From assembly GCA_051294905.1 (NCBI GenBank), contig CM119371.1, positions 3,536,001 through 3,600,000 on the forward strand: a stretch of 64,000 bases of DNA, given 5' to 3'. Source of the stretch: Botryllus schlosseri (taxonomy: Eukaryota). The notes under the pieces were generated by a model, which did not search any database, had not been told where the DNA came from, and saw nothing but the letters and a program-made list of their open reading frames with translations. Shown here in pieces: positions 1 through 64,000 of this stretch. A program made the translations under genes and the position numbers. How positions within the stretch are numbered: the first letter of the stretch is position 1; every line of letters begins with the position of its first letter.

Positions 1-321
1 TCTTTGTAACCTTCAACACGAACAAACCAGCAATCATTTTTATTGTGAAGTGCAGGGCTTGTATCAGGCTATATAATAACACCTATTATTTTTTTCAGTA
101 CTTTCCTTGAGTGGAATTTTTTTCGATTCATGTATAAAATTCGTAGGGTGGGGACCGATGATACAGTAGCCAAATCAAGCAAAATAATCAAGCATACTAA
201 TCATAAGACAAATAAAACATGCCTACGTACAGAAAATCTTTATGTACTAATTGCATATGATGTTTTATCGCTATAACGAGGTGTTTGGAAGTCACACTGT
301 CGATTTTCGGGCAATATGCAT

Positions 322-984
322 TAGGGCTCTTCAAAAATGAATTTTTTTCTCAGATCGTACTGGCTACTTGATAAAATTGTTAGGTTACCTGATTTAAGCC
401 TACACACAAAATTTGGTTCAATTCCAGCCAGTAACCGCTTTGCTACAGGAGAAGAAAGTTTCTATTTATTATATAAAAATAAATAATAAAAAAAATGAAA
501 ATTTTTTGTTCACCCCATGAAAGTGTTAGGCTGTTTATAGAAACGATGCTCACCAAATTTGGTTCAATTCCAACCAGTGAAGGCGGAGTTATTGCCGTCG
601 AAAAATTCGGATTTGAATAAAATAGTATTTACGGTGACCACAACTATAATAAATAAACAAAGAATCGGTCACCGTAAATACTATTTTATTCAAATCCGAA
701 TTTTTCGACGGCAATAACTCCGCTTCCACTCGTTGGAATTGAACCAAATTTGGTGAGCATCGTTTCTATAGACAGCCTAACACTTTCATGGGGTGAACAG
801 AAAATTTTCAAATTTTTTATTATTTATTTTTATATAATAAATAGAAACTTTCTTCTCCTGTAGCAAAGCGGTTACTGGCTGGAATTGAGCCAAATTTTGT
901 GTGTAGGCTTAAATCAGGTAACCTAACAATTTTATCAAGTAGCCTGTACGATTTGAGAAAAAAAGTCATTTTTGAAGAGCCCTA
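322..984. mobile_element. Palindromic (foldback) MITE, hAT-type, TAGGGCTCTTCAAAAATGA termini
   Basis: The whole element is a near-perfect inverted repeat about ~650. Perfect 8-bp TSD ATATGCAT at 314-321 and 985-992. Second near-identical copy at 56302-56968. Confidence 0.92.
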
Positions 985-2094
985 ATATGCATGTACCCTC
1001 AAATTTATAAGTCCGAGCCTAAATCGAAACGTGATTTTATGACAACATTTGAGTTAATATTTATTCTATTTCTTGACGGTTGCGATCAAACATTCTTCTT
1101 TGGCTTACTGTAGCTTAGATTATAATACTGAGCAAGAAAAGTTGTCACATCTGAGGTATTTAGGGTATATGTGTCATAGGTCCCCGGGTCGTGTGCCATT
1201 GGACCCACCGGGTGGGGACCGATGGCACGTTCGAGCAACAAATTTTGAACGTCCATTAATATTTTTTGAAAAGACGGATATTCATGTATATGTGCGCGAT
1301 AGGTAGAGCTTGTATCAAAGTGCTGAGCCAGCAAAAGACTTGCTGTTTTAGGCTGAACATTTTGGGGCCAGCGATCATTTTCCAATTTTTGATCCATCGG
1401 TACCACATCTCCCCTACGTCTTTTACTTTAATACCGGTACGATTTGGCGATTTCAATATCTTTTGACAAAGCATTTAGGGGGTCACGAAATAGCATCATG
1501 TAACGAAGTCATTATATCAACGGGTACGCCCGAAGATGTTTTATTATTATTTAGAGGGCCTATCTATTCCAACACACCTCACTGGATCAGCTCTACCGGT
1601 AAATCTGATTATGTGAGCAGGGAGAGGATAAAAATTGATAGCAATATATATATGCAATTCCCGATCATATTGACCGATGCAATCATGAATGATAGAAATT
1701 TTTTCGCGCTTCGCGCGTTTGGGGACAGCACTACTAAATGGGCACCTAATGTATATGATAAGTAGTCTAGAGCCGTAGGGGGGTCTGGGGGGCAAAGGCC
1801 CCAGTAGATAGTTTTATCACCCTATTAGAAGGTGGTTGCGCACTGTTGTCCGATGGCCTGCGCAGTGAGTTGGCGTGTTTGCGCAGACTCTTAAAAAATT
1901 AGAGGGAACATTGCATACGTTGTAGGCCTATTTATTCTAGCCGTGGCATATCACATTCCATACTTTTCGCCAGAAACAATCTGCTCCAGCAACACCTTGT
2001 TACTAGAAAGTGCTTCGTGGATCTCACGACAGCGCAGGTCTGGGTTTACTTGGGCCGAAACAGCACTGCACCCCTCACCTCCGTAGGGTGATAA

Positions 2095-2616
2095 ACCAAA
2101 CTTCTTCACCTCGTTGTGATAAGAGGCGTCAACCAAGATGGAAAAATGCCGTACACCAAGTTTATGCAAATTCATTTTTGAGCGCATGGAGCAAGAACTC
2201 CAGTAACAATGCTTGTACTGTTGGTCCTAGCCGGAGAAAACTTATTTGCGACGTTGGAGTCGGGGAATATTGTTTTGAACAATTGCGATTTGCAATCGTT
2301 GGTGAGGAATGATTGCTGGTGTTTGACAGTATGGAATGCCCAGGTACCCTCTGCAGCAGCTGCCTTGTAGTCTGTGGTCGTTGGTGCTGATCGACTTATG
2401 GAAAAATTATTCATAGACTGGCTCAAACTAATCATTATGACACCACTTCTTGTGTTTTGGGGTATCAATGTGAGTTGATATAGCGGTCTTTCTTATGGCC
2501 TGCAGGTTAATATCACAATTGCAGATATTACAATGTGCGAAACCTTTCAAGTTTCGTTAGATACCTTTGAATTCTCTCTCATAATCGTCACGAACAACGA
2601 TTTTGCGCCTGCTCAT
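2095..2616 (-). pseudogene. Degenerate hAT transposase, N-terminal part
   Basis: Minus strand reads MSRRKIVVRDDYEREFKGI*...AHCNICNCDINLQAIRKTAISTHIDTPKH (zinc finger), then AAAEGTWAFHTVKHQQSF..NDC..LFKTIFPDS.VANKFS..RT....TGVLAP, then FSILVDAS (first catalytic D). Stops and frameshifts present. Confidence 0.75.
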
Positions 2617-3183
2617 TTTAACTAACCAGATTTAGCCTTATTAGTAGCTAAAACTATATGCACAAGTGCAATATAATTTAGAAAAATTTATCAATGATAG
2701 CTTTACTACTTTTTACCCAATGTGTCGACTGCACTGCGTCTTTCTTCACTACGCAATAAATGCGGCCTTCCCCACCGCTTGAGCTTATTCTGCTGTATAG
2801 ACCGAACAGCAGGAACCTGGTACTGATGTTAAGTGCTAAAATGACGCGCGCTGCGGTAGCTTGGTGCAGACGAAACTGCTGTACAGTCACTCACTGCCCT
2901 AGCCCTCACCAGTTAGAAGACAAATCTTGTGGTGTGTAAATCACGAGAGTTCCTATCATTTATGATGTCATAAAATCTCAACGTAAAAGCATAATTTTAG
3001 AATATTATGCAACACTACCAGAGAAAAACGATCGAAGTTCTTAAGCGGTTCAAAATAAGACAAAATAAGGACGCAAGTCGAAAATAAGGACATTTCTTAG
3101 AAATAAGGACAGTCGAGTTTTGTAAGACGTGGCCCTTCAAAATAAGGACAAATCTTAGAAATAAGGACGGTATGGCAACCCTG
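2095..3183 (-). mobile_element. Truncated hAT element; one end CAGGGTTGCCATAC with subterminal AAATAAGGAC repeats
   Basis: TIR-like end at 3170-3183, about five AAATAAG(G)AC repeats at 3053-3168, transposase relic adjacent. The other end was not found, so the start coordinate is approximate. Confidence 0.65.
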
Positions 3184-5848
3184 AATATATGGTAGCTTCG
3201 TAAACGGATATGACAGGTTTGCAGTTATTGTGACTAGACTTGACTCGCGTCAATTTATAAAATATGGTGTATAACTCGACTCGATTTGCGGCAAGTTCCA
3301 ATAATATCGAACTTTACTTTTTCTGAGTTGCAATGAAACTCCGTTTCGGCTGCTTGAGTTTTGAGTTATGTGACTTGGTCGAGTCAAACCCAATGACTCG
3401 AGTCATATTCAGCATGTAAGAAATTGACTCTGGTCAAGTCGAGTCACCCACACTCGACGCATTTCTAGCTTCATATGTTTTCCAACTGTGCCACCTCGTG
3501 ACGTGCAGGTATCAGTAGGTTGTGTGTAACGTCGGGAGAAAAGGACAACTCCCAAAGCAGTCGCGCTTGGAACCATTTTGCGGGTACGTTTTCCACTCGT
3601 ACCACAATCTTGCTCATTTCGGTTTCGTATGATTCATCAACGCTGGCTGTCGTACTGACTTTGCCTTGAAACGGAAGTATAGTCGCCGGTGAGGAATATG
3701 TAGATCGAATGTTTTCTCCCCTTCTGCAACCCAGAATTTTGTCACGTTCTCTGTCTTTTCATGCGAGCGCTTGAATATTCCGACGACTTTTACTTGAAAC
3801 TTGGCGGTTTGGGTTCGATTTAACATAGTTTCATTTCCTGTATGTACCTTCTGCTTTGAGAGAAATTTCGCTTTACGCTGTCCTTTGATTTCGAGAGCTT
3901 CCCTAAAAGGTAGGAATTGGTTGTTTTGAACGGAAAAATAGCCCTCGCATCACAGTAACTTGATATATTTTCAAAAATAGCACTGATTATTGGGCTAGGC
4001 ACAATGTGCAAAGGACTCGCATCTGAAATCAGTATTTACTCTACCAATTTGAGTCAACTAGAGAAATTATTCCTCTCCTTACTAGTTGGGGTGTGCGAAA
4101 TCGACTACGTGAGCGATTCGATACTGAATCACATATTAGGCTTCGAGCCCAGTGGAGTATTCAAGTATCACTCATTATGACGAAATACCAGTATGTAAGA
4201 TGTCAAAGTTCATATATATACCTTCTACGCTACTACAAATAATATCATTTATCCACAATACCTATCTCATTGCACTTTGTGACAATGCTGTGGGTTTATG
4301 ATGACTTCAGAAATAGCTTTGTACTAGATGTTCCGTAGGCTCCGATACGGCCAGTCGAGGTTTCAATGCTCCCACAGCAGAAAATACCGCCGAAACTATA
4401 ATTCTCGTTATTCAATTACATTTCATTGGCAAGGAGCGTATAATATCAGCACTCCGAAAATTTCACTACTCGACTCAAATCAATAGATATCTTTATCGAA
4501 GCAGATTAGAATAATCACATCATTGTGCCCAGCCCTACTAACCAATATGTGTTAATTCATTAACTAAATTTATCGTTTCCCTCATATTTCCACTGTGGAA
4601 GCCTTGGAACTGTATTGGTCATTTAACAGTATAAGAAAGCTGTCGTACAAAACTACGTTAGCGGAAAGGAAATATCTGTAAACCCGCAGTATTTGCAATG
4701 AAATAGGCGTTGTCGACAAAAAAACACATTATTTTTAATATGACGTAGAGCTGGCAATATATTATTTGTGGTTGAATGAAAAGTACATATTTGCACTTTC
4801 CTCATGCCCCTATGATGTCATTAGTAAGTTGTTGACTACACGTCTAATATTCGATTCATGGTCAAATCACTCAGCCACTCGATTTTCACAACCCTATCAA
4901 TCAATACTACAAGGAGATTTGTCAGTGGTCATCAACTCTCACAGAACATCATGTTTCAATGATGAGTGACAGTATCGCAAAATCTATTTGGGTGGCCAAC
5001 AAGTTATAAATCACATTAAGAGCGTATTCTTTCACATACTATTTCAGGCTTCACTGAGTATAATATGATTGGCTGGTATGCAGACTTGTACAAGCTACCG
5101 ATCTAGTTAGTTGACGGTCAACTAACAACTGTTTTTTTGGATTAGTTATTGCTGTGGAATTTGAAAAGCGAGTAGATTTAGTTACAGTAGTACATTAAAC
5201 TAACTAGTTGCCAACAACTAGAAAACTCGCGTCATCGTTTGACGTGAATCTTGATCCCGGCGTTTTATTGTGTGATGTTCTTGCAGACATTTCTACCTCA
5301 GAGTTATCACTGCAGCTACTGGCGTGGCTAGGCTTTTAGCAGTTTACAGCCTCCCCATTTCAACTAGGACAAACTACTTCGTGAGGACAGACAGTTCCAA
5401 ACAGAAGTGAAGATAAGTAGTGCAATTCTAACGTTATGTGGGAAAGCACCTAGTTTGCATGATAGGTCAAATTTGTTCAAAATGAGGATTTTTTAGGTCA
5501 AAAATGTTAAAGTTTTGATTTTTTAGATCACAATCTTTGGTTTTTTAGGTAAAAGAATCACCCTAGTCATATCCATCCATGTCATCAAACTCTTCGCTGG
5601 GACTGCCAGCATTCTGATTGCATTTGTGACATGACGATAATGGGGGCGCGAAATTTTTCACTATCAAAAAGGGGGGCGTGTCAAAGAAAATTTGAGAACC
5701 GTTGTTCTAAATCTAATTGAAGTTGCGGGTTTTGCAAAGAGAGTACAGATTTCGGAAATCCAGTAGTTTGTTCAAGTCTGGGTACAGCACCTGAATAGTG
5801 GTTTAAAAGTACGGTAAGCATGAACGAGTCTACCAACGTTTTCCTTAC

Positions 5849-5950
5849 CATTCAGCGAGTCGATACAATTTGCCACTTTGTCGGAAGTAAGGTCTTAAAT
5901 TGGACGAGACCACATCCCTTGAACATGCCAATGGTGGAATTGATGGCGAT
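5849..5950 (-). pseudogene. RBM28: Extra RBM28-like RRM3 exon copy (IAINSTIGMFKGCGLVQFKT)
   Basis: cag/gtaag boundaries. RNP1-like KGCGLVQF, compare RBM28 SKGCAFAQF. Paralogs at ~16016-16085, 28714-28817 and 31923-32012. Confidence 0.65.
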
Positions 5951-6569
5951 CTGAATAGAAGATGTCAAAAATGTGACAGCAACGTAACGAAACATATGAA
6001 TATGTGCAGAAAAATAATGTACTTGCATCTGAGATCTGATGACCATGCGTACAACACACTTGATATAAAAAGGAAGAAATAAGTTTCTCATTAAATTCAA
6101 GGTTTTGATATTTGCCTTCGACTTCCACACACTTGCTACAAACAAACTTTGAATTCATTTTCATGTTTGGATGACGGATATAGAGCAGTGGTCGGCAACC
6201 TCTGGTTCATGATCCCAAGTGGGGTCGCCTTAACTTTTCCTGGCCTCGCCATAACTCAACATATCTATCACTCTTTCAATTCAACAGTGAAAATCTACTA
6301 ATAGTTTTATGTTCTTGTTCTCTGTTCAGTTTAGTTACAGTAAGTAGGCGTGCAGTACTGGCGTTCAATGGACGATGTTCAGTCAGATTGCTTTGTGTCT
6401 GAAGCTAGCTTAAAATTGCTTTCTTCTTATCATATTTGTCAGTTGGTCAAAGTGATACTGAGATGCCAACCATTAAATATTGAGGCAAAGCTATCCATAG
6501 CGGCAAATTTCCACCTCTGATATGCAAGCGTGTTTGTGAAAGCACAGCCTGTCATAGTGGTCTGGCGGA

Positions 6570-7472
6570 CAGTGTTGAAATGACTCGGGTTATGTCTTGA
6601 GTCGAGTCAGACTCGAGTCACCTTTTTTCGCATGACTTGATTTGACTCGAGTCACTTTGCAGAAATGACCTGAGTTGATTCGGCGTTTCACAAATGTGGA
6701 TTAACTAGTGACTGGAAGCAAAATTTACGAGTCAATTTCAAGTCATCAAGAAATTGGTGTTGCTAAAAATCGCGGTATACGTTATAATGTTCGGATTGTT
6801 CTCGATACGTTGTTGTGACTGGTGAGAGCGACAAATCATTCATTCAATCATTTTGCGTTTTACTGAACGCCCATTATTCTATAACAAATATATTGACCAC
6901 TTAGGCTACAGTGTGCGTTGTCGCAGTAGTAAAGTAATATAATAACTACAAGGTCAATGATTGGCCAAAGATTGGTCAATGGTCATTGGTGCTAGGTGAT
7001 AACCTTAACCAAATCTCTTATTTGATCTAGCATTCAGAATTGTATTCGAATATACTTTACAAGTTTATATTACTAGTCAAGCATTGGCGTAAGCATAATT
7101 TATATCTCATGAATAAGTAGTTAGGTAATGCTTCATATCAATTCGTTTCCGCTATCTAAGGTTTTGTGTTCACTATTTTGGCGGATAAATAAATGACTGC
7201 GGGTATACAACATTTACTTCGTTTGACAGTACTATGCATTTGGGAGCTATACAACGCATTTTTCCATGTATATTCATCTTTATATTCACCACTCGGTTTA
7301 AAATAAATGACGACTCAATCTGAATTCCGAACAGCTAGTAACATGCAATGTGATGCCTTGTACTTCGAAAAGACAACTTGACGTGAATTGTGACTTGACT
7401 TGACTCGAGCCAAAATGCGCAATGAATCAATTTGACTCGTGACTCGAAGGTAGTGACTCGATCCCAACACTG
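6570..7472. mobile_element. hAT-type MITE (CAGTGTTG...CAACACTG) with GACTCGAGTC/GACTTGA subterminal repeats
   Basis: TSD-like CTGGCGGA / CTGGCTTA (6/8). The paralogous block at ~33299-33310 lacks the insertion. Related copy at 25030-25596. Confidence 0.75.
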
Positions 7473-7958
7473 CTGGCTTAAGAGAGAGACATGGGATATT
7501 TTGCATCATATACCCATGTCTCAGCAACTACATGATACTACAATAGAGTTGTGCTACACACAGATGGATAGCTTCGCGCAGCATAGAGGCAACTAGAATG
7601 GAACATGGCGGTATTTAAAAATAATTTATTTGCAGATCCATTATGGTAGTTTTCTGAAGAAAATGACTACAACCCAAATTTTCTTCACAATTTTATGTTT
7701 AATTTGATAGCACATCATCTTTAGAGTGCAGTGAACATTGAAAACAATCATTTTGGAATATTTTTGTACCAAAACATTTCTCAATAACCGTTAAACATTT
7801 TTCCCTATCGAAAAACGAAAATGAGGTCGCACGTAAATGCTGGTTTTATTTTCGTTTTAATTGGGGTCACCCATTATAAAGTTGCCGACTGGTGGTCTAG
7901 AGTAGGTCAGCCCCACAATACTGACAATTGTTTTGGCTGAATATTGGACCGCACATAC

Positions 7959-8100
7959 CTGGTCGTACGAGTCCGTCCCTGCCGAGATACAAATTCCTTT
8001 TGTCATCCTCCTTCTTTTGCTCCTTCTGCTGATTTATCATCTTTTCACGTCAGTTCACAGCTTAATTAAGTCGAATCTCATTCCCGTCCAGGTTGTTGCC
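7959..8100 (-). pseudogene. RBM28: Extra RBM28-like exon copy (GNNLDGNEIRLN*...EDDKRNLYLGRDGLVRP)
   Basis: cag|...|gta boundaries. The KRNLYLxRxGL motif is characteristic of RBM28/Nop4. In-frame stops. Paralogs at 14823-14972, 27629-27742 and 33916-34038. Confidence 0.75.
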
Positions 8101-10089
8101 CTGCAATGGTAGTCAAATAGTCGCAAATATGTTTACAGACAGACTTGTACAATAGGGGGGACTTTTTTTCTAATTTCATCGGCTTTATTGTCAAATCGTC
8201 AGGTTACCTTAAAAACCTTGCACAACAAATTTTACTCCATTCCAACCAGTAGATGCCGAGGTCAGTCAAATTGGTCATTTTAATAGTAGTATTTACGGTG
8301 ACCAATTTCGTCATACCGACATGACCCAAAATCATATTCCAGGTATGCCTGAAGAGGCAGGAATTTCTTTTCCACTTGTTTTGATCTTGACAAGGGCCTG
8401 TGGCGGAGTTTGGATGAAGACATCGCCAGTAAACGAAAAAAGATATGACATGGGTTAGCTGGAAATTAGTCCACGTCACTGAAATGGACACGTTAAAAAT
8501 CTATTCATGGTCATCATTCATGGTAGGGGTGATAGGGGTTGAAAGCCTACCCATTCCAACTACAAACCCTTACTTTTAGAAGTGACGATTCTGCATCCAA
8601 TATTTCCTTTCTCGTTAGGGATTCAGTAACTTGTATTATCAGTGCTGCCAATTACCAACAATCGACAGTGCATAGCGGTATGCGATCTGGTTAGTTAGTT
8701 GCAGAGCTATAATGGTCGTGGTTCCAGTTACGCATCTCAAACACCCAGCAGTTTGTAGGAGTCTTTTGGTATATATTATTTTAGGAAGTGGGTAGAGTTT
8801 TATCATTGGCCGAATGATTATGATCAAGTGTTGTAAAGGAAAAATCATACCATAAAATGAAACAGAAAACGAGAAAAGGTAATGTCAAAGTCACAAAATG
8901 TCTGTTTTGCTTGCAGTTTTACCTGTTTTCCAATAAAATTCAACTATGGGCCGCTTGATCGGTACAAAGATGCCAGGATTGTCATCAAAACTTTTTGAAG
9001 CTTTCAAAGCGTGCTCGTGCTTGGTGATGTTGATGAATGCGTATCAGAGCGGTCTTACGACTCCATCTTTGTTGAAAGTCTTCTCGAGAATCCATGATAA
9101 CTGCACCATGTCGATCTTTGAATCGGGACAGGAGAAGCTCCTGAAAACATAATGGAATCACTTTATCGAAGTAAAGTAAACAAGTTAGTCACACAAAACG
9201 GCTACAGAAAAATATAGAACAGCGCTTCTCTGCCTTATCAGCTTGTGTAACGGTAAAATTTCCAAAAATCAATGTCAACACATAATGTAATGACGACAAC
9301 AGCATGCAATTTGAAACCAAGAATCTTAACATTAATCAAACGAGAAATTTGCTACTGTCCGTTTGATATCACACCTGTTATACCAGGTCTCATTGAAGCC
9401 TCTGAGAGACGGGATAAAACCAACAACTTTTGACCATTTGGTGTATTTTGGAAGAAACGCGACCAAATGTTTGCCAGATATATAATACTGTCAAACATCG
9501 CTAATTTGGTATTTTAGAATGTCCTCAAATTTCGGAAACTATTTATGACTCATGACTGGTCCTTAACGAGTTGTAGGCTACTTTCAAACATGGTACAGCA
9601 CTTGAAGCATTGTTCGCTGAAGACTTCCAGGTTAGCATAAGGTATCGCCAGGTTAGAAAATGTTAAGAACCGCTGCTCTAGTCATTTAGTATACTGCCTC
9701 GATGATAGCACTTCATAGAACACACGCATATTTCCGCAGAGAAGTTGTATCCAGTGATAATCAGTTTAACGATAGTCTTGTGTCATAGCTATGAACGGAA
9801 ATTGTTAACATGACGGATCTAATATTCTCAACCGATGCTACTTGTTCGAGATTCTTATGCGAGGACAGTGGTTCTTAACCTTTACTAACCCGGTGAACCG
9901 TTACATTAATCTGAAAGCATTTGGAGAACCCCATATTTTCGGCAAGTCACTAATAAGCTACCAGGTAACACATCTAATACTCCACCGTACTATAGAATAC
10001 AGGTCCACTGAATCAACTTTGCATTACCATCACTGTTGAAGGAAAAAAACATATAACATGATGATCACACAACATATATTACAGTAAAT

Positions 10090-11244
10090 CAGGGGTCGGC
10101 AACCTTTTGCTAGTCGCGGGCCAGATTTCGGGTGTACAACTTTTTGGCGGGCCGGAATTTTTCTTAGTACTATATTTTACGCTCACTTCGGTATATTATC
10201 CTACATTGCTGCAATCTCAATCATACCAATCAGAAGACACATGTATTTACACTTCAACACCACAGAATAAATGTGACAATTGACGCAGCTTGCTTTGTGA
10301 AAGGTTTTCAACTTCTGGTAATAAGTCAGATGAAACAATAATCAGACCCTATTCAAAATGGACGTCTGAAATACGTGATCTTAGCTTGCTCTTAGTGAAT
10401 TTCATTGTTCAAAACTATTGTTCACGTGCGTACGTGCTTCCAAAAATCGATGCAATTTCTTTTGCATTGTTGGTCAAGCTGGGATAAAGTCCAATTTCAA
10501 GAACGTACTCTTACGTTGCGTCCCAATGCCAATCTCCATAACAATGAAAAATTCGGGGCTGATTGTGGGAGTTCCAGGACCACGAGCGGAATAAAATTTA
10601 TATTTTCGTAATCAGTGCAGAGTCAGCTTTCGATTGATACCCGTTTTACCAAATTTAATGCTCGGCAAGCTGGTCAAAAATGACTGTCAAATTGCTTGTA
10701 GCCAAATGAAAATTATGACGTCATATATTTTCACTCAGGCGTGAGATTTGCCTGTGTCAACACCATATAGGACACTATGATTTAACTATATATAGGCTAA
10801 CTAACATACGGATGCTAGTTATCTATAAAGGAACAGTTTGAGATTCTGTCATTGCGTCTGAGATGTTCCAAGCGTTTTTGAAGCAAAAAGGACACCTTCA
10901 TTGTCACACCCCATTAGAGTGGTAAACCCTTTAAAAAAGTATGGAACACCTTCGGTTGCGAGATACACTCGATTGATAAGCACTGATCCAGTCTAGTCTA
11001 TCTCCATCTCCTACTTCAATCCCCTTCGTTTTATGGCGTAACAATAGACTACTACGATGTAGGCTAGCCTACTATTATATCGTAGCAATGCCGCATTATT
11101 TTCATGCAGTGCTGCACTGCAGATTGAAACTCATTATGAAACGGCGGGCCGTATTCTTGTGATAACCAATTATTATGTCGCGGGCCGGACGATTTCGCTT
11201 GGCGGGCCGGATCCGGCCCGCGGGCCGTAGGTTGCCGACCCTTG
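10090..11244 (-). mobile_element. hAT (Charlie/Buster-like) internally deleted element with transposase C-terminal relic
   Basis: TIRs CAGGGGTCGGCAACC / GGTTGCCGACCCTTG. Perfect TSD CAGTAAAT at 10082-10089 and 11245-11252. Minus strand ~10270-10460 reads EIASIFGSTYAREQ*F*TMKFTKSKLRSRISDVHFE...QLSH. Confidence 0.88.
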
Positions 11245-12325
11245 CAGTAAATGATTGAGACTTCTGCTGTATGAGTCTGGTTCAGAATGACTTGGACAAC
11301 TAAATAATTCTTGTTGTTTGATTTCACTAATTGTAGGAAAATGTCGGTAATATAATTCTAACATAATTAGATTAATTATTCTTTGCTGTAATTCTAATCC
11401 AATTTCTTAATTCTAATGTATTTTCTGGTTCATCCAGAATTGCTACAGGAGAACTGTACCGTGCAAAACGAGTCGATAATAGTGTGCAGAGATTTGTCAG
11501 CGTCATGCTTATGAGAATAAGGTCAGAAATGATATGAACTGGACTTCATACCATGTACAAGCTTTTGCAAATTGAGTAATTCTAATTACAATCCAATTTG
11601 GTAAAACTGTGTAACTATGTAACTTGAAGTCTGGTCTTATTTGAAAAAAAAGGTCCAGTTATAATTCGAATTCTAGTCTAATTTGGAGAAGAAAAAAAAT
11701 GTGCAGCTGCAACTCTAATTCTAATCTAATTTCGAAAACCTGAAAATCATGTAGTTGTCCAAGTCTGGCTCATAAAACCCCTGGGGTAATCGTATGAGCC
11801 CTGGTTAGTAGGCACCGCTCCAAGGTAAAATACAAAGCATGCAATCAGTTGTGATTCTGACTTTGTACCGTTCACACTTCTAGGAAGATTGTCATAATAA
11901 AGTCAAGTTGCAGAGAGACATTACGATATTTTCTGTTTGGGCCGTTTTGCATTGTTGATCTTTTAACGTTTCTTCCATTCTATTGCGTTGAGACCTTTCG
12001 CGGCTCGCGTTCCTACACAAAAAAAAACACAGCCGGTCAGTGTCGTCAGCATTGCAATTTACTGCAAGTGTTAATCGGATGTGGCTACTTTCGAAGTAGA
12101 TTCTCGATTAGAGCAAAATGATTCACACAAGACACAGGAAGAATATTGGAAACCATTTTCAACTACAACGACACAGGGGACTGTAACTCGGTAAAATAGG
12201 TGTTTAACCTATCTCAAAACTACTCTGTAGTTTTCAAAATCAAAATGCAAAAGTAAGTACCGTAGTTTGGTTGTTAAGTAGAAATGGAAGTAGTCATAAC
12301 ATAACCAATTTAATTAGTTCCGGTA

Positions 12326-12751
12326 CAGAGATGAGCATGGATTAGGATTAGGTTTTGAAAAAACAGGATTTGTGAAATTTTCTTGGATTTGGATTGGATT
12401 TGGATTATACATTTTTTTCAGAACGGATTAGGATTTGGACTGGATTGACATATTTTCTTGGAGATTGAAATGTTGTGTGGCGAATGGCGACAAACTTTAT
12501 TCAGATCAGTTATTAATGTACTTAAGGTTACTAGGTTATCTTGAATCTAGTGAATAGTTGGTTGTGAAAGAAAATTATCGAATCCCTCCATTGCATAAAT
12601 TAGTATTTTTCTGAATTTCCAGTTGGAATCGGATTAGGATTAGACATGGACTTGAATGTGTAAAATTGATGGATTAGAATTTGGATATGGATTTGAAGGT
12701 TCGGATTTGGATTGGATTAGGACATAGAAATTTCAAATCCGCTCATCTCTG
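12326..12751. mobile_element. hAT-type MITE with GGATTW microrepeats
   Basis: TIR CAGAGATGAGC / GCTCATCTCTG. Flanking direct repeat TCCGGTA. Many GGATT(T/A) units inside. Confidence 0.7.
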
Positions 12752-13095
12752 TCCGGTATACTAAGCAAAATATACTAAAAATTTTAGGAATCAAAATGGA
12801 GTCAAATGCCATCCAAGCGGGAAGCAGTAATCTTCACAGCAAACAAAAACTTCATGTTCACTGAAAATGAGCTTTTAAAGTTGGTATGTAATAGTTGTAA
12901 ATATCAGCTAAAATAGTTGAGAATCACTGGGTGACATGAACTCAAACGGGAACTGTACCGCTCGGATACTATGATGATTAATTATGATAAAAATGTAGGA
13001 GAGTGGGTCTTGGATATAAATGTGTTACATGATACCATGCCATAGACTGCAGGTCTGTCAGATATAATACTATTTTATACATCGATACGCTAGTG

Positions 13096-14269
13096 CAGTG
13101 CTTCTCAACCTTTTTGAACATCATCGGCACTTTTTCTGCAAGATAAATTTCATGGCAACCAATCAACCGAAAATTTTTATACAAAATAAAAATGTCGATA
13201 CTTAACAAGATTCTGTTTTTATGTGCAAGAAGTATGCGACTGGTTTAGGCTATTAAATGTCTCATTAAAAATACCACTCTATTCCGTAGTCTTGATTTCA
13301 ACTATAGTGCACTCAACCGTTTTCGGCGAAATAAGTGTTCAGTTTTGTACAAGAACTTCTGGTGCTTGGATATCCAGGTGTTTATAAGAACCATCCCGCA
13401 CTCCTATCCAGGAAACAGCGTCTTTTCCTTGTGCAAAAAAAGAGGTTTCCGACAAAGGTCTCACAACCTCCAGTTCGTCGAATGTCTGCAAAACCCGCAT
13501 GTCTGTTTCAATGCTTCTCTCATATGACTTGGAAAGTAAGCTCCAAAACTAACATGAAGAATAAGCACATATGAGCCGGATACCTTGTGATACGCTGATA
13601 AACAGTGACCTTGGATATATAAAAACAATCTGCAAGAAATTCCACAAATTGTACCTGCATATTATCAGACCACTTAGGTGGTGTGGAGACTCAAAATTAT
13701 ACCATTGCAACCCATACTTTGAGGAGCCGTGACGGGGACAGAATTTGCTTTACAGAAACTTGCAAGTGTGAGTATGTGATGGTGGTGTGTATTACTATCT
13801 TCGTGCCCCGTGATAATCAAACCATTTTTACGAAAATATGATGATTTTCCAGAGAAATAAAGCAGACGGTCATTTTTAAGTCATTAATCCCGCGTGTCGC
13901 AAGCTCAGACTCAGCTGATGTACTGTAGCCTATACATGCCACTACACCCGGTTTTGTACCAGACATTTTAGTAGGCAATAAATACAGCGCACAAATAGTA
14001 ATTCACTACGGCTGGCGTGAGACAAAGTTATTGTAAAAGATACGAATTGGTCAAACACGTTTGTGCATTTACGTTTCAAAGACCAAGGTCATGGAGCCAC
14101 TGCACTCGAATTTCCTATCAGGTTTATTTGAATTATTCCACGCCAGAACAAGTACGGTGACAATTATTCACTGTTTTCATCCGCATTCATCCGCACCACG
14201 TCTCTCATCCGCACTGTAAATTTTTCCATCCGCACAAATGCGTACCATCCCACATGTTGAAAGGCACTG
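13096..14269. mobile_element. Non-autonomous hAT element
   Basis: Termini CAGTGCTTCTCAAC / GTTGAAAGGCACTG. TSD CGCTAGTG / CGCTAGTT (7/8). Confidence 0.75.
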
Positions 14270-15131
14270 CGCTAGTTCATTTAATGGAGAACATCAAACT
14301 TTTGAATCGATTTATAAATTCGTAATGTATTTATCTGCGTCTTGTCATGACAGAGTTCATGCCCTACTTTCGTCTTGGCATACAACACAATTCACAATAA
14401 TGTAATTGCTGGACCAAACTTTTCAAAAGTAACCTACCTTTCAACTACTTGAAGAATATTTATATGTGATTGTGTAACCAAAGAAGACTTATAAACCAAA
14501 TTCGTTACATATTGACTCTTGACTCAGAGATCTGTGAGTATAATGAAGTCTGGAGTCTCGCCCACACCAAAGTTGTTGCTTTTTGAAAATAAATCCAAGA
14601 ATCTGAATCAAGTTAGTGCTTTTTAATAGAGCCACATACAACGAGTGTGATATCAAAAAGGCACTAGCAACTGTCTAATTAAAATAAGCCTCTGATATTT
14701 GCTTTCAAGTTGCACACTTGCCTTGAATACGTTTTAGGTTAATTTTGATTTTTGATGACTGGTCTAGAGTAGGGCAGAACCACAATACTGAAAAGCTTGT
14801 GTTGGATATTGGCCTCATGTACCCGGTCGAACGAGACATTACCTACCGCGATACGAATTCCTCTTGTTCTAAATTTCATGATTTCGGTTCTTCTGTTGAC
14901 TGGGAATCCTTTTCATATCAGTACTGCTCACTGCTTGATACGCTTGAATCTCTTTCGCGTTCAGGATCTTGCCTGAAATGGCAGCCATAGATTTATTGAC
15001 AGACATACTTACGAACTACCATTCTAGTTAGTTGGTGATCATTATTCAGTTAGCTCTAGTTGCAGATTTTGAAAAGCGAGTAGTTCTAGTTCTAGCTCAT
15101 GTTGCGGATTTCATAAGGTTAGTAGTGATAG

Positions 15132-15646
15132 CAGGGTTCTAATGACTCGACTCGAGTCACGATTTTTGGTGAACCGACTGGACTCGAGTATTTTCTACAA
15201 ATGCATAAAATGACTCAAATCGACTCGAGTTATTTTGTGCATTGACTCAACTTGTACCCGATTCATTATACATGACTCGAACCAAGTCATGTGACTCGAG
15301 ACTAGGACGGCCAAGACAGACATTTCATTGTAACTTTACAAAATAGTTATGTTCTCATATTATTGGTATTTCGGCTATCGGTACTGATATTTGTAAAATA
15401 GGGTCAGGAACTGTTAGAATTGAGAAAAATTACGATGTTATGAATGCGGGCAATTCTATATCACTAGAGCACAGTTGAAAAAGTGGGTTGAATCTGATTG
15501 AGATCAAAACTTAACAGTGAACACAATGACATGGACTCGGACTTGACTCGATGTTGTTTTGAAAATGACTCGACTTGACTCGTGTCAAAACTATAAAAGT
15601 GAAATTGACTTGTGACTCGGATTCTTGTGACCTGGTCACAACCCTG
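15132..15646. mobile_element. hAT-type MITE, CAGGGTT/GACTCGAGTC family
   Basis: Termini CAGGGTT / AACCCTG, TSD-like AGTGATAG / AGTTCTAG, dense GACTCGAGTC palindromes. Other copies at 19228-19761, ~26782-27380 and 29030-29599. Confidence 0.75.
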
Positions 15647-18600
15647 AGTTCTAGTTGCACAATTATAAAATAAACAACTAGAAAACACGCGTCTTGCTAT
15701 GAAGTAAATCATTATACCGGTGTTCTGTCGTGATAGGTTCTTGCGGGCATCGTTACTGACAGGGGCATAGCCTGGGTTTGAGGGTCGAAACCCCTGCCAT
15801 TTGACGCTCGAAACCAGTTCCTATTAAAATGCAGTTTCTATCTTATTTGCAATGCAAAGTTTGTATTATAATCAGAGTTAGATGTGTTTTATTTAGATAG
15901 TATGGGATTTCAAAAGGCCATTACGTCTACATGTACTTGTAGTTACGAGTTTTGCAATAGCCGCAATAGTGAATTTAAACTAAACACGGACACATCTACA
16001 TACATTTTTGTCTCGATTCAGCACGTCGACACAGTTTGTCGCTTCTTCCGAGGTCTTGAATTGGACGAGAGCACCATGTCCAGGTCATTTTTCTCCGATT
16101 CAACTCCCGAAATAACCGTCTCTTGTCGATTCGGTCCATATTTCGCAAGACTCGCAGTCTTTTGGGGTATTTTAGACTAAAAAAAGGACAAATTGCCAAA
16201 AAGGTTGAATTTTGGGCGAAGGGAGAACAGTTCTTGAAAAAGGAGGACAAATCCTCCTATATGTGGACGCATAGTAAGAAGTTCATGCTTTCTACTTGAG
16301 AATCCTTGCTGACTACTTTGACCACCTCTGCATACCGTCCACTTTTCCACTTATTGTGACGTCAGGGTGAAAATTTGAGTGCGTCACACATTTATTCCTC
16401 ACCATGTTAGTTATGAAAGCAGGTAACACCCAAGAAACGTGGACTGCAGAATTGTACGAACTACCAATCTAGATAGTTGACAGTAAACTAACTACTGGCT
16501 TTTTTGAGTAGTTCTAGTTGTAGCTGCAAGTTTTGTAAACTGAGCAGTCCTAGTTCTGGTTTCAAGTTTTGAATATCCAGTTGTTCGCACATGTCTGGCG
16601 GACTACTGACTAGCAATACAATGAGACACGTAACAAAATAAGCTCTACCTTGGCATAGAAAATCCGAGAAAGCCTTGGCCAAACTGTCTTCCAAAACATC
16701 GAGACAGATTTAGAACAAATACAGTCCGTACTTTGCGACCATCGTGAGACGTCTTGGAAGCGTATTTCTTCTTGGACTCGACAACTGAAAGCAAGCAAGC
16801 ACTAAAACCAAGCACACATGAGCTTGAAATTGCGTTTACTGATCTCTTACGGGTGTATCTATTTAGCCAATGTCGCCAACTCTACTACTTCTGTAGCAAT
16901 AATGCCGGCAACTATACCGACGTGAGAGACACGGCGCATATTTCCGTTTGTATATTCATATTATATTGAATTGCACAAAATCAGGGCAATTTCATTCTAC
17001 CTGTAAGAATTGGTAAAGCGATATATATAGAGAGAGCAGCCAACCAGATGGAGATAGAAGCCGTCATTGATGCTACACCAGTAGAATAATAAAATATTTC
17101 CTGGCAGAGTCGAGATTGTTATCAAAATTTATGCTTCTCAAGGATAGTTGACGATATTGACTACATATCTACGCCCGCCTCTTAACGGGTCTCCAAATAT
17201 ACACTGTCACTTTTAAACTAGATTTTGTGGTATCGGGTACGTGGACTGTAAGACTAACACCATGATCACAAAGTACAAACAACTAGAAATAACATCACTA
17301 AGCACCTGGAACAGAGGAAATAGATCTTTGAAGAAGTTTTAAATTTTAACACGTGGATATATGAATTTTGCAGAACCGGACTATGATTTAGTCAGGGAAT
17401 TATTTTGACTAATCTCGAATTGGCATGCGACATGCGACTCACTTTTTACTAGATTGGAAAGCAGGACTTGTACTTGAACTAGATTATAAATTTATGACAT
17501 CACTTCTACATTAACAGCAACTCTAACTACTTTGCGCACCCATGCCAGAGTAGCAAGCAGATGGATTTCACATGATATTTTCTCGAAAGCCAGGCGTGAC
17601 TCACTTCATGTGGGGTTAGATTCGTCGCGAAGCGTTTTCGTTGGGGACAGCGTCGTATTGAGGTTGACATCTTTGTAGACAATCGATTCAGGAATCGGTT
17701 GCCCGGATTTTGTCAATGCCTTTTCCTTTTTAACGCAATCTCGATTATTACCAAATACTAGAAAATTTTAAGCTTGCCCAAATTAGATAAACTGACACCT
17801 ACATTGTTTTTCCGAATTATATTACAACTAGAATGACAGTACACTGGTTTTTCAGATTAGATTAAAATCAGAATTAGAATCGTTGAATTCGCAAAAACTT
17901 GTAAACTGATTTAAATTACGGATTAGAAAAAAGTACAACAACAAAAGTAAGTTCATTTTCATAAGCACTAAAATAGCGAATTTCTGTACAGCAAGCACGG
18001 CTCGTCTCGCACTATACAGTTTTCCTATAGCAGTGGTTTTCAACCTTTTTGTTTTCGCAGACCCCTTTTGGACCGTCAGGGACCCCCGCGGATCCCGTAT
18101 AGTTTTCACTCAAAATTAGTTTAAAAAAAATACGCCTAGAAACTGTACTTAATCTGTATTCATGAGCATGAACATTAGTAGTGAAGAGAACGAGTATATC
18201 ATGGTTGTTACTGGTAGTGACAAGAACACACAAATATTAGGATTTGAAAACATTGATTTGTCAAATAATGTAATTCACAATTTACTCACTTTGAACCTTA
18301 TAAGTATGTCTGTCGGAGATTGACGTTTGTAAGACTCTGATCGGTTGAGATTGTCATGCAAATCTTTTGCGAAAGAAATTCTGAGCCACCGGATGAATAG
18401 CCTTTCAATGAGATGTTATGTGTGATGATCTTGTGATTGCAATCAACTGTAATATAATCAGAAGTGGTTACATAAAGTAGAATCAGTAAACCTATATATC
18501 TATATATAGCACAGTACCACCTATATTGATCTATTTCCTATAGTTTACAGGCAGAAATGGTCAAGTTGTCCTCGGAGTTTCTCAGGTAGAAGTAACGTTA

Positions 18601-19227
18601 TACATTTCTACTCGAGTACAATTAGAAGTAGCGATTCACAAGTAAGTTAAATGGTTAATGCTAGGCTTGCCTGGAAAACTGAAAAAGGTTCAAGTATACG
18701 TGCAAGTGGTCGAAAATCATAACCATTCGAGTAATTAGTGCAGGTATGCAAAACGTATTTGGGATTTGAGTACTATGAAAAATTAAAATAGCATGATACT
18801 GATCACCAATGCTAGAAGAGGGCCAGATTCAGTTTTCTAGTTTATTTCAAGTCAAGTCAAATCATAGCAATGGTTGTAGTTGTCTGTGCTCGAAGCGAGA
18901 TGAAATATATTATGAATATCGACTGCTACATCGGCATGATCAGCGAGGGTGGGAGTCATCAGTTTAATCGGCAGATGATGATATATCCGATAACGGTCAG
19001 GCTCTAGTTCAGTGGTTCTCAACCGAGCGTCCGCGATAGCTACAAATTCGCAGAAATGTTTAATGGCCTAATTTGAATTTTTATAAATTAGATAAATAAC
19101 GCGGCAGCATCGCTTCATAACTGCTAACACTTCAGAACCGTATTATTGCCACAAATTCTCAGATTGTAGACTAGGAGTTAGTTTAGTAATCAGACGTGGT
19201 CAGTGACACAGTATTTCTACTTTTGGT

Positions 19228-19761
19228 CAGGGTTGTAACCAAGTTACAAGGTTCCAGGTCAATCTCACTTTTGTAGTTCTGACTCGAGTCATTTTGAATT
19301 CACCACCGATTCAAGTCCGAGTCCATGTCAACAAGCAGAGAATCGAGTCTGAGTCTTGGTATTATGACTCGAGTCCGAGTCCAAGTAATTGCGTCGACTG
19401 CTCACTTTTCCGTTAAAGTCTTGTTTAATCCTTTTTTATAACTGTTTGGTGATATCGAATGGTTCGCATTTATAAGATACTAATCTATTTTCAACTTGTA
19501 ACAGTTTATGGTTTCATTTTAAAGTACGGCTACCAATAGATGAAATACCAATAGTGTGGCTACTTGACTATTTTTCGAAATTACAATGAAATGTCCGCCT
19601 TGGCCGCCTGAGTATCAAGTCATATGGCTTTGACTCGAGTCATTACACAGATTGACTCGAGTCGAGCCATTTCCGTACTTTGAGATAATGACTCGAGTCA
19701 AGTTGAGTCATCAGAAAATCGCGACTCGAGTCGAGCCGTGACTCGAGTCATTACAACCCTG
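19228..19761. mobile_element. hAT-type MITE, CAGGGTT/GACTCGAGTC family (opposite orientation to the 15132 copy)
   Basis: TIR CAGGGTTGTAA / TTACAACCCTG. TSD CTTTTGGT / ATTTTGGT (7/8). Confidence 0.8.
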
Positions 19762-22388
19762 ATTTTGGTAATGCTCAAGTACTGGTAGGCTTGTCTAGTT
19801 ACACTACCTACACAGTTTGTTATGATTTTAGACTGCTTCTACTTGTACTTCACAGTTTCATGTAAAACCAGCCTACTTACTTCTCAACCATGATGATTTG
19901 TCAAGTGGAAGTAGTTTGGGGATGAGCATGCGTGATTTTTCGAACTACATTTGCATGACACGTGGGCGAAATATTCCTGCATCACAAACATAAAATATAT
20001 TTTTGGAAAATTGCACATAAGCCTAATGTCGCATCATTTGTCATGCTACGTCACTCACGGAGATGCACATGCGATTCCGGAAATATCAAACTTCGATTAC
20101 TTGCTAAAAGCATGTAACACGCCCAACAAATTGACTTTTTCGGACTACTTACTCGTTTATTTTTCAGACCCTTCATTTCGTACGTACACTTGACGTAGAC
20201 ATTGAAAATCTATTTGAATTCGAGTACAAAGTTACGGCTATCTTCCACATCAATTTGAGTTTCTTCATTGACTACTTGGATCACGTAGTAACATACCGTA
20301 CAGTTTTCCAGTTGCATGTTCAAACTTGCGGACACTTATTTTTCGCATCAAGTTCAAGGACTGCGTCACGCACATTGCTCACCATGTTAGTGATAAGAAT
20401 AGGCATCAGTCTACACCACACAAGAAGCGCGTACACTAGATTTCTACTGCCAATGTAGATTGTTGACGGTATACTAACTGCAGGCTTGTTATAGTAGGTC
20501 TAGTTTTAGTTCTAGTTGCAGAGATTAAAAAGTGGGTAGTCCTGGTTCTAGATTTTTGGTCTAAAAATCCAGTAGCTCACACAAGACTCGCGGACTGCCG
20601 ACCAGTGATGCAACGAGACACAAGTTACAAAATAAGCTCCACCTTGGCATCGTAAATCTGACCATGCACCGAAAAAGCCTCGGCCAAAACGTTTTCCAAA
20701 AATTGACAGATTTCGAACGAACAATCCAGCCGTCCTTTGTGAACATCGTTAGACGTCTTGGGATCGCGTTTCGTCTTGGACTTAATAACTAAAAGCAAAC
20801 AAGAACTAAGACCAAGCACACACAGCATGCGTTCGAAATGCCGTTTTGCTGATCTCTTAAGGGTGTAGCTATTTTGCTAATGTCGCCAATTACGGTATAC
20901 TGCTTGAGTAGCAATATCTCGTGAACTATACAGAAGTGAGAGAAAAGGCGCTCATTTTCGTTGGTATATTCCTATAACGCTGAATTGCATAAATTCTCCA
21001 TGCTATCTTGAACAATGGGTATAATAATTGTGAGCGACATATAGAGTAAAACAACAAGATGGATAAAAAGAGCTGTTTAAAAACAATTTTTTCGTTCAAA
21101 TTTCACGGGCTACGTGATAAAATAATTATGTTGGCTAAAACAACGCGGCACACCCAATTTCGCTCAATTCCAACCAGTAGAAGCAAGACTCTTGCAATTG
21201 AAAGTTTTGAATTTAACATATAAAAAATAAAATTTCAAATTATTTCGGCCGACCCCATAAAATTGTTACGCTGTCAGTAAAGATGATACACACCGAATTT
21301 GGCTCAATTCCAACCAGTAAAAGCGAAGTCATTGCGGTAGAGAAATTTGGGTTTGAATAAATTAGTATTTACGGTGGCTAACTCTGGAATTATTATTTAT
21401 TATAAAATCATGGAATCAGATATTTTGCTACTGCAATAAGTTTGCTTCTAGTGGTTGGAATCGACCCAAATTTGGTGTGTCATCTCTCTTGACAACCTAA
21501 CAATTTATGGGGCAGACAGAAATTTATTTTTTATATGTATTCTAAATTTTCTACTGCAAGAATCTCGCTTCAACTGGTTGGAATTGAGTCAAATTTTGTT
21601 GTAACAAGTCTTGTAATTGCTTAAAAATGAACAGAAATACTTCTACTTCAATCGCCAGATAGTGTAAAGCTACAGTCCAACATAAAAGACTCGATTCAAG
21701 TCACTTTGTCTATTCACTCCAATCGAGTGATTGTCAAATTTGAAGATAATGAGCGTGGGTCATTTAATGAATTGCTAACGGGCCGTTTCGTGAATTTATT
21801 GAAAAGTCTGAGAACCACTTGGTTACAAAATCATAATTGTAAGGCACCTACAATGTCGCTGCCAATTTCAATTGTGTCTTGCAAAGTATGTCGTGATATT
21901 AAACTCACCTTGTACTACAATTGAAAATGTCGTTGCTTCAAAGTTGCGCAAATTGCTTGAATCTGATTGATAAAAAGACTCTTGTCTGTAATGACAAAGA
22001 AAAGAGACGTCGATTCAAAATCGACTCAAATTCAAACTCAACAGTTAACCAATGTGTTGAGAATTTTTTTTACATACAGAAGTAATCATATCGGCAGTGA
22101 TGTCACAGAATGAAAAACTCTCATATCCGAGATCATTGATTTAGGGATAAAACAAAATATGAACTTACCCATATGGTGCCTTTCAGTCTTTCAGACATTG
22201 ATGTTCGTCAGATTACATCTGATCGGTTGCGATTGCCGTACGGATGTCTTTATGATCCAACTGGTGAGCATCGGAGGAACAGGACTTAAAATGAATGTCC
22301 TGTGATGATCTTCCATGAGCAAGGTCTCTATGAGAAGAGGGAAGATATGAAAATTTCACAACGTCATTACAATTCCCATACACATGAT

Positions 22389-23670
22389 TAGGGTTAGTTC
22401 GGATATCAATAATTTTCACTATCCGGATAACGGATATATCCGGATATTTTGGAATTTATCTAACCGGTTAACCGGATAATACCTGCTAAGTGAGACAATC
22501 GATTTCATTACGTCTGCATGTAAAACGGATCGCAAAATCATTACACAAAGTTATTGTAGAGTACCTACCTACGGGCGCAGTATGAGCGAATACGAGAAAA
22601 ACCACGCAAATTTAATGTTCACGGCTTCTGCAATGCCCTCTTTATAAAGCACAGATGCATCAATTGTGGGATCCTGTAGCCGGGACCGGAATTTTGTAAC
22701 AAAGAGTCCACGTTAACTGAATGCTTTTTCAGCTTCCACAGAAGAGGGCTGAATAGAAAGCAGCGCTTCGTAGAGAGTCATAAGGTTGGCAGGTCGTACG
22801 CCGGAACCTTCAACGGCTTTACATCCTTTTGACCATCCTTATGTTTAGGTTTGGTGTACTAGAAGGACGACTAGCTGATACTGGAATTGATGCCGACATG
22901 ATACCTCGCTCTAATTCACGTGATCAGGCACGCAGCCAGCCGAAAATGTAGGGGGATTGAAATAAAATCAGGGGGTTTCGATTTTTTTTTCGAATTAATC
23001 ATCAGCGGAAATCAATTACGCTAGCACGCACGCAGATTTTTGTGAACATTCGATGTCATTCAGTTTCGCGGTGTCACTCTCAGAATCACCAATTAGAATA
23101 CACTTAACGGCATATCGTCAACAAGCCATCGAGAGATAGGAGCCAATGCATGCTGGGTCCGAGATGGTTAGGCCAGCGATTATATCGTTCGTAGGCCTAT
23201 TGCAGATGCGATTGTGTAGGTCAACGATAATATCGTGAGCACCAAGCCAATGACGGTGCGATTGTGCAGGCCAGCGATGGAATAGTGTGTACACTGCACA
23301 TGGCCTATTGCAGATGCGATTCTTCAATCCAGTGGAACTATCGGCTTGTTGAAGACGCGATAAATCAGGCCAGAGACGATAGCCGAGCGCGCGGCAATCA
23401 ATGACCTAATTTAACGATCTTCTCAGCAGGAAATCGGGTCACATTACATTGTGCAATGTGTACAGACGCAACTCGCTAATTGGCAACACGCTTCTCGTTA
23501 ATCGGCCGCGCCAACACTGAATACGACTTATTGAAGCTTACTAAAGCGTGTAAAATGCATTAGCAACGATTCATTTTTATCCGGTTAACCGGCAGAAAAA
23601 TATCCGGATATCAGATAGTGAAAATACCTGCGGTTAACCGGTTAACCGTTATCCGGATAATCCAACCCTA
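22389..23670 (-). mobile_element. hAT element with C-terminal dimerization (hATC) relic
   Basis: TIR TAGGGTT / AACCCTA with CCGGATA and CCGGTTAACCGG subterminal repeats. Perfect TSD CACATGAT at 22381-22388 and 23671-23678. Minus strand ~22650-22800 reads LYEALLSIQPSSVEAEKAFS*RGLFVTKFRSRLQDPTID. Confidence 0.88.
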
Positions 23671-25029
23671 CACATGATGTAGGTTAACATGCAAAAGGTA
23701 TGACATATCTGCATATTGGAGGGTGTGCGATCTGACTTCCTACTGACCATGGTAGCGTACATTAGCACAGTGTATTCGAAGATTCAAAACACCATGAACA
23801 GCATACATACAACACACAATTTAATGACATATAGTAATTTCATATATAGAATGTTACTTAGAAGTATCCACTGAGAGAACAGACTAACGGAATATGTGAC
23901 TTTTTCATTAAGGAAGACACTGATTCTTCATTTGTATGACGAACTTACACTCATTGAGAACCATGAGATGCAGTTCCTCCATTTTTTCAAGATGCATTCC
24001 AAGTTGAAGTTTTTCTTGACAGTTAAAGAGAGACATCTGAAAATAGTAGGTGCATTAAAGATGAATAGCTCTTTGCTGCTCTTATATAAATGTGCTCCGA
24101 TTAAGAGGAGAACTGACTGCTTTCACATAGCTATGTAATGCCTTATTAATACCGATTTGAAGTGAAGAGAAATGATTCGCATAATTGGAATTTTTGGTCA
24201 ACTTGACTTGAGTCGAGCAATTTTCTTGAAAAATGGAAAATGACTCGAGTCAGTGTGGTGTCAACTTGTAGGCCTACTACAGTCATTGCGCAAGTCTCAA
24301 TGAAGTCATATGACATGACTCAAACATTATATACAACTTGATTGAAGTCTCGTGTATCAGGATCAATACTTGACTCTGCGACTCGAGTCAAGTCATGACT
24401 CGATTTATTACAAGCCTGAATGTAGCCACGGTATTGTCATAAAAGGATATTGTTACGAAAATCTTGTCTATCCGCGTTTTTGTTGCTCATTATCAGTTAC
24501 TCAAAAAGATGATTCTTGCCATTTTGAAAGCTAGTACTGGGAAATTATTACCAAAAGCCTGCGTCTCATTCAGACAATCTATTTGGTAAAACAACTTATA
24601 CTCAAGTACTCATCAGAACTTCTGCTTTTGAATATTACTTCAAGGAGTTGTAACAAGTCTCAAATCGCTCATAATTGATGAGAAGTTAAGGGGTCGACTT
24701 CAGACTTCCTACCAAGTGTCGGAGATTTATCTAGGCTCCCCCTTGTCATATCATCTGTGTAAGCAGTGTCTTATAAAAGCCCAGACACGGGCCGTGCTAC
24801 AAGTCGGCAGCGAAAGGATAGAAATGAAGAAAATTGGCCTGGCTTTATTGGCCATGGTAGTCAACAAACACCATGAACACCACAAACAACAACAGAAATA
24901 CTTCTACTTCAACCACAAGATAGTGCAAGGCTAGAGCTAGAGCTAGAAACTGCGTTTACCTGTAGTCATACACATGTTAGGAGTGAAAAGAATGAGTATA
25001 TCATGGTTTTTACTGGTGCTGCCAACAAC

Positions 25030-25596
25030 CAGTGTTGGGATGACTCGAGTCACTTTTCTCGTATGACTTGACGTGACTTGGCGCGTCAGAAATGTGGTTT
25101 GACTCGTGACTCGGAGAAAAGGGTTCGAGTCAATTTCAAGTCATCAAGTAACAGTGTCGATAAAAAGGGCTGATCTTGCATAGATTCGAATTGTTCTCGA
25201 TACGCTGGTGTGACATGTAAGAGTGAGCAATCACAATTTTGAATGATAATTTTTGATTGAGGCTATACGGTTATTTGAGTACTTTATCAGTTCTACACAT
25301 GCGTGGGCGATACGAAGCCTTTTTTTACATGCATTTTAAACTAGGTATAGTCGTCCCACGGTTCCAAACTAATGGCAACTTCCAAACAGCTACCGGTATC
25401 AAAATGCGATGATGCAATTATGCTTCGTACTTCAAAAAATCAACTTGAATTGAACTATGACTTGACTCGTGACTTGACTTAACTCGACTTAACTCGAGCC
25501 ACCTTTGAAAATAGGATGACTTGACTCGACTCGAGTCAAATGTCAATGACTTGAAATGACTCGTGACTCGAAGGTGGTGACTTGGTTCAAACACTG
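25030..25596. mobile_element. hAT-type MITE (CAGTGTT family)
   Basis: Termini CAGTGTT / AACACTG. TSD CCAACAAC / CCGACAAC (7/8). The paralogous site near 18215 lacks it. Confidence 0.75.
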
Positions 25597-28320
25597 CCGA
25601 CAACACGCCACTATTCGGATCTGAAATCATGGATTTGCCAAAATAATGTAATTTATAATTTACTCACTTTTCACCTCCTCGTGTGTCAGTTGAACATTTA
25701 TGTTTGTCAGATTCCGACTGCACGGTTGAGATTGTCATGCAAACGTCTTTCACGAAAGAAATTTAGATGTATCGGAGGAACAGCCTCTCAAATGAGATGT
25801 TATGTACGATGATATTCTGATGGCAATCCACTGTAATAAAAGCAAGAGTTGTCCTATAAAGTAGATTCAGTAAATGTAGCCATCTATAGAAAGCACAGCA
25901 GCCGACCATATTCATCTATTTCCTATAGTCACAGGCTGAAATGGTCAGGTTTTCCTCAGTGTTACTCAGGTAGAAGTAACATCATACGTTTCTACTCAAG
26001 TGCAATTTACAAGTAACTTGAAAGACAAATGCCAGTTTTGCCAGAAAAATGAAAACTGTTCAGGTAGAAGTGTAAGTGGTCCTAAATCATAACAACTCGA
26101 GTACCGTACGGTAATTAGTACTAGTATGCAAAACTTATTTGAGATTTGAGTACTTTAAAAAGAATTTAAATGACTTCATTACTGACCACCACTGCTTGCA
26201 GAGGACCTGATTTGGTTTCCTAGTTTATTTCACGTCCAAGCTCAGCAATGGACGTATGTGTTTGAAGCGAGATGAAATATATTTTGAGCACCGGCGGCTA
26301 CATCGGAATGATCAGCAAAGGTTTAGTTATCGGTTTGATGGGTAGTTCATGAGATATCCGGTAATGGTCAGGCTCTAGTTCAACACACAATGGCAGGGGG
26401 CAGACTAGTGCACCATACTCAACCAACCATTGGACCGGGAACTGCTTAATTTTTAAAACAAGCAACCATAACTACTTATTTTCAAAACTAGTAACTAGAA
26501 TTACTCATTTTTCAAAATTCGCTACTAGAAATAGAAATTTAATTACTCAATTTTTAACAATTAGCAACTTGAGTTGGATTTACGCTATTTTTAAAATCCG
26601 TCACTACAACTAGAACTACTTATTTTTCAAAACTAGCAATTAGAAATTGGAACTACTCAAGTTTTCAAAACAAGTAACTAGAAATAGAAGTATAATCACT
26701 CAATTTTTGAAAATTAGCAACTTGAGTTAAAACCGGAACTACGATCTTTTTAAAATCCGTAGCTAGAACTAGGAATGACTACTAGGGTGTAGTGAAAAAT
26801 GGAAAATTTTCAATTTTAAAACGAACACTTGATATGTGGTGCCAAATTAAAAAAAAAATTCTATAATAATTTTGGGCTTGTGCACCCTCTAGTTGTCGAA
26901 ATTGACTAGACTTTACTATAGTCAATCTGTATAATGACTCAGTTTGAAGAACGCGAGTCATTGCGCATGACTCTGACCAAGTGACTCGAGTCTGAAACGG
27001 CCAAGACCAACATACCATTGCAATTTCGAAGAATAGTGAAGTAAATACAGTGATGGTATTTCATCAATTGCTGTTGGTACTTGAAAATGCAATCTGAAAC
27101 TGTTCAAAATGCGAAAATCAGTTTATATGTTTTAAATGTTAACCATTCAATATCGCCAGATTTCGTTATAAAAAGTAGTTTTAACAAGACTAAATCGAAA
27201 CTGAGCAGTCAACGCAATGACTTCGACTTGGACTCGAGTCATAATATCATGACTTGGACTTGACCCTCTGCTCGTTGACTTGGACTCGGAATGACTCGAT
27301 GGTGAATTAAAAATGACTCGACTTGACTCGAGTTGAAACTATAAAAGTAAGATTGACTTGTGACTCGGAGCCTGTATGGTTGTCACTAAAGGATTAAGAA
27401 CTTTAACGTCACAAGATTTGAAAATAATACGTTCTGTTTTGGAATGACTAAGATCAGACTGCAGCTTCAATGACTACATCTACTTACTCAACCTTGTAAA
27501 TTGTGAATGTAACACTCACACTCATACCTACACACAATGCCGAAGCCTGTACAATACATAAACAGAGCACGTCAGCACCACAATACCGACAAGTTTGTGC
27601 TGAATATTGAATATTGGCACTCACGTACCTGGTCATAGGAGGTCGAGACACAAATTACTCTTGTCCTCCTTTTGATTCTTTAGTTTCTTCTGTTGAAGCA
27701 CACTTTATAGCTTTGAATCTCACTCCCGTTCATGATCTTGCCCTGAAACAATACCCAAACACACAGTTACAGCCAGATTTATACATACTACGAATCTAGT
27801 CAGTCGACGGTCATTAACTACTGGTTACCCCGTAGTTCTAGTTCTAGTTACAATTTTTTTAATGCGAGTAGTTCTAGTTGCATTACGGAATAAGTCAGTT
27901 GCAGTGTCACCGTTCTGTGAATCGTGATATCGGTGTTCTATTGTGCGTTGTTCTTGCATCGCTAGCTAAGAGTTATCACTACTAACAGTGGTTAAGCCCG
28001 GTGGTGGGTTTTGATTCACGGAACCCCTTTCATCGCAAGCTCGATATCCTGGCCTTTTGTAATGCCGAATCTATCTCCAATATTTTTTAGGTTGTTTGTG
28101 ATTCAGTAATTCGTATTATCCATTGTTAGTCAGCTCTGTTTTAGTTAGTTGGTTTCAAGTTATCAAAGATAGTTAGTTCTATAAAATATAGTCTAGTTGT
28201 GGTTGCGATTTTGGAAAATGAGTACTGTACAGATTTTGCAAATCCAATAGTTAGTAAAGGTCTTGTTGCAGCGCCGTAACAGTGGATTGAAAGTACCACT
28301 TAGCATGGACGCATATACAT

Positions 28321-28693
28321 TAGTGCGGAGCATGGACCGGAGCCGGGTTGGATATCCGGCCGGATTTTTTCAAATTTTGGTTGGACCGGATCGGAGCCGG
28401 ATCAGTACTTCTTTGATAAGGCCAGAATCTCTATTGATAAGCATGACGTTTGTAACTAAATAACTACCAACCAACAACACGCAAGTAACCGCCAAGCCAG
28501 TGCGAAAAGAAACGAGCTATTTTTTAAATTCATGGAACCACCGTACCGTGTTAGGTCGGATTTCCAGCAGGACTTCTTAATTTTTGGTCGGAGCCGGATC
28601 AATACTTTTTCCTGATACGGCCGGAGCCGGACCAGAGAATAGACAAACCGGATCGAAGCCGGACCAGAGAATTTGTCGATCCGCTCCTCACTA
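28321..28693. mobile_element. hAT-type MITE with CCGGA repeats
   Basis: Termini TAGTGCGGAGC / GCTCCTCACTA. Perfect TSD ATATACAT at 28313-28320 and 28694-28701. Confidence 0.85.
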
Positions 28694-29029
28694 ATATACA
28701 TGCGTTTCCTCGCCATTCAGCTCGCCGATACAATTTGTCGTTTCTTCCGGGGTCTTGGATTGGACGTAAGCACATCTCTTGGAGTGGCTGATGGGCTATG
28801 GCAGAATTGCTGACGAACTAAACAATATATATTGAAAATGTGACAGCGACGTATTCAAATACACAAATACATGCAGAAAAACACGAGTTATACAGCGTAT
28901 AAGGAGTCTAAAATTATTTTTTTTCAAATTCAACTGACTACATGATAAAGTTGTTAGTTTGGCTATAAAAACTCACTACACCAAACTTGGTTTAATACCA
29001 ATCAGTAGCCACGTTGCTACAAGAGCTAC

Positions 29030-29599
29030 CAGGGTTGTAACCAAGTCACAAGGCTCCGAGTCACAGGTCAATCTCACTTTTATAGTTTTGACTCGAGTCA
29101 AGTCGAGTCATTGCAATTCACCACCGAGTCAAGTCCGAGTCCAAGTCAGCGAGCAGAGTGCCGAGTCCGAGTCATGGAATAATGACTTGAGTCCTAGTCC
29201 AAGTCATTGTGTTGACTGTTCAGTTTCCAGTTGAAGTCTTGGTAAACCCACTTTATATAACTCTATTTGGTAATATCGAATGGTTCGCGTTTATAATATG
29301 CCAATTTTCGTCACTTTCAGCAGTTTATGGTCGCATTTTCAAGTACCAGCACCAACAGACGAAATCCCAATAGTGTGTTGGCTTCAGAATTACAATGAAA
29401 TATCGGTCTTGGCCGTCTGAGTCTCGAGTCAATGACTTGGTTCGTGTCATGCGCAATGACTCGAGTCCAAGTCGAGTCAGTACACAAAATGACTCGAGTC
29501 GAGTCATTTCCGTATTTTGAATAAATGACTCGAGTCATCAGAAAATCGTGAGTCGAGTCGGACTCGAGTCGAGTCATGACTCGAGTCATTACAACTCTG
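29030..29599. mobile_element. hAT-type MITE, CAGGGTT/GACTCGAGTC family
   Basis: Clear homology to 19228-19761. Termini CAGGGTTGTAA / TTACAACTCTG. TSD not preserved. Confidence 0.7.
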
Positions 29600-32500
29600 C
29601 TGATCACCCCATGAAATTTATAGTTTTTCGACAGAAACGCCGCCAAACAAATTTGGTCAATTCCAAGCAATGGAAGCGGAGTTATTGCAGTCGAAAAATT
29701 AGGATATGAAAAAATTAATAACCTGCCCACCGTGAATACGACACCAATTATTCATATCCAAATTTCCGACTGCAATAACTCCGCTCCCACTGGTTTGAAT
29801 TGAGCTAAATGTAGGATTGATGTTGAAACTTATCAAAGCTTCAAAAGCGTGTTCGACTTTTCATGCTTGAAATTGATGAATGCGTATCAGAGCTATCTTC
29901 TAACTTCTGATATTTACGCAGAGATTTTTCAGATCTCGTATCACTCAAAATTCAGTGATAACTACACCGCGTCGATCTATGTATTGGAACAGGATAAGTT
30001 GCTGAAATAGGATGGCATCATTTTATCAAAGAACTCATAGAGTAAACATGTTAGCCGATACCAAAGAAGAGCAACACATTCGACTCCGCTGTTTTGGACA
30101 GTGTTGTTCTGCTCCCTTTTGGCCAAAGTAAGTCGAGACACTGCTTTGTTCAAGTTAACCGGAAATTTAATTGCTCCTTCATGGCTGTGCATTACTGTAT
30201 TAGGACTGTTCAAGAATAAGCTTTTTTTCTGGATTCCAGCCATTCGGTGAATAAATAGTCAGGTTACCGTAAAAAACGCTGCACACCAAATTTGGTTCAA
30301 TTCTGACAAGTATAAGGCTCCGCAGATCCAATTAAAATTTTCAATTTGCTAGGGAAGATATAAAAAAAAACAATCAAGGATAATAATCAGAGAATTATCA
30401 ACGAAAAACTCGAATAACTCTCCTTCTACTAGTTGAAATTGACTGAAATTTGTTTTACATCGTTTTTGAAGACAGCTCAACAATATCATGAGGTTGACAG
30501 TAACAATTTGAATTTTTTTTCAATTTGACCTAATAAGTTAAATATTTGAATCTAATTTTGAAAAATTGTGTAGCTTTAACTGTGATTCTGATCTACTTTG
30601 AAAAAACAGTCTAATTATAATTCTAAATGTAGTACAATTTGTACAAAAAAACTGTAGCTTTTAGCTATCATTCTGATTCCAATCTAATTTGAATTTGAAA
30701 ATGATCTAGTTGTCCCAATCTGGCTGAGAAAACCCAGTTATCGTGTGAACCCCGGTTAGAAACCCCTGCTGCAAGTTAGCTTAATGAGAACGTATGCTAA
30801 TAGTTGTGGTTATGACATACCTTCAGCTTTTGACACTTCTAGTAAGATTGTCAGCACATAATCGAGTTGTACGTCTGCATTTTTCAGTTTGGCCCGATTT
30901 GCATTTTCAATCTTCACGTGTTTCTTCCATTCTGTCGCGTTGAGGCCTTCAGGGGCTTGCGTTTCTGCACAGAAAAGTCACAGGTGGTCATGTAGTCTGC
31001 ATCGCACTTTTCTACAAGTGTTAATCGGAGGTGGCTACCTAGCTTCACGATGGGTTGCTATGACTCGATTTACCGGTGACTCAACTTGACTCGAGTAATT
31101 TTTTCAAATAACTCTACTCGAATAAATTGATGTGTTGAATCAACTTGCCTCGAGCAATTTCTTCAATAGACTTGACTTTAGGATTACCATATTCTGGAAT
31201 CGGGAAAGGGGGACACTTTTTCAAAATATTTAAACTTTGAGAAGTCAAAATTATGTCAAAATTGCAGTGTTAGGCCAAAAACTGTCTAAATTGTTTACAA
31301 AGTAATAACTTTTTTGCAACCCGCGTTTCGTTCATTTTGTATATTTTGCAGTGTCTGTGAACTTGTCATTTGACATTTCACCGCTTGTAGCCTACTTTAT
31401 TGGCCTGCAGTTGTAGACGGTCTGCTTATTGTGAATCGTAAACATTCAAATGAAACAAATAGGTCAACATGGTGCTCAACGTACCGCAATATCCCAACTG
31501 AAGCTACACTGCGTGGACATTGCAAGGTTCTTATATCAAGAAGTGTTGTGCTATTAAACATTTTAATTATTTCTACCATAATCCGTGGTGTAACTTCTGC
31601 CATTCTTCATAGGGCCAGATTTTGTTAAAATAAAGTTGGAAAAATTTTCAGTTATCGATGCAAAAAAGTTTTTTTCAGGCCATACTACTTTGTAAGGAAA
31701 GACAGTTCCAACCGGAAATGAAGACAATTCTAACGTTATGTGGGAAAACACCTCATTTGTATACATTATTTTTTTAAATCGGTCAAAAATGTCAAAATAT
31801 TGATTTTTTTAGGTCAAAATCGTTCATTTTTAGGTTAAAAATAAGCCTAGTCAAAACCATACACGTCATCAAATTCTCCGTTGGGATTGCCAGCATTCTG
31901 ATTGCATTTGCATTTTCCTCACCATTCAGTGAGTCGATACAATTTGAAACTTTGTCGAAGGTGAGGTCTTGAATCGGACGAGAGCACATCGCTTGGACAT
32001 GCCAATGGCGATCTGAATAAAAAGATGTCATAAATGTGACAGCAACGTATTGAATTTGAAACATATGAATACAAGCAGGAAAATAATTTTCATGCATCTG
32101 AGATCTTATGATCATACATACAACACACTTGATATCAAAAAGAAACCATCAAGTTTCTCATTAAATTCAAATTTCTGATATTTATTTATTTATTTGATAT
32201 TTTCGGTATTTGGCATCGCCATGACCCAACATATCCATCACTGTTTCGATTCAATAGTGAAAATCGCCTAATAGTTTTATGGTCTTGTTCTACGTTCACT
32301 TTAGTTACAGCAACTAGTAGAGCTCGGCCGATATCGACCTAGCCGTAATCGAGGCCAATGTTTAGAACATCGCTCCGAGTTCTCAGTCTCAGGAAATCGA
32401 CGACACAAAGGGGGCTGCGTGACAGATTGCCCTTGCAGGACAAGCTGAACTGGGTGAGCATGCAGTGAAACTATGCTTCCTGCATCACAGCCAACCTCTA

Positions 32501-32653
32501 CTGGACTGATCTGTGATTCTGCATCATCTTTTGCTCTTTGAGATATCCCACATTTCAATGAATGTGCACAATTAAGCAATAATTGTTTTCTAGTTTATTG
32601 ATCAGCTTTCTGTGGCACTTTCTGTCACACACTACCCTAATCGAACAGAACAG

Positions 32654-33276
32654 TAGGGCTATTCGAAAAAATCTTTTTTTTCTGAATCTTGTTGGCTGCA
32701 TCATCAAATCATTAGTTTGGCTTAAAAAACGATGCACACAAAATTGGAATTCATTCAAACCGGTAAGCGCGGACTTTGTACAGTTTGAAAATTTTGAATA
32801 TACCCAAAAATGCTAAAAAAAATTCGAATTTTTGGTCAACCCCAAGAAATTGTTGCGCTGTCTTCAAAAACTATCCAAAACAAATTTGACTCAATTCCAA
32901 CCAGTAAAAGCGGGGACATTTGAGTTTTTCTTTGATAATTCTGGGATTATCCTTGATCGGTGGATAATCCGAGAATTATCAACGAAAAACTCGAATAACT
33001 CTGCTTCTACTAGTTGGAATCGAGTCAAATTTGTTTCTGATCGTTTTTGAAGACAGCGCAACAATTTCCTGAGGATGACAGAAGAATTTGAAAATTATTT
33101 TTTATGGCATTTTTAGGTAAATTCTAAATTTTCACACTGTACGAATTACGCCCTTACCGGTTGGAATGAATTCCAATTTCGTGTGCATCGATTTTTTAAG
33201 GCAACCTAATGATTTAATCACGTAGCGTCGTAGCTAACAAGGTTCAGCAAAAAAAAAGTTTTTTTGAACAGCCCTA
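32654..33276. mobile_element. Palindromic foldback MITE related to 322-984
   Basis: TAGGGCT / AGCCCTA termini. Whole-length inverted repeat sharing CAATTCCAACCAGT motifs. TSD-like CAGAACAG / CTGCACAG (6/8). Fragments of the family at ~21150-21600, ~29605-29810 and ~30280-30500. Confidence 0.8.
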
Positions 33277-36200
33277 CTGCACAGCCTGTCGTAGTGGTCT
33301 GGCGGAAGAGATGGACATGGCCTATTTTGCACCATTCACCCATGATTCAGCAACTACATGATACTGCACTATAGTTGTTCCAGACGCTAATGAATAGCTT
33401 TGCACAGCATAGAGGCAACTAGAGTGGAACATGGCGTTACTAAAAAATCATGACTTTGCAGTTCCAATACAGCAGTTTTCTGAAGAAAATAGCTACAACC
33501 AAAAAAAATTCATGATATTATCTTTAATTTGATATCACTTCATTTTTGGAGCGAAGTGACCCTTGAAAACAATAATTTTTGAATATTTTTTATTGACAAC
33601 ATTTTTGAACAACTGATGCTTCAGCAATACCTAAACATGTTTTGCATATTGGAAAACAATATGCATGCAAATGCTGGTTTTATTGTTTCAATTGGGGTCA
33701 CCTCTAAAGAGGTTGCCGACCGCAGACTTGGACAACTCGATAATTCTAGTCGTCTAATTTCATTAAATTAGATCGAAATGCCAGTCATCTAATTCTAATC
33801 TAAATTGAAAAAGTCAAAAATTTTCTAGTTTTTCAAGTCTGACCGACCGGTGGTCTAGAGTAGGTCAGCCCCACGATACTGACGATGTTTTTGCTGAATA
33901 ATAGACCGCACATACCTGGTCATAAGAGACCGTCCCTGCCGGTATACAAATCCATCTTGCCATCTTTCACATTCCTTCATTTCCTTGTCTGCTCAAAGCT
34001 TGATCAACTCAAATCTCATTCCCTTCCAGGTTGTTGCCCTACAGCGGTAGTCATGAAGTCACACATATGTTGACAGACAGACTTGTACAAACTATCGTCC
34101 AGTTAGTGGGTGATCAACTAACCACTGATTATTTAGTGGTTCTGGTTCTAGTTGCGGATTTCGGAAAGTGGAGAGTTTCAGTTGCGCATTTCAGAAAATA
34201 ATTTGTGGTACAATGATTTGCGCACCGGTACTCAAATCTGAATCAAGTACCGTAACTGTAATGATTCGAGTCGATCAGTGAATGAAACTTTTTTGGACAA
34301 ATGTAACTTTACACCCATTTCCATCGAAAAGTTATAATTGCATCAACTTTCTGAAACCTCAATTAGTTGTATCCCAACATACGAAACATATTGTACAAAG
34401 CTATGCACGTTAGCGTCGATGACATTTCTGTGTAGTTGTGATCGCAAAGCCAAATGAAGTATTTAAAAAAAATACCAAATCAGCATTATGTGGTGAAGAG
34501 CCGGCCTTATGTTACGTAGTTACATGAAAAGTAGGCTACATACTCAAGCTCTTGCGTCTCCCATATACTTATATCGTCATCATAAGTGATTATAATCACA
34601 TATATCATATATCAAATACTCGACGTGAAGCCTAATTCAGAATAGAATCACTCATGCACTATGTATTCAGTCATGTAAGTCTAGTAATTACGAGCAAACC
34701 TTTTTCCTGCATGATTTTGCCTCCAGCATCATCGTCCATCGGTAATTCCATTTCAAGTCAACAACACAGCAACCCACTAGGTCTCAGATTTTCATGTCAT
34801 TTGAAGAGTGAATCTTGTAGGCTATCTAGCACTGAGGGTAGAAAACATCATTTTTTCAATATTCATACACTGAAACCATTTTGTGCTCACTCAACGATGA
34901 AGTTTAATTACCGGTACCGTAGTTTCATATTCCCTGTACAGTACGGTCATAAAACAGTGTACCGGTATTAAAGTAGTTAAGAGCGGATGATGGCTTTTAA
35001 TAACAGATTACAAGAAACTCTTGATATTGAAGGGAAAATTTTCAACAAACAAATGGAGTCAGGGGTAAATATCAGTCTTAATAGCCTACCCCTTTCAATA
35101 TCCATCATGCGTGACACAAACTTGGAACATTTTAAGCGCTATTCTGTCTACATAAAAATTGGAAGCAACTTGTTATATGAAAGCTGGTCTGGGAGAGAAA
35201 TGTGACTTACATGTTTTGCCTAATAATATGTAATTGGTAGGCTAATAGACCTAGTCTAAATCAACTTCATACATAGATACTTCCGACTCCAATCTGTAAT
35301 TCAATTTCAGATCAAACAAAAATTAGATTGGGTATCAATAAAGTTTCAGATTTTGCAAATATTTGGATCAAGACATTATGAAGTATGAGTTGATATGATT
35401 GAAAAGCAATTTATTTTAACGGAATACCGGTAGGCCAACATGAGCGTTATCAGGTTATCCCATTAAAAAAAGCTTTTTCTGCTTATTTAACCTTGAAATG
35501 AAAGTTTTTCAAGCTGATTTGAAATTGTCTGTAAATGAGATACTTTGGCAATAAATAGTTGTTCTTGTTGTTATGTTACATAAGTTGCTTGGTTTTATCA
35601 TGCAAGAGTTGAGGTAATAATTTCAGGTACACAGCCCCTAATGTCTCCCTCTCATTTCTGTCTATATCGTAGGCCTACTTCAAAAGTTTTGTGAAGGTTG
35701 TCACATGAATTCTGTTGCAACATGGAGCATGTACTTAAGTAATGAGTTAGATGTCAAAATTCTGTAACTAGAATACGGAGCATAATTTTCAGCTAAATCA
35801 CCACATTTTTATAATCTGAAATATTCCCTGTAGTCCAAGCTCGTAAGTAAATATTACATAAAAACTCCTTTCCTAAAGATTCTATGCGGCAGGTAGCCTA
35901 TAATACGACACTATTTACTAAAATATTCAGGCAAACAGAAATGATAGGGAGAGTTATGAAATATTTTTACACGCAGCGATTTCAATGGGCTTCACCTTCA
36001 GCTACATTCTTGGCTGGGCACCAAAGATGAATATTTTCTCACTGGCTTGCTGAATTCATCAATTTATACAACATGACAACATTCTCAGGTATAAGTAGCT
36101 CATTTATAGAGACACAAGTTCAGATCTGCATAAAAACAGCACTTGGATTCCACGGTTAAATGAGCAGAAAGCTTGTTTTCATCGCGCGATAACTTGAAAA

Positions 36201-38841
36201 CTTCATTCAAAATGGATACCGGTAGCTCAGCTATAGCATTTTACAAGGTGATGAGTCAAATTTCAGCAAAATCTGCAACTTGATGAAGACTGAATTTCTC
36301 TTTGGTTCATTTCACATAGAATTACCTATATACAGCAGTTACAAACAATCCAGTAAGCTGGCTTGATCATGGCTTAAGGTTGAACTTAATCAGACTTGCA
36401 GCATCATTTTACATTCAGTAATTGCATTCTCAAGTGAGGCAGGAACGAACGATCGATACTCCATGGAAACTCGCAAATCATGTTTGATAGAAGCTGTAAG
36501 CCAATATGTTATCGGTGTCTCGTACGGACTAAAGACTCTACTGAATAGACACAGGTGTGAAGCAAGACGCTGAGAACCGTCTTGGCACACCAAACATATT
36601 ACTCTAAACGTATCAGGATTCCATTTTCGGGCATAAACACTTCTTCCTTGGCGAGAGCGATTTTCAGAGTCCGGGGTTACCGGTATTGACTATCAAGCCA
36701 TGTTACCATTTCAAAAGATTTCACATCACACCAAACCTTTCGTAACAAACATATGCAGTCAGAGGTCATCACAATTTCGAGTTGGTAACCTCTATTCCTA
36801 TCGATATACCAAGACTGTACTATTGTATGTGAGCATAGTAGAAGCGCGAAACGGTATGCCAATAAAGCAATGGTTTACAATCAATAAACGCTTTACTGAG
36901 TAATATAAGTGAATCAGCCTCTACTCTGAAACATATTAGCTATATCTCAAACGTCCGATCGAATTAAAACTGATATTAGTAGGCCTACACTCAATCAGCT
37001 GATTTCACTCCATGTTTTGACTCAGAGCCATTCATGCACGTGAGACATTAGCTCCACCACGCGGAAGAACGAAAGGCGTTAAATCGATAACATCATGCAG
37101 TTCGATATTACATTTCCTTCATAACCTATTTGGTTTTGTCATCTCTCCTAATTTTATTCTCCTGTACATATCGTTATCATCGGATAGGTCGATAAAGCGC
37201 ACACTCGAATAGGGTACGTATTATAAGCATTTAAAAGAACTATACTGCCAGAAAGGTGAGGAGCCATCGATGCATGACGTCCTTGGAAGCCAAGGAGACC
37301 GCTTGCCTAGTAACCACTGTGTATATCGTTTTGCACTTGCCCTATGCCAGGGGCGGGCAACTTATTGTCCGGTCAGTGAGCCGCATATGGGAAAATTAGG
37401 CACTTGGCGGGCCAGATTACAGAATATGTACAATTATACATTATACCTTAATCGCGTATTTATCCACCGCTACAAGGAATCGATTGTGTTTAATGCCAGC
37501 TATCCGACAGTCGTCGAGCATGTCCGCATTCAAGTCGAAATACAAGCAATTTCTCCTAAGTCAATACTAGCCAGTCTTCGGGATTACCGGACCACGACCT
37601 AAAATCGACCTCGCCCTTCGCCACATGCCACCTCATTTTGTCGCTAGCGTCTTCCCAGCAAACACGAGATATATTTCTGACATGTTGAGATATCTTTTTC
37701 TTGTCCTAATTTTGTCCAAATTATATCTTGTGCTGAAACATATCATAAATATATCTCGCTGATATTTCCCAGGTTATATATTTCTGTATATATCAATAAG
37801 ATATAAATTGTATATATTATTTGTATCGCGCCGTACATGCATTATCTCAAAAATACATGAGGGCTGTGAAATTCGATTTGGCTAGTGATGTATAGATTTC
37901 AGCTTACCAAAGCATTTCAAGGGTTATAGATCAAATGAAAGTCATCACTTGACTCAGGATTATTTATCGTCGTGCGACATAACCGGAATATAAATCCCCG
38001 TTCGACGTTTCGGACTTTTAGTTGTTACTACTCATGTGGCGAACATTCGCAATTCTTGAAAGATATGTGAACAGCGTTTCTCGGACGCCATGTTTGAATG
38101 GATTACTGTTTTTCAACTGCATTGCGCAGTGCACTGCACACATTCCACGGGTTCAAGTATCCGACAGAATTGGTTGAGATCGAAAAAGTTTCAATGCAGC
38201 AGCAAAAAATATTGTTATTTTATTCATATCGGTAAAATTATTTCGGCTCGAAGCTTTTAGACGTAGCAGCGAACGTCAAAAGGTATGAAGAATTTTGTCT
38301 TTGTGCCGTAATAATGACAAGTACACATAGAGTCAGGATTGGTTGAAAACGAACGAAAAAGTTCGAGTCAGGGATCACGTGATTCGAGGTTCCGTCAGGA
38401 GGATTGATTGAGAAGACAAGCCATTTCCCTCCGCGAGGGAAATCGCTTAGGGCATTGGACCCGCACGCTCCGTAGGGCTTTAGACTTGAGTGCGTAGTGA
38501 ATTTACCGTGTGTTGTTAATATTGCTATATTGCCTGTCATTCAATGTACTGTTTGATCGTTTTCTTTGTGTTCGCAGATTCCTATCACTTCCGGTATAGC
38601 TTTTCTGAATCCGCAGTAATATGCAGTCTGACAAAAGATGAATATGCTGTACTGTTTGTGGAGGAGGAAGAATCGGTTGCTGTTTAACATAGGGACTGGA
38701 AATCCAATGTGGATGTGAGATCATTCATTCACTCCTTACTGATATGTTAGCTACCAGTAATTGATTGTGAATTGTGTAAAACTGTTTGCATACATTCAGG
38801 ATTCAGGAAGTACCGGTATTGCATTGCTTGTGGCTAAAAAT

Positions 38842-39640
38842 GGGACACTGTACAACCCGCAAAACTTGTAAAACCCGCAAAACTTGCAAAACTCGCAAAA
38901 GCAAGGCATATTCAGGTAATTGTATAGGTATCTTTTACAATATTGTCGCTGTAGGCCTCAAGATATCATCGATTAGTTATGGAATTTAACTGCCGGTAAA
39001 TATAAAGCAGGGTTTTATAGTTGGCTACGAGGGTTTTGCGGTTGTCCAGAAGGGTTTTGGTGGGACCTAACAGGGTGTTGCTGGTGATTAGCAGGGTTTT
39101 GCGATTGTCTAAGAGAGTTTTGCGGGTGAAAATAGGGTTTTGCGGTTGTTTAAGAGAGTTTTGCGGGTGAAAAATAGGGTTTTGCGGTTGTCCAAGAGAG
39201 TTTTAAGGTTGTATAGGAGAGTTTCGCGGTTGACTACCAGAGTTTTGCGGTCGTAAAGAAGAGTTCTGCAGTTAACTAGCAGGGTAGCAGTAGTCAACCT
39301 CCAAACTCTACTATACAACCGCAAAACTCTCCTACACAACCGCAAAACTCTGTAGTAGTCAGCCGCAAAACCCCATTTTGCACCTGCAGAACTCTCTTAG
39401 ACAACCGCAAAACCCTGTTAGGTAACCACAAAATCCTTCTGGACAACCGCAAAACCCTCGCAGCCAACTGCAATACCCTGCTAGTCACCCGCAAAACCCT
39501 GCCGTATACTTACCGGCAGTTTAATTCAATAACTAATCCATGATATCTTGAGGCCTACAGCGACAATATTGTATAAAAGATACCTACAATTACCTGAATA
39601 AGCCTTGCTTTTGCGAGTTTTGCGGGTTTTACAGTGTCCC
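38842..39640. mobile_element. Foldback MITE with 9-bp TSD (Mutator-type)
   Basis: TIR GGGACACTGTA / TACAGTGTCCC. Perfect TSD GCTAAAAAT at 38833-38841 and 39641-39649. The element is palindromic with ~21-bp internal units (GGGTTTTGCGGTTG...). Confidence 0.9.
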
Positions 39641-41036
39641 GCTAAAAATACCAATACTAAGACAAGAAGAGGAAGTCCCAATAACATATGATAGCAATTG
39701 GTCCTTGTACAAAATACATATGATATGCTCAGTCAGTAACGGAACTTAGAATTCGCAAATGTACATCGCAGAATTATCAGCACAATCTTCATCATCCATC
39801 TGTTTTAGATGAATGAAATGTGGTTATGCAGTATATGGTGCGAGCTGCGGAGAGTAGTGGCTTGCCTTTGGATGTTTAAAGATGGGGCAGAATGACCAAA
39901 ATGGAAACGTCAGCCAAACAAAAAAATTGTGGATACTTCTGTGTCAACGAATGGTAGCCTTTTACTGTGTCTGGTATGTTATACACGTAGAATATATAAA
40001 CAAGCATACTTTCATACTTTCTAGATGGGGCCAGTATTGCAAGGAGACGTATGCAGACACCAGACATGCCAAATTCAAGAATGCCATCATCAAGTTTTGA
40101 GACTGAAAATCATGATCAAAACATGCACAAAGTAGCAGCCAGCTGCAGGAACTACCCCAGGCAGTAAGTTCCTAGCAATATGATTTCTTCTCGAATTTGA
40201 GTACGGTAATTTAAAGTAATTCTGTATTTAAGATGCTCCTTCATTTGAAAGTATTGTTGACTTAGAAAACTCTGAACGTCAAGAATGTGCTGGCTTATTA
40301 CAGAGCATTGGTAAGCTTCTCACATATGGTCAAACTGGCTATCTTGTAATGGAATCTATTTTTAGCTGCTCTGTATTGTACATCCACACCTGCAAAGCTG
40401 TGCGATATCGAATCTTCTAGTTCGTCCGTAGACAATTGCGACGTTTCGTTACCCGAAGATATGAAGTTGGAGCTGAACTAGATGCATGCAGCTGAACCAG
40501 ATGATGGATCTCATGGAAGGTCATATGAACAATGACATCACGGCAGTTGCCCAGTATTACTGAAAGATGTTATTGAAGATCCGTGTCAAACCTTGTCTCA
40601 ACTGTAACGCCTAGAAGACGACTTGAACAGGGGCAATTACAAGACGTCTGAACTGGTATGTTTTTGTTCCTCATTTGAATGAAGCGCTTGTTCGCCCAAA
40701 TCATGCCATAAGTGCTAGCGTTATTAGTAGGGCAAGTTTTTGCAACTTATTTTTACAGCTTCCGGCAGCTTCCTAAATACTCGTAAGATATGTAGAATGC
40801 TGTTTCAAGCTGTTTGAAGGAATCTTATAGTGCAACGCTTTGCAACTTTTGTTCATGCAACATTTTGCAACTTTCTCGATTTTTCATGAAAGTATTTCCG
40901 ATTCTGGTGAAATACACGGCCAAATTCAACTGAAACACCGTAAATCAGCACCGAAGTAAGGCTTTTACGGGTATTTCGGGAACTGAGCCGGAAAATTAAC
41001 CTTTTTTTAGTCAACCAAGCAAAATGTGGTCAAAAT

Positions 41037-43139
41037 GGTCCGTGGACATATGAGCATGCGACATTACAGCATGCGACAATTTGGCATGCGACACATGTGC
41101 ACATAGGCGCCGACTTTTATTTTTTTACGAGGTGGCGAAGTCTTGTGACGTCATAATTGTCCCGTATCGATAACGTCATCGTCGCACTAAAACGCACTTT
41201 CCTACATACCGCTGGTGTACGTGCCGAGTACCAATCACTGATTGATTGTTTGATCAGCGTTAACCATTTGCGTTTTACGTTACGTTTTAATACCGACTCT
41301 GCACTCATTATTATCAAACCATGCAGTCAAGTTATTAAGTGGAATCTTAAAACGGTACGATCATTCGTCCAACGATATATACGATGCATTCCATCAGGCG
41401 GAATGTATCGAACAAAAATCAGAATTTACGTCACTAAGAATTTGAAGTTGCATCAATGTTATCAACGCGCAATGTGTCGTGTGAGTAACGAAATACACCA
41501 TGCACTGGGCTGGCAAGTTCGCAAGTAACATACAACAACTCTCGAATATGAGGTTTCAAACCGACGATAATGATGATTACAAACGTGAAATCGCGCATAT
41601 AATCAGCAATTGTCTCATGCGGTTTCTGGCTTCGCATTGAGAAGCTCCCATCGCGGCAATTATATGCAGCTTAAAACAGGGATTTTGGCGGCATTGGTGC
41701 ATTTCCCGATTTACGTTCGCTAAGCAATTTCGGAGTACATCCAGGCGCGGGGGTCGGAAGCCCCTCCTTTGGAAGCGCGAAGCCCCCTCCTTAAACGCGA
41801 AACCCCGCCCTTTTCAAATGAGTGCTCTGACGCTAATACTCGGTTGCAATTCAGTCTTATTATCAGTGTTACGCGCGGCCAATTAACGGAAGGCGTGTCG
41901 ACAATATGCGAGATACGTCCGTACGCATTGCACTGAACAATGTAACGCGACACGATCTGCCGCTGAGATAATTGCGAAATTAGGTCAGTCATTGCCCCGC
42001 GCTTGGCAATTGTTGGTAGCCTGATTTATCGCGTCACCTACAAGCCTAATTCCGCTGGCTTGAATAATCGCATCTGCAATAGGCCCGGTGCGCACGATAT
42101 CATCGTTGGCTTACAAAATCGCATCTGCATTGGCTTGGTGCACACGAGATCATCACTAGCCTACACAATCACATCTGCAATAGGTCTAGTACGAAAGAAA
42201 TAGCTAGCCTAACTACCGCGTCTCGGGCTTACCATGCTTTGGCTCCTACTTCCAGATGCCGGTAGCTTGGATGAAATGCCGTTAAGTGTATGCTGAATAG
42301 CGATTGTGGTTAAAGAGTGACTTTGCGAAACTGAATGACATGGAATGTCCGCAAACATGTGCGACGCGTTCGTATATGCGTATTTGATTTCCGCTAATAC
42401 TTGAACATAACCATCAGAAGCTGTGATAAGGCTTGAGTTATAAAAGAGGAAAGGTTTGAACCACCTGAAATCGGCGTCATTGTAGCACCAGGCAGAAGCC
42501 GCCAATGCAGATGCGATTGCGCAGACAAGCGATGATATAGTTTGAACTGGGCCTTTTGCAGATGCGATTGTTCAAGCCAGCGGAATCAGGCTTGTTCGAG
42601 ATGCGATAAATCAGACTGGCGACGATTGCCACGTACACGGCAATGACTGACCTAATTTCGCAACCATCTCAGCGGGATATCATCACAGACTCTTCACGCT
42701 GATTGACTCTCGCAAATTGGCCGCACGGAACAATGATAACACAATTACTGAATATTGGAGTTAAAATGGTCATTTCAAAATGAAGGGGTTTCGCGTTTCA
42801 AACAGGGGGATTCGAAGACGTCTCTAAGGAGGTCGCACCGATTCGCCTGATTACTAATTACTGGTCACAAACAACTTCGGCGTTTGATCATTTCGTACGA
42901 GGTGGCCGCCACCTCGTAAATATGGCGACGAGGTGGCTGCGTAACCTCATAAGTCGGCGCCTATGCATGTGCATGTGGGTTAAATTACGGGTTAAGGGTA
43001 GATTAGGGTTGGGTTAGGGCTAGAATTTAGGTTAGGATATATATAAGGGTTAATTTCAGGACTATGTTTCGGGTTAGGGTAAGTTTTTGAGTTATACAGT
43101 CACATGCTGAAGTGTCGCATGCTCATAGGTCGGGCAACC
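41037..43139. mobile_element. GG-ended element with 9-bp TSD (Mutator-type) carrying degenerate TTAGGG-like repeats
   Basis: Perfect TSD GGTCAAAAT at 41028-41036 and 43140-43148. Inverted TATGAGCATGCGAC / GTCGCATGCTCATA near the ends. GGGTTA-like tract at ~42976-43082. Confidence 0.8.
41102..42965. mobile_element. hAT-type element (CATAGGCGCCGACTT termini)
   Basis: TIR CATAGGCGCCGACTT / AAGTCGGCGCCTATG. Perfect TSD CATGTGCA at 41094-41101 and 42966-42973. Confidence 0.88.
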
Positions 43140-46100
43140 GGTCAAAATGCAACTTCTGCAACTTTTTTCAAAAATAAATGCAACTTTCCACGAATTTAAC
43201 TGCAACAAAAACTTGCCCTAGTTATTAGTATGGCTTTTACCAAGAACACATCAGGAGTTATTGATCATTCTACCACAAACGTAAAAGTCAGTACCGTACT
43301 TGTACCACTGATTTACAATCAAGAGGTGGTTCCTTCTGCCTTGGTGTGTACGTTATCAAAGTCGAGCAACGTTGGTTGTGTCAACAGGAGTTTCTGCGTA
43401 ATCTAAATATAGTACGTTGATCCCAAATCATCTGTTCGGCTCGATTATTCGACCGTTTTTTTTGCGGTGACATCATATTTGGTGATAAAGACCTGCTGAA
43501 CTAGAAGCATGTACCAGTCAAAAATATTTGTTTTGATTATAATGTGAATATAGTATTGATGGTATATTAAAATTTGATACCTCAGAGTCTCGTTAACAAT
43601 ATTTTCGAAATGTCTCAACTCAATGATACTTCGTCGTTGTCTGATAATGTCTTGTAATACCATATCTGAACACATCTTCGAAGTATATTTTCTTTTCAGG
43701 AGCATGTAGATTGGCTCATCCTGACATTGCCAATCCAGAAAAACGAATTAAAGACCAAGTTGCACCATATGTCACTGTTATCGGATCTTGCAAGGTGATT
43801 TTGTTAATGAGTTTGGTGCCGGTGTGATATCTGTGCAATTTATGGTATTATTTGAGTGTCAGTGAATTGTTGTTACTGCACGTCTTCAGTCCACTGTATT
43901 ACTGTGCAGTACATGGAATAAGCAAAAATTACCACTCCAGCCTCTAACAAGCAATTGAAAATATTCATAAGGAACAGTCTTAACCCCGTACTCAAACTAG
44001 GCTTTCAAAACCATTTACTAGAATGACCACTTTATGACGCCAATGGAGTGGGAATCTCCTCGACTAAGGACAAGCCTCATTCTACAGGTTCTGGTTTCAT
44101 ATCTTGACTTAACAATGGCTGCAGTGTAAATCAGTGGTTCCCAAACATCATTTTCACCTTACACGAGCTAGAATGAGTCGAGCAATAAAATTTACTAAAC
44201 GATCTCGCATTTTTCTCCAATCGACCCTTTCGTTACCTCCCATATCTCTAAAATTCACTCTCACGATACCGCCCACTTTTGGAATCACTGGTTTTAGTTC
44301 AGGGTCAAACAGCAGGATGATCGTCCTACTTTTGAAAGAGGCTTTGAAATCTTTTAATGTATGTAACTTGAGAGGATCCACTTTACTTGTTATATTCCAC
44401 TGATAATAATCAATTGTAGTAATAATCTACTCATTCTTGTTATAGGGTGATCACGATCATGAAGAAGAAAGAAGCACTCCCGTCATCGTGGAATCTGAAG
44501 ACGCAGATACTTGAGGACATTTCGCGATATTCACAGCAGACTTGGACAACTAGATAATTCTAGTTGTGTAATTTCAGTAATTGGAGTGAGATGCTGGTTA
44601 TCTAATTTCTAAAATATTTATTTGCTCAATTCTACTCTAATTTTTGGAATGATCTTATTTGATTCTAATCAAATTTCTGATGTTCTTGAAACTGAGACAG
44701 GAGATTTGATATCAACTGAACTTGTTGAATTTCAGTAATTCCAATCTAATTTGAAAAAGCTGGAAATTGTCTAGTTGACCAACTCCGCACTAATTCAATC
44801 GATTTAACTCACTTGCTAAGTGTTTTTTGTACTCTGTGCAAGCGCTGACTCCCAAACGAATAATGCATTGCTACCCAAATAAACCCGAATACCTCCCGGC
44901 GACATTCGTCAGCAAGTTGTAGGGAATTGGAAAGAACCTGTTGATAGTATCACCAAACATGACGTCACTGGCGTGGATCGCCTTGATTATTCAAAATTTC
45001 ATGCCGATGACTTTATATTTGGTGATAGGATCAACAAGTTCTACTCTCTACTAGTTGCTGACGAATGTCACCTGGAAGTACTCAGGTCCATTCCAACACA
45101 TCACTCGTCTAAAAATCAACACTTGAACTAAGTAAAAAAGCACTTCGCAAGTAAATATCTTCTGACTAGTGTCGGCTGTTAATATACGGGTTTATTTCAA
45201 TATGAATATATAATCCAATTGTATATTGATGCTCCGTGCGTCCAATGTATTGATTGCTTGGTTCAATTTTTTGCTTATTGTTTAATACAGAACGAAAAGT
45301 AATGCATGATTTGTAAAATTAATGTTTAGTTTGCTTTCATGTGAAGTGCAGGATGTAACCGACGACAGTTCAGGGCCAGCTAGAATCAAGTTTTGCGAAA
45401 GACAATTGATGAGGATGGGGAACTGATATATTTTTAGAATATATACAATAGATCTCTTCTCAGGATATCTTTTAGACATCTTATATGGATATCATATAGA
45501 TATCTTAATGTGTCGACAGATTTATATATATAATACATATTATTAGGATATATTTTGAACACGTGAGAGATATAATATGTATATCTATAACATATCTTGT
45601 GTTTGCTGGGTTTATTCTCTGCATCACTTTTCAGTCAGTGTCCGTTGTTTTGACACCTTCCTATCTTCTCATTCTATCGCAGTCTTGTGATGTATTGAAA
45701 CGATGAAAATATTAATAAACCTGATTGATTGATGTAAACTTCAAGTTTAAAGCAAAGAGATCAACAAGAGTATTTAATGAATTTATTTACAACAGCTATT
45801 GAAGTCAATTAGACATCTATGGTCGCTCAATACCGTCAACTAGTTTTATGAACTCTGATTGCATGTCATATGCAAAAACCCTAAAGTGAAGACTTCTAAT
45901 GTTCGTGGCAGTGATGGGATTAAGTCACTGCCTTCTAATCACAAGTCATCTCGAATCATTGCACATTTTGACTAGAGTCAAGTCAATTCACTTAATTTTC
46001 ATAAGTGATAAGGGTCAAGTCAAGTCACTCGATTTTTGGAGGTGACCCGAGTCAAGTCAAGTCACGAGTCAAGTAACTAGTCAAGTCAAGTTGAAATTTC

Positions 46101-48840
46101 AAAGTACTAGACATGATTCAAATTCATTACTAGGGCGATTTTATTTGACACTTCAAAAGAAGTCAAATTTTGTTTTACATGGTGAGTTTGATTTATTTAG
46201 CTGTTCTTGTGTAAATCACACTAACATGTAACTTAGTTACTCCCGCCATTTACCGGCTTCAAAAATCTAGTATTTTTCGGCTGTAACTCGTTTTGTGTTC
46301 ACAATAGACAAACCTTGCTTCTAAGACAGAGAGAAACATGATGTTTTCGCATGACCCTACGACCAGTGGTTGTCGAGATGAGCAATTTCACCCCCTCTCG
46401 CGCAGAAATTGGGGGGATGCTGGCTGAAAAATAAAGGCAATCCCCTAAAACCAACTTTTATTGAAGTTTCAAGTCATTTTTCTGGACTTAAGAATCCCCT
46501 TTTTTCGATTTGAAAAAAAGTCATTTTCACTCCACCCTACAACATTTCAGCATTTAACGACAAATGACAATACATATCCTCGCATCTTCACCAAGTCTAC
46601 CTACCTCTAATTTAAATCAAGTTCTGACACATGAAACAATTGTCTGGCATTTATCCTGATTGCTACACAACCTTTGTCAAATTGTACGCATTCGCGTAAA
46701 ATACATTGTCTCTCCATATTCTGATTTAACCCAAATAAAATGCAAGGCCCCAGCAAACACAAAACCGTAAAAGGATCATCCGGGATCATCTCGATTAGGT
46801 TCTGATTTTCTAAGTGTCGAGGGAATGTCTAAAATACGTAGTAGGATGGTCTTGTGGTTATATTCAATCAGAATAAATTCATACTAGGTGTTGTTCCATC
46901 TCATGCATTAGGCTTCGTTATATCCGGTAGTTAACCTAATAATGCAAATTTTCTATCTCTCGCGGGTACGACTAAAATACGTAGAAAGGATGACTTTGTC
47001 GGTACATTCAATCACGATGAATTCTATCCGGTTTTGTTCGATCTCATGCGGTAGCTTCGTTCTATCCATTAGAAAACAATGTTCTCCCTTCGTTTTATTG
47101 CGTGAGGATGTCACCGGTGTTGTATATTCGTGTTGTTGCTCTAAGGTCGAATAGTTTTGTTTTCCTCTGATATATATGATCTTCATTATATATATATTCG
47201 CTCTTTCGGTAATCTCGCATGTTCAACGAGTATGGTTAATAGTTTTATTCAGAGAATAACTAAATAAGTGATATGTTGTACGTTTAGGAATATGATTATC
47301 GATGCGTGACTTCTAGAATATTTCGGCGATTCAAATTTTAAGTCATCGCGCCATACAAAGATTTGACGCGCAACAGGTCGCAGCCAGGCATAGTTCGCTC
47401 TTTCTGTATGGTAAATGCCGTAAATATATAGGAATTGTGACTGACTGAGGTAGCGGGTTAAAGGTATATATGCAGTAGCATATAGCTTATGGGGTATTTC
47501 GAATTGCCTGTAGTATATGACGCCTAGAGCTGTTTGACTTTCTGCAAAACAGGTGTAGACAACTATAGAAAAGTTTCAGCTTTTCCAGGTTAGAATTAGA
47601 GCTAAACCGTTTTTCCGAATTAGATTACAATTATATTGCTGGCATTTCGCTCTAATTTAGTGAAATTAGACCACTATAATTCGCTTCAAACATCTGAATT
47701 ACCGGTACCTATACCTACGGTATATCATAATATTTATGCCTGAATTTTCTAGGTATATAAGTCATATAGATACATACCTGTAGAACACTGATTCATGATT
47801 TTATAAAAGTTGGTGCAAGAATGGACATTTTCAACTTGATGTTGATTAATGGAGCAAAATTTGATATTTGAGTGCAATTATACCTCGAATCCAGTGACAA
47901 GATTATTAATCGTTGAAACCAAACGCAGCTTGATTATGTTGGCCCAGAGAATTTGGCTAGCCAGACCATATTGATGGAATATGGTCACAGTAAGATAATA
48001 TTTTGGGCTATTTTACATGAACTTTCCAACATTTGATTTGATATGTCCACTAAAACAGTTGTTATTCTGCTTTCGAATAAGACCTTAATTGCTGGTTTCA
48101 ATGGTAACTGTGTTTGTCAAAGGCTGCAAAGGTAATTTCTTTTCCATGTTAGATGTTTATTTGTTTGTTTGTGGTGTTCATGGTGGTGGTTCGACTACAC
48201 TGGTCATTTTACACCAGGCCGGTTCTTATTATTATTATTCCGTATCTGCCCGATTACCAGTGAACTCGGCACTTAGTGAATTCGGCCGCACAAACTCGGC
48301 ACTTGGAGAATTCGGGTCAAGTGTAGAATCCGGGCAGTGTTCCCCATGACCACCACCGATCAGTGTTGCACCTGAAACTGTCGGAATTCATAGTGCTTCA
48401 CGTAGTTACCGACTATGCTCCCCACTAAACCCTATAAATACTGTCAAGGTTCCATATTATATCTTATCATATTATTATATCTTGAATTCACAGATACACA
48501 TGCCGGTGACGAGCAAGATTACATTTTACATCGCTCGCTCGCATGCCAGATGAACGGCTTGTACAAGAAATCGAAGGAAAGGGGAAAGGAAGCGACTTAC
48601 TCCAATCTCTTCACCACATTATGTATTGTGTATCGCATTTTTATCGAAAATTTAGAAAATAAAACGTATGACGCCTATACTATCAAGTGTATCTAGTGTA
48701 CTTTGCGGCCACTAAACTCATGTACGGACACTTGCAAGATGTGGGGAGATGGTGAAGGTTTATCTGGGCTCCTCTTCACCCGCGCCGTTGCCCAGAAAAG
48801 ACCCGACGTAAGAAAGCACTCATGTATAAGAAACCCCCAT

Positions 48841-50776
48841 AGTCGTGTATGGTATCTAGTGTACTTTTCAGCCACAATACTTATGTGAAGACACTCGCAT
48901 AGTCGCGTATCATACCAAGTGTACTTTCCAGCCACAATAGTTATGTACAGACACTCGCATAGTAGGGTATGATACCAAGTGTACTTTTCAGCCACAAGAC
49001 TTATGTGAAGACACTCGCATAGACGCGTATCATACCAAGTGTACTTTCCAGCCACAAGACTTATGTGAAGACACTCGCATAGTCGCGTATCATACCAAGT
49101 GCACTTTTCAGCCACAATACTTATGTGAAGACACTCGCATAGTCGCGTATCATACCAAGTGTACTTTACAGCCACAAGACTTATGTGAAGACACTCGCAT
49201 AGTCGCGTATCATACCAAGTGCACTTTTCAGCCACAATACTTATGTGAAGACACTCGCATAGTCGCGTATCATACCAAGTGCACTTTTCAGCCACAATAC
49301 TTATGTGAAGACACTCGCATAGTCGCGTATCATACCAAGTGTACTTTACAGCCACAAGACTTATGTGAAGACACTCGCATAGTCGCGTATCATACCAAGT
49401 GCACTTTTCAGCCACAATACTTATGTGAAGACACTCGCATAGTCGCGTATCATACCAAGTGTACTTTCCAGCCACAATAGTTATGTACAGACACTCGCAT
49501 AGTCGCGTATCATACCAAGTGTACTTTTCAGCCACAAGACTTATGTGAAGACACTCGCATAGTCGCGTATCATACCAAGTGCACTTTTCAGCCACAATAC
49601 TTATGTGAAGACACTCGCATAGTCGCGTATCATACCAAGTGCACTTTTCAGCCACAATACTTATGTGAAGACACTCGCATAGTCGCGTATCATACCAAGT
49701 GTACTTTACAGCCACAAGACTTATGTGAAGACACTCGCATAGTCGCGTATCATACCAAGTGTACTTTTCAGCCACAAGACTTATGTGGAGACACTCGCAT
49801 AGTCGCGTATCATACCAAGTGTACTTTCCAGCCACAATAGTTATGTACAGACACTCGCATAGTAGGGTATGATACCAAGTGTACTTTTCAGCCACAAGAC
49901 TTATGTGAAGACACTCGCATAGTCGCGTATCATACCAAGTGTACTTTCCAGCCACAATAGTTATGTACAGACACTCGCATAGTAGGGTATGATACCAAGT
50001 GTACTTTTCAGCCACAAGACTTATGTGAAGACACTCGCATAGTCGCGTATGATACCAAGTGTACTTTTCAGCCACAAGACTCATGTGAAGACACTCGCAT
50101 AGTCGCGTATCATACCAAGTGCACTTTTCAGCCACAATACTTATGTGAAGACACTCGCATAGTCGCGTATCATACCAAGTGCACTTTTCAGCCACAATAC
50201 TTATGTGAAGACACTCGCATAGTCGCGTATCATACCAAGTGTACTTTCCAGCCACAATAGTTATGTACAGACACTCGCATAGTAGGGTATGATACCAAGT
50301 GTACTTTTCAGCCACAAGACTTATGTGAAGACACTCGCATAGTCGCGTATCATACCAAGTGTACTTTCCAGCCACAATAGTTATGTACAGACACTCGCAT
50401 AGTAGGGTATGATACCAAGTGTACTTTTCAGCCACAAGACTTATGTGAAGACACTCGCATAGTCGCGTATGATACCAAGTGTACTTTTCAGCCACAATAC
50501 TTATGTGAAGACACTCGCATAGTCGCGTATCATACCAAGTGTACTTTCCAGCCACAATAGTTATGTACAGACACTCGCATAGTAGGGTATGATACCAAGT
50601 GTACTTTTCAGCCACAAGACTTATGTGAAGACACTCGCATAGTCGCGTATCATACCAAGTGTACTTTCCAGCCACAATAGTTATGTACAGACACTCGCAT
50701 AGTAGGGTATGATACCAAGTGTACTTTACAGCCACAATACTTATGTGAAGACACTCGCATAGTCGCGTATCATACC
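48841..50776. repeat. 60-bp minisatellite, ~32 units (left arm)
   Basis: Exact 60-bp periodicity. Consensus AGTCGCGTATCATACCAAGTGTACTTTTCAGCCACAAGACTTATGTGAAGACACTCGCAT with a few recurring variants. Confidence 0.98.
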
Positions 50777-51020
50777 TAGCGTTATTTTTTATTATTGTAT
50801 TATTACGTCATACTTTGCCTTTTTGGTTTTCGTTTGAATCTCTCTCTGTATGCTTATTATTGTGCCGTTAACTCTCGATAAGGGGCACACGAAAAGTCTT
50901 CGAGTTAATAAATTCTTTACTGCAATGAATGTAGTTGTGAAAGCAAAACTCAAGTTTAGTACCGCCAACCATATTTTCAAGCTACAAACTAATGGCTTTC
51001 TTGATATTTACCATTCACAG

Positions 51021-51934
51021 AAATGCTCGGATTTCATTAGCATCCGGCATGGCTCATTTTTTTACAAAAGTAATCTCACCCCGACGAAACTTTTGTACAT
51101 GGTGTACTTTTGGTCAAAGGACCATGACCAGGTAATGATTATCGACGAGCTTAAAATAAGCAACAGGACCTGCATCGACTGGTGCCAGTTTTTCAGGGAG
51201 GTATTGTCAAAATTCTATTGTAAAGTAAGGCACTCTATTTACTCTAAAGCTTTGTGGCAAATTCCAGATCTGCTCAGCCGATCTGTTAAGGGGTTCCGGC
51301 GTCATCGGTGGCCCGGGACATGTGGTGGCGATCGACGAATCGGTAATTGCCAAGAGGGGCCGTGGTGCCAACGCTCAGGCAAGACCGATTCCACAGCAAT
51401 GGATATTCGGAGGCGTGGACCTCATCACAAAGTTTGTGCATAGAAAATAAAAATCCAACGTCAGCAAAACTTTAAAAGTATATAATGTTTTATGCAGCCA
51501 ATGCTTTATGCGATTCGTCGATCGACGGGACGCAAACACCTTGCTGCCAATCATTCGGCAATACATTGCTCCGGGCACCGAAATTTGGTCGGATGAATGG
51601 GCAGCGTATCGGGGCATAACCGGTAAATGAAGTCTTATACAGCGATAATGGTGAATGTTAGTAAAACATTTCCGTTTCCTTATCAGGAATGGGCAACGGC
51701 TACACCCATAAAACAGTCTGCCACAAACACCTGTTTAAGACTCCCCAAGGTGTTCACACCAATAATATTGAGAGACTTTGGAGCGACTGTAAACGGAAGT
51801 TCAAGAGAATGAACGGCACGGTACGGGGGTTCGTACCCTCATACATCGATGAATGGATGTGGCGTCGGACCAGAGAAAGAGATCATTACTTTTCGGACAT
51901 TGTTCAGGAAATCGCCAGGCAATACCCAGTGTAA
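51021..51934 (+). CDS. Merlin (IS1595/ISXO2-like) DDE transposase, spliced, 5' exon(s) not identified
   Basis: Exons 51021-51200, 51268-51431, 51498-51622 and 51687-51934, joined by 67, 66 and 64-bp GT-AG introns, give one open frame: KCSDFISIRHGSFF...DWCQFFRE|ICSADL..IGGPGHVVAIDESVIAKR...WIFGGVD..|QCFMRFVDRRDANTLLPIIRQYIAPGTEIWSDEWAAYRGIT|GMGNGYTHKTVCH...GVHTNNIERLWSDCKR...YIDEWMWRR...YPV*. Catalytic D, D and E are present. Confidence 0.9.
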
Positions 51935-52159
51935 AATGAGCCCTTTAATTTATTGAGATTTGACTTCTCAGAATTATCTAGTTATCGAAGTGTGCCTGCA
52001 ATTTCGTAATTTCGTTTTTTTTTCTACATTTCGTTTCGTTTCTGTTTTGTTGATAAACGTGCTGCCATTGGCTATAGTTCGAGTCTATCTATATTTGACC
52101 GGACGTTGGAGTAGGAGTCAGGGTCAGGGCCATTTCTATAATATGCGAGTGTCTGTACA

Positions 52160-53416
52160 CAGAGGTGGTCAAGGTAGTCAAGAAAGCTACTCAAGTAGAT
52201 GTAGAAGTAGCGAAGCAAAAATCTACTCAAGTAGAAGTACTGATTTCATGAGCAGCATAAAACTAATTGAAGTAGAAGTAGAATTGACTGACTTTAAAAG
52301 TACTCAAGTAAGTAAATAGTTGTGAAAACGATCCTGATTGGATGGATTATCAAAAGTTGCAAATTGAGCTATGTGATATAGGTGACGAGCTTGATTCATA
52401 TTGATGCATACCAGCAGGTATCCAATTTTCGATAGCATAAGCATTCGTCCACATCATGTAGTGAAAATGATAGTATTGATAAGGAAATGCGATACTAATC
52501 CTCTGTGTTCTCGAACAACGCGTTTTGGAAAATAGCATGGTATGGCGCCTTCCCCCTATAAGGCCCGTAGTTTAGTCGAAGTGCAATATGGATAAGTTGT
52601 ATAGGATACGGTGTAAACAGTTTGCGCGATTTGTAAACGTTAACAAAAAATATCGTGAACCGTAAAAATGCCATATTGTGTAGCTATATTTCCAGAATTT
52701 AAAGGCATTACTGCACTTGCTTTTATACTTCAACATGTATGTTATTCGGACAAAAGAACTGATATTAATTATAACTCAAAGTAGGCTATATGATACTGAG
52801 AATTGAAAGTGAAATATAAATACTGTTTCTGAAAGCAGAATATATATTTCATGTTTTTAGTCCAGTAAGTTTCAAGGGTGGTATGCTAAAACACTTTTCC
52901 AGGACATGCCATGGACATATATATGCTAGATTACGATATGACAAGAAAATGCTAGATTGCGAAACATCAGTTTCAAACGTTATGATGAGCCATATACTGT
53001 GATGAATTATTTCATGGGTGATGGGCAACAATGTGGTGTGAACGGAACCACTCCAACCCTCCACTTAAATTATATTCACCGATACTTTCGTGAAATCATA
53101 CTGGTCACACCGTATCCACTGCGCGCGAAGCGCGACGAAAATTCTGTGCTTTACTAAACTTTTATGAAAATTAAATGTTGATACTCCGTGAAAACAGCTC
53201 CGAAATTCCTCAGGCTATCTTCCTGATTGGAAGATTGAACTACTTCTACTTGACAAACTGAAAATAGCGAAAAGTAAGTAAGTATATCACAAAATATTAA
53301 GAAGTAGAAGTATAGGTAGCGAAAATCAGATCTACTTGAGTAAGTACCAGAAGTAGACGAAAACTACTTGAGTACTTCGAAAAAGTAGAAATACTTCGAT
53401 ACTATAACCACCTCTG
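52160..53416. mobile_element. hAT-type element inserted in the innermost unit of the Merlin right array
   Basis: TIR CAGAGGTGGT / ACCACCTCTG. Perfect TSD TCTGTACA at 52152-52159 and 53417-53424. AAGTAG subterminal repeats. A related end at ~62711. Confidence 0.9.
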
Positions 53417-54307
53417 TCTGTACATAAGTATCGTGGCTGAAAAGTACACTTGGTATCATACCCTGCTATGCGAGTGTCTGTACATAACTATTGTGGCTGG
53501 AAAGTACACTTGGTATGATACGCGACTATGCGAGTGTCTTCACATAAGTCTTGTGGCTGAAAAGTACACTTGGTATCATACCCTACTATGCGAGTGTCTG
53601 TACATAACTATTGTGGCTGGAAAGTACACTTGGTATGATACGCGACTATGCGAGTGTCTCCACATAAGTCTTGTGGCTGAAAAGTACACTTGGTATGATA
53701 CGCGACTATGCGAGTGTCTTCACATAAGTCTTGTGGCTGTAAAGTACACTTGGTATGATACGCGACTATGCGAGTGTCTTCACATAAGTATTGTGGCTGA
53801 AAAGTGCACTTGGTATGATACGCGACTATGCGAGTGTCTTCACATAAGTCTTGTGGCTGAAAAGTACACTTGGTATCATACCCTACTATGCGAGTGTCTG
53901 TACATAACTATTGTGGCTGGAAAGTACACTTGGTATGATACGCGACTATGCGAGTGTCTCCACATAAGTCTTGTGGCTGAAAAGTACACTTGGTATGATA
54001 CGCGACTATGCGAGTGTCTTCACATAAGTCTTGTGGCTGAAAAGTACACTTGGTATCATACCCTACTATGCGAGTGTCTGTACATAACTATTGTGGCTGG
54101 AAAGTACACTTGGTATGATACGCGTCTATGCGAGTGTCTTCACATAAGTCTTGTGGCTGAAAAGTACACTTGGTATCATACCCTACTATGCGAGTGTCTG
54201 TACATAACTATTGTGGCTGGAAAGTACACTTGGTATGATACGCGACTATGCGAGAGTCTTCACATAAGTATTGTGGCTGAAAAGTACACTAGATACCATA
54301 CACGACT
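53417..54307. repeat. 60-bp minisatellite, ~15 units (right arm, inverted relative to left)
   Basis: Reverse complement of the 48841-50776 unit. A partial first unit lies at 52143-52159, before the hAT insertion. Confidence 0.98.
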
Positions 54308-56301
54308 ATGGGGGTTTCTTATACATGAGTGCTTTCTTACGTCGGGTCTTTTCTGGGCAACGGCGCGGGTGAAGAGGAGCCCAGATAAACCTTCACCATC
54401 TCCCCACATCTTGCAAGTGTCCGTACATGAGTTTAGTGGCCGCAAAGTACACTAGATACACTTGATAGTATAGGCGTCATACGTTTTATTTTTTAAATTT
54501 TCGATAAAAATGCGATACACAATACATAATGTGGTGAAGAGATTGGAGTAAGTCGCTTCCTTTCCCCTTTCCTTCGATTTCTTGTACAAGCCGTTCATCT
54601 GGCATGCGAGCGAGCGATGTAAAATGTAATCTTGCTCGTCACCGGCATGTGTATCTGTGAATTCAAGATATAATAATATGATAAGATATAATATGGAACC
54701 TTGACAGTATTTATAGGGTTTAGTGGGGAGCATAGTCGGTAACTACGTGAAGCACTATGAATTCCGACAGTTTCAGGTGCAACACTGATCGGTGGTGGTC
54801 ATGGGGAACACTGGCCGGATTCCACACTTGACCCGAGAATTCGGCCGTGGTAGATCTCGTAGCGGTACCGGTCACCATGATTGGTTACTGTAATGTTTGC
54901 CGGTGAACTTGGCACTTTGAGTGGTTGTCAATGTTGTACGGGGGTCAGGGCATGCGTAGATCACACAGTCACGGCGTGATTAGATCACAGATTGCGTAAT
55001 TGCGGGAAATAACGCAACGCTCTTCACTTGGTGAACTCGGCCCTTGGAGGAATTGGCACTAGAACACCTTCGCATTAGAAATGCATTTAGTATGAATGAA
55101 CAGTATCAAAAAGGAAATTTAAACGTGTCGTGGCTCGTGGTAGATCTCGTAATCTTGGGATCCTTCAACCGTGTTATCGAGACACCCTAATCCCAGAGTG
55201 GAATCGTCTCTCCAAAGGCAAAAAATAATTTATTTTGACGTGATCATGCGAAACATTTGTTGATGAGGAACACTGGCTTGTCGTGATCGATAAACGAAGA
55301 AGCGCCGCTTGATGTTCCACAGTTTTGATCTCACATACAACGCCAAGATCCATCTTCTCAAAACTTACACGACACAGGCCCGTGACTCACGCCATCGATT
55401 CCAAGCAGATCGCGCGTGGTCGGCATATGAGCGCTGTGTTATTTCCCGTGTTTACGCAATCCGTGATCTAATCACGCCGTGACTGCGCGATCTACGGATG
55501 CCCTGACCTCCTTACAAGATTGACGAATCACTTGATAATACTATTATTAGTTTGATAATTCATATTAATAGCTGTAAATACACTTCATTTCAAAATTTCC
55601 CGAGGGCCGAATTCACCAAGTGCCGAGTTTGTGCGGCCGAATTCACCAAGTGCCGGGTGCATCGGCAACCATCTGCCCACTTACAGCACGGCCCACTCCT
55701 AGGCTTTTTAAGACATGGCTATGCGAATCAGATGGCGAGGAGGAGCCTAGATAAACGGCCAACACTTCGGTAGGAATTATGGAGTAGACGTGTCAGGCTC
55801 GAACCCGCAATTCATTGGTGTTTAGCTATAATGGAACGTACCACTACGTTTCCTCGCCATACCTTGTAAAATGAGACCGTAGCATTTGGCATTTCGTGTG
55901 GCAATTGACTTTTGTGTGGAAAATTGTGTTCGTCTTAGAACTTATCCGAAACTTTTATTCCGCCATAGATTGTATATGATAAAACGATATCGGAATTGAT
56001 CCTAGAAGAATTCCAAAGCAACTCACCACAAAGGAGGATTTAAAGAAGTTTGATGGAAAATTGAATGAAAGCAAAAGCCTTTGCAAGAGATGTGGTATGT
56101 TGAATCTGTTTTGGTATTTTTAAATAGGCCTACTTTGTTGTGCCGATAGCAGACGGTATATATAAACGTAAGATGTGGAAGCTATCAAGGTGTTTTTAGA
56201 AATTCAGTCAGTCAAAGTGGACGATCGTATTGCTTGGATTATATTTAGGCTTATTTTAGCATCTTTGAGATGCAACTCTGAACGTGAACGGTCATGAACA
56301 G

Positions 56302-56968
56302 TAGGGCTCTTCAAAAATGACTTTTTTTCTCAAATCGTACTGGCTACTTGATAAAATTGTTAGGTTACCTAATTTAAGCCTACAAACAAAATATGGTTCA
56401 AATCCAGCCAGTATCCGCTTTGCTACAAGAGAAAAAAGTTCCTATTTATTATATAAAAATGAATAATAAAAAATTTGAAGATTTTCTGTTAACCCCATGA
56501 AAGTGTTAGGCTGTCTATAGAAACGATGCTCACCAAATTTGGTTCAATTCCAACCAGTGGAAGCGGAGTTATTGCTGTCGAAAAATTTGGATTTTAATAA
56601 AATAGTACTTACGGTGAGCACAACTTTAATAAGTAAACAAAGAATCGGTCACCGTAAATACTATTTTATTCAAATCCAAATTTTTCGACAGCAATATCTC
56701 CGCTTCCACTGGTTGGAATTGAACCAAATTTGGTGAGCATCGTTTCTATAGACAGCCTAACACTTTCATGGGGTGAACAGAAAATTTTCAAATTTTTATT
56801 ATCTATTTATTTTTATATAATAAATAGAAACTTTCTTCTCCTGTAGCAAAGCGGTTACTGGCTGGAATTGAACCAAATTTTGTGTTTAGGCTTAAATTAG
56901 GTAACCTAACAATTTTATCAAGTAGCCAGAACGATTTGAGAAAAAAAAGTCATATTTTAAGAGCCCTA
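56302..56968. mobile_element. Palindromic foldback MITE, second copy of 322-984
   Basis: Near-identical to 322-984 along its length. TAGGGCTCTT / AAGAGCCCTA termini. TSD degraded (ATGAACAG / ATGTCCAT). Confidence 0.9.
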
Positions 56969-59622
56969 ATGTCCATGTCAGAGAAACGTTTTAGGGTAGG
57001 CCTACTCATATGTCTCGCAGCGTTCTCTACATAATTGTCAATTGCGATACAAACTGTTTGCTTGTATTGGTAAAGCCATCCAACTTCGAATTGTAAAATG
57101 TTGGGAGTCTTGATATCAAATTTTTGAAAGGTGCACTTTGAGAAGATTTCGGAATCTGTCAAATTATACAAAAATTTAGCAAATTCTTTGACATATTTCA
57201 TCTATTTGGGACTCGATCAACGTAAAAGAATTGGTAATCATTTTATACAATATATTGTATTTGTAGTTGAAGTATAGTAATAATTCTTATGGTTACCGCA
57301 CTTGTAACGATTCACGGCCATAACTAGAATAATTAGAATGATGTAACTTTCAAATTGTCATGCATTTTGCAACAACATTGTTCTCAATTTTCAAGGTGCT
57401 GACCATTCGAGCAAGAATCACCCACCGGGAATTCACGATCCGTAAACGCGGCCGACTGTTTCTCTCCTCAAGCGGAAGCGACAGAGAAGAGGAACGAAGA
57501 GAAAAAAGGAGCAGAAATAGCAAGAGTGTGACAAGTCGCGTCCGTTCGCTTTAATGCGTATTTCCATCCGCGAAGTAGTAGGTGGGAAAACTAATGGGCG
57601 TTTGGTTAGCGCTTATATAAGGTTGACTCCAGCGCTGTATTTGCTAAATGTTGCTATGAAATAGGGGTGGTGTCATTTGGTATCAATATTGACTATTGAA
57701 AGACCATTTGTTAGTGGTCATGGGTTTGTTCGGCCAGTATGCAGTAATTTCTGATGGTCACTTCCCGGGGTTCTGTTCTCTAACCCCTCATGATTGTTAT
57801 TCTGCTTCTAGTAAGACTGTCGATTCTAATGTTTTATCGTATCATTTGTCGGAGGTTTCGCTCGCTTTATTTACAACGTCAATTACTGGCTGAGTATCAC
57901 TACAGCCTAAGAAACTGCACCAATTCTCATTTTAATGTCTTTGCTGGTTATCTTGCTGTCAATTCTAATAATTTATTAATGTCTATACCAGTGCCGCCAC
58001 TCAAATGTTTTGTTCTCTGTACACAATATTATTAGGTCTTCAGCTTTCCATGCAGAGTATCATTCCACTTTCTAGACTTGAGTATATATCTCTCCAACTA
58101 GCTGCCAAATAACTGATTCATTTGGATTGTTGAATTGATCATTTTGGACAGAATGTGAAGAAATTTTAGTCAAGAATTCTTTTTGTGTTAGTGGCTGTTT
58201 TCAAAGAGTGCTGAAGTAGTCATCGTTGATCTTGATAATCAAGTAGAAGTGACGATTGAAGTCAGTTCTCTAGTCATATAATATTAAAAAATATAATAAT
58301 AAAACTTGAAAACTTGAGTGGAAATAGTTCAGAATCGAATCCATTTTAGTAAGTATGGGCGAAAAAAATGTAGGAGTCATTCGTTAGTCGCTACCTCTGC
58401 CATTTTCGCAGTACGAATGTCTTAGCTATTAATCATCATTTTCATTTTATTTCTGCAGGGTGTTGAAAAGAAAAGGCCGCATGCTGGTTATTTAACTGGC
58501 TCATCAGAAGATGAAACCTGATTATAAGGACTGTTTTCACTTTCTTTCTAAAGACATTCGTTCGTTTGTTCGTTTTATTTTTATAACGGCATTATTGCCA
58601 ATTCGTTTGAAGTTAAATTATCACAAATGTGATTAATATGTAGTAAATAATGTGGTGTGTGTACGCAGCCGTGATCAGGTTAAGCCCATAGTGGTTGAAA
58701 ACAGGTTATTATATCAGGATCTTCTTCTTCTAACGTAGGATCTACATTCTACTCACCATGTTTAAAGGCTGTAGCATCTGCATAATATTTACATTATTGA
58801 AGGACATGGAAAAGACGTTGAATTGAGTCGACACAAAATCCCCCTTTCTACGACCTGCCAAGATCTAATATCTACTAAATCGGCTCGGCTTTTCTACATC
58901 TTTGGTCTGTACTGTGTTTGCTGGGGCTCAAATAACTAATTATTATATATTTCAAATCAATTCCATACATTTCATAACATGAAAACGCAGGCCAATACAA
59001 CAAAAAAATCACGGAAATTCCAGCCACTACTCTTCAAGTCTAAGATGCATATACTCACTAGGAGTCATTAACAATAGTCTTGAGTTATAATGAGTTTTGG
59101 ATAATGTCATAATAATTACAAATTAGTCACAATGGACAGTAAGAGTAATTTATAGAATGTCAAGCAGCAAATCATAATATCTCAGTAAAAAGGGAATATT
59201 GAATCACATCCATGAGATTATCTGAAATTTCGATTGTTATGGATTGACAATTTGCCTCTTTTTCGGACAGTCACTTAAAATCAATTAATCACATATCAAT
59301 GATGAACGAGGTCATCAAGAGAAATGAGCCAATTATATTATGCTCGAAGCATTTAGAATCACCAAGGTAGCAGAAAACTTGGTCATTGGTCATAAAAGCC
59401 AGAAAAATCGTTGGCTCGGAGTATACAGCGACCGTCATTCTACAGAATAATATCAAGGCCTTGAAATATTTTGGTAATGAAAGTTTTAAACTAGGTAAGT
59501 ATACCTTTCAACACACTCCAGAAGTCAACTGTACTAAAGATATAGAGAAAGATCACTAGATCATGATGGAACATGGAGAATCCTACATAATTGACATTAC
59601 AATGGATTTGATATACTACACT

Positions 59623-60805
59623 GGTTGCCAGTGAACTCGGCACCTGGTGAAATCGGCGCTTGTATTGTGACGCAACGATGCCGCATGTCGGTATTGGTCT
59701 ACTCGGTACATGTATTGCTAATTTGACGGATAGAGGGAATGATTGATATAATCGATGGACAATGGACATGGACAATTGGATATATGCGTTGAGATTGAAG
59801 TGGGGCCGCTACTGGTAGTCGATCTTTACAACCGGGTAAGTCGAATATTGCTAATTAATTCGATGTGAGCTATCAGATCTTAACTAAATTTTGTTTGCAG
59901 GAAGATGCCGTTGATATTGAAGTGGGTCCGCTACCGGTAGCCGATCTTAACAACCAGGTAAGTCGAATAGTGCTAATTAATTCGATATGAGTGATCAGAT
60001 TTTAACTTATAATTTTGTTTGCAGGAAGATGATCTCATTGAGTCGTCGTTATCCGATGTGTCCGCTGCTCAGGTCAACTCTGAAATGTCATGCTCGGACG
60101 AGTCAACTAATAAAATATTGGAGGGTGTATCGCAAAGAGGATGAGATATGCTGTTTGACGACTAAAGTCGATCGTTATTCTTACACCAGGAAGATGAAAA
60201 AAAAACATGCCTCAATTCTTTGGAGATGCAAGAATCGTGCAAAATATATGTATTTTATTTATAGCTTTCAATACAATATCCATTGTAAAATAATATTTAT
60301 TGAACTCGAAGACTTTTCGGGTGCCTCTTTTCAAGAGTTAACGGCACACATATTTTATTTATTAGTTGATTAGTTATTGATAAGTTCAGCTGTTAGGTTT
60401 ATTAGAGATTTTATAAGTTCAATACAACACAACAATACTGATTTTGTATTAGCTGATTACTTATAGGAAGGTGTGATTTTGTCACAGGTAGCTTGGTCAG
60501 GAGCAAGGTGAAGGGTGACATTAGGGAAACATCCTGCTAACAAAATATAGTTGAAGGGCGATATTTAATTTATAATATCCGTTTCTTTGAAGGCAAAAAC
60601 TGATTATTTTGGCCTTCATAAGTTTCGATGTGTTCATGGGAAACATTTATTGGTGTCATGGGGAACATTGTATTGTCATAAACTTGAAACAATAGAGATC
60701 GCACAGCATCTACGGTCAAACGAAGTGCCGAGTTCATCAAGTGCCGAGTTCACCAAGTGCCGAGTTCAAGGTGCCGAGTTGAAGGTGCCGAGTTCACTGG
60801 CAACC
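59623..60805 (+). mobile_element. Internally deleted GG-ended element with FLYWCH-like transposase relic (MULE/Phantom-like)
   Basis: TIR GGTTGCCAGTGAACTCGGCAC / GTGCCGAGTTCACTGGCAACC, with five GTGCCGAGTT repeats at the right end. Perfect TSD ACTACACT at 59615-59622 and 60806-60813. Exons 59755-59835, 59901-59957 and 60025-~60245 end in ILEGVSQRG*DMLFDD..YSYTRKMKKKHASILWRCKNR. Confidence 0.85.
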
Positions 60806-63631
60806 ACTACACTACATTCATTTTGACAAATTTTTTAATTTTATATTTTTTTGGGGTTTTGTGAAGTATTTAATATCTATCATAATCCATCACACAAAAC
60901 GTAAAGACAGTACACAGTACACACTGCACAGTACACATCTAACAATATAACACTTTTATCATTTTTCCATATATATGATTTTTATGTAATTTTATTATAA
61001 TCAATTATTTTATAGGTGTAGGACGATGGTATATATTTATTTTATCCCGCGAGTCGATCCCAACTTGCGAGTAAATCCTTATAATAGCAAACAATTCAAC
61101 AGGATGACGGCTTGAACACTACTGTAGTCAAATAACCTACGCATTCAAATCCATTCAACCAGTAATTTGTGCCGTAAAACATTCCTCTTCGGAAATATGT
61201 ATTTTCGACGTGACATTTATGGCATTACCATTGTTTTCGTCGATTTGTGAAGCTTTATGCAACTGTTTTGGTTACTTAATTGTAAAATGCATATTAGAAA
61301 TAGTTTCATGAAATTTCATCGATTGAACATGAAATAGTCAGTTTGAATTCTAAAAGGAATAGCAGTAATTCTGCTCTGCACGTCTCCATTTTGTTGATGA
61401 CGATTGACTGTTGTACACGAGTGACAATGTTGCATCTACAATGTTTTCTTCCACTCACTGGAAAACAATGGCCGCTGAATAAATCACTATCCCAGTTAAT
61501 CAATTACGTCAGCAAACTATTCGGACTATGAGCAGAAAATTAACTGTTCGCACAGGTATGCCATAACAATGCACAAAATAGAATTCGACTTGCTGTAGAG
61601 TACCTGGGATCAGAGTCGGATGACTCGTAGGGATTGAATCTACAGGACGATTCGGCATTTAAATTTTCGCGAGACGATTCTCCCGTATCGTCGGCACACA
61701 ATCCAATATACGGTAACATATTTAGTCACTACACGAGTTTCATGAAAATAAACCTGCAGACAACACATCGTATCGCGGGAGCGGTATTGGCTGGGACAGT
61801 GTACTTGCTAGAGGACTTTGTTAACAGTTAACATTTCGATTAAAGAACTTGCAGTGCTGTTGACAATATCGAGTATCAATGACACTCGAAAAGTAGTTAT
61901 CGGCTTGTTTTATGGAAAGTCAAAAATATTGGTGACGATAGTGATAGTGACGGAACTGGATTTAATGACCTAGTTTTTGCGGACTCAGTAATTCTAATCC
62001 CAATCTAATTTGGAAAAATGTATAGCTATAACTACAGTTTTAATCTATTTTGAATAAAGTAACGCGATAATTATAATTCTACCATAAGTTGGAAATAACT
62101 GTGTAGCGTCAATTCTAATTCTACTGTATGCTGAAAGAAAATGTAACTATAATTATAATACTAATCAATTTTGCAAAATCAGGAAATCTTCTAGATGACC
62201 TAGTCTGACTGGAAATGAATCTGAAATCTTGTCGATTTGCAGAACAACTATTGAGCACATTCAAGACGAAGTTTACGAAAAATTTGTAAGTTGTCACTTG
62301 CGATTACCTAGGAAAAGTATTCGACAACCAGTCCCAGTAATAATATTTAAAATGCACATACTCCAGTACTTTTCAAACTTTCATTTACACTATTGCTACA
62401 TGCATCCGAGTAAAAAATGAAGAGGATCACTCCAAAATCTGTTCGATAGTCTCTTTAAAAATTATGTGACAACATATTACGATCAATAACTATCTTTATT
62501 TCTCCCCCAGCAGCTAAACAATCCCGACGCATTAATTCTCGACCTACGCCGTATTGACATATAAATTCTTCGAGTATCTCATCAAATCTCAGTTTCATAA
62601 TACAACAAATATTTCTCCCGATAAAATGAAATCTGTGTGGTATGAATGCAGCAAGTAATCAAGAATTGAAGTGACGCAATTATGCTGAAGATCAACTTCA
62701 GTATATATTGACAGAGGTGGTCAGTAACCAACTAACTCCATTTTTTTAAATAATAAAAATACGTTTTGCCCACTTACACTACTTAGTTAAGTAGTTATTA
62801 GTTCAGACTACTTCTACTTCTATTTGAAAACTTCAATTTTTTCAGCAAAACTAGGAGTGATATGAAAAGTAAGTTGCGTTTTGATATGAAATGATGCATG
62901 ACAGCGCTATTATATTCTTGCAGAATAAACAAAGTCTTTTTTCCACAAAGCTACGTGTGATGCGACGGGTGTCGACGTTATGATGTCACTATCCGACATC
63001 ACATCAGTTAGTATTTTATATCAATTTATATAATACATAGTTTGCGTCACAATATTTCTAAGCTGTTGTTGGAGACCGGATGTGCATGAGAATGGACCGA
63101 CGATGTAATGGAAGGATAAATCTCGACTCTCATTTTAGAACGGCCAGACTTCGTAACATCTACTCACCTCCGATAAAAATCCCAGTCGAGTCGCTGCCAT
63201 GCATCCGGTTCTCGGTACACTGAAATAAGAAATAAGTTCAAAATGCTTCTTAGTAAAAGATGTATTCACCCTATGCGCTGTTCCTGAGCCTATGGCGTAA
63301 TATCTCAAACAGTCATAAGGCTCGAAGAGAGTTGAAATCATCAAAAATATAAATGAATTGTGTCCTACGATACACGGTGGTTTAGTTATGGTAAGTAAGC
63401 GTAATGAACTTGCGCTTATCTACTATTTTAAATCCAAATCCTATTCCTGATGATACATTCATCCAAGTACAAATCCGTATTTTATTTTGTCTCGCGTTCA
63501 TATCCACCTCCAATTCGGTAATGAATGAAACTTGATCAAAAAGTCGCATGAAAATGAAAGTTACGTGAAATTCTAAGTCAAAGTACGGATGAAAATCCAT
63601 CTTCAAATAAATCATAAACCATTATCTAAAG

Positions 63632-63898
63632 CAGTGGACGAAGGGTGCGACAGGGGGCGATGGCGCGTCAAAACGGCTATATTGGAGTAAAGTTGGAGAA
63701 ATGACATTTTTTTTTAGTCAACCGATGAAAAGTTAGCTGAAACTTCGATATCGAGCCGAAAAGTTGACATTTTGTTTATTCAATCCGCTGGTGATTACAG
63801 TTTGTATGCCCATTTTTCGGTTCACCAAATTTGGGGGGCGATGATCGGTGTGGTGCTTGAAAAGGAGGCGTTGAGTCGAAAAACGTTGGCAGCCCCTG
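63632..63898. mobile_element. Small hAT-type MITE
   Basis: CAGTGG / CCCCTG ends. TSD ATCTAAAG / ATCTGAAG (7/8). Confidence 0.5.
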
Positions 63899-64000
63899 AT
63901 CTGAAGCCAGGCAAAAGAGATGACACGTGACCTCAATACCATAGAGATGCATAGAGTGGATTCGCAAAATAGTGATATTATTTGTTTTAGTTTTCGTTCA

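Follow-up and report, generated by a model that had tools for sequence, protein, structure and literature searches.

Several unrelated superfamilies of DNA transposons have evolved long terminal inverted repeats (TIRs) filled with repeats. Such TIRs have been linked to the birth of satellite DNA and to ectopic recombination; the inversions generated by Galileo are an example. The Foldback (FB) elements of Drosophila have arms consisting mainly of short tandem repeats, which can seed satellite DNA. Their central region is usually small or lacking and they are not known to be tied to a Merlin-type transposase. Bacterial IS1016 and IS1595 elements have no introns and carry short inverted repeats.

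Classical Merlin elements have 5'-GG termini, an 8- or 9-bp target site duplication (TSD) and, in the original description, TIRs of 24–462 bp (Feschotte 2004, as summarised in part of PMC8101967). Among the zebrafish (Danio rerio) Merlins in Repbase, Merlin-1_DR and Merlin-N5_DR have TIRs of 1000 bp, the latter with 5.2 copies of a 113-bp repeat in both arms (PMC8101967, S1 Table). Merlin-2_DR, in which the domain and DDE triad are conserved, has 12.5 copies of a 79-bp repeat at 847–1832 and 9.7 copies at 12117–12880 (PMC8101967, S1 Table). The mirror layout of Merlin-2_DR is our reading of the tabulated coordinates; the authors give the TIR size as NA. In the sections of this broad survey that concern such repeats, the only remark is that internal tandem repeats were previously undescribed (PMC8101967). 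A literature search for Merlin treated as Foldback-like found nothing beyond general reviews and the same survey. The TIRs of Galileo, a 'Foldback-like' element of the P superfamily in Drosophila, reach ~1.25 kb and are internally repetitive. Within one Galileo copy, the two TIRs carry different numbers of tandem repeats and, in the passages dealing with them, these repeats are proposed or reported to be secondary transposase-binding sites (PMC3573991). Tetris, also from Drosophila, is described in the relevant part of its report as having arms that are largely short tandem repeats able to seed satellite DNA (PMC4079207).

We analysed a 64-kb window, meaning the whole stretch of DNA presented here. 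Positions 48314–54834 are one Merlin-type insertion. Like the zebrafish Merlins, it has kilobase-scale arms with tandem arrays at mirror positions; like Merlin-2_DR, it also has unequal copy numbers. Compared by table entries, the repeat unit differs, being 60 bp here and 79, 113 or 44/99 bp in zebrafish. Longer arrays, of 32 and 15 copies, are set here in a shorter element, which measures 5.26 kb once a nested insert is subtracted. Galileo is similar in its long, repeat-filled arms and unequal repeat numbers. However, Galileo has a P/THAP transposase, 7-bp bounding sequences and two to three copies of a ~210-bp repeat in the part of its description that we compared (PMC3573991), whereas the insertion has an IS1595-like transposase, 8 bp and 15–32 copies of 60 bp. 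Unlike most FB copies, the insertion has a core of 1.36 kb with a Merlin gene. Since the sole transposase in that core is IS1595-like, we do not place the element in the FB or Mutator-related Phantom lineage. The DDE_Tnp_IS1595 catalytic domain, the 5'-GG termini and a TSD of 8 or 9 bp are shared with classical Merlin and with IS1016/IS1595.

The first-pass annotation had proposed a Foldback-type Merlin family, perhaps with an uncatalogued architecture. The structural part of this proposal stands, namely arms in which a minisatellite follows a unique outer part. The novelty does not, as 1000-bp TIRs and symmetric, unequal arrays are already tabulated for Merlins from Repbase (PMC8101967, S1 Table). 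We conclude that the locus belongs to a Merlin family with Foldback-like arms, that the layout is of a known type and that the copy is probably non-autonomous.

Bounds, arms and arrays of the insertion

The insertion has GGG...CCC ends and is flanked on both sides by the TSD GAGAATTC (48306–48313 and 54835–54842; 8/8 identical). The left junction reads GAGAATTC/GGGTCAAGTG... (48306–48313/48314) and the right junction reads ...CACTTGACCC/GAGAATTC (54834/54835–54842). The TIRs begin 5'-GG, with GGGTCAAGTG... at 48314 and again on the reverse strand at 54834. Just two sites in the window match the terminal 26-mer (0 and 2 mismatches; chance expectation 0.00). These data confirm the perfect TSD and GG termini noted at first pass. 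The Merlin element sits in a subterminal repeat belonging to another transposon, where its insertion duplicated 8 bp. The 11 longest open reading frames outside the element matched no Pfam family at E≤0.01, and a search of Rfam gave no matches at gathering score.

The longest inverted pair joins 48312–49733 to 53415–54836 (1422 nt, 96% complementary). The left outer arm (48314–48840, plus strand) is a non-tandem segment of 527 bp that starts GGGTCAAGTGTA. It is 99.4% identical to the reverse complement of the right outer arm (54308–54834, minus strand, 527 bp), which ends ...CACTTGACCC. The three mismatches in 527 bp fall at arm positions 12, 21 and 342. One degenerate 60-bp unit lies within the left outer arm at ~48689–48736.

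Inside the outer arms are the 60-bp minisatellites. The left array (48838–50776, plus strand) has 32.3 units (TRF period 60, 91% matches) and the unit-type string ABCDEFEEFEBGEEFHBCBCIEEBCBCJBCBK. The right array (53417–54310, minus strand) has 15 units in all (TRF period 60, 14.9 copies, 53415–54310, 89% matches) and reads LBCMCHBCEFHBCBN inward. The two arrays share their four outermost units and the run E-F-H-B-C-B. The innermost piece of the right array (52140–52159, minus strand) is severed by a nested insertion, and deleting 52160–53424 restores a complete unit. With the nested insert subtracted, the arms measure 2463 bp (left) and 1430 bp (right), and the arrays make up 79% and 63% of them, respectively. 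Hence, these are kilobase-scale inverted arms composed mostly of tandem repeat, a Foldback-like structure. The initial estimates, ~2.46 kb on the left (527 bp plus ~32 x 60 bp) and ~1.4 kb on the right (527 bp plus ~15 x 60 bp), agree with these measurements. The exact counts of 32 and 15 units are those of the assembly and should be read as such. A 24-mer from the 60-bp unit had 47 matches in the window, all within the element (0.00 expected). A metagenome scan for the unit returned 0 loci, and a full-text literature search with four short strings from the element returned 0 papers.

A 704-codon open frame runs through the left array (48693–50807, minus strand) and a 371-codon open frame lies in the right arm. 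Both were rejected as genes. Array-long open frames are expected, because a 60-nt unit equals 20 codons and each frame has a chance of ~0.38 of containing no stop.

The nested insertion, overlooked at first pass, is a 1257-bp, putatively hAT-type, non-autonomous element (52160–53416) inside the innermost right-arm unit. Its inclusion made the core appear 2.6 kb long; the true length is 1.36 kb. It has its own 8-bp TSD, TCTGTACA (52152–52159 and 53417–53424). The putative hAT assignment follows from this TSD and the termini, CAGAGGTGGT and ACCACCTCTG; no hAT protein is encoded within, nor is a transposase required in non-autonomous copies. Short TIRs of the CAG.G type are a mark of hAT elements, and the termini here would resemble those of Tol2. 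Contig depth rises to 167,000–383,000 in the nested element, a very high-copy family, with mixed loose ends at 52159/52160. This putative hAT element has had time to land in the Merlin element.

Assemblies are error-prone at long tandem arrays and inverted repeats, and satellite misassembly or chimeric long reads could create arms or array lengths. Here, we regard such an artefact as extremely unlikely. The GG termini are clean, the TSD is perfect, the surrounding host transposon is recognisable and the core is unique. The order of units is non-trivial yet related between the arms, and the hAT insertion sits with its own TSD within one unit. Furthermore, the junction between the core and the right array is reproduced by independent short-read contigs. 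A contig of another study (X7) covers 51917–52156 and continues directly into the array, with no hAT element in between. No contig in the independent short-read data bridged the left array–core junction (50776/50777).

The transposase gene and its 5' end

The core contains a transposase gene with four predicted exons on the plus strand. Exon 1, counted from the first ATG, occupies 50925–51200, and Merlin homology starts only at ~50991–51009 (residue 23–30). The first catalytic Asp, D115 (51334–51336, motif VAIDES), is in exon 2 (51268–51431) and the second, D179 (51592–51594, motif WSDEW), is in exon 3 (51498–51622). Exon 4 (51687–51934) encodes the catalytic Glu, E217 (51770–51772, motif NNIERLW), and the stop codon. 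The three introns, of 67, 66 and 64 nt, are all GT..AG. The 3' non-coding part of the core (51935–52139, plus strand) continues up to the right array's inner edge. Spliced together, the exons would give a frame of 270 codons with one stop, at its end.

As the first-pass annotation anticipated, a search against PF12762 (DDE_Tnp_IS1595) matched exon 3 (E 9.8e-8, profile 52–91) and exon 4 (E 2.4e-6, profile 94–152 of 153). Both matches score above the gathering threshold (27 bits) and cover adjacent profile parts. Exon 2 alone had no match and exon 1 gave just a noise hit. Across the four exon translations (E up to 10), the Pfam scan found only PF12762 and the noise hit GP4 (E 0.1), and no P/THAP-type transposase. 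We also compared the spliced product with an HMM built from 13 full-length relatives. The score was 280 bits over profile positions 78–322 of 322 and residues 30–270, unbroken at all three junctions. The four reading frames align with successive profile parts (78–150, 141–194, 197–238 and 237–322). D115, D179 and E217 lie on conserved columns of the relatives, and the D–D spacing is 64 residues. In Merlin, 50–70 residues separate the first two triad blocks, according to the section of the survey that defines them (PMC8101967). The earlier identification as Merlin is upheld by the PF12762 matches, the 280-bit profile, the GG ends and the 8-bp TSD. The pairing of this transposase with these termini, seen in one copy only, is putative. 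Nothing is missing from the predicted catalytic half, which has D115, D179, E217 and the C-terminus.

Those relatives that have names come from animals, namely an ISXO2-like transposase domain protein of Ciona savignyi and XP proteins of Rhagoletis. Together with the short introns (64–67 nt), they suggest an animal host. When exon 4 was compared with longer proteins of a 5.8-billion-protein set, one of three candidates matched (38% identity, 290 aa), and no annotated near-identical protein was found. In the ESM Atlas, exon 4 matched bacterial IS1595/IS1016 clusters only.

Read and contig mapping covered positions 50700–52200 only, in four runs, none of which contained spliced joints. The bulk RNA run X21 (organism B) contributed 0 reads and so does not bear on splicing. 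The single-cell RNA run X23 (organism A) gave 364 reads, nearly all on high-copy repeats, with zero depth at 51006–51872 and ~3 reads just beyond the stop codon (51873–52076). A single long contig covers the gene (X7, 803 nt, 51111–51915), and it retains the introns. Hence, the four-exon structure is a prediction from homology. The stop-free core described at first pass is compatible with it, given the single terminal stop and a profile continuous over the three junctions.

That annotation also called the frame intact. This holds for the catalytic core and fails at the N-terminus, where ~75 residues are lost. All 13 aligned full-length relatives have these ~75 extra N-terminal residues, most with a CxxC ... 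WxC....C pattern. The stretch, with the first CxxC of a zinc-ribbon-like region, is absent from the window. In the element's product the first Cys pair is missing and one later Cys position is Ser. Consistent with this, exon 1 had 151 matches at E≤1e-3 among 1.84 billion representatives, and in the ten best the aligned part begins at query residue 15–42 and falls at about residue 70–145 of relatives of 305–350 aa. With tblastn, 16 of 17 relatives (280–360 aa) begin aligning at their own residue 60–98. An N-terminal HMM had no match at E<1 in 3553 six-frame segments of the window. The missing exon was not found in the 527-bp arm, using the same HMM and open reading frames read by eye.

An unrelated high-copy repeat segment (50786–50990) occupies the expected position of the gene's 5' end and supplies the ATG at 50925. 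Contig depth is 27,000–48,000 over the segment, compared with 24–270 over the coding region, and drops about 100-fold or more near 50990. An 85-nt part of the repeat recurs at 60348–60264 (81% match), outside any Merlin. Hence, the ATG and the first 22–29 codons of the transposase frame are non-Merlin sequence, a point that the first pass had missed.

The element thus lacks the full-length transposase of an autonomous Merlin copy. The N-terminal loss makes it unlikely that this copy produces complete transposase, and the copy is most likely non-autonomous. We considered whether the 270-codon frame from 50925 could instead encode the functional transposase of the family, one with an N-terminus shortened in this lineage, in an element currently active on its own. 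The continuous four-exon frame, the intact DDE triad, the complete C-terminus and the perfect TSD all fit such an enzyme, as do the few RNA reads past the stop codon. Among the exonic differences listed between copies, with 21 further entries left out, at least eight are synonymous and at least nine nonsynonymous, a higher synonymous share than expected under neutral decay. Nonetheless, we consider this very improbable: 13 of 13 full-length relatives are longer and the Cys positions have changed, the start of the frame derives from a repeat found outside any Merlin (60264–60348), and no spliced reads were seen in the mapped runs. Given the ATG and the continuous frame, the shortened protein may have some activity or a regulatory role.

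We conclude, with a probability of roughly 0.85, that 48314–54834 is a single cut-and-paste insertion of the Merlin superfamily (IS1595/IS1016-related, DDE), with arms of 2.46 and 1.43 kb, an N-truncated core gene and probably no autonomy.

Other copies, age and mobility

Other copies of the Merlin element exist and are glimpsed only in short-read contigs. In X1, several variant contigs over the coding region are 93–99% alike, and frameshifting indels occur in some of them (at 51057, 51189, 51289 and 51825). One X1 contig joins 50776 to 51329. Summed depth, a rough measure, is ~58,000 for the 60-bp unit and 24–270 for the coding region.

This excess of the unit would fit a composite origin. 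Briefly, the arms would derive from a pre-existing Foldback-like or other non-autonomous element, with a small Merlin or a fragment in the middle, and would not be Merlin TIRs. The foreign high-copy repeat at 50786–50990 shows that the centre has been rearranged, and 8-bp TSDs are also produced by hAT and P elements. However, neither inner boundary of the core (50777 and 52139) shows an inverted repeat, GG/CC termini or an 8-bp duplication, and the sole transposase inside is Merlin. An array also lies beside a Merlin core in other data (X7 at 52156; the 50776–51329 join in X1). In addition, the outer termini start GG and have an 8-bp TSD, as in all Merlin families according to the part of the survey describing them (PMC8101967). 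We therefore judge a composite origin improbable and retain the single Merlin insertion.

Near-identical arms had been taken as a sign of recent mobility. This argument was dropped. Unlike LTRs, both arms of a cut-and-paste element come from the donor copy, and so arm identity cannot date the insertion. The perfect 8-bp TSD alone speaks for a fairly young insertion.

Possible origin of the arrays and implications

The motif CAAGTGTA has 39 copies inside the element, against one in the remaining 57.5 kb. It is present at the left tip and in the degenerate subterminal unit, and most 60-bp units contain it; three of the 39 copies are outside the arrays (48318, 48684 and 54457). The right tip has CAAGTGTG instead. 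Reading the unit as a binding site depends on one shared 8-mer, for which the chance of a match is ~0.04 by rough estimate. From this distribution of CAAGTGTA, the most likely source of the arrays is duplication of a subterminal region that would have bound transposase. They may then have grown and shrunk separately in each arm, by slippage or unequal exchange, which would leave 32 and 15 units still with common unit blocks. The putative hAT-type non-autonomous element entered the innermost right-arm unit later. Today, the copy would be mobile only with full-length family transposase supplied in trans and acting on the intact GG termini.

We propose one extension, as a tentative and rather unlikely possibility. 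The family would be a still-mobile, Foldback-like Merlin in which each 60-bp unit bearing CAAGTGTA is an extra candidate transposase-binding site. Array-bearing non-coding copies would outnumber coding copies by more than 10:1, and the family would seed a 60-bp satellite in the host genome.

The advance is modest, since Repbase already has zebrafish Merlins of this layout and the copy is defective. Even so, the copy shows clearly how the arms are built, from a unique outer part and a minisatellite with common blocks that has grown unequally in each arm. It could serve to test whether the repeats are transposase-binding sites. If the extended proposal is true, Merlin would be a further superfamily, beside P (Galileo) and Foldback elements, to have reached the Foldback architecture independently, and there would be a traceable link between the Merlin transposase and the arrays.

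Boundaries, arms and arrays

The element occupies positions 48314–54834. It starts with GGGTCAAGTG at 48314, ends at 54834 with the reverse complement of GGGTCAAGTG and is flanked on each side by the 8-bp TSD GAGAATTC. Within the 64-kb window, the terminal 26-mer is confined to the two tips (0 and 2 mismatches), with no match expected by chance. The longest inverted pair spans 1422 nt, with 96% of positions complementary. Left and right arms are 99.4% alike over their outer 527 bp, with 3 mismatches. Further in, Tandem Repeats Finder identified 60-bp arrays of 32.3 copies on the left (48838–50776) and 14.9 copies on the right (53415–54310). All 47 matches in the window to a 24-mer from the 60-bp unit fall inside the element. 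The structure initially described, with its TSD, outer arms and arrays, is thus confirmed.

The innermost unit of the right array contains a 1257-bp non-autonomous, putatively hAT-type element (52160–53416). Its termini are CAGAGGTGGT and ACCACCTCTG, and the 8-bp TSD TCTGTACA is present on both sides. In silico excision of this nested element, with one TSD copy, leaves a whole 60-bp unit and, directly after it, the right array's inner end. A contig from X7, a public sequencing run from another study, covers 51917–52156 and then enters array sequence directly, without the nested element; its array part differs from that of the window at 2 of 35 positions. The nested element's family is extremely abundant in the host. 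Summed contig depth rises to 167,000–383,000 at 52160, where loose contig ends are heterogeneous (agreement 0.36–0.48), as expected for the tip of such a family. The nested element also has TACTCAAGTA-type subterminal repeats. Together with its termini, these suggest a possible likeness to Tol2-like hAT elements. Because 52160–53416 is a nested insert, the true core is 50777–52139 (1363 bp). With the insert discounted, the left and right arms measure 2463 and 1430 bp.

The first-pass annotation read the near-identical arms as a sign of recent mobility. We do not retain this claim; a donor copy passes on both arms and, hence, their similarity does not date the insertion. The similarity suggests homogenisation between arms, or an arm duplication of recent origin.

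Array units were typed by exact sequence, with one letter per type. The left arm reads ABCDEFEEFEBGEEFHBCBCIEEBCBCJBCBK and the right arm, read inward, LBCMCHBCEFHBCBN. Private variants are common to the outer four units of both arms: A and L are one base apart, and types D and M have a rare base in common. The run E-F-H-B-C-B is present in both arms, and B-C pairs make up a higher-order repeat of 120 bp. These patterns show that the two arrays share an origin. Since then, each arm has separately gained and lost whole units; the flanking 527 bp remained 99.4% alike.

The 8-mer CAAGTGTA has 39 sites in the element compared with 1 in the other 57.5 kb of the window. Of the element's sites, three fall beyond the arrays: one at the left tip (48318) and one within each arm's degenerate unit (48684 and 54457). 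The right tip has CAAGTGTG where the left tip has CAAGTGTA. By a rough estimate, the probability that a 26-nt tip shares an 8-mer with a 60-nt unit is ~0.04; we therefore regard the units as candidate extra transposase-binding sites. Galileo (PMC3573991) provides a supporting analogy. Open frames of 704 codons (48693–50807, minus strand) and 371 codons (53340–54455, plus strand) run through the arrays. These were rejected as genes; a 20-codon unit makes such frames expected by chance.

The transposase gene and its 5′ end

Exons were derived from open reading frames and splice signals. On the plus strand, these identify four exons, 1 (50925–51200), 2 (51268–51431), 3 (51498–51622) and 4 (51687–51934), of which 3 and 4 match Pfam PF12762 (DDE_Tnp_IS1595). 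The three introns (67, 66 and 64 nt) are all GT..AG, and the spliced frame has 270 codons with a sole, terminal stop. Exon 3 matches profile positions 52–91 (E 9.8e-8) and exon 4 positions 94–152 of 153 (E 2.4e-6). Taken singly, exon 2 had no Pfam match, and exon 1 gave a noise hit only. A second profile comprised 13 full-length relatives of at least 305 aa (P0006, P0011, P0015, P0017, P0026, P0040, P0051, P0054, P0085, P0097, P0098, P0110 and P0117), drawn from 17 proteins of 280–360 aa; P0001, P0069, P0080 and P0091 were excluded. Among named relatives, the proteins come from the animals Ciona savignyi and Rhagoletis. The predicted four-exon splicing is well supported by homology, since the computed product matches this profile with 280 bits, unbroken over all junctions, and the four frames singly match successive parts (78–150, 141–194, 197–238 and 237–322). 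Public RNA runs yielded no reads backing the predicted junctions. The catalytic residues are D115 (51334–51336), D179 (51592–51594) and E217 (51770–51772). By homology to both profiles, the gene is an IS1595/Merlin transposase, as first proposed.

The frame had also been called intact. It is stop-free for 270 codons over four exons, but ~75 N-terminal residues are absent. Profile coverage is limited to positions 78–322 of 322, equating to product residues 30–270. When exon 1 was searched with phmmer against 1.84 billion representatives, 151 proteins reached E≤1e-3 (best 7e-10). For the top ten of these 151, the match starts from query residue 15–42 and lies at about residue 70–145 of 305–350-aa relatives. 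Using tblastn, 16 of 17 relatives align from their own residue 60–98 (window 51003–51039), and 9 of 17 reach within 2 residues of their own C-terminus. The exception, P0097, aligns from residue 11, but only via an upstream frame at 26% identity. In the absent part, most relatives carry CxxC then W.C....C. The element's protein is missing the first CxxC pair and has Y.S....C as the later motif. Across the whole window, an HMM of the N-terminal part found nothing at E<1 in any of 3553 six-frame segments.

Contigs from public runs of the same organism provide independent support for truncation. Summed depth is 27,000–48,000 over 50751–50954 but 24–270 over 51006–52127. Hence, 50786–50990, which includes the ATG and lies where the transposase 5′ end should be, derives from a distinct high-copy repeat. 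A stretch of 85 nt from this repeat, its ATG identically placed, is found again at 60348–60264 (81% identity), away from any Merlin arms. In this 85-nt core, a small hairpin (GTGCC...GGCAC) precedes the conserved ATG; the copy at 60264–60348 sits inside a relative of the transposon hosting the Merlin insertion, ~9 kb off. One guess is that the repeat entered the core as filler DNA from gap repair. We conclude that, as predicted from its sequence, this copy would be unable to encode a complete transposase.

Insertion history and other copies

The Merlin lies within another transposon, at the latter's second subterminal repeat. The ends of this host transposon (48261–48313 and 55609–55661) are inverted copies with 92% identity, and the pre-insertion sequence is readable across the TSD. 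The host transposon (~48240–48313 and 54835–55690) carries at each end a doubled motif with the pattern CTCGGCACTTGGTGAATTCGGCC, and related pieces lie at 59625–59657 and 60623–60803. Elsewhere, there is a second, small and nearly spacerless foldback-like structure (38879–39630). Its inverted arms reach 263 nt (79% complementarity) and contain oppositely oriented tandem repeats of 21 bp (and 42 bp) at 39009–39273 and 39291–39502. At 59787–60031 there is a two-copy, 122-bp tandem repeat (89% alike).

The element, with its Merlin catalytic core and long inverted arms, inserted with an 8-bp duplication. Unit number changed independently in each arm, the putative hAT element inserted later and the 5′ part of the gene was lost. 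By analogy with other DDE cut-and-paste transposons, a full-length transposase from the family would bind the GG termini, excise the element and integrate it via cuts staggered by 8 bp. Such an enzyme would have to act on this copy in trans. More tentatively, the 60-bp units might serve as secondary binding sites.

Public run X1 contains several variant contigs over the coding region, 93–99% alike. Some carry frameshifting exon indels (51057, 51189, 51289 and 51825), and one joins the left-array end (50776) to 51329. Of at least 25 substitutions between 51102 and 51923, the 25 listed comprise 8 intronic, 8 synonymous and 9 non-synonymous changes, which hints roughly at purifying selection on the coding region in the past. 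Summed depth of the 60-bp unit, which does not equal copy number, is ~58,000. This is well above expectation from 47 units per coding copy and, hence, suggests many gene-less array-bearing copies, or free arrays.

Relation to known Merlin elements

According to PMC8101967, Merlin TIRs were originally described as 24–462 bp, with a GG start and 8- or 9-bp TSDs. Its S1 Table (Repbase 23.11 families) gives a TIR size of 1000 for Merlin-1_DR and Merlin-N5_DR. The latter has a 113-bp repeat (5.2 copies) at 531–1114 and 3193–3775. Merlin-2_DR, with conserved domain and DDE triad and TIR given as NA, has a 79-bp repeat with 12.5 copies at 847–1832 and 9.7 at 12117–12880. By our own reading of these coordinates, the arrays occupy mirror positions in a ~13.7-kb element. 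The paper speaks only of 'internal tandem repeats', and our literature search (foldback, tandem repeats, satellite DNA or TIRs with Merlin) turned up no account of any Merlin as Foldback-like. Judged from these table entries, zebrafish Merlins in the table have the same layout, a unique outer arm then a minisatellite with unequal copy numbers. Hence, the arm layout is already catalogued for Merlin. The element's family may already stand in a repeat library for the host.

The first-pass annotation proposed a Foldback-type Merlin family. Its observation is confirmed and its interpretation supported in part: this is a Merlin with Foldback-like arms, but zebrafish Merlins in Repbase share the layout, which is not new. 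The element is a defective copy belonging to a Merlin family whose arms are Foldback-like. It is a good specimen of convergent architecture and no new kind of element.

Follow-up and report, generated by a model that had tools for sequence, protein, structure and literature searches.

In the classical description of Merlin transposons (Feschotte 2004, as summarised in PMC8101967), terminal inverted repeats (TIRs) span 24–462 bp, and 5'-GG termini with target-site duplications (TSDs) of 8–9 bp form the signature of the superfamily. Longer ends are nevertheless on record, as supplement file 5 of that paper (Lopes et al. 2021, PMC8101967) tabulates the zebrafish Repbase elements Merlin-1_DR and Merlin-N5_DR with 1000-bp TIRs and tandem repeats in both ends (entries of 44 bp x4, and of 113 bp x5.2 at 531–1114 and 3193–3775), alongside Merlin-2_DR with 79-bp arrays at mirrored positions (x12.5 at 847–1832 and x9.7 at 12117–12880). 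These entries do not support the premise of an earlier note on the DNA analysed here, that Merlin TIRs reach at most a few hundred bp. The word foldback has 0 occurrences in the main text of PMC8101967, and our literature search found no paper describing a foldback-type Merlin. As portrayed in PMC3688188, PMC3573991 and PMC4168063, Galileo (P superfamily, Drosophila) has long, internally repetitive TIRs that resemble Foldback and hold multiple binding sites for its (THAP) transposase, and palindromes in such other systems drive inversions and deletions.

Here we analysed a 64,000-nucleotide stretch of Botryllus schlosseri DNA (the window), in which positions 48314–54834 hold a Merlin-type foldback element (the window copy) that we take, with high confidence, to be a defective, probably non-autonomous member of a small cut-and-paste Merlin foldback family. 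Its ends (GGGTCAAG... on the left, ...CTTGACCC on the right) are flanked on both sides by a perfect 8-bp TSD, GAGAATTC, at 48306–48313 and 54835–54842, and all three paralogues of the host repeat (3/3) run uninterrupted across the target with a single copy of the site, G(T)GAATTC. Because these empty sites are continuous and their flanks match the window locus (298–299/300 and 288/292), the limits are exact, and the perfect TSD and GG termini first reported in the earlier note were confirmed. The host repeat that received the window copy, with paralogues elsewhere, is itself another young repeat.

Inward from each terminus lies a unique arm of 527 bp, on the left at 48314–48840 (+ strand, terminus GGGTCAAGTGTAGAAT, with a degenerate 60-bp unit at arm positions 376–423) and on the right at 54308–54834 (− strand, 99.4% identical to the left), and each arm is followed by a 60-bp minisatellite array, on the left at 48838–50776 (+ strand; 32.3 copies by TRF with 91% matches, 32 units by unit walk) and on the right, inverted relative to the left, at 53415–54310 (− strand; 14.9 copies by TRF with 89% matches). 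The end lengths and array sizes that had been proposed for these arms stand, but the right array really begins at ~52143, where its innermost partial unit (52143–52159, − strand) is split from the remainder by a nested element at 52160–53416. Adjoining this partial unit is a 3' unique region of 208 bp (51935–52142, + strand) that is 97–99% conserved in the genome copies L034, L038 and L039. An inverted-repeat search of the window copy returned arms of 1422 nt at 96% complementarity, a value that reflects general similarity among units and not strict mirror order. The idea that one arm was copied from the other was dropped because the arrays are not strictly mirrored, the order of unit variants agreeing only for the outer three units.

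Elements of the hAT type have 8-bp TSDs and short TIRs of the CAG.G type, and their autonomous members encode a hAT transposase. The nested non-autonomous element, 1257 bp long with TIR CAGAGGTGGTCA.., is named hAT-like for its 8-bp TSD and TIR; that TSD, TCTGTACA, lies at 52152–52159 within the partial unit and again at 53417–53424. The genome holds at least 40 scored copies at 88–95% identity, with their own 8-bp TSD in all four of the other full copies checked (4/4). The same nested insertion is present in L033 and L034, at an identical offset in L034, and its entry into an ancestor common to the window copy and two others is shown from sequence comparison of the copies. In one X1 contig, 52156 is joined straight to array sequence in inverted orientation, a hint that some copy lacks the nested element.

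Judged by its sequence, the window copy is a DNA transposon of the Merlin/IS1595 type and DDE class. In an HMM check with exons scanned singly and not as spliced protein, PF12762 (DDE_Tnp_IS1595, gathering cut-off 27 bits) scored 32.6 bits on 51498–51622 and 28.1 bits on 51687–51934, which the earlier note had read as exons 3 and 4, such that the superfamily it proposed was upheld. The same model scored 29.6 and 29.9 bits on exons 4 and 5 of the related copy L041, and 56.5 bits (4.1e-15) on a natural L041 read-through ORF; it was the sole significant Pfam family, with no MULE or P/THAP transposase found. The D, D and E columns are invariant in an alignment of five sequences, including two Merlin-like ORFs without introns from this genome and the database protein P0001 (290 aa), the one protein returned by a word-index search with exon 4, and the D2–E spacing of the transposase is 37 residues. 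Exon 1 gave no match in the same kind of search, which for so short a query is not evidence of isolation. Pfam zinc-ribbon models did not match the split L041 exons, and a zinc ribbon (CPQC...CPKC) can be seen by eye in L041, L038 and L039 as well as in L062, L063 and P0001. Terminus GGGTCAAGTGTAGAAT, which begins with GG, is found at both ends of all 13 copies displayed (13/13).

Evaluating the transposase gene of the window copy, we found that exons 50925–51200, 51268–51431, 51498–51622 and 51687–51934 have GT..AG borders and join into a 270-codon stop-free frame, such that the spliced DDE core described earlier holds in its splicing, its frame and its PF12762 match, but not in its first 32 codons nor in the claim that the frame is intact. 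Those codons (50925–51020, + strand) begin at a fortuitous in-frame ATG and consist of repeat sequence plus an intron tail; they are not transposase-derived. The repeat is a terminal fragment (~206 bp, 50775–50980; homology limits 50775–50978/50981) of X, an unrelated repeat dispersed through the genome (at least 40 scored copies, 94–99% identity). It fills the space in which exon 1, the sequence upstream of the gene and the greater part of intron 1 would be expected; upstream of ~50968–50980 the window copy has no similarity to its relatives. What follows is ancestral and on the + strand throughout: the tail of intron 1 (50981–51020, ending in the acceptor cacag, matched at 78% by the last part of L041 intron 1), exon 2 (51021–51200, 60 codons with the last zinc-ribbon Cys and a helix-rich region, where homology to L041 begins at residue 64), exon 3 (51268–51431, first catalytic D, GAC at 51334–51336 in the motif AIDES), exon 4 (51498–51622, second catalytic D, GAT at 51592–51594, PF12762 9.8e-8) and exon 5 (51687–51934, catalytic E, GAG at 51770–51772, and the stop codon, PF12762 2.4e-6). 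Exon lengths of 180/164/125 recur in a relative whose amino-acid identity is 80% and whose introns have other lengths, and the gene differences by codon position 1/2/3 are 19%/7%/53% (232 codons).

Ancestral exon 1, which comprises 63 codons and three of the four zinc-ribbon cysteines, is missing from the window copy; its peptide had no match anywhere in the 64-kb window at E<=10, and the window copy has no N-terminal zinc ribbon of the form CxxC...CxxC. As an autonomous copy needs the zinc ribbon, the window copy is a Merlin member by descent and an incomplete one, and because exon 1 is lost and foreign repeat sequence lies at two places it is most likely non-autonomous, though a shortened 270-aa product may be made from the ATG at 50925. 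Reads of bulk RNA-seq run X24 (~6% read) fell only on the foreign repeat pieces of the window copy (0 reads on 51024–52103, mean depth 0.11 on 52104–52157) and are uninformative on expression either way; no spliced joint appeared in any run aligned to the window copy, which is likewise no evidence for or against expression. Sequencing runs listed as containing this sequence include no RNA run. An X1 piece of 803 letters (51111–51915) is collinear with the genome, introns retained.

Across the genome, all 15 two-ended copies possess perfect 8-bp TSDs, each different, and all 15 of these TSD-flanked copies carry inverted tandem arrays (13/13 among those run through TRF), which substantiates the foldback-type Merlin family that had been suggested from the window alone. 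Each family end has a unique segment of ~0.4–0.75 kb and then a 60-bp tandem array. Foldback-type here denotes a structural class and not a homology family: long inverted arms form most of the element, and repeat number varies between arms and between copies (units per arm 5/5, 12/11, 32/15, 29/18, 32/18, 25/15, 33/42, 39/33 and 26/13), with counted arrays ranging from 5 to ~42 units and array matches in L038 adding up to ~4.1 kb. The 60-bp repeat was also considered as a free satellite and rejected as such, since all 150 matches listed (of 218) lie inside 12 family loci. Five of the 15 copies (L031, L032, L035, L036, L037) are pure foldbacks that have no coding centre, being two abutting inverted arrays and nothing else; gapless mirror identity reaches 96.4% over 2640 nt in L037, and L031 DNA folds at −1048 kcal/mol versus −173 to −196 (~−185) for 5 shuffles, with 812 of its 834 pairs connecting mirror positions. 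Intact five-exon ORFs of 303 aa are present in L041, L038 and L039, and in L041 the gene sits between ~1.26-kb arm segments of 100% gapless mirror identity over 1260 nt.

The unique arms are 98.9–99.8% identical among the window copy, L031 and L032, which occupy different loci, and this cross-locus identity supports recent mobility of the family, as the earlier note had supposed. The gene is flanked by foldback arms in each of three subtypes of arm and unit (window, L041, L038/L039), and two of the three intact relatives share the window's 60-bp array type, L038 and L039 combining window-type arrays with an L041-type gene. Given this mixed type, and given that subfamilies are 84–89% identical in the outer ~350 bp of their arms versus a 53% difference at third codon positions, arms may have been swapped between subfamilies. 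Among the exon-4 matches, none belongs to an intact gene of the subtype seen in the window: L034 matches at 99% and has no 5' part of the CDS region, and the other matches (85–93%) have an in-frame stop, comprise part of the exon only or lie in the degraded copy L048.

Comparing 442 units from 11 copies, we found that conservation is highest at positions 15–30, which do not differ between the consensus units of the two diverged unit types. The 16-nt core carried by each unit, ATACCAAGTGTACTTT, repeats in the same orientation the terminal motif CAAGTGTA, which is common to terminus and unit core and occupies terminal positions 5–12; by a rough hand estimate, the chance expectation for such sharing of an 8-mer is ~0.02. 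We infer that the arrays are stacks of candidate transposase-binding sites. Arrays need not contain the motif, because L049 and L050, which have only the outer 88–126 bp of the arm in common, carry 23-bp arrays without it.

Several other explanations were weighed against this body of evidence. One reading takes the window copy for an intact and autonomous foldback Merlin, with a working transposase encoded by its four exons. It gains from a frame that is stop-free from the ATG at 50925 with D/D/E kept, and from the near-identity of the arms and the perfect TSD; we nonetheless judge it very unlikely, as the three closest intact genes all have an upstream fifth exon (63 residues, three of four cysteines) that is missing from the whole window, the first 32 codons are unrelated repeat and intron tail, and the zinc ribbon is kept even in two more distant Merlin-like ORFs and P0001. 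We give still less credence to arms that derive from another superfamily and enclose the Merlin gene as a nested passenger, for which NOF inside Drosophila FB4 is a comparable case. Such an origin would suit the many copies without the gene (most of them) and the placement of the foldback elements compared here in other superfamilies, but the gene lies between foldback arms in all three subtypes, no second family termini occur inside the window, L041 or L038/L039 elements, and the 8-bp TSDs with GG termini are the Merlin signature (PMC8101967). L041 has no short inverted repeats around its gene, only array-derived and trivial pairs, and a nested short-TIR Merlin around the gene was rejected accordingly.

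Barely credible, in our assessment, is an assembly artefact in which inverted arms and arrays arose from a mis-assembled tandem repeat or chimeric palindromic reads. Assembling arrays of near-identical 60-bp units is difficult, and the array lengths are those of the assembly, no record among the contigs and short reads compared having spanned an arm, but an artefact of this kind could alter unit counts only and not the architecture: the same design recurs at 15 loci with different TSDs, the empty site matches exactly, and contigs of runs that come from several studies on this organism contain the internal region.

The comparison of copies shows the following history of the window copy as a defective member of the foldback family. 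Repeat X landed in intron 1, and a later deletion removed exon 1 and the upstream region; the hAT-like element entered the right array, at its innermost unit, in an ancestor common to the window copy and two others, and the composite with its foreign pieces kept transposing, presumably mobilised in trans by intact relatives, of which three are present in the genome. The full-length gene product of these relatives is a 303-aa protein with the zinc ribbon CxxC...CxxC, a helix-rich region and the D-D-E core, and because the window's subtype yielded no intact gene of its own, the trans-mobilisation would have to work between subtypes with 80% identity in their transposases. Changes in unit number far outpace point substitutions, and arrays would lengthen and shorten by unequal exchange or slippage, while pure foldbacks could stem from elements that lost their centre, either when a hairpin was processed or when gap repair switched templates.

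These observations show that Merlin elements include a foldback-like architecture, here extreme in form and represented by many copies, with one genome holding the whole series of autonomous, chimeric, shortened and pure-foldback copies, and they offer a manageable system in which to ask if the arrays serve as stacked transposase-binding sites. For annotation, the window copy is to be entered as a defective Merlin that contains two pieces of foreign repeat and lies inside another young repeat, and labelling its 270-codon ORF an intact transposase should be avoided. More tentatively, as a view that we find possible rather than probable, Merlin may join P (Galileo) and Mutator-like (FB, Tm1) as a third DDE superfamily with true Foldback elements, in a lineage still active; if true, the natural series of 5 to ~68 units could be used to test why foldback arms evolve.

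Set against known systems, the family resembles classical Merlins, as these are summarised in PMC8101967, in its IS1595-type DDE transposase, 5'-GG termini and 8–9-bp TSD, whereas their TIRs of 24–462 bp contrast with window-copy arms of 1.4–2.5 kb and a gene with four introns. Galileo, in the accounts cited above, offers a parallel to the proposed binding-site arrays through the binding sites in its TIRs, but its transposase is of P type and the one here IS1595-like, such that homology is not expected. Drosophila Foldback, Tm1 (Meloidogyne, PMC3169594) and Tetris (D. virilis, PMC4079207), as far as these sources describe them, likewise possess tandem-repeat arms and many copies without a coding centre; their transposases, where known, differ from the Merlin type here, the likeness is architectural only, and unlike the repeat of Tetris the 60-bp repeat is not spread as a free satellite among the 150 matches listed of 218. 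Closest are the zebrafish Merlins, which, compared by table description only, share the superfamily, kb-scale ends and tandem repeats in both arms, so that an already catalogued architecture, which the earlier note had named as counting against its reading, partly exists (PMC8101967). The arrays here are longer and more variable and account for most of the element, and five copies consist of a bare palindrome. Because kb-scale repetitive Merlin ends are already catalogued (PMC8101967), we regard the present family as a new extreme member and not as a new kind.

The limits of the Merlin-type element, 48314-54834, are exact. The element begins with GGGTCAAG, ends with CTTGACCC and lies between copies of the 8-bp target-site duplication (TSD) GAGAATTC (48306-48313 and 54835-54842). 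Its left flank belongs to a young, abundant repeat, of which at least 40 copies scored 99% among 1779 first-look candidates, and so an empty-site test was possible: 3/3 paralogous copies of this host repeat (L064-L066) ran uninterrupted across the insertion point, with the 8-mer present once and flanks matching the window at 298-299/300 and 288/292 positions, which fixes both the limits and the 8-bp duplication and upholds the perfect TSD and GG termini of the earlier note. The host repeat (47714-48313 and 54843-55134) is very young, its scored copies being 99% identical over 600 bp.

An inverted-repeat search returned arms of 1422 nt at 96% complementarity, and TRF resolved the 60-bp arrays into 32.3 copies on the left (48838-50776) and 14.9 on the right (53415-54310), with 99.4% identity between the two 527-bp unique ends, in keeping with the inverted arms of ~32 and ~15 units described earlier. 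The right array truly begins at ~52143, since a non-autonomous element (52160-53416, 1257 bp; TIR CAGAGGTGGTCA, 8-bp TSD TCTGTACA) sits within its innermost unit. This nested element, hAT-like as judged from TSD and TIR features only, comes from an abundant family: 5436 first-look candidates yielded at least 40 scored copies at 88-95%, and 4/4 other full copies examined have an 8-bp TSD of their own. The same insertion occurs in another Merlin copy, L034, at an equal offset from the 3' unique region, and a copy is found in L033; as these two Merlin copies have distinct TSDs (CAAATTCG and TATAGCTT), the composite went on transposing after nesting.

Searching the 495-Mb genome with the 527-bp arm gave 54 matches, from which we fetched 20 loci plus one extension. 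Perfect 8-bp TSDs, all different, flanked 15/15 copies with both ends found (L043 and L044 yielded one end only), and inverted tandem arrays were present in 13/13 copies run through TRF, so that the proposed Foldback-type family is borne out. The 60-bp repeat is confined to this family among the matches listed, all 150 of which (of 218) fall within 12 element loci. Coding-free copies consist of two arrays that meet centrally (left/right units: L031, 1704 bp, 5.5/4.8; L032, 12/11.5; L035, 31.8/19.3; L036, 23.6/14.1; L037, 5850 bp, 32/about 41), with only ~35 bp between them in L031. In L037, gapless mirror identity reached 96.4% over 2640 nt. L031 as single-stranded DNA was predicted to fold into one hairpin (-1048 kcal/mol vs -173 to -196 for 5 dinucleotide shuffles) with 812/834 pairs between mirror positions.

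Other members carry an intact gene. L041 (7196 bp; TSD CACTGATT) combines it with a diverged unit type and mirrored 1.26-kb arm segments (100% identical, gapless, over 1260 nt), while L038 (C14:5127645-5138001, 10,357 bp) and L039 (C6:16543664-16551976, 8313 bp) hold an intact L041-type gene within window-type 60-bp arrays, whose matches cover ~4.1 kb on one side of L038. In both, a few L041-type units flank the gene, and a piece of window-type sequence (3' CDS end plus 208-bp 3' region) is present at 99% identity, a mixed make-up that points to recombination between the subtypes. The family also repeatedly makes arrays out of different units: L049 (C2:3903541-3904192, 652 bp) and L050 (C2:10656745-10657718, 974 bp) have perfect 8-bp TSDs and inverted arrays of a 23-bp unit unrelated to the 60-bp unit, and their similarity to the window copy is limited to the outermost 88-126 bp of the arm.

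Recent mobility, suggested previously, is supported by unique arms that are 98.9-99.8% identical among copies. Copies this similar hold 5, 12 or 32 units, so array change far outpaces the build-up of point substitutions. Coding the variants of 442 units from 11 copies revealed that variant order, the outermost units excepted, is unlike between the two arms and among copies. The most conserved unit positions are 15-30 (ATACCAAGTGTACTTT), the same in the consensus units of both diverged unit types, and within them lies CAAGTGTA, which recurs in equal orientation at terminus positions 5-12. From this shared core we infer that the arrays are repeated candidate transposase-binding sites.

The Merlin assignment stands, with exons 3 and 4 of the four-exon model (50925-51200, 51268-51431, 51498-51622, 51687-51934) each exceeding the Pfam gathering score for DDE_Tnp_IS1595 in an exon-by-exon scan. 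The window reading frames are real, and three comparisons with L041 and other Merlin-like proteins support them. The window and L041 transposases (80% amino-acid identity) have the same exon lengths (180/164/125), with all three introns differing in length; their CDS differences fall at 19%/7%/53% by codon position 1/2/3; and the D, D and E columns (51334-6, 51592-4, 51770-2) are invariant across an alignment that includes L041, two Merlin-like ORFs without introns from this genome (L062, L063) and a 290-aa database protein (P0001), the latter three all matching PF12762. While third codon positions differ this much, arm identity over the outer ~350 bp is 84% between the window copy and L041 (89% for L039), so that the ends are either constrained or exchanged between subtypes.

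The spliced, stop-free core reported earlier holds as to its GT..AG borders and 270 open codons, but its start does not: ATG 50925 and the following 32 codons derive from foreign and intronic sequence. L041, L038 and L039 each have a five-exon, 303-aa stop-free gene, whose 63-codon exon 1 (MSSLVG...CPQC...WRCP), joined to exon 2 (KC...), forms a CxxC...CxxC ribbon also seen in more distant Merlin-like ORFs. Protein homology in the window begins at residue 64 (position 51021), and a search of all 64 kb with the exon-1 peptide gave no match at E<=10. Of intron 1, just the final ~40 nt remain (50980-51020). Before them, at 50775-50980, lies the ~206-bp end of an unrelated dispersed repeat, of which at least 40 copies scored 94-99%; this fragment directly adjoins the 60-bp array. 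The simplest history would be insertion of this repeat into intron 1, then a deletion reaching the array. With exon 1 and most of the zinc ribbon gone, the window copy is not intact and most likely not autonomous. The dispersed repeat is probably a ~1.5-kb TIR element, as two inverted copies of its end lie ~1.1 kb apart at another locus (L058).

A 99% exon 4 was found in one other copy only, L034, whose CDS region lacks its first 404 nt; the remaining matches (85-93% identity) have an in-frame stop, are partial or lie within a degraded copy (L048). In a sequencing run of the same organism (X1), one contig joins 52156 straight to inverted array sequence, as expected of a copy without the nested element, and another, of equal depth, follows the window from 51063 to 50980 before passing into ~200 letters that do not resemble it; a less damaged copy may thus exist in other individuals.

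The genome also has many IS1595/Merlin-like ORFs of ~315-340 aa that lack introns. Pairs of 317-aa and 327-aa ORFs lie 22-32 kb apart in at least 15 places (e.g., C10:14757536/14780081, C2:29722609/29698959, C5:19580099/19555824) and may represent a giant repeated element with two such genes. No inverted repeat of >=18 nt was found within ~1-2.5 kb of the ORF at L062 or L063, and L062 has additional same-strand ORFs, one LRR-like.

The introduction of PMC8101967 gives Merlin elements TIRs of 24-462 bp, GG at the termini and TSDs of 8-9 bp, and presents 'internal tandem repeats' as newly observed; that text nowhere uses the word foldback. Its first supplementary table lists Repbase Merlin-1_DR and Merlin-N5_DR with 1000-bp TIRs and tandem repeats at both ends, Merlin-2_DR with 79-bp arrays that mirror each other in position (12.5 and 9.7 copies), and small C. 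briggsae Merlins whose TIRs are mostly short tandem repeats. Entries for Merlins with long ends and internal repeats thus already exist, and the architecture is not unprecedented. No paper on a foldback-type Merlin turned up in the literature searches. The candidate binding-site arrays have a parallel in Galileo, going by the title of PMC3688188. The present analysis adds an extreme, well-populated Merlin family that includes pure foldback derivatives and can be compared explicitly with Galileo and FB.
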